In this document: in pieces, positions 1-27,240 of the stretch | How the letters are laid out: each line of letters opens with the position of its first letter | Numbering within the stretch: position 1 is the stretch's first letter | Virus record (IMG/VR): IMGVR_UViG_3300030059_002959 | Location: 1-27,240 of that record | Length of the DNA stretch: 27,240 nucleotides | Reading direction: 5' to 3' (one strand) | Source of the DNA: a virus | Taxonomy: Duplodnaviria > Caudoviricetes | The notes under the pieces: model-generated | The model's database searches: none | Told to the model about the DNA's origin: nothing | The model's input: only the letters and a program-made list of their open reading frames with translations | Program-made: the position numbers and the translations under genes

Positions 1-225
1 GACCTTGTATACCTGCAATACCTTGTGGACCTTGTGGTCCTTGTACACCTATTGGTCCTTGTGGACCTTGAATACCTGCAATACCTTGTGGTCCTTGTGG
101 ACCTTGTACACCTATTGGTCCTTGTGGACCTTGAATACCAGTTAAACCAGTTGGTCCCTGTGGTCCTTGTACACCTTGAGCTCCACCACCTGGTCCTTGT
201 GGTCCTTGTGGACCGGTTGCACCAC
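1..225 (-). repeat. Coding collagen-like repeat; 63-bp unit (1-63, 64-126, degenerate third copy) built from 9-bp GGN-CCA-CAA units
   Basis: Near-identical tandem units are visible directly; they encode GPQ/GIQ/GVQ triplets. Confidence 0.9.
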
Positions 226-2434
226 CACCTGCAGCATTAATTGTTATTTCATCTGTAGCTTCATCTACAGTAAATGTTATATTTGTTCCTGGTAATAAAT
301 CTACATCACTACTAGCAGAACCATCCGTTAGTGCTATACTCACACCACCATTACTTAAACCAATAGCATTTAAATTATATGCTGAAAGAGTTGCATTTTC
401 CCATAAACTTGTAGAACTATTATATACTAGTAATTGATCATTAGCTAATCCTGTTAATGTTACATCAGTTAAACCACCTAAAGTAGAAGATCCACCACTA
501 CTTTCAACATCAACAGTTCCTCTATATAAATGTCCGTCTGCAGAATTAATCCATAATGTTCTTTCGTCATTAGTTCCACCATTACATAATGGCCTGTTTG
601 CTAGTGTTGTAGCTGGTAATGTTAATCCACCATCTTTAATATTAACACAACCTACAAAGTAACCAGCCCATGTACCAGCATCGGTAGTTAATTCAGTTAT
701 TATACCAGTACCAACATTTGTTGTTTGTGTAGCCACTACATTGGAATATAAACCAACTCTCTGTGGATTTGCTCCAGTACCAGTAAATGCAATAACTTCA
801 CCAATATTAATACCTACTGTTGTAGCTTTATTATCTAATGAAATATTAGATCCTATAATTTTGGTATATGTTACACCGTTTGGAGCTGTACCGTTAATTT
901 CACTTGTCAAAAGTTGATGTCCAATAAAGCTTGTAGTTGCCTTATTTCCAAAATTTGTAGATATGCTAGCTTCGGTAGTACCTGCTGTCTGATATTGTAA
1001 TGCTGAAGTTTGAAAGATATTTAGATTTCCAGAAAAATTAGCAGCTGCATTAACAACTAATGATCTTGCTGTAGTTGAAGTGGTATCATTTTTAGAAACT
1101 ATACCTAATTCACCTGCTATCCCTACCCTCATTCGTCCTGTTGCAGTATCTTGTGCTGTATATGTTGTTGCATTAAATTGACCACTTGCATCAAACTTAC
1201 CATTATTGGCATTGGTTTGTACCATTGGAATTCTATAAACACTACCTGCTGTTGTTACCGTATCAGTTGCAAGTTGAGGTACATATATTTCATTATTATT
1301 TGAAAGACTAAAACCGTCAACGGTTAATCCTCCTAAACCAATAGCACCATGACTAATTCCATAAGAAGCATCTGTTTGATCTATACCTATTGTTAATTGT
1401 ACAGTACCGTCATTTGATAAAATAAAGGCAGTATCAGATGAACCAATAGACTTAATTTCCATTTGGTGAGTAACTGCTGAGTTTGTTATATTAAGACCTG
1501 AAGTATCGGCTTGGTTAAATTGTAAATTACCAGCAGAACTTGCAAGTGAAACAATTCTATTAGCAGATGCTATAGCACCGTCTTGGTTATAAATGTTTAC
1601 TTGTCCTAATGAAGCTAATGTAGTAGGTGTCCATAATCCTGAACTTGTACTATATTGTAAAATGTCTAAATTATTAACTGCGGCCGATGATACATCCGAT
1701 AACATATTAATAGTTGGAGCTCCGCTATTTAATGCAGCAAGATTTACATTGCCTTCATCAAAGTTATATTCAATATTATTATTAGGAGTATTTGTACTAA
1801 TCGTTAATGCATTACCTGCAACATTACTTGTGTTAGTTGATTGGAATCCCATAAACTGTAGATTCACACCAACCTTTCCAGCATACACATCTTGATGTCC
1901 TGTACCTAAACCAATATTTTCACCTACATTTACTTCACCTGGATTAGATGCAAGAGTGTTAACTAATTTAATTGATTTGGATGCTATATTATACTGTAAT
2001 TCCATTCCAGCACCAGCAATAAAATTAAAAGTATCATTAGGATTGGCTGAAACAATTAAACCATTATTAGTAGTTTGTAACGCACCGGTTGCTGTTGTAG
2101 AGTTTACATTAATTTTACCAAAACTATCAGCTCCAACTACATTAAGAGTACCAGTTCCAATACCACCTATAATATCCCATTCTGCCGTAATGAAAGTACC
2201 TTGTGTTGTTCTGCGGTTTGCTCTCCACCATACTAACACTTGATCTTCACCAGTTGTTGCTGGGTCATCTACTATTACAGGATGATAAATTATGTTTCCT
2301 GTTTCATACACTCTTGGAGACTCCCACGGGTTAGATACCATTTGAAAATTAGTATCAACCTCAGCATTTGTGAGTTCTCTTTTTATCTCTGTGCGAAAAA
2401 GAATATATTCTTGTAGGTTAAATGACGTTGCCAT
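1..2434 (-). CDS. Large virion fibre/tail-like protein with collagen (Gly-X-Y) repeats; partial, runs off the left edge and is absent from the ORF track
   Basis: ATG at 2434 ([30 protein letters not shown]...). My manual translation stays open to position 1. The body is Thr/Asn/Gly/Ser-rich and ends in [41 protein letters not shown] lies upstream. Confidence 0.85.
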
Positions 2435-2450
2435 TGATTTAAATATTTTT

Positions 2451-2460
2451 TTATTTATTC
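2451..2460 (-). promoter_or_regulatory. Putative late promoter GAATAAATAA; related copies at 3070-3078 (-), 6366-6375 (-), 8320-8327 (+), ~13105-13114 (-)
   Basis: Recurrent AATAAATA/AATATATA 15-25 nt before starts, including structural-looking genes. Resembles the T4 gp55 late promoter TATAAATA. The AT-rich background limits certainty. Confidence 0.45.
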
Positions 2461-2475
2461 GTCTTTTTGAATTCT

Positions 2476-3051
2476 TTAGTTTGGAGGAAACTCTTCTATC
2501 GTTACATTACTATAAGGAAATTCCGAAGTATTTCTACTTGATGTAAATGCATCTTTAAATGAATTAAGGTACCAGGTATTTTCTGACCAACCAGGAACAG
2601 CATAACAAGGTGAATAAATCCCGGTTACATAAATGTATTTAAGCTGTGCCCAATATTTAACATAACCAGTTACTGCGTTTTTAATTAACTGTATCTGTCT
2701 ATCTATAAATACTTTTCTTCCAGCATTACGCTGGCGGTCATACGAAGATCCGCTTTCGAGTTTTAAATTTGTTGTAACGTCTAATGCTTTATATTCTGTT
2801 GTAAAATTATAAAGATCACTAGTGGCCAGGAAGAATGATATAGAAACCAAATCTCCTAGATTACAATTATTAAGAGGCTTGTAATTAGAGTTATAATATA
2901 CTGTCATTGCAGCAACATCTGCAAAATCAATATATTGATGTTTTACCTTATCAAAAAAATCAACCTTTATACTTGTTGAGGTTATACTATTTTTTTTCAA
3001 GAAAATAAAAAAGTCTAAGGCTAGCTTAAATGTTATTCCTTCTAAAATCAA
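2476..3051 (-). CDS. Hypothetical protein (TTG start uncertain), possibly virion-associated
   Basis: 191-aa ORF next to the fibre gene, with GAATATATA upstream. Confidence 0.6.
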
Positions 3052-3076
3052 TGGGATCTACTTTTTTTGTATATAT

Positions 3077-3550
3077 TCAGTCTTTGATTAGATGGTAGTC
3101 ATCTATAAGATAGGATATAGGCCCATTTGTGATTTTACATTGTTTAAAAATTTCTAAATGATCAAGGCTACGGTAATCATCAATCCAATAAACATGTTTA
3201 AACCCAGCATTAACTAGTATTTTAGTACACATTTTACATGGCGATAAAGTTAAAAGAACAATATAATTTTCAGGATCATATTCTTTAAATTTAGCAATCA
3301 TATTTACCTCAGCGTGAATAAAACCACTCTCACCTGGATTAAGACTATCCTCTTCGGTACCAGTTTCTATATTTAAACCTGCACCACTATAAGATCCATT
3401 ATAACCAAAGCTTGCAATTTTACTAAAATCTTTCCTAAGAGCAATACATCCAACTTTTGTTGTGGATGAATTAGAAAGATCTCGAATATTTTTAAGTATC
3501 TTGGTAAAAGTTTCTAATTTTCTTTGAAGTCGTTGAATTTTGGAATCCAT
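3077..3550 (-). CDS. dCMP deaminase (cytidine/deoxycytidylate deaminase family)
   Basis: KVGC, GYNG, HAEVN and SPCKMC zinc-binding motifs. Confidence 0.9.
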   Translation of the reverse strand: MDSKIQRLQRKLETFTKILKNIRDLSNSSTTKVGCIALRKDFSKIASFGYNGSYSGAGLNIETGTEEDSLNPGESGFIHAEVNMIAKFKEYDPENYIVLLTLSPCKMCTKILVNAGFKHVYWIDDYRSLDHLEIFKQCKITNGPISYLIDDYHLIKD

Positions 3551-4083
3551 TTTTGTTTAATTAACTTAGCTTTCATTTGTATACCATCTTCTTTATTTAA
3601 AGAATTGGCTAAATTTATATTTTCCCTATCATCATCAAAGAATGTAAAGTTATTAAAACCCATATCAATGAATTTTCTAAAGGCTTCTTTTTTTCTCTCT
3701 GCGGTTGAACCTTTAAGTTTTAATGCAGGGTCATTAATAGCAAAAATATAATTAGGGTTAATATTTATACCATTATGACTTAAGAATTGTTGAATAAGAG
3801 ACGAATCATCACGAGCAGTAATAATACCTACAGGTTTACCTTTAGCTATAGTTCTTCTTAAGATTGAAAATACCCATTCAATAATCTTACCAGCTTTAAG
3901 TATATCTAAACTCTGAAAATCAGAAAAGTCTAATTTATCATTTGGCCTTTTCTTAAACGTATTAAATTGTTGAGGTGTAAGATCTACTTGAAAACCAGTC
4001 TTTGGATTATGTACTTTGATTTTACTCTTGGTAACTACAAGGGTATCATCAACATCAAAAATCGTTATATTATTTCTTTTCAT
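3514..4083 (-). CDS. HAD-superfamily hydrolase/phosphatase
   Basis: FDVDDTL motif I, ITAR motif II, FFDDD motif IV. Confidence 0.8.
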   Translation of the reverse strand: MKRNNITIFDVDDTLVVTKSKIKVHNPKTGFQVDLTPQQFNTFKKRPNDKLDFSDFQSLDILKAGKIIEWVFSILRRTIAKGKPVGIITARDDSSLIQQFLSHNGININPNYIFAINDPALKLKGSTAERKKEAFRKFIDMGFNNFTFFDDDRENINLANSLNKEDGIQMKAKLIKQKWIPKFNDFKEN

Positions 4084-4109
4084 TCTTAAACTTATTCCTT
4101 TCTTTATAT

Positions 4110-4136
4110 ATTATATCATTAATAAAAAGAAAGTTC
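4110..4136 (-). promoter_or_regulatory. Putative promoter RAAC-N17-TATAAT (second copy at 5740-5766, upstream of the tRNAs)
   Basis: GAAC-17nt-TATAAT here and AAAC-17nt-TATAAT before tRNA-Gln; only two examples. Confidence 0.35.
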
Positions 4137-4164
4137 GTTAGATGTCTTATTACTAATAGACAGA

Positions 4165-5466
4165 TTAACAATCACGCCCATTAGTATAAACATGTTTTAA
4201 TACAGGAAACCTTAATGAATAACCACCTGTTTGATTTTCTGTTTCCTCAAAGTATTGTATTGTTACTGTTTTACCAATAATATCTTGTGGGGATTTAAAG
4301 TACATTTCTCTTTGTTCTTTAGAAAAACCTGATCCTACATTTACTTTACAGCCTTTATGTTCTATTGTAATGTTACTTAAACATTCTCTTTCTACTTGTT
4401 TACCATTTTCTGTCCATCGGATAAATGCATTAGTAGTTCCTAAGACAGTATATTCTGCGTCATGGAATTTTTTAACCTTTAGTAGATTATGGCTTCTTTT
4501 ACCTTCATAGCCTACATTCTTTCTAACCATGATTCCTTCAAATCCTGCCTCTTCAGCTTCTTTAGCCATTTCAGTAAATTGTTCTTCGGTAGTTAATTGT
4601 TCTTGTGGTAAGAATTCTAACATATCAGAATTAATATTTTCTGGTAAACTATTCTTTCCTAATTCTAATCTAAATGTTAATGGCGTAATTCCAGTTTGAT
4701 TATCAAATTGTTCTAAAGTTAAATAATCAAATACAAAGAATTTAGGATTTTGGATTTGATGATCCTTTTTTCTAATCTGTTTCATAATTCCTTGAAAATC
4801 TTCATTGCCATCTTTATCAACCATACAGATTTCTCCATCTAAAATAAAGTTACCTGAAATCTTTAGAATTTCATTTTCTAAATTACCTAATGTTAAAAAT
4901 TCTTTACCACTTCTAGAAAAGAATGTTACTATATCATTTTCTTTTCGGCAAATACAACGAACTCCATCTAATTTTCTAGAACCGTACCAGTCTCCACTTT
5001 TAAAATCTACTCTTTTTACATTATAAGGATTTGCTAATGCAACCTTAAATGTTGGTATACAGTTTAGAATTACTTTATTAATAGAACTTGTAGATGCACC
5101 CATTTTAAGGTCTCTATCAATAATATTATAAATAATAGTTTCATGTTCATTATTCTCTAAAATAAATCTATTAACATTTGCAATTGCAGTATGCCCAGTA
5201 CAAACCCTGTTTGCTAAATCATCTAATAGAGTAAAAATACTCCTATAAGAATTTGGATGCCCTAGTAAATCAAAGTTCTTTTTACAGTTCTTAGATGTTA
5301 CTCCATATTTTTTATAAGGATTATAAGTGTAGTTAAAAATCTTTTTTAGAAATTCACTATCAGAATGTTTTTTGATAGTTGCAATTTTGTGGTTTCCTGA
5401 AGATGAAGAATTCATTTCATCAAGGAATGTTTGTAGATAGCTAAAGTTTTTGTTTATTTGTTCCAT
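4165..5466 (-). CDS. lig: ATP-dependent DNA ligase
   Basis: KLDGVR adenylation motif, LDGEI, FDY, EGIMVR, LLKVK and a C-terminal OB-fold (VGSGFS, SLRFP). Confidence 0.95.
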   Translation of the reverse strand: MEQINKNFSYLQTFLDEMNSSSSGNHKIATIKKHSDSEFLKKIFNYTYNPYKKYGVTSKNCKKNFDLLGHPNSYRSIFTLLDDLANRVCTGHTAIANVNRFILENNEHETIIYNIIDRDLKMGASTSSINKVILNCIPTFKVALANPYNVKRVDFKSGDWYGSRKLDGVRCICRKENDIVTFFSRSGKEFLTLGNLENEILKISGNFILDGEICMVDKDGNEDFQGIMKQIRKKDHQIQNPKFFVFDYLTLEQFDNQTGITPLTFRLELGKNSLPENINSDMLEFLPQEQLTTEEQFTEMAKEAEEAGFEGIMVRKNVGYEGKRSHNLLKVKKFHDAEYTVLGTTNAFIRWTENGKQVERECLSNITIEHKGCKVNVGSGFSKEQREMYFKSPQDIIGKTVTIQYFEETENQTGGYSLRFPVLKHVYTNGRDC

Positions 5467-5467
5467 T

Positions 5468-5557
5468 TTCCGTTATTTAATTATATTATAAATATAATAC
5501 AATTTTCTCGGTTCTGAACTATAAATCTTATTTATTTTTAAAAAGTTATTAACAATT
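5468..5557 (-). promoter_or_regulatory. Repeated early-promoter cassette, copy 1 (ligase)
   Basis: Minus strand AATTGTTAATAACTTT...TTTATAGTTCAG...TATATTTATA...AACGGAAA-ATG. Confidence 0.75.
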
Positions 5558-5571
5558 TTAAAACAATATTG

Positions 5572-5646
5572 TCGGGATGGCAGGATTCGAACCTGCGACC
5601 TCCGCGTCCCAAACGCGGCGCGATGACCGGACTACGCTACATCCCG
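5572..5646 (-). tRNA. tRNA-Pro(TGG)
   Basis: Cloverleaf: acceptor CGGGATG/CATCCCG, anticodon arm CCGCG-TTTGGGA-CGCGG, GGTTCGAATCC T-arm. CCA not encoded. Confidence 0.95.
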
Positions 5647-5650
5647 ATTG

Positions 5651-5723
5651 TTGTCCCTGCAGGGTTCGAACCTACGCTCTTCTGTACCAAAAACAGACGT
5701 GTTGCCAATTACACCAAGGGACA
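5651..5723 (-). tRNA. tRNA-Gln(TTG)
   Basis: Acceptor TGTCCCT/AGGGACA, anticodon arm TCTGT-TTTTGGT-ACAGA, GGTTCGAACCC T-arm. Confidence 0.93.
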
Positions 5724-5764
5724 AGGGCATTAATTACTAATTATATACTTTAAATGAAAATTGT

Positions 5765-6352
5765 TTAATATTTAGTATTAAAAAAGAAAGTTTGAAAAAG
5801 TCTACCACTTTCTAAATCTTTACCGAAATATTCTAATGATTTATGAAACATATCGCCTCTATATAATACTAGCCTGTTATATTTGTTACCAACCATTGCA
5901 GTCATATCCCATTTAGAATCATCCCTAGAATCTGGATAAATTACTTTTTCAAGATATTCTTGATCATATGAACCATCCTCTAATCTTGGTGGCGTTTCTA
6001 AACCTGTTTCTTTATGTCTAAATAAACCAGTACCGCCATTAGCAGGCGCATCGGGTGTTAAGTAACATACACCAGCCCACATTGTTGTATGATCAGCATG
6101 AATCCAACTAGTATCATCAACTGTTGTATATTGAAAAGAAGTTGTATAATCGTAATCCCAATCAGTAATATCACCACCAGCTGCTTGGACAATACCTTGT
6201 ATAGATGTTCTTAAGTCTTTCCAATCATGGACAGGCTTAGTTCTTTTACCTGGATAATTACCAACTACATCAAAAGGTTGTTCTAAAACCCATTCTCTTA
6301 CGAGATCAGGGTTTCCGTAAAAATCGTCTGTTATTATTAAATCTGTATTCAT
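5765..6352 (-). CDS. 2OG-Fe(II) oxygenase-like protein (DUF6445-like)
   Basis: IITDDFY start, NYPGKRT, WIHAD (HxD), YNRLVLY, distal H (MFHKS), RLFQTFF. Confidence 0.75.
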   Translation of the reverse strand: MNTDLIITDDFYGNPDLVREWVLEQPFDVVGNYPGKRTKPVHDWKDLRTSIQGIVQAAGGDITDWDYDYTTSFQYTTVDDTSWIHADHTTMWAGVCYLTPDAPANGGTGLFRHKETGLETPPRLEDGSYDQEYLEKVIYPDSRDDSKWDMTAMVGNKYNRLVLYRGDMFHKSLEYFGKDLESGRLFQTFFFNTKY

Positions 6353-6375
6353 AAGTTATATTTTATTATTTATTC

Positions 6376-6669
6376 CTAGTCTGGTTTTTGTATATCGTTA
6401 TCATCAAATGGTGTATTTAAATATAGCATAGCTTTAAGCTTTTGTAAATTTGTACATTTTTCATATTCTTCAATACTTTCAAAATATTTAATTAAACCAT
6501 CTATACTTTTTATTTTATTTTCTATAGCATCTGTTCTCTTTAAAACTGAACTAGGACTTTGCATTAATACATGATATGATAAATCCATAAATTGTTTATG
6601 ATCAGTTTGTTCTAAAGTTAATAAAAGACTTCTAATGAAATCATTGCCAAAACCATTACCCTTTTCCAT
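6376..6669 (-). CDS. Hypothetical protein with UVR-like helical motif
   Basis: 97 aa; YFESIEEYEKC..L motif. Confidence 0.65.
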   Translation of the reverse strand: MEKGNGFGNDFIRSLLLTLEQTDHKQFMDLSYHVLMQSPSSVLKRTDAIENKIKSIDGLIKYFESIEEYEKCTNLQKLKAMLYLNTPFDDNDIQKPD

Positions 6670-7486
6670 AATATTTATTTTTAATTTTTTGTATTAATGC
6701 TTTATCGTCATCATCTAAATCTGTAGGTATGTCTACTATAATGCTTATTAATAAATCAGTATATTTATCCTTTTGTTTATAAATAGGAAAGCCTTTTCCT
6801 TTAACTCTTAATACTTTACCATTTGCAGTTCCTGCCGGTATATTAAATGTTATAGTCTTATCAAAACAATCTATAGAGCCTTGGCCTCCTAAAATTGCAT
6901 CATACATATTTATATTTTTAATTGCATGTAATCCTTGATTATCTAGAAAAAAGTTACTATCACTTACAACATCTATTGTCATAATAAGATCACCATTAAG
7001 CTCTACAGTTTGTCCGCTCTGACCTAATCCTTTTAATCTTATCTTTTGTCCATTTTTTATACCAGCACCAATATCAACCTTTACGGTTTTCATTCCTATC
7101 CTAACATCACGATTAGTTCCATAGTAAGCATCAGTTAAACTGATCCTTAAAATTCCTGTTGTATTTCTACCTTTAGCAGTCTGACCATACCTTTGATTAA
7201 ATGCACCACTAAAATTTTGATTTCTTAATAAGTCTTCAAACATACTCTCAGAAAAATCCCCACCACCACCAAATTGATTGAATGGATTATTTTGCCTTTG
7301 ATCATAATTAGCTTTCTTTTGAGGATCTCCTAAAGTATCATAGGCATCTGCGATTGCTTTAAATTTTTCTTCATTACCCTTAGCTTTGTCTGGGTGATAT
7401 TCTTTAGCTAAAGTTCTATATGCTTTTTTGATAACATCAGCAGTTGCATTTTTTTCTACACCTAGTAATTGATATGGATCTTTCAT
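6656..7486 (-). CDS. dnaJ: DnaJ/CbpA-class co-chaperone (J-domain plus C-terminal domain, no Zn finger)
   Basis: DPYQLLGV...YHPDK J-domain, G/F-rich linker, GQKIRLKGLG. Start placed at 7486 from a TAATG overlap. Confidence 0.9.
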   Translation of the reverse strand: MKDPYQLLGVEKNATADVIKKAYRTLAKEYHPDKAKGNEEKFKAIADAYDTLGDPQKKANYDQRQNNPFNQFGGGGDFSESMFEDLLRNQNFSGAFNQRYGQTAKGRNTTGILRISLTDAYYGTNRDVRIGMKTVKVDIGAGIKNGQKIRLKGLGQSGQTVELNGDLIMTIDVVSDSNFFLDNQGLHAIKNINMYDAILGGQGSIDCFDKTITFNIPAGTANGKVLRVKGKGFPIYKQKDKYTDLLISIIVDIPTDLDDDDKALIQKIKNKYYGKG

Positions 7487-7830
7487 TATTTCCAAAACAT
7501 TTGTATACCAATTAAACTACATGCCATAATTAATGATACTAGTGTTTTTGCCGTAAGCCCTTCTCCCATAAAATACCAAGTTAAAAAAGTAAAAGAAATA
7601 ATTCCTGTTCCAAATGCAATAAATCTACCAGGCCATAATAAGCCATCATAATATGCAACCATAAAACGAGTAGCAAATATTAATACATAACTAATTGATG
7701 TACCCATTAATAATGAAACTATTACAGGGTTCTTTTTAAACCAAGGCCAGACAAATTGGCCATTTGTTTGAAACCATATTGCAGCTTGTCCTAAAAAAAA
7801 TAATAAAAATCCTATTATAAATTTATTCAT
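7486..7830 (-). CDS. Small multi-pass membrane protein (about 4 TM helices)
   Basis: Four hydrophobic segments in 114 aa. Confidence 0.7.
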   Translation of the reverse strand: MNKFIIGFLLFFLGQAAIWFQTNGQFVWPWFKKNPVIVSLLMGTSISYVLIFATRFMVAYYDGLLWPGRFIAFGTGIISFTFLTWYFMGEGLTAKTLVSLIMACSLIGIQMFWK

Positions 7831-8089
7831 CTATGTTGTATTTATAACCTTGTCTTTCCATATAACTCATATGGCTCTCCATCTGTTTAGCTGTTATGAA
7901 AACAGAAGGTTCTATAATTACTTGACCATCTTCTCTTTTGTCATAAGCTTTATTTAAAAACCACTTATCACGTTTTGATTCCCACCAAAACCAAACCTTT
8001 TGCCATGACTTAGGTTTTTTCATATAAACTTTATTACCTTTATCCATATGAGCAATAAATTGCTTGTATGTAATATCTTTATTGGCCAT
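7823..8089 (-). CDS. Hypothetical protein
   Basis: 88-aa ORF tightly packed in the operon. Confidence 0.65.
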   Translation of the reverse strand: MANKDITYKQFIAHMDKGNKVYMKKPKSWQKVWFWWESKRDKWFLNKAYDKREDGQVIIEPSVFITAKQMESHMSYMERQGYKYNIDE

Positions 8090-8092
8090 TTA

Positions 8093-8275
8093 TTATTTAC
8101 CTTTAGATTCTTTAAGAGTAAGTTTTTGTATTCTCTCCTCTAAGACAAATCTCTTTTCATCTAACTTATTTGATTTTTCCATTTGGATTGCAATTCTTTC
8201 CAAGACATTAACCAATTTAGGTATATCGCCGTCTATTAATTTACGACCCATTGCTGTTCTAAAAAATTCTGACAT
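8093..8275 (-). CDS. Hypothetical coiled-coil protein (start probably MSEFFRT)
   Basis: ORF 8093..8299; the internal ATG has an A-rich leader. Confidence 0.6.
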   Translation of the reverse strand: MSEFFRTAMGRKLIDGDIPKLVNVLERIAIQMEKSNKLDEKRFVLEERIQKLTLKESKGK

Positions 8276-8344
8276 AATTGTGTTTATTTTTATATGCAAT
8301 ATCTCAATGTTTGTTTACAAATATATAAACAAATAAAACTAGTT

Positions 8345-8812
8345 ATGGGTAAAATACCAAAATTTGAAAAATTTAATGTAAATGAAACAGTAACTGCTGT
8401 TGGATTTGGCATGAACGGGATAAATAATTATGGATTAGGTGGTGGAACCCCACAAACAGGTTACAGTATGGGTGCTATTGCGGGTACTGTTGGTCAATCA
8501 GCTGACGCTATAGGAAGCCAAGCATATGAATATGAAATGAATGAAAATAATGATCACACAGCAGAAGGTTATTTAACAGAAGCTAAGAAACATATATCTG
8601 AATCAATTGATAAAGCATATGAAGGTTATAGTGCTGGTGTAAAAGAAGCTATGGTTCAAATAGCTGGTGATAAAAAACCATCAGGTGCTAAAGTATTGGC
8701 AATTGTTATAATGGAAGCTTTAGTTGAAAGTAATTTAAAACTAAACAACTCTGGCGATTACAAAAAAGCATTGGCATTAGTACAAGATATAATAATTAAA
8801 TCAACATTTTAA
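8345..8812 (+). CDS. Putative internal head protein (start revised to MGKIPKFEKFNVNE)
   Basis: AATATATA motif at 8320 and an A-rich leader; N-terminal FxxF-x-x-NE motif. Confidence 0.65.
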   Translation: MGKIPKFEKFNVNETVTAVGFGMNGINNYGLGGGTPQTGYSMGAIAGTVGQSADAIGSQAYEYEMNENNDHTAEGYLTEAKKHISESIDKAYEGYSAGVKEAMVQIAGDKKPSGAKVLAIVIMEALVESNLKLNNSGDYKKALALVQDIIIKSTF

Positions 8813-8813
8813 T

Positions 8814-9065
8814 ATGGGAATTACAAACTTTGAATCATTTGAATTAAACGAAGCAGAAAAGCATGAATTTAATCCTAATGAAACCGCAGAAAGATTAAAG
8901 AGAAGAGAAACTCAAAATATTGAAAGGTATAGGGCTGCACAAGAAAGAGAAGATAATTATGGTACAACCTATTATAAGTACAGGATTGCAATTGATAAGA
9001 TTGATTTACAGAAATTAAAGTTAATGACACAAATACATCAGCTTAAACAAAAATATAAAAAGTAA
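8814..9065 (+). CDS. Putative internal head protein
   Basis: N-terminus MGITNFESFELNEA; co-oriented operon. Confidence 0.65.
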   Translation: MGITNFESFELNEAEKHEFNPNETAERLKRRETQNIERYRAAQEREDNYGTTYYKYRIAIDKIDLQKLKLMTQIHQLKQKYKK

Positions 9066-9499
9066 TGGATCCAAAAGAGGAATTACAATCTAAAAAAGAT
9101 CAAAACACAATCAGACATTTTAAAGGTACTGTTGGTCAATTTAAACAAATGTTTGATGATTTAGCAGATGGTAAAGATACCAATGCTTATAATAGTCCAG
9201 TTAGACAAGGGTATGGTGTTTTTCCAACAAGAGATAAGAATACTAAAAGTCCACATTGGAATGATGATCATGAAGATGAAGAAACTCAAAATGAAAATCA
9301 TATATCTAAATTTGATATATTTGAATCTAGGGAGTCTGACGCGTTAGCAAAGGTAATAAATAAAGGAATTATTAAAATAGACGACTCAATGTCATATAAA
9401 GATTTTGCATTGGCCGTTGGTAAAATTTTAAGAGATGAATATGGTCAACATAATTTTAAACCTTTTATGAAAGTTCTTCACAAAGACTTAGGACTGTAA
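9065..9499 (+). CDS. Hypothetical protein with internal HISKFDIFES motif, possibly a head protein
   Basis: TAATG coupling to the upstream gene; motif follows an acidic linker. Confidence 0.6.
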   Translation: MDPKEELQSKKDQNTIRHFKGTVGQFKQMFDDLADGKDTNAYNSPVRQGYGVFPTRDKNTKSPHWNDDHEDEETQNENHISKFDIFESRESDALAKVINKGIIKIDDSMSYKDFALAVGKILRDEYGQHNFKPFMKVLHKDLGL

Positions 9500-9888
9500 T
9501 TTATTTTAATATCACCACCAGTATGATCAGTTACCCAGTTTGATTTATCTACAGCATTAATGTTAGTTTGATATTCATTCCAATCCTCATCAGCTTTAAT
9601 CTTATCTTTTAAATCTTTATCTGAAATTGCATATTGACCAACATCACAACCAGCAGACATTATAGGTTTCAGTTTTTTCTTATGAGCATGCTCTAGTACT
9701 AATTCATTTAAAAATCCATTTTTAAATTTAGCAATTAATTTATCTGATGCATAAATTGCCATTACAGATTTTTGATCTTCTAATAAATCATTTTCACTTT
9801 CTATAATTTTTGCTATATAAGCCTTTGGGTACTCAACATCATATATTGAACTCTTCCCATTCATGTATTCTACTTTTACTTTTACCAT
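9478..9888 (-). CDS. Hypothetical protein
   Basis: 136-aa ORF convergent with the plus-strand island. Confidence 0.6.
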   Translation of the reverse strand: MVKVKVEYMNGKSSIYDVEYPKAYIAKIIESENDLLEDQKSVMAIYASDKLIAKFKNGFLNELVLEHAHKKKLKPIMSAGCDVGQYAISDKDLKDKIKADEDWNEYQTNINAVDKSNWVTDHTGGDIKINYSPKSL

Positions 9889-9889
9889 T

Positions 9890-10393
9890 TTATAAATTTA
9901 ATTTTGCATAATTTGTTACCTTTGTCCAATAATGAGAAGTTGCAGTTTTTTTATAACCTCTAGGACCACCATTCCAATTCCTAGCCATTTTTTCAAATGA
10001 ACTATTTAAGTGATAAGCATCTGCCCAGATATTAAACATCTCAATTGATTTGTCTCCATCTTTCCTGTCACTATTTTTAAATCTTTTATCTAATCCTTGT
10101 TTTCTAAGAATACGATTTACTTCTCTAACCATAATAGGCCTAATTTGCAAAAGACCAACCGATGGCATTGGTAAATTAATATCTCCAATTGTTGCAGGAT
10201 TACCACCACTCTCCACCCATGCCATGGCAGTTATCAGTTCTTCTCGATTATCTAGCTTTCCATTAATAAGGTTAACTTCTGGTTCTATAATATCAATAAC
10301 AGTATTATCTATAACCTCTATAACCTCTTGTTTAATACTCTCGGATCCTGTTAATGATAAGAGTAGTGTTGGTATTAATAAAATATTTTTCAT
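9890..10393 (-). CDS. Lysozyme-like/lytic transglycosylase-fold protein (destabilase/i-type-like) with N-terminal signal sequence
   Basis: Catalytic VESGG, GLLQI, ARNWNGGP, YW; hydrophobic N-terminus. Confidence 0.75.
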   Translation of the reverse strand: MKNILLIPTLLLSLTGSESIKQEVIEVIDNTVIDIIEPEVNLINGKLDNREELITAMAWVESGGNPATIGDINLPMPSVGLLQIRPIMVREVNRILRKQGLDKRFKNSDRKDGDKSIEMFNIWADAYHLNSSFEKMARNWNGGPRGYKKTATSHYWTKVTNYAKLNL

Positions 10394-10947
10394 TATCTAT
10401 ATACTTTTGAATTTTTCCAATTTCTAAATGCATGAGTTACTTCCTCATCTAATTTTTCTTCCTCGATATAAACTTCTTCTTTAATAGGTAATGGCAACAA
10501 GGTTTTAATTATAGTGTTAAGATTAAAAGTATGTTTAGCATTAATTAATTTACTCTCATATTGATTTTGTACAAATAGTAAAGCTTTATCACGTTCTTCT
10601 AAATCAATAAATATGCCTACTCTTTTTAATGCACTCTGGTAATCATCTTCAGTTGGTACACGCCAAACACTAACTTTACCTAATGCTTTATAATCTGTAG
10701 CTCCGCCACTGCTACCTTTCATACCAGACATAATACCAAAACCACTTCGCTTTGCAAGCTTATTTATTTTATCAGCAGATTCTTTATCCATGATCTGGAT
10801 TGTATTTCCAGTTTTATGATATATTACATCTACACAGCTTACTGCCTCTGCTGTTGAGCAATCAACACAAACCTTAGTATCAGGTAAAATTTTTATTCTA
10901 CCTTCAGGAATTACTTCTTTACATTTAGTACAATTCATTATCTGCAT
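10393..10947 (-). CDS. Protein with N-terminal DksA/TraR-type C4 zinc finger
   Basis: CTKC-KEVIPEGRIKILPDTKV-CVDC matches the TraR/DksA finger spacing. Confidence 0.7.
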   Translation of the reverse strand: MQIMNCTKCKEVIPEGRIKILPDTKVCVDCSTAEAVSCVDVIYHKTGNTIQIMDKESADKINKLAKRSGFGIMSGMKGSSGGATDYKALGKVSVWRVPTEDDYQSALKRVGIFIDLEERDKALLFVQNQYESKLINAKHTFNLNTIIKTLLPLPIKEEVYIEEEKLDEEVTHAFRNWKNSKVYR

Positions 10948-10964
10948 TTAACAATGTTAACAAT

Positions 10965-11144
10965 TTATTTTTTAGTTATTAATTCTAAGTTGTTGCCGTC
11001 AAACTTAATTCCAACTACTTCTTTACCATCTTCAGATGATTCAACCTTTTTAATGAATTTATTTAAATCAAATGATCTAAATATTAAACCACCTTCTGCT
11101 TCTCCATCAAATCCATCTTTCCAAAATACTTCTTTCTCAAACAT
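10965..11144 (-). CDS. Small hypothetical protein (59 aa, not in ORF track)
   Basis: MFEKEVFWKDGFDGEAEGGLIFRSFDLNKF...LELITKK*; fills the gap on the coding strand. Confidence 0.65.
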   Translation of the reverse strand: MFEKEVFWKDGFDGEAEGGLIFRSFDLNKFIKKVESSEDGKEVVGIKFDGNNLELITKK

Positions 11145-11160
11145 AACTTTTTATTTTTAA

Positions 11161-11616
11161 TTAATTTTGAAACTCAACAGTTGAGTTAACTAACATTCCG
11201 TATGCTGGATCTGCCCACGTTTTAGAACCGAGGGTTTTCCAATGATCATAGTCAGCCATTGCAGGGAAGCTAGAATGAATATCTCCTACTGTTAAATTTT
11301 CTAAGATTTCTTTATCAACTATATAGAATTTACCACCTTTCATTGCAAGAGCAGTTAGATAAGTACCATATTCATTTTTAAGTTGTATAGTATGTAACCT
11401 ATTTGTTTTATAACCTGTAACAATATGGCTTAACTTAGACTTTCCTGTGGATACAGTAAAAAATCCAGCTTGGCATTTTGTAATAACTTGATAGTCATAT
11501 TCCTTACCCCAGCATAATCCGTGCTTATGAGCATGGAATTTGTATTGCTTACCTTTTACTTGTTGAGTGATTGAGAATCCTGTTGTTCCAATCGCGTTGT
11601 GTTCTGTAATTTGCAT
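11161..11616 (-). CDS. Hypothetical early protein
   Basis: 151 aa, directly downstream of cassette copy 2. Confidence 0.7.
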   Translation of the reverse strand: MQITEHNAIGTTGFSITQQVKGKQYKFHAHKHGLCWGKEYDYQVITKCQAGFFTVSTGKSKLSHIVTGYKTNRLHTIQLKNEYGTYLTALAMKGGKFYIVDKEILENLTVGDIHSSFPAMADYDHWKTLGSKTWADPAYGMLVNSTVEFQN

Positions 11617-11622
11617 AATTAT

Positions 11623-11712
11623 TTCCGTTTTATTATTATAATATAAATATAATCAATTTTTAAGGAAACCAGCCATACTTCTCTAATTATTTTCAAAAAG
11701 TTATTAACAATT
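11623..11712 (-). promoter_or_regulatory. Early-promoter cassette, copy 2
   Basis: Same boxes as copy 1; 54-nt core differs from copy 7 at 2 positions. Confidence 0.75.
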
Positions 11713-12293
11713 TAAAAATCACCAGGTGCTACTTGAAAACAGCTTAATCCATTATCTCTCCACATATTTACTACTTTTGTTCTATCATCAAATACACAGA
11801 GTATACGATCTTTCTTATCACCAGGAAATATATCATCTAACCAACCTTTCTTTAGCTTATCATCTGGCATAAATGCCCAAGGATGGCCAGTCGGTCTCAT
11901 CTTCATTATATTAAATGGAACATTATGTTTATCTAACCATGCAGCTGTTGCATCTTTAGTGGCTTTACTTCGACCAGAAAATATAACAATTGTAAATCCT
12001 TGAGCATCTAAAGTTCTTGCCATTTCAATAACTGAATCATTAGGCAAATCTAATTTAATATTATCAGGATCAAAAAATGTATCCCAATCCATTTTGCCAT
12101 TTGATTTAGTTGCAAGTTTTCTCCTATCGTCAATAAGAGCAAGTGTACCGTCTAGGTCAAATATTACTACGTCTTTTTTCATATCTTTTGTTTTAATTGG
12201 TTGTGCATACCATAAAGGGTTTGGAAGTTCGGAATAATGATCCCATAACTTTTCTTCTAAAACATTAATGGTTATGTCGTTATCTAAATCCAT
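11712..12293 (-). CDS. HAD-family polynucleotide 3'-phosphatase (T4 PseT C-terminal-like); domain probably starts at Met 12182
   Basis: FDLDGTL, FSGR, MRP...D...K, VFDDR...MWR..G..CFQVA.GDF. Confidence 0.85.
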   Translation of the reverse strand: MDLDNDITINVLEEKLWDHYSELPNPLWYAQPIKTKDMKKDVVIFDLDGTLALIDDRRKLATKSNGKMDWDTFFDPDNIKLDLPNDSVIEMARTLDAQGFTIVIFSGRSKATKDATAAWLDKHNVPFNIMKMRPTGHPWAFMPDDKLKKGWLDDIFPGDKKDRILCVFDDRTKVVNMWRDNGLSCFQVAPGDF

Positions 12294-12397
12294 TTTGTTA
12301 TTGTGAACAATAAAATTGTTGTATATAGGCAGATTGCAAAAATAATTACAATATCTACTGAATCAATTTTCTTTAAGTAATTTTTTATTGCTTTCAT
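12284..12397 (-). CDS. Small single-TM protein (37 aa, not in ORF track)
   Basis: MKAIKNYLKKIDSVDIVIIFAICLYTTILLFTITKWI*. Confidence 0.5.
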   Translation of the reverse strand: MKAIKNYLKKIDSVDIVIIFAICLYTTILLFTITKWI

Positions 12398-12398
12398 A

Positions 12399-12800
12399 TT
12401 ATTCTGATTCGTTAGCCCATTCATTATCTAATTCTTTAGAACATTGAATAGTAAGTTCATTTAATTTTTCTAATGTACCTTCAAATCCAGGAATGTCATT
12501 CGGTGCATATTTACCTTCGTTGTTGAATTGATCTTTTATTTCTTTAGTAAGTTCTGCTACAGAAATTTCTTCATCTCCTATAAAATCAACTTCATGGTCT
12601 TTGTATTCATATTTGCAATGTATATTAGATTTTGCAGATATTAGGTTTGAACAAACCTCTTTTAGATTATCACAGTACATAATCATATCACCTTCAATAT
12701 CTTTGATGATAAATGTTTGTCCACCTTTTGGTTTCCAATGTGGAGTTTGAGAGTCCGAGTAATTTTCGTAGTACTGAGTTGCGATTCTTAATGTTGCCAT
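12399..12800 (-). CDS. Hypothetical early protein
   Basis: 133 aa, downstream of cassette copy 3. Confidence 0.7.
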   Translation of the reverse strand: MATLRIATQYYENYSDSQTPHWKPKGGQTFIIKDIEGDMIMYCDNLKEVCSNLISAKSNIHCKYEYKDHEVDFIGDEEISVAELTKEIKDQFNNEGKYAPNDIPGFEGTLEKLNELTIQCSKELDNEWANESE

Positions 12801-12802
12801 AG

Positions 12803-12899
12803 TTCCGTTTTTGTTTTAATTATTATAATATAAATATAATCAATTAAATGGGATTCTGAACTATAAATTCACGTTATTTTCAAAAAGTTATTAACAATT
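12803..12899 (-). promoter_or_regulatory. Early-promoter cassette, copy 3
   Basis: AATTGTTAATAACTTTT...TTTATAGTTCAG...AATTGATTATATTTATA...AAACGGAACT-ATG. Confidence 0.75.
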
Positions 12900-13088
12900 T
12901 TAAAACTTCTTATTAATCTTTTGTTGGTAGATAGCTTTTAATTTTTGCTTTCTTTTAGCCGCAGATGGCTTAGTGAATTCTTTTCTACTTCTAATCTCTT
13001 TAAGGAGCTGAGTTTCTCTAACTTTTCTTTTGTATTGTTTTAATACCTTGTCAATTGAATCTCGTTCTCCTTTTTTGATTATTAGCAT
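12900..13088 (-). CDS. rpsU: Phage-encoded ribosomal protein bS21
   Basis: MLII...SIDKVLKQYKRK...LLKEIRSRKEFTKPSAAKR...KAIY; Bacteroidota-type. Confidence 0.92.
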   Translation of the reverse strand: MLIIKKGERDSIDKVLKQYKRKVRETQLLKEIRSRKEFTKPSAAKRKQKLKAIYQQKINKKF

Positions 13089-13120
13089 ATAAGTTTTTGT
13101 TTTGTTATTTATTTAATGGG

Positions 13121-13194
13121 TGAACCAGAAAGGATTCGAACCTTTGACCGTTGCCTTAGAAGGGCAATGCTCTATCCAGCTGAGCTACTGGTCC
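13121..13194 (-). tRNA. tRNA-Arg(TCT)
   Basis: GGACCAG/CTGGTTC acceptor, TAGCTCAGCTGGATAGAGC D-arm, TTGCC-CTTCTAA-GGCAA anticodon arm, GGTTCGAATCC T-arm. Confidence 0.95.
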
Positions 13195-13199
13195 AATTA

Positions 13200-13331
13200 T
13201 TAATTATTGAATAAAAGCAAATATAAAAACATTAAGAATATTCCTATAATTGAAATACTTGCACCAATGTACGATGCTCTTACTTGATTCTTTGTTTTAC
13301 CTTGTCTATATTTGTCGTCTTCTTTAGTCAT
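13200..13331 (-). CDS. Small C-terminally anchored membrane protein (43 aa, not in ORF track)
   Basis: MTKEDDKYRQGKTKNQVRASYIGASISIIGIFLMFLYLLLFNN*. Confidence 0.55.
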   Translation of the reverse strand: MTKEDDKYRQGKTKNQVRASYIGASISIIGIFLMFLYLLLFNN

Positions 13332-13341
13332 ATTATTTAAT

Positions 13342-13569
13342 TTATGATGGGTTATTAGAACAGTCAAAAATAAATCTTAATATTCCATCGGTTTCACTGT
13401 CGTTACAATCCTTGTAACTCATACCTAGTTTATTCTTTAGTCTTTCAAATACATGTGCATGAGAATTTCTGCCTTTTGGATGCATATGATGATCTGGGAG
13501 TTTACCTTTAAGTATATCACCAGCTTTTATTGCAGCCTTATAAATAAGCTTTGAGTTTTCTGGTGACAT
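13342..13569 (-). CDS. Hypothetical protein
   Basis: 75 aa, LPDHHMHPKGRNSHAH motif. Confidence 0.65.
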   Translation of the reverse strand: MSPENSKLIYKAAIKAGDILKGKLPDHHMHPKGRNSHAHVFERLKNKLGMSYKDCNDSETDGILRFIFDCSNNPS

Positions 13570-13570
13570 A

Positions 13571-14002
13571 TTATTTAATTAAGCTAATACTAAAAGTATC
13601 ACCTTGTCCAATTGTATCTAAAATATCTAATCCTTCTGTTACTTTACCAAATGCAGTATGAACTCCATCTAAATGTTGAGTACCTTGACGGTTATGGCAA
13701 ATAAAGAATTGTGAACTTCCTGTGTTAGGTCCTGCATGAGCCATTGATAATGTTCCTCTGTCATGCATTTGTTTTGCAGCTCCATTATGCTCACACATTA
13801 TAGTAGTTCCTGATCCACCTTGCCCAGTACCCTGTGGACAACCACCTTGTATCATAAAGTTTGGTATCACTCTGTGGAATTTCATTGAATTATAAAACCC
13901 TTCAGATATTAATTTTATAAAATTAGCAACAGTCTTAGGTGTTGCATCGTTAAATAATTCGGCAACCATGTTACCTTTACTTGTTTTAATTTTTACTTTC
14001 AT
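13571..14002 (-). CDS. Cyclophilin-type peptidyl-prolyl cis-trans isomerase
   Basis: FHRVIPNFMIQGG, RGTLSMAHAG, GSSQFFI, HLDGVHTAFGKV. Confidence 0.95.
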   Translation of the reverse strand: MKVKIKTSKGNMVAELFNDATPKTVANFIKLISEGFYNSMKFHRVIPNFMIQGGCPQGTGQGGSGTTIMCEHNGAAKQMHDRGTLSMAHAGPNTGSSQFFICHNRQGTQHLDGVHTAFGKVTEGLDILDTIGQGDTFSISLIK

Positions 14003-14017
14003 TTTTATAATTTTTAA

Positions 14018-14242
14018 TTAACTTAAATTTCCTGCTTCCCACTCTTCATGTATGATTTTCATGATTCCACCGTTGGTATTAGCTTCTTCCCATCCACCAC
14101 CATCAGTAAATTCAAAAAATGTTACACCTTTACTAGTTTCGGCAACCCTACAGATTACTGTTTCTCCGTCTATCTCTAAAGTATATTCATTTGTGGTTGC
14201 CCACCAAATTTCTCTGTCCTCTACAACTCTTATTTCTGCCAT
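14018..14242 (-). CDS. Hypothetical acidic protein
   Basis: 74-aa ORF in the operon. Confidence 0.6.
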   Translation of the reverse strand: MAEIRVVEDREIWWATTNEYTLEIDGETVICRVAETSKGVTFFEFTDGGGWEEANTNGGIMKIIHEEWEAGNLS

Positions 14243-14244
14243 AT

Positions 14245-14502
14245 CTATATTTTAGTTAACAATTTATGATCTACCTGTAAGTCATAGTATGAATCCATTC
14301 CTTTAGGTACTGTTTTTCTATCATCTGGTCTAACTTGGAATGTACGATGCTGTCCGCTGGAGCTTATTACTGTTCCAGTTCTTTCTGTGTTTCTAAATAC
14401 TGGGAGTATTTCGCCTTTTCTATCAGTTTTACCTTCAGGGTGAGGGACTGACATCATATTATGAGTCCATTTTACTTTATCGCCATTTTTAATCTCTGCC
14501 AT
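14245..14502 (-). CDS. Hypothetical protein (SH3-like beta pattern)
   Basis: IKNGDKVKW...GTVI; 85 aa. Confidence 0.6.
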   Translation of the reverse strand: MAEIKNGDKVKWTHNMMSVPHPEGKTDRKGEILPVFRNTERTGTVISSSGQHRTFQVRPDDRKTVPKGMDSYYDLQVDHKLLTKI

Positions 14503-14520
14503 GTTATTTTTTTTAGTTGT

Positions 14521-14561
14521 TATTTAATATAATTATAAACTATTGTCATTACTTCTGAAAG
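14521..14561 (-). promoter_or_regulatory. Second promoter class CTTTCAG-N17-TATAATTATATTAAATA (also 16532-16572; degenerate at 26262-26302)
   Basis: Same boxes with identical 17-nt spacing in three regions upstream of starts. Confidence 0.6.
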
Positions 14562-14568
14562 TCTTTAA

Positions 14569-14742
14569 TCATTTCTTTTTTACAAACACCCATAAAGCTA
14601 AATAAACACATAATGCAGCAGGTATAACAAATAAGAATGCTACTCTCCATAAAATTGAAGGTATTCCTGACCATTCTCCTAGTCCTTTACATACTCCACC
14701 AATATATCCTTTTCCTCTATATAGTTTTTTATTCATTATCAT
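14569..14742 (-). CDS. Stand-alone PspC-domain membrane protein (57 aa, not in ORF track)
   Basis: MIMNKKLYRGKGYIGGVCKGLGEWSGIPSILWRVAFLFVIPAALCVYLALWVFVKKK*; matches the PspC pattern KLYR..GGVC.GL.E..GI...R..F...Y..LW. Confidence 0.8.
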   Translation of the reverse strand: MIMNKKLYRGKGYIGGVCKGLGEWSGIPSILWRVAFLFVIPAALCVYLALWVFVKKK

Positions 14743-14745
14743 ATT

Positions 14746-15003
14746 TTAAAATTCCATATCTAACGCCACTGCGCTACGATGTTTTTCTGGGCAATTATAT
14801 TTAATTAAAAATTCTAGCATTTTACTACGACTACCACCATTTACTGTTGTTGACCATTGCTCTATTACAGTTTCTTCTTCATTCTTAGTTTCAATGATGT
14901 CATACCAATAACCTAGTATATGATCAAAGCCCCAATTTATATCAACATGGACATGTACCTCATCAGATTCTATACCATGCATTCTTGAATTATATCTACT
15001 CAT
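14746..15003 (-). CDS. Hypothetical protein
   Basis: 85 aa; WGFDH.LGYWYD motif. Confidence 0.65.
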   Translation of the reverse strand: MSRYNSRMHGIESDEVHVHVDINWGFDHILGYWYDIIETKNEEETVIEQWSTTVNGGSRSKMLEFLIKYNCPEKHRSAVALDMEF

Positions 15004-15007
15004 ATTA

Positions 15008-15196
15008 TTATCCTTTAAAGTATCCCATTAAAAATTTAGCTAAACAAAAGGGCCAACAAGTAATCCAAAATACTCTTTCCCAATTCTTTGTAATTGTTTT
15101 TTGTTCAAATTTACTCCAGTGCATTAAGTATTCTAGTGCAACAGAGAAACCTATTCCACATAACGTGTAAATTCCTACTATATCTAATATTTCCAT
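15008..15196 (-). CDS. Small 2-TM membrane protein
   Basis: Hydrophobic segments; NWER...CWP motif. Confidence 0.6.
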   Translation of the reverse strand: MEILDIVGIYTLCGIGFSVALEYLMHWSKFEQKTITKNWERVFWITCWPFCLAKFLMGYFKG

Positions 15197-15396
15197 TATT
15201 CTATTAATTTTAAATAAGCCATCTGATAAGCTGATACTTTATCTAAATCTGGATCATCTTTAATAAAAGCTTCTGCTGTAGCTTGAACTTGAGATCTAAG
15301 ATTATAAGCATTTGCTTCTGTCAGGATCTCTTCTATTTGTATCTTATTATTTTCTTCATTGATTTGCCAATCCCATTCTCGTCCGTATTGCATCAT
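15196..15396 (-). CDS. Hypothetical protein
   Basis: 66 aa; TAATG coupling to the downstream gene. Confidence 0.6.
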   Translation of the reverse strand: MMQYGREWDWQINEENNKIQIEEILTEANAYNLRSQVQATAEAFIKDDPDLDKVSAYQMAYLKLIE

Positions 15397-15527
15397 AGTG
15401 AATTCCTTTTATACATTTCTATATCTTCTATTATATAATTTAAAAATAATATTCCTTTATCTTTGTCATTATCTTTTATAAACTGGATAGCTTCTTTCAT
15501 ACGATTAATAATTTCAACTCCACTCAT
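15393..15527 (-). CDS. Small hypothetical protein (44 aa, not in ORF track)
   Basis: MSGVEIINRMKEAIQFIKDNDKDKGILFLNYIIEDIEMYKRNSL*; ATGA overlap with the next gene. Confidence 0.5.
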   Translation of the reverse strand: MSGVEIINRMKEAIQFIKDNDKDKGILFLNYIIEDIEMYKRNSL

Positions 15528-15528
15528 C

Positions 15529-15708
15529 TTAGTTATTATTATCTCTGGTTCCTGCACCCACCCCAAGTATAATAAGCAAACAAGCTATTACAATTTGACC
15601 AGGGAATGTGGCACCACCTTGACTAATAGACCATGTTAGCAAACACATGCCCACTAACATTAATCCTAGCCACCATTCTTCTTTTATAAATTTCAATAAT
15701 TCTTTCAT
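15529..15708 (-). CDS. Small 2-TM membrane protein (59 aa, not in ORF track)
   Basis: MKELLKFIKEEWWLGLMLVGMCLLTWSISQGGATFPGQIVIACLLIILGVGAGTRDNNN*. Confidence 0.55.
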   Translation of the reverse strand: MKELLKFIKEEWWLGLMLVGMCLLTWSISQGGATFPGQIVIACLLIILGVGAGTRDNNN

Positions 15709-15800
15709 ATTTTTTTATTCTTTTATTTATTATTAGTTCTTGCATTCTTGATAGGGCGGTCGCACATCCGTCGCACATTTTCTATCTGAGGGCATAGTAG

Positions 15801-15935
15801 TTAGAAGTATACTGCAATTGAATGGTAAATCGCATACCCTACTGCAAGGAGCACAAAAGACCCCAAAGTAAATACCACTGTATACAGAAGAGCGTTTAAA
15901 CAACCTTGACAAAATTTAATTATATTACTTCTCAT
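15801..15935 (-). CDS. Small single-TM protein (44 aa, not in ORF track)
   Basis: MRSNIIKFCQGCLNALLYTVVFTLGSFVLLAVGYAIYHSIAVYF*; overlaps the upstream stop. Confidence 0.45.
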   Translation of the reverse strand: MRSNIIKFCQGCLNALLYTVVFTLGSFVLLAVGYAIYHSIAVYF

Positions 15936-16293
15936 TTTTAAAAACGTTTTTTAATTTAGCAACTACTACTTTAGGATCAACCAATTGTTCATCAATCCAT
16001 ACAGGTAGATCTTCAACAGATTCGTAATCCTCTGAGTCTACATGAGCAATCGTAGGACAAGCTTTAGGAATAACAAACGCGGTGAACTCGGTACCCTTAC
16101 CAAACTCAGGTTGTTGCTCTCGCGCTTCCATGAAAGAACTATTAGCAAATCCGAGTGGCTGACAGTTACCATGTATAACAGCATTAAGTCCGTCTTCTCT
16201 ATAATTTCCACCAGAGGCGCCGCATTGGCAAGTCCTGGTAGTCTTATGGAGTCGGATTACATCTCGGCAAAAGTTACAGTATATTAGTTTCAT
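15925..16293 (-). CDS. Cys-rich putative zinc-binding protein
   Basis: CNFC.D......RTCQCG motif. Confidence 0.7.
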   Translation of the reverse strand: MKLIYCNFCRDVIRLHKTTRTCQCGASGGNYREDGLNAVIHGNCQPLGFANSSFMEAREQQPEFGKGTEFTAFVIPKACPTIAHVDSEDYESVEDLPVWIDEQLVDPKVVVAKLKNVFKNEK

Positions 16294-16297
16294 AAGT

Positions 16298-16519
16298 TTA
16301 GTATTCTTCTGTCGTATCAGTTTGGTCTATATCATAGTCTGACGTCTGAGCCAACCGGTTTTGTAGATGATGTACTTTTGCGTCATGTTCTGCTTGCTCT
16401 GCGCGGCTCTTACGCCATACTTCGGCTTCGATTGCGCTAACTACTTCTTCTTCACTTTTATTACCCTGTTGTAGGGCGAACATTTGTTGTTGTATAAATT
16501 GGACTGTTAGATAGCTCAT
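16298..16519 (-). CDS. Hypothetical protein
   Basis: 73 aa, downstream of a class-2 promoter. Confidence 0.6.
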   Translation of the reverse strand: MSYLTVQFIQQQMFALQQGNKSEEEVVSAIEAEVWRKSRAEQAEHDAKVHHLQNRLAQTSDYDIDQTDTTEEY

Positions 16520-16574
16520 GTTTAATTTCTTTATTTAATATAATTATAACAAGTACTCTAAGTAACTGAAAGAC

Positions 16575-17298
16575 GCAACACATATTATTTAGCTCATATT
16601 TTTTCAGGCCCAATTTTTTCTGGACTAGACTTTACGATATACTACATACTTTTAGACTAAGAGATCTGGACACTGCTCTTTTTCTGGACTAGAAAATTTT
16701 GAATACCGGAAAGTCATGACCATGGCTAACCTCTAGAAAGAGAAGCGAATTATACTATTTAAGAGAATTATACTCCGGAGATCATTATGACATTGCCTTA
16801 TGCTACCACAGGACTACCACTACTACAAGACTACTATAGACAACAAGAGACATGAGTTGCTTTACTACTACTAGAGTCCATACTACCTGTAGGGCTACGC
16901 TAGCGGGCTAAACCACCTGTCTAGACTGTACTAGGGCTAGAGATGATTGTGGTTAGTTTTAGTGCTTGTAGGGTTGTTTGTGGACATCTGCAGGCTAGTG
17001 AGGTCTGTGGCGTGCCCTACAGGACCACTAGGGTCTAGGGAGGATATTATCCGATATTGGAGGAAATAGAAGGTATCTAGTGTACTCTAAGGTGCTATAT
17101 AGGCTATATGGAGGCTATTAGATGATCTAGAAGGCTATATATGGGCTATATTAGGCTATATATGAGCTATATAGTGCTCTAGAGGGCCCAAAATAGTGTG
17201 TTATATAGGCCTTCTAGAGGGCTGCTCTAGAGGGAGTGTAAAATGGCCTATTCTAGAGTGAGTAATAACACCCTAAATAGACCTAGTAAAAACATCAT
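16575..17298. other. Non-coding island A: CTAG-rich, direct repeats, long imperfect hairpin, phased GCTATA array
   Basis: No ORF of 60 aa or more; about 18 CTAG by manual count; inverted repeat 16886-16895/17014-17023; 15-bp direct repeat at 16615 and 16679. Confidence 0.8.
17094..17258 (+). repeat. Array of GCTAT(A/T) at ~10-bp period, followed by four TCTAGAG
   Basis: GCTAT at 17094, 17103, 17114, 17134, 17145, 17155, 17166; TCTAGAG at 17178, 17213, 17226, 17252. Confidence 0.8.
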
Positions 17299-17328
17299 AA
17301 AAAAAGGCCCCTAATTAAAGGAGCCTTT
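17299..17328 (-). terminator. Rho-independent terminator downstream of the DUF932-like gene
   Basis: Minus strand AAAGGCTCCT-TTAATT-AGGGGCC-TTTTTTT (7-bp stem with one G-U, 7 U). Confidence 0.85.
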
Positions 17329-17398
17329 CGTGGGATTATTGGTATGTAGATAAACGGAAATCTAAACTACTAACCTCATCCTTTCAGAGTTTAGGATA
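17299..17398 (-). ncRNA. Candidate 3'-UTR-derived sRNA with a UUCCGUUU loop
   Basis: Stem UAGAU/AUCUA closes an 8-nt loop complementary to the AAACGGAA leader motif; followed by the terminator. Confidence 0.4.
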
Positions 17399-18559
17399 TT
17401 ATGCTTGTCCCATTAAACGTGCAGATTCAGATTCAGACAATAACCCAGTTCCATTAGCAAACGGATCAAATTGGATTAAAGCTTCTGTATCAAAATTCTT
17501 TTTCATTAAAAGGTTTCCAGCTGATACCATTAGATTACCATTTGCATGATCATCTATATTGTATTTTTCATCATTGGATGCAAAGTTTGTTATACCATTA
17601 ACTACTTCCCAGATTGATAAACCTGATTTAGCATTTTGTAATTGCTTTGTAGTAAAGGTAGAAGGTTCAGCTCCAATATCAGAGTATGCTTTCATAACTC
17701 TATTAATTGGTAAGTACCTTTGCATATATTCAAAATCTATTTTTTTATCAGTAGATAACATAGCGGACATAGCGCGTTGTACTTCAGCAATACTTGCATC
17801 GGTATCGTTAGCAGATTTAATCTTATCAGCTAATCCTACAGGTTGAAATCCAGTAGAAGCCATTTGAATCATATGTTCATTAAATTCATTGATTGATTTA
17901 TCAGTTAGTTCATGTAAACCGTATGTTTCAGAGAATGATGTAGAAGACATACCGTTAGAACAAACCAATCGGTTTAAATAAGGCGATACTTCTAATCCTC
18001 TAGTTGGAGTATTTCTGAATGTTACACCAGTATTAAATACCTCATCCGACATTCCTGGAACCTTAAATACAGAATTAGGAGATACACAGTTAATAGTAGC
18101 CCCACCTGATGGATCCGATCCGAAGTCTTTTACTTCCAATCCATATTGATTGATATACCCTTCAGCAAATTCAACGAATGCTTCATTACTAATACTTGCA
18201 TATCCTGCAGGTAGTATATTAGTAACTTTCTTTTCTCTTGGATCAACTAACAGAGTTACTGTTTGATCGTTCTTAGATGATTTCATTGTTTTCATCATTT
18301 GAACTAGTTGTTGTAATCCATCAGAACCGAATCCTGTTTCGAACCTTTTAGCAAATGCTGTTGGTATTCTTAACCTACCTAATAACCTTTTAAAGGCAAA
18401 TGCGGTTAATTCTATTTTTACTCCGTCAACCTCGATATGAGTATTGTCGATTACATTGAACTCAGATAAACTGATTTCTTTTCTCATTACTTCGTTCCTA
18501 ATTGCTTCGTCCTTACGGATCTTGAATGCAGTTGGCGATAATGTAGTTAATTCTTTCAT
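17399..18559 (-). CDS. DUF932-like phage/plasmid protein
   Basis: RLVCSNGM signature, Y..ISN..F, C-terminal W.VVN.IT..A. Confidence 0.65.
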   Translation of the reverse strand: MKELTTLSPTAFKIRKDEAIRNEVMRKEISLSEFNVIDNTHIEVDGVKIELTAFAFKRLLGRLRIPTAFAKRFETGFGSDGLQQLVQMMKTMKSSKNDQTVTLLVDPREKKVTNILPAGYASISNEAFVEFAEGYINQYGLEVKDFGSDPSGGATINCVSPNSVFKVPGMSDEVFNTGVTFRNTPTRGLEVSPYLNRLVCSNGMSSTSFSETYGLHELTDKSINEFNEHMIQMASTGFQPVGLADKIKSANDTDASIAEVQRAMSAMLSTDKKIDFEYMQRYLPINRVMKAYSDIGAEPSTFTTKQLQNAKSGLSIWEVVNGITNFASNDEKYNIDDHANGNLMVSAGNLLMKKNFDTEALIQFDPFANGTGLLSESESARLMGQA

Positions 18560-18599
18560 AAATTTGACTGTTTTTGTTTTTTGTTTGTTATTGTTATTA

Positions 18600-18674
18600 T
18601 TAATATAAATATAATCAATTTCTACCTATTTAGAACTATATCTTCTTGTTTTGTTTCAAAAGTTATTAACAATT
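18600..18674 (-). promoter_or_regulatory. Early-promoter cassette, copy 4 (leader lacks AACGGAA)
   Basis: Both boxes present; leader ends AAAAACAGTCAAATTT-ATG. Confidence 0.75.
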
Positions 18675-18679
18675 GGATA

Positions 18680-19558
18680 TTATTTATCATCAGTAGCTTT
18701 TTCTGAATCTAATCCGAATAGCGCATCGAATTGTAATCCTGACTTTTTGATCTTTTCTTTTTCTTGTAGTTTTAATTTCTTTAAAGATTCAGATTTCTTG
18801 AACCTTTCAGTATCGTATGTTACATCTCCACTCGCAGCTAAATCAAAATACATTTGCTTTCCTACATGGCCTCTTCGGTTTTTACTGAAAGTAACATACC
18901 TTTCATCCTGCGTACGTTCATCCACGAATCGGATCTCCATCATACCTGTAGTCATATGCTTCAGTTTGTTGGATCCAACGAATGAACCACCTTTATTTAC
19001 TTGTTGGATATTTAGGAAGGATGTAAAACACTTAGCATGGTTCGCGCCAAGATTATGTTTATACATTAAATCCAATAAGTATTTTTCAGAACTATTTCTG
19101 GTCATTCTGCCCGATTCGCGGATTGTTTCTTGTAACTCGACGAATGAATCAATTAATACTATATCATATCCTTCTAATAGGATTTCTTCTAGTACTTGTT
19201 TTGGACATTCATTATCTTCTATTTCTTGTGGAAAGAATATATCTAATTCTCCAAACTTAGGATACCTTTTAACATATAAGTATAAATCTACCTGATTCAT
19301 CTCAGCTGATATAAACAGAACCTTAGATCCAGTCTTTTTAGCATTTGCTATAATATCTAGTGTTACTGTAGATTTACCAACACCAGGATCTCCAACGACC
19401 ATCCAATTGGTAGCCTTAGGAACTCCACCGTCCATACTAAATAAACCGTCTAATGGAGTATTTGTCTTATGAGCTTCGAATAATCCTTTTTCATACTTAA
19501 CATTGCTAATCTTAGTTAGCCTTGAGTTAATCTTTTGTACCTTGTTTGCTTTTTTCAT
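18680..19558 (-). CDS. RadA/Sms-like RecA-fold ATPase (no Zn finger, no Lon-like domain)
   Basis: Walker A GDPGVGKST, ISAE, Walker B VLIDS, GSNKLKHM, KNRRG (cf. RadA KNRFG). Confidence 0.85.
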   Translation of the reverse strand: MKKANKVQKINSRLTKISNVKYEKGLFEAHKTNTPLDGLFSMDGGVPKATNWMVVGDPGVGKSTVTLDIIANAKKTGSKVLFISAEMNQVDLYLYVKRYPKFGELDIFFPQEIEDNECPKQVLEEILLEGYDIVLIDSFVELQETIRESGRMTRNSSEKYLLDLMYKHNLGANHAKCFTSFLNIQQVNKGGSFVGSNKLKHMTTGMMEIRFVDERTQDERYVTFSKNRRGHVGKQMYFDLAASGDVTYDTERFKKSESLKKLKLQEKEKIKKSGLQFDALFGLDSEKATDDK

Positions 19559-19564
19559 TATGAT

Positions 19565-19654
19565 TTCCGTTTTTTAATTATATTATAAATATAATCAATT
19601 TTAATCAGTTTTGAACTATAAATCTTAGTTATTTCCAAAAAGTTATTAACAATT
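19565..19654 (-). promoter_or_regulatory. Early-promoter cassette, copy 5
   Basis: Full cassette; AAACGGAAATCATA-ATG. Confidence 0.75.
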
Positions 19655-19655
19655 C

Positions 19656-19859
19656 CTAAACTGATAAACCCTTTTCAATACGTTCCTTGATCTTAGCTTC
19701 TAGTTGTTCACATAACTCCTTGAACCTATCTTCTGATTCAAATGCCTTAACTGATTCTGCCTTTAATAAGTTATCTTCTAGATCTTTAATCATTATTACT
19801 TGATCTCCTAATTCTACTTTAAACTTACCGATTACTTTTACTGTTGAGCCTGTTGCCAT
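19656..19859 (-). CDS. Hypothetical early protein
   Basis: 67-aa ORF. Confidence 0.6.
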   Translation of the reverse strand: MATGSTVKVIGKFKVELGDQVIMIKDLEDNLLKAESVKAFESEDRFKELCEQLEAKIKERIEKGLSV

Positions 19860-19865
19860 AATTGT

Positions 19866-20048
19866 TTATTTTTGTTTATTTATTAGATTGTTTTTGAATT
19901 CTTTTATCACAACTACAGCTTCATGCTCTGTAATATCTAGTTTACTTGCCATCCACTCGCCAAATTCCATATTAAGATCCTTATGGTTGTTGAGGTACTG
20001 TTGATAGTATCGTTTAATAAGTGGCTTTTCTATTGTGGTGTTTTGCAT
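19866..20048 (-). CDS. Hypothetical early protein, likely near-leaderless mRNA
   Basis: 60 aa; TATATTTA box only 6 nt before the ATG. Confidence 0.6.
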   Translation of the reverse strand: MQNTTIEKPLIKRYYQQYLNNHKDLNMEFGEWMASKLDITEHEAVVVIKEFKNNLINKQK

Positions 20049-20051
20049 ATA

Positions 20052-20102
20052 ATATAAATATAAACTATTTTGTTGGGTTCTGAACTATAAATCTTAGTTA
20101 TT
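20052..20102 (-). promoter_or_regulatory. Early-promoter cassette, copy 6 (truncated: no TTGTTAATAAC box, no leader)
   Basis: TAACTAAGATTTATAGTTCAGAA...TATATTTATATTAT-ATG. Confidence 0.65.
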
Positions 20103-20452
20103 TAATAAAACAGAGATAATAAGTTTGCTGTATCAGCCTGAGTAGCAACTCGGAAGGTAGATTCATTCGGAACACAATTCTTAGATTTTTTATATTCCTT
20201 CTTAGCCAATCTAATTGATTCGTCCTTTGTCTTAGCAACATTAGAATTCCAACCTCCACCTTCAAAATTAAAGTTCCATGTTTTCTTCCCAGCTATATAA
20301 CTCAGCATATTTGATTTCTCTGCAATAATAGGTTTAATAATTGAACGTTGCGTCTTATCTAACTTAACCAAACTTTTCAGAGATTTAATCTGAGTTCTTA
20401 ATACTGTTACTGACTCCTTGTAGTTTGCTTTAGTTTCAAATGCTTTGTTCAT
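20102..20452 (-). CDS. Hypothetical basic early protein
   Basis: 116 aa; FNFEGGGWNS motif. Confidence 0.7.
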   Translation of the reverse strand: MNKAFETKANYKESVTVLRTQIKSLKSLVKLDKTQRSIIKPIIAEKSNMLSYIAGKKTWNFNFEGGGWNSNVAKTKDESIRLAKKEYKKSKNCVPNESTFRVATQADTANLLSLFY

Positions 20453-20457
20453 AATGT

Positions 20458-20555
20458 TTCCGTTTTAGTTATTGTTATTATTAATATAAATATAATCAAT
20501 TTTTAAGGAACCCGGCCATACTTCTCTAATTATTTTCCTAAAGTTATTAACAATT
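20458..20555 (-). promoter_or_regulatory. Early-promoter cassette, copy 7 (overlaps the 3' end of the upstream ORF)
   Basis: Near-identical to copy 2. Confidence 0.75.
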
Positions 20556-20811
20556 GTGGATGTACATCGATTAGTTGTTGACATACTTCATATTCCTCAC
20601 GATCTATAAATAACTGTAAGAAACATTCCACCGTTCCTAGGGGATTATCTTTGCTCTTTATTTGTGGAGGTACACTACCAGATAGCAGATTTACAATTGC
20701 CTCATCGCCTAAGATACTTTCAGTAGTTACGGCTCCCATCTTGTCTATAAATTCTATTACAGCATCCTCCTTAATATATTGTAGATTCATCATATTATTT
20801 AGAGTTTTCAT
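20530..20811 (-). CDS. Hypothetical early protein
   Basis: 93 aa; F.DREEYEVC UVR-like motif; start uncertain. Confidence 0.6.
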   Translation of the reverse strand: MKTLNNMMNLQYIKEDAVIEFIDKMGAVTTESILGDEAIVNLLSGSVPPQIKSKDNPLGTVECFLQLFIDREEYEVCQQLIDVHPQLLITLGK

Positions 20812-21193
20812 TTAGTAACATTCTTACTGAACATTTATAACCAGATCCTACAGAGTTCGTAAAATTAATCGGAGCCTTTCTTGCACGAGTATTAAATCCT
20901 GTTAGTATATAAGGAGAACCTTGTATATAGATAGTATCACCAACTGATAGATGATCCATGCCATGTAATCCTTTATAGCGATCGAAGTCTTTAGCTTCCT
21001 TAGTGATTACAGTACCATCAGTTCCTTTCGTATTCAGTTTAACTTTAAAGGTACATTCATTACCACTGAAACTTGCATTACCTGCCTTAATAGTAATACC
21101 GTACTTGTTGCTGATAGCTTGTAAGGCGCTGTCCATTTCTACTCTTAAGGTTTGTAGATTAGTTTTGTCGAATTGTTTAATTGCTTTTGCCAT
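20795..21193 (-). CDS. Hypothetical early protein
   Basis: 132 aa, first gene after cassette copy 8. Confidence 0.7.
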   Translation of the reverse strand: MAKAIKQFDKTNLQTLRVEMDSALQAISNKYGITIKAGNASFSGNECTFKVKLNTKGTDGTVITKEAKDFDRYKGLHGMDHLSVGDTIYIQGSPYILTGFNTRARKAPINFTNSVGSGYKCSVRMLLNENSK

Positions 21194-21195
21194 TG

Positions 21196-21299
21196 TTCCG
21201 TTTTTGTTTTAGTTATTGTTATTATTAATATAAATATAATCAATTTTTAAGGAAACCAGCCATAAACCACCATTTATTTTAGGAAAGTTATTAACAATT
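21196..21299 (-). promoter_or_regulatory. Early-promoter cassette, copy 8
   Basis: Full cassette; AAACGGAACA-ATG. Confidence 0.75.
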
Positions 21300-21716
21300 G
21301 CTTCGCTACTACAGGTCTTTTCGTCTTGGAGGTACTTAGAGGGGTATTCGGGCCGATTCTATGAGAGTACAGATATACTAATTGTCGAGGTACACAGATC
21401 TGGAGGCCTAGGTCAGGTGTTAGCGTGTGCCGAATGATTTGGTTATCCCAACTAGACATTGACCACTGAGCAGGCCGTTTATGGGTAGTAACAGTTAATG
21501 AGAGTACTTAGAGTTAGTATAAGGCTATCACAGGAATAGGGAAAAGGTACATTTGAGCTGGTATATATCACAGCCGTCTGGAACTAGAGATCATGTACCA
21601 GTTTACGCATAACAGACTTCCGGAACGGATTAACTGTTAGTACTTAAAGGAATATGAGTACAACGCGTATATAAGGATAGTTCTAGTATACGCGATTACT
21701 CAGAGGATAATGTAAA
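21300..21716. other. Non-coding island B: relatively GC-rich, nested inverted repeats, recurrent (A/G)GTAC words
   Basis: Helices 21489-21499/21629-21639, 21546-21552/21593-21599 and 21664-21671/21687-21694. Confidence 0.75.
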
Positions 21717-22598
21717 TTATTTTCTACCTGGACCTTTTCTTGATGAATTGGTAGTTGTTGGTGGAACACTTGATCTAATTGGTTTTGAGTTAGATCTATT
21801 AGAATTATAGCTTGGCTTACTATTATTTAAAATAGGGCGAGAGCTGGAATTAGAGTTCCATATCGGCTTGTTGTTATTTGTATTGTTGTACCAAGGTTTG
21901 TTTTTAATTGGCTTTATAACTACTACCGGTTTACTGTTGATCACTGGTTTATTACGAACTATACGTGGCTTGTTGTTATTACGGATAATTGTATTTTCTA
22001 TTAGTGACGCTGTATTTGAATTATATGTGCGACCTACAGATGTGCTGACCTTTGAGTCTAATAATAAACTAGATCTATTAGAACTATTTGATCTATTAAT
22101 ATAGGAATATAAGGCGGTGTTACTTCGACCTCTTAGACCTCTTCTACCGTACATATAAGGATATACTTGATGCCATCCATTATAACCATAACCTGCTAGA
22201 TATCCATTCCATCCAGTATTGTTACCAAATGGTGAACCCCAATTATTTCCGCCGAATGGTCTATTCCAATTTGGTCCCCACCAGCTATTTGAATTCATGC
22301 TCCAACTAGTCCACATTTGGTATCTGTTAGCATAGAAACTCCACTGACTATTAAAGCCGTTTTGCCACATAAAATTGTTTGAGTAATAATCACGATACCA
22401 ACTATACGGTTGATTCATTGCAAAGTTAATATAATCTTGCTGAAATCTCCAGTCGGTCTTCATCTTCCATCTTAATTGATTCATATTAGTTATCTCCTCC
22501 ACACCTTCATGTCCTACTGTGGATACTTGATATGTTGCGCAACTATTTAACGATAAAGTTAATACTATAATACAGAATAATTTAATTAAGTTTTTCAT
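21717..22598 (-). CDS. Lipoprotein with W/Y/G/N-rich and S/N/R/P-rich low-complexity regions
   Basis: MKNLIKLFCIIVLTLSLNS-C lipobox; disordered C-terminal half. Confidence 0.8.
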   Translation of the reverse strand: MKNLIKLFCIIVLTLSLNSCATYQVSTVGHEGVEEITNMNQLRWKMKTDWRFQQDYINFAMNQPYSWYRDYYSNNFMWQNGFNSQWSFYANRYQMWTSWSMNSNSWWGPNWNRPFGGNNWGSPFGNNTGWNGYLAGYGYNGWHQVYPYMYGRRGLRGRSNTALYSYINRSNSSNRSSLLLDSKVSTSVGRTYNSNTASLIENTIIRNNNKPRIVRNKPVINSKPVVVIKPIKNKPWYNNTNNNKPIWNSNSSSRPILNNSKPSYNSNRSNSKPIRSSVPPTTTNSSRKGPGRK

Positions 22599-22618
22599 AT
22601 TGTTTTTGGTTGATTTAG

Positions 22619-22810
22619 TTATTTATCGGATATCTTTTGAGCTGCTATGTATAATTGGTCTACAGCCTTTGATATATGATCTTTTATCCCTGTGTCTAGT
22701 TTAGCTACAGGATGTTGTTGTAAATGAGTATCAATAATATTTGTTATAACACTTAGCCTATCTAGCATTTCATGATAGTGATACTTCTCTAGTTTAATCT
22801 TTTTGCTCAT
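22619..22810 (-). CDS. Hypothetical protein
   Basis: 63 aa; HYHEMLDR motif. Confidence 0.65.
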   Translation of the reverse strand: MSKKIKLEKYHYHEMLDRLSVITNIIDTHLQQHPVAKLDTGIKDHISKAVDQLYIAAQKISDK

Positions 22811-23178
22811 TAATTTATAATTGTTATCATTTTTTGAAAATCTTTATATCTATTTCCATCATAGATGCGAACCCAAAAAGCATAAACACCATCTGATAGT
22901 TCAGTTGGTAAGTAATCATTCTGATAGTTATTCGATTTGTAAACTAAATTACCCCATCTTGAGTATACTTCCACTACAGCTTTATAGTTAGGTTGTAGTA
23001 TCAATTCAAATCTATCATTAATACCATCACCATTTGGTGTTATAACATTAGGTATGAATACAGAAATCTCAGGTTGTGGTAGTGTTGGAATTGGAGGTAA
23101 TGCAAATGAATCTATTGGTTCAACAGGCTGAGCTGATAGAGTTGTTCCTATTAGAATTGCTATTATTAGTTTTTTCAT
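22810..23178 (-). CDS. Secreted protein consisting almost only of a T9SS type-B C-terminal sorting domain (gliding-motility-associated CTD / CHU_C)
   Basis: Start revised to MKKLIIAILIGTTLSAQ (signal peptide); Pro-rich linker; IPNVITPNGDGINDRF...VYSRWGNLVY...YQND...LSDGVY. Confidence 0.85.
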   Translation of the reverse strand: MKKLIIAILIGTTLSAQPVEPIDSFALPPIPTLPQPEISVFIPNVITPNGDGINDRFELILQPNYKAVVEVYSRWGNLVYKSNNYQNDYLPTELSDGVYAFWVRIYDGNRYKDFQKMITIIN

Positions 23179-23195
23179 TGTTTTTTGTTTTTTAT

Positions 23196-23272
23196 AAAGG
23201 GGAGTGGTAGCGAAACCTTTCTCCCCTTTTCCGTAACTAAACGGTCCTAAAGAGTGGTCGTTAAACCACACT
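23196..23272 (-). promoter_or_regulatory. Three tandem hairpins upstream of the CTD gene (structured leader or terminator)
   Basis: Minus strand GTGGT/ACCAC, CCGT/ACGG and AAAGGGGAG/CTCCCCTTT stems. Confidence 0.55.
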
Positions 23273-23282
23273 ATATTAAAGA

Positions 23283-23510
23283 TTATTTAATTGGAACTAT
23301 TCCAAACGCTTCTTCTACGGATGCAAAATAAAGAGCAGGTTTTTCTGCTGCAAATTCATTCTTAGGTTTACTCTTAATCTTTGGTTTACTAGGTGCACGC
23401 TCTTTTAACATCTCTGGTCTATTTTCACGTACCCATTGTATATACCAAGGAGCTATCTTTCTAACATGTTCTAATGTCATTCCTGCGTATTTACCAGTCC
23501 TAAATCTCAT
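23283..23510 (-). CDS. Hypothetical protein with DUF3820/ExoX-C-like motif
   Basis: F.TGKYAG.TL..V....PWYIQW. Confidence 0.6.
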   Translation of the reverse strand: MRFRTGKYAGMTLEHVRKIAPWYIQWVRENRPEMLKERAPSKPKIKSKPKNEFAAEKPALYFASVEEAFGIVPIK

Positions 23511-23761
23511 GATGTTGATAAGCTATTAATAAAATGAACTGTCCATGCAACTAATCCGTTTAATTGTAGAACAACTAGGTTCCATTGCTTTCTAACGGAA
23601 ACTTGTATAGTAACACAAGTAAATCCAATTACAAATAACCCAGGCTCCAATGTCCATTGCCCTGCTATTAATAATCCTGCTCCTAAATAACCAATCCTAG
23701 TAGCTAAACGCTCCCATGTGGTTAATTGCCTATCTCTTTCTATAATCTTAATTTTTTTCAT
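23507..23761 (-). CDS. Small 3-TM membrane protein (start probably MKKIKII)
   Basis: Hydrophobic helices; KQWNLV.L. Confidence 0.6.
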   Translation of the reverse strand: MKKIKIIERDRQLTTWERLATRIGYLGAGLLIAGQWTLEPGLFVIGFTCVTIQVSVRKQWNLVVLQLNGLVAWTVHFINSLSTS

Positions 23762-23766
23762 ATTAA

Positions 23767-24384
23767 TTACTGAACGTATTCTAGCCAAGTTGTTAAAATA
23801 TATTTGTCATCTGATTCTGGTGTATATCCTTTATGAACATACGGCCAACTACATGGATGAATAATTAATTTACCTGCTTTAGGTTTTACTTTGTAAAAAT
23901 CGTCTTCACCTTCTTCTTTAAATAAAAATCCAGTTTCACCACCTTCTTCAACATCATTTAAGTATAATATTAAAACAAACATTCTTTGGGCAGATTTTAG
24001 ATGTTCCTTTTCAACATGCCAAGTATTATAATGTCCTTCATTTTTATCATACTTTTGCATTTGAAGTAATGGATAGTCTGTTATACCATTTACAATCCTA
24101 TTATGATAAAAGGTATCAGCATAAGGTGCATTAGTTAAATATTCACCAATGTATTGATTAAATTTAATTAATACCATTTCCGATAACTTATCATCCATAT
24201 CATTATTTTGATGTAAGATGTTATAATCAGTTGATTTTTTGTTTACCGTTTCGCCTCCATCTCCAGACTTACCACCATAAGCTATGCCTGTTTTAATAGC
24301 AACCTCGTGTCTGTTGATTAAAGCCTCGCATTCATCTTTACTAAATGCATTTTCAAATACTCCAATTGTATCTTTTAGTTTCAT
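23767..24384 (-). CDS. 2OG-Fe(II) oxygenase, prolyl-4-hydroxylase-like
   Basis: FENAFSKDEC, QKY, WHVE (HxE), LYLNDVEEGGET, distal H, KYILTTW. Confidence 0.88.
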   Translation of the reverse strand: MKLKDTIGVFENAFSKDECEALINRHEVAIKTGIAYGGKSGDGGETVNKKSTDYNILHQNNDMDDKLSEMVLIKFNQYIGEYLTNAPYADTFYHNRIVNGITDYPLLQMQKYDKNEGHYNTWHVEKEHLKSAQRMFVLILYLNDVEEGGETGFLFKEEGEDDFYKVKPKAGKLIIHPCSWPYVHKGYTPESDDKYILTTWLEYVQ

Positions 24385-24388
24385 AATT

Positions 24389-25210
24389 TTAAATTTTGTT
24401 ATTAAGTTCTGTTAGTATAGCATTATGTAATGCAGGTACTTCGGCTAATGCCATAGCTATTTTGAAATTTTCCTCAACATAAGGTTTCATTTCATCATAA
24501 GTATCAGCAGTAAGATTATTTACCTTATCTATTAAGTCTTCTAAATCATCAACAATAATCATTCCTCTTGTATCATAGATATTTTTAATGTTAGGACAAC
24601 CCCAGTATATAGGAATTGTTTTAGTTGCTATGCAATCATTAAGTTTTTCAGTAAACATGTTATCTCTATAAACATTTTCAATTGCAATATGGAATTGAGA
24701 ATTAAACATTTCATATTTAGTATCTCCTAAGATCATTGAAGGATCAACATTATCAATAAGCTTGCCTTTACTACTTGCATAAAACCTTTTAGGAATAGTT
24801 ATTTCTTTTTGTCTTTTCCATAAGTCACTTCTTAATAAGTGGCCTGGTAACATTTCTTTATTGCCAACAACAGTTGATACGCTAAATTCTTTTTTATTAA
24901 ATATACCACCACATTCTTTTGCAAAAGGAATGTTCCAACAATGAAACATCATATAATGTTTAATATTAGATTTACCTAAACTTAATAATGTTGGATCTGA
25001 TGTAAAAATAAAATCATAAGCATGATTATTGACAATAATATGTTGTTGCAAATGTGGAAATATTTCCTTAGGTTCATTTACCCATAGTATTTTTAAATTG
25101 TTATTAATGTTAACTTGAGTTGGCATAGCCTTATCGCAATAAATTTCTACTGCTACTGGAAATTCACCAATGTGCATTCCCCAACCGCCATGTATAATAG
25201 GTTTAATCAT
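24389..25210 (-). CDS. GT10-like (alpha-1,3-fucosyltransferase-type) glycosyltransferase
   Basis: FHIAIEN...FTEKLNDC...TIPIYWG signature. Confidence 0.8.
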   Translation of the reverse strand: MIKPIIHGGWGMHIGEFPVAVEIYCDKAMPTQVNINNNLKILWVNEPKEIFPHLQQHIIVNNHAYDFIFTSDPTLLSLGKSNIKHYMMFHCWNIPFAKECGGIFNKKEFSVSTVVGNKEMLPGHLLRSDLWKRQKEITIPKRFYASSKGKLIDNVDPSMILGDTKYEMFNSQFHIAIENVYRDNMFTEKLNDCIATKTIPIYWGCPNIKNIYDTRGMIIVDDLEDLIDKVNNLTADTYDEMKPYVEENFKIAMALAEVPALHNAILTELNNKI

Positions 25211-25213
25211 TTT

Positions 25214-26254
25214 CTAATTACTTAAAGGTGCTTTAATGGATGGATGAGAATTATAATTATGTAATTCATAGTTAAACTCTCCTTCTAATATATTTACTTC
25301 ACTTACTTCTAATTCAGGCAACATCATAGGTTCCTTTTTTAGTTGTTCTTTTGCTTGGTCTATATGATTAAGATATAAATGAGTATCTCCTAAGTTACCA
25401 ATTAATTGGTCAGGTACCATGTTTACTTCATTTCCTATTAACTTTAATAAAAGTGCATAACTTGCAATATTAAAAGGTAATCCTAAAAACACATCAACCG
25501 ATCTTTGGTTCCACATTAGTGATATCTTTCTTCTAGGAACATTTGCTTTATCTAAAAAAGCATGTTCTAATTTTTTAGTATAATGTATACTCTTATTTAA
25601 GATATGAGCATATTCTTCTTGTCTCTCCGATTCAGTTAATTCTGTTGTATAAATTTGAAAACCATAATGGCAAGGTGGAAGTTTCATATAAATTAAATCA
25701 GAAGCGTTCCAAGCATTTACCATTAGCCTTCTACTATCAGGATTTCTTTTTATCTCATTAATTAAATCTGCAATTTGATCAACACCTGGTGTTTTTACAT
25801 CTAAACCATTTCTATCATCTCCACCAAAGTCTCTCCATTGCTTTCCGTAAATAGGACCTAAGTTACCCCACTGATGAGCAAAATCTTTATCTTTTAATAT
25901 CTGTTGTTCAAAATCCTTAACATTAAGATAATTACTATCTACTTCCCATTGATGAGTTCTTTCATAAATCTTATAACAATCACCAGTCCATATATGACAA
26001 TTATTTTCTAAAAGATACTTAATGTTAGTATCACCTTTAAGCAACCATCTTAATTCAGTAATCATTGACTTGTAAGCAACCTTCTTTGTAGTTAACAAAG
26101 GAAATCCTTGAGTCATATCATGTCTGATAGTATAACCAAATATTGATTTTGTTCCAGTACCAGTCCTATCTTTCTTTTCTTTACCAAATTTAAGTACAGT
26201 TTCTAAGAGAGTTTGGTAATGCTCATCTATTGTTACATCATAATCATCTTTCAT
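25214..26254 (-). CDS. thyA: Thymidylate synthase ThyA
   Basis: DRTGTGT, FPLLTTKK, GPIYGKQWR, DSRR, LPPCH, QRSVDVFLGLPFN, DTHLY. Confidence 0.97.
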   Translation of the reverse strand: MKDDYDVTIDEHYQTLLETVLKFGKEKKDRTGTGTKSIFGYTIRHDMTQGFPLLTTKKVAYKSMITELRWLLKGDTNIKYLLENNCHIWTGDCYKIYERTHQWEVDSNYLNVKDFEQQILKDKDFAHQWGNLGPIYGKQWRDFGGDDRNGLDVKTPGVDQIADLINEIKRNPDSRRLMVNAWNASDLIYMKLPPCHYGFQIYTTELTESERQEEYAHILNKSIHYTKKLEHAFLDKANVPRRKISLMWNQRSVDVFLGLPFNIASYALLLKLIGNEVNMVPDQLIGNLGDTHLYLNHIDQAKEQLKKEPMMLPELEVSEVNILEGEFNYELHNYNSHPSIKAPLSN

Positions 26255-26292
26255 ATTCTAGTATTTAATATAATAATAACAAATTTTAGTTA

Positions 26293-26607
26293 TTATTGAA
26301 TGTATTCTGTTAGGTATTGTGAAATAAAATATGCAATCTTATATCCTCCAAAACCACCTAAGGCAGTTGGTATTGGAAATAAAATAAATTTAGCTAAACT
26401 TGTTGTATACTTAGGCCTGTTTATAACTTTACTAATATAAAAATAATGTATCATATAACCTATAAGTACTGCAATATCCATTCTTAATGCAATAAATGGA
26501 ACTATCATTGCTCCACTTAAACCAAAAAAGAAATTCTCCATTACGGCATAGCGTATTTCTTTTGGGTTTGCCTCTTTAAATTCTCTTCTTATCTTTTTAG
26601 TTGGCAT
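26293..26607 (-). CDS. Membrane protein
   Basis: About three hydrophobic segments; INRPKY motif. Confidence 0.65.
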   Translation of the reverse strand: MPTKKIRREFKEANPKEIRYAVMENFFFGLSGAMIVPFIALRMDIAVLIGYMIHYFYISKVINRPKYTTSLAKFILFPIPTALGGFGGYKIAYFISQYLTEYIQ

Positions 26608-27240
26608 TATTTTATTTTTATGTATTTTTCTATTTGATCATCAGTTAATTGCATAGGTAGAAATATAGGAGGATAAGAACCTTTTTGATAATAAGGTAAT
26701 ACCCTTCTCCTGTTATTTTCTAATTCAGTATGATCATTACTATGTTCATTAATACAATAATATTTTTCTATATTTTTATTTAAAATAATAGCTATATTTG
26801 TAACAGAGCTTATCCTACCTATAAAAATAGGAAGTTTAGCAAGCATATGAACATCTCTTAATACTTCATAACCATTATTAAGATCACTCCAATTTTTTAA
26901 TTGCTGAGAATCATAATCTAATTTAGGATTATCTAATCGTAAAATATTAAAAGAATGTATAGGAGGTAAGTTATCAATTGTATTTAAATATTCAATGTCT
27001 TTACTTGAATCACTGGCTATAAATATTTTATTAATATTTGGATTTTCTTTAATAACTTTATTAATTAAAATCACGTAATCATCTAATGTAGCTGCTCCCC
27101 AATAATTATGCTCTGAATTCATATCAGTCGTTCTTAAATGAATGGCTAATGTATTAGAATCTAAACCCCATTTTTTATAATGATAATTTACATCATCTAT
27201 TAATGAAGATTTCCAATTAAATAATACCTCACAAGCTTCT
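26607..27240 (-). CDS. GT11/GT23(NodZ)-like fucosyltransferase-fold glycosyltransferase; 5' partial
   Basis: The frame stays open upstream of the tracked Met to the window edge and contains AIHLRTTD (HxRxxD). It also has IFIASD and D..ML....FIG..S motifs. Confidence 0.75.
   Translation of the reverse strand, partial: EACEVLFNWKSSLIDDVNYHYKKWGLDSNTLAIHLRTTDMNSEHNYWGAATLDDYVILINKVIKENPNINKIFIASDSSKDIEYLNTIDNLPPIHSFNILRLDNPKLDYDSQQLKNWSDLNNGYEVLRDVHMLAKLPIFIGRISSVTNIAIILNKNIEKYYCINEHSNDHTELENNRRRVLPYYQKGSYPPIFLPMQLTDDQIEKYIKIK

Follow-up and report, generated by a model that had tools for sequence, protein, structure and literature searches.

A conserved 3′ UTR hairpin mirrors a start-codon tag in a family of uncultured phages

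The end of the early phase in large phages is incompletely understood, even in T4, which relies on proteins for the post-transcriptional part. In that phage the endoribonuclease RegB and the repressor RegA (PMC3014915, in excerpt) have the same job that we infer here, the shut-off of early messages via a short initiation-region motif; they are proteins, RegB cutting GGAG within the Shine-Dalgarno (SD) sequence, whereas the predicted reader here is an RNA. The c4 antisense RNA of phages P1 and P7 (PMC8198154, in excerpt) is, like the element described below, a phage RNA directed at phage genes through short target boxes, repression being a prediction in our case. It acts on its own immI operon in the lysis-lysogeny control of temperate phages, whereas here a single loop is predicted to address at least six dispersed operons. 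Lambda PreS/LPR1 and the Vibrio phage RNA VpdS (bioRxiv 10.1101/2024.10.31.621285, in excerpt) are also phage-encoded, multi-target base-pairing sRNAs of lytic growth; PreS belongs to a temperate phage, depends on Hfq and has mainly host-gene targets, and the excerpted text describes no designed tag on a class of phage genes. FopS/GibS of Bacteroides thetaiotaomicron (PMC11697453, in excerpt) form a 14-copy bacterial family with a single-stranded 5′ seed and host targets. Unlike them, the phage element is single-copy and phage-encoded; its seed lies within a large hairpin loop, and it is predicted to target the phage's own genes through one fixed tag that they share.

The window, meaning the whole 27,240-nt stretch of DNA analysed, is a 27-kb virus record with an estimated completeness of 11%. 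It codes for ribosomal protein bS21, DNA ligase, thymidylate synthase, a RadA/RecA-like ATPase, a CHU_C type IX secretion signal domain and three tRNAs. Its leaders are A-rich and without SD; since, in addition, all four bS21 relatives in the genome collection were found within Bacteroidota assemblies, the host is probably a member of the Bacteroidota, as was likewise inferred for the bS21 phages of PMC9723584 (in excerpt). The bS21 gene itself (12900-13195) stands right behind a tRNA-Arg, with an SD-less, untagged leader. The phage family is uncultured and aquatic. The search for a close cultured relative gave a best match of 24%, unannotated and without the loop, and all family records searched are partial (11-65%). 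A promoter-like cassette recurs eight times in the window, upstream of non-structural genes; from its form and from the gene content, these cassettes are presumably early promoters.

The window contains eight copies of the heptamer AACGGAA where 2.1 ± 1.4 would be expected, and none of 100 shuffles reaches eight. One copy lies at 17353-17359 on the plus strand, one, unrelated, at 23594 (plus strand), and the other six are found on the minus strand 1-6 nt before an ATG, where an earlier note on this DNA had placed them. These six tags stand 6 nt before the RadA/RecA-like ATPase gene (tag 19565-19571, gene 19558), 5 nt before ORF 20452 (20458-20464; 116 aa), 2 nt before ORF 21193 (21196-21202; 132 aa), 2 nt before ORF 12800 (12803-12809; 133 aa), 6 nt before ORF 11616 (11623-11629; 151 aa) and 1 nt before the ATP-dependent DNA ligase gene (5468-5474, gene 5466). 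ORF 12800 lies beyond the terminator discussed below and has its own cassette. In the same order, the tagged leaders are complementary to one 3′ UTR over 11, 9, 8, 8, 10 and 8 nt, in agreement with the lengths reported previously (11 nt at 19558, 10 nt at 11616, 8-9 nt at the others).

The tag is a property of cassette leaders. In the window AACGG occurs in 6/8 of them versus 0/30 other ORFs, and in four larger records the same contrast is 6/11 vs 4/184, 5/6 vs 4/175, 2/6 vs 0/61 and 4/6 vs 1/85, so that the enrichment is seen in five records out of five (Fisher p 5e-7 to 7e-3). Across the family we counted 173 distinct cassette leaders, 136 of other genes and 37 of the gene that bears the hairpin, counts that are inflated by kinship. 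AACGGA lies at most 8 nt from the ATG in 111 of the 136, including all 32 distinct leaders of the RadA-like gene family; three of the 136 have the tag inside codons 1-7 and 21 have none. Its distance to the ATG is tighter (IQR 2.75-5 nt, sd 3.4) than its distance to the promoter box (IQR 12-21, sd 6.0), and ACGGA is found 121 times among family leaders versus a single AAGGA, which together argue against a DNA operator and against an SD. The tags are predicted to be single-stranded (median 0.93 of 120).

Looser patterns are less discriminating. A tag+ATG search throughout record G001 barely exceeds its backward control (15 vs 14 forward), and many matches to a promoter+tag pattern belong to other phages, in which ACGGAG looks like an ordinary SD; none of five large records matching that pattern has a homolog of the hairpin-bearing gene. 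The joint observation of tag and loop is not chance.

The hairpin-bearing gene (17399-18559, minus strand; 386 aa) is the last one before the terminator. The label DUF932-like, given in the earlier note, holds at the level of the fold, with Foldseek matches to DUF932 proteins (E 3e-14, TM 0.56), but finds no Pfam match for the window protein; the match to phrog_1362 is weak, and PF06067 is matched weakly by 6/20 distant homologs. A deep-alignment model reaches pLDDT 95 (51 in the first fold) and has no PDB match at E <= 0.001. Its residues 24-119 are weakly similar to RPA OB folds (Z 6.8, rmsd 2.9, 83 aligned residues), Z below 8 being the tool's stated background.

The cassette and leader of this gene (18560-18673, minus strand; TGTTAATAAC box, and TATATTTATA box at 18613) are untagged in the window, as had been noticed. 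Among the 37 distinct leaders of the gene in the family, 23 lack the tag, seven have it displaced to 13-19 nt, five have AACGG followed by another base and only two carry it within 8 nt of the ATG, compared with 111/136 for other genes. The tag does adjoin the gene's own ATG in L009/L072/L074 and in L100. Judged by tag placement, the idea of an RNA that would silence other genes and spare its own thus fits the usual state and is too general for these lineages: self-sparing would be a rule with exceptions.

In the 3′ UTR of the DUF932-like gene, a seed hairpin spans 17333-17381 (minus strand), with an inner stem GUAG (17370-17367)/CUAC (17349-17346), outer helices and, in the predicted fold, a U-rich loop of 17 nt (17366-17350). 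The loop contains the seed UUCCGUUU (17352-17359, minus strand; core TCCGTTT, 17358-17352), whose core is kept across the UTRs of relatives down to 65% protein identity. An intrinsic terminator hairpin (17329-17302) with its U tract follows (17299-17329, minus strand), as the earlier reading had it, and sets the 3′ boundary of the predicted RNA. The fold first proposed, a 5-bp UAGAU/AUCUA stem with an 8-nt loop, has to be replaced: it is present in the sequence, but is not the predicted minimum-energy fold on the mRNA strand, and it is fully Watson-Crick paired in only 19/65 UTRs.

Scans of the collection gave 93 loci with a readable 3′ UTR (61-100% protein identity; loci truncated ahead of the stop codon were excluded), which together with the window collapse to 65 distinct UTRs, many of them closely related. 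In all 93 loci and the window the hairpin follows the DUF932-like gene. TCCGTTT is found in 65/65 UTRs and is their sole invariant 7-mer, TTCCGTTT is found in 63/65, and UTR length varies from about 66 to over 140 nt. Relatives keep both the leader tag and the loop (65/65 UTRs); a tag retained without its loop, which had been expected to speak against a small RNA, was not seen. Five records were examined for the number of such hairpins, and each has one. Some lineages carry tandem seeds, three in L008 and two in L065-L067.

With four such repeat-loop UTRs set aside, the remaining 61 all show a G-C pair closing a 14-22-nt loop that begins with UUU and holds the seed. The stem itself varies, as GUAG/CUAC, UGAG/CUCA, CUAAG/CUUAG, CAAGG/CCUUG, CCUGG/CCAGG and CCAGG/CCUGG. 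Because the script itself chose the closing pair, covariation was judged on pairs 2-4 only, and the control arm swaps (5000) went through the same selection as the real stems. Pairing was found in 114/123 cells versus 84.4 ± 3.9 in arm swaps (maximum 97 of 5000) and, collapsed to 12 stem types, in 32/36 versus 23.1 (maximum 30). The check for stem covariation that the earlier note had proposed is positive, though for the GUAG/CUAC register. A stem pattern search blind to the core returned 57 matches, three in the phage family, all with TTCCGTTT, and 54 others with no match to the DUF932-like gene; Rfam gave nothing at the hairpin, with only tRNAs matched in the window at E <= 1. On this comparative evidence, the 3′ UTR hairpin is a real, selected RNA element. 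A second TCCGTTT, in Asp-Pro-Phe codons of the DUF932-like gene, was dismissed as chance (8/44 relatives having that motif).

In a tree of 57 proteins, 47 hairpin-bearing ones form a single clade (support 99) apart from 10 outgroup homologs. The 65 UTRs belong to this one clade, which has three deep branches; being related, they make the joint presence of tag and loop count as one evolutionary event. Among the matches listed for 48 distant homologs (duplicates and truncated loci left out), none has a CCGTT loop before the terminator and the tag is not enriched; three have CCGTT past the terminator, and AACGG occurs in 0-2 leaders per locus. UTR types have been swapped between protein lineages (L026 and L027, 94% protein identity; L063, 82%), L026 being a member of the 94% clade with an L046-type UTR, which suggests that the hairpin-terminator module moves by recombination.

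Several UTRs hold other structures. L149, which the tree places nearest among the outgroup homologs, has before its terminator a hairpin (5811-5900) whose 21-nt loop is rich in pyrimidines; as a candidate for a switched address it was rejected, for no matching leaders were found. Just past the stop codon of the DUF932-like gene, L154, L157, L203, L205, L218 and L221 have TTGGTT/TGATTG tracts and no CCGUU hairpin, and complements of these tracts occur in 7-12 leaders per locus. Such tracts may represent the mirror principle in simpler form, or else a feature common to Bacteroidota 3′ ends. Within the clade, L045, L096 and L099 add to the 3′ UTR another hairpin, located upstream, whose loop carries ACCGUU or CCCGUU. 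The gene's own leader contains AACGGU in L096 and L099, but also in L097, which has no second hairpin.

The terminator clearly belongs to the mRNA strand, judging from its 52 distinct stems, with 47 G-U versus 0 A-C non-canonical pairs on that strand. For the seed hairpin the same comparison is even, with 10 vs 6 events (p 0.45) and other counts of 18 vs 20 and 7 vs 4. The core is predicted to be open at 0.49 in the window on the mRNA strand (mean 0.62) and at 0.99 on the other strand (mean 0.88), partly because the plus-strand loop is A-rich; constrained energies favour the plus strand in 36/65 UTRs versus the mRNA strand in 27. Two things speak for the mRNA strand: the conserved unit is bounded by the stop codon and the minus-strand U tract, beyond which the sequence varies (50 different 25-mers among 65), and no opposite-strand promoter is conserved, three motifs occurring in 0, 4 and 9 of 58 and not in the window. 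As no internal promoter motif is conserved either (0-2/65), the active RNA would arise by processing of the 3′ end or be the intact mRNA.

The RNA data are assembled metatranscriptome contigs from 8 of 23 listed runs, which carry neither strand nor ends. Contigs from several studies cover the DUF932-like gene and its neighbours, and one from run X1 crosses the terminator (17064-17845). Runs X7 and X13, without cover of the UTR, are uninformative because UTRs diverge. A contig of run X11 (depth 7.8) joins the end of a 67-aa ORF to the terminator (window 17328 and 19656) and may be chimeric; its junction has 31 other letters with a seed-like stretch, in which a C-to-U change would still allow G-U pairing.

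Loop and leaders are perfectly complementary over 8-11 nt, between positions -14 and -1 of the six targets. Median duplex energy is -12.1 kcal/mol for seven cassette starts versus -5.45 for 22 others, and -3.0 for the gene's own start. With opening costs included, the six targets average -6.9 versus -4.4 ± 0.6 for shuffled loops (0/100 as low) and a median of -4.1 for 37 other starts (p 0.013). Eight of these 37 untagged starts nonetheless lie at -7.0 or lower, one at -10.6, and match or beat several tagged targets; the duplexes are only 8-11 bp long. Record G002 has one hairpin and tags up to about 130 kb away from it, and with one hairpin per record such distances imply that pairing would be in trans.

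Signs of co-change between the two partners are few. The loop of the L004/L005 lineage has the sequence UAUCCGUUUA, and 5/8 tagged leaders of G002 read AAACGGAUAUG; against this co-change stand L010 and L092, with an AUAUG leader and a plain loop. G004 has a longer U run in its loop and a longer A run in most leaders. An energy matrix showed cognate loops to be not generally better than non-cognate ones, and the core CCGUU/AACGG undergoes no compensatory switch across the family; as it never switches, compensation does not prove pairing.

The best reading is an antisense RNA on the mRNA strand. We think it fairly probable that a 3′-end RNA of this strand pairs over 8-11 nt of the initiation region and represses early genes. 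The cassettes would be early promoters read by the host polymerase, and several would read through to the terminator of the DUF932-like gene, so that the structured 3′ end of its transcript would accumulate with early transcription and act as a base-pairing small RNA, the active form being either a processed fragment of ~70-100 nt or the whole mRNA. The UCCGUUU core of its U-rich loop would bind the AAACGGA tag beside the starts of most cassette-driven, presumably early, genes and block translation, the 30S subunit being kept off by a duplex that covers -14 to -1 of a leader that is A-rich and otherwise open. Adenines at -3, -6, -12 and -13, together with an absence of structure, modulate initiation in Flavobacterium (PMC6847099, in excerpt), and FopS sRNAs repress Bacteroides operons by pairing with initiation regions, as demonstrated by compensatory mutations in vitro (PMC11697453, in excerpt); together they lead us to expect a duplex at this place to repress. 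As the RNA and its targets would share one promoter class, the RNA would accumulate and subsequently dampen the targets, a delayed negative feedback by which early expression could be ended or capped, the DUF932-like gene usually being exempt.

A wider proposal, for which we see about even chances, is an RNA-addressed regulon: AAACGGA would be a fixed address in the ribosome landing site of early genes, and a single RNA, cleaved from the 3′ end of an early transcript, would read it as an off switch that times itself and does the work of T4 RegA/RegB. The address would be placed in the landing site because Bacteroidota leaders have no SD, and genes would join or leave by gaining, moving or losing seven bases.

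The element also has the sequence-level marks of trans-acting, 3′ UTR-derived base-pairing sRNAs, namely a location between stop codon and intrinsic terminator, a conserved seed in a loop enclosed by the covarying stem, and complementarity to several initiation regions encoded elsewhere; it would work like a multi-target member of that class. By the tests run it is not a FopS RNA, a c4 RNA or a Csr sponge. It is single-copy, with its seed in an internal loop and no Rfam match at E <= 1 (the Rfam copy may not include FopS); Rfam C4 was not matched, and the icd-ant context was not found in the window. CsrA/Rsm sponge RNAs carry several GGA loops on the strand that is transcribed and work with a CsrA partner; here GGA is opposite the terminator strand, in one copy in most relatives, and no phage CsrA was found in five partial records.

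The same pairing could have a positive or otherwise different outcome, stimulating translation or stabilising the message, for instance through 5′/3′ closure of read-through transcripts from the 21193, 20452 and 19558 cassettes, with recycling of ribosomes. Three tagged genes do precede the hairpin, with a single weak terminator-like site (-19051) in the interval, and the sign of regulation is beyond the reach of sequence comparison. We hold this outcome to be unlikely: tagged leaders are predicted to be open and have no inhibitory structure to relieve, the duplex would cover A-rich positions that promote initiation (PMC6847099, in excerpt), and 3/6 window targets and most G002 targets do not belong to this transcription unit and lack hairpins themselves. 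The DUF932-like protein is another conceivable partner, the RNA being its guide and the complex recognising tagged RNAs or DNA; the constant adjacency of hairpin and gene (93 loci and the window) and the faint OB-fold likeness would fit. That likeness falls within the tool's background, the model has no PDB match at the threshold used, UTR types are swapped between protein lineages (L026), and the 48 distant homologs are without such a hairpin among the matches listed, all of which makes this guide role very unlikely.

Three further explanations dispense with an antisense RNA. The tag might be a protein-binding or cleavage site, CsrA-like (ANGGA) or RegA/RegB-like, with a plus-strand hairpin displaying AAACGGAA as a decoy, an alternative already raised in the earlier note. 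The plus-strand loop, predicted to be fully open (0.99), resembles the leader, an invariant core without compensatory switch suits protein recognition, the seed-hairpin G-U bias (10 vs 6) is compatible with that strand, and T4 RegB does cut GGAG in early leaders (PMC3014915, in excerpt). Such a decoy nevertheless seems quite unlikely, as the UTR has no plus-strand terminator and no conserved plus-strand promoter (0, 4, 9 of 58) and conservation stops at the minus-strand U tract; CsrA (0/5) and RRM_1 (0/4) were not matched in partial records, where controls were positive, and RegA and RegB gave 0/5, with control genomes silent too. Were the tag instead a DNA operator for an early-promoter regulator, the UTR copy would be one more site, reversed. 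All tags do lie downstream of the same cassette, with a peak 12-13 nt behind the TATATTTATA box (42/120); however, their position is tied more closely to the ATG (sd 3.4) than to the promoter (sd 6.0), the leader copies all have the same orientation, and a covarying stem is unneeded around a DNA site, which leaves an operator highly improbable. We find it equally hard to credit that the tag is an SD-like site (GGA) for ribosomes carrying the phage bS21 and the loop an anti-SD mimic. The phage does encode bS21, and the loop resembles a 16S tail. Against this, AAGGA, which would pair better with the canonical anti-SD, is found once and ACGGA 121 times, the spacing of 0-7 nt is short and variable, three copies are within coding sequence, and related freshwater phages transcribe bS21 together with late genes (PMC9723584, in excerpt).

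A literature search covering few subscription papers gave no report of this hairpin, nor of any tagged early regulon addressed by a phage RNA; the hairpin may be among the 10,006 viral candidate RNAs of PMC10690425 (in excerpt). If the antisense reading is true, a single RNA reaching a whole gene class through one common tag would add a new means of timing phage development, and SD-less Bacteroidota leaders could carry regulatory addresses. The minimal 7-11-nt seed/tag pair can be tested in Flavobacterium with no need for phage culture, and might find use there as a portable translational switch.

Directly after the terminator, ~0.8 kb (16520-17298) contain no convincing ORF and are rich in short palindromes and repeats (TCTAGA, TATAG); some relatives have a counterpart of this region and others a gene in its place. 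Finally, an invariant ATTGTTAATAAC box is located ~60 nt upstream of each TATATTTATA box, at 18673-18662 of the window and at the same place in six other cassettes; its reverse, TTATTAACA, resembles a DnaA box.
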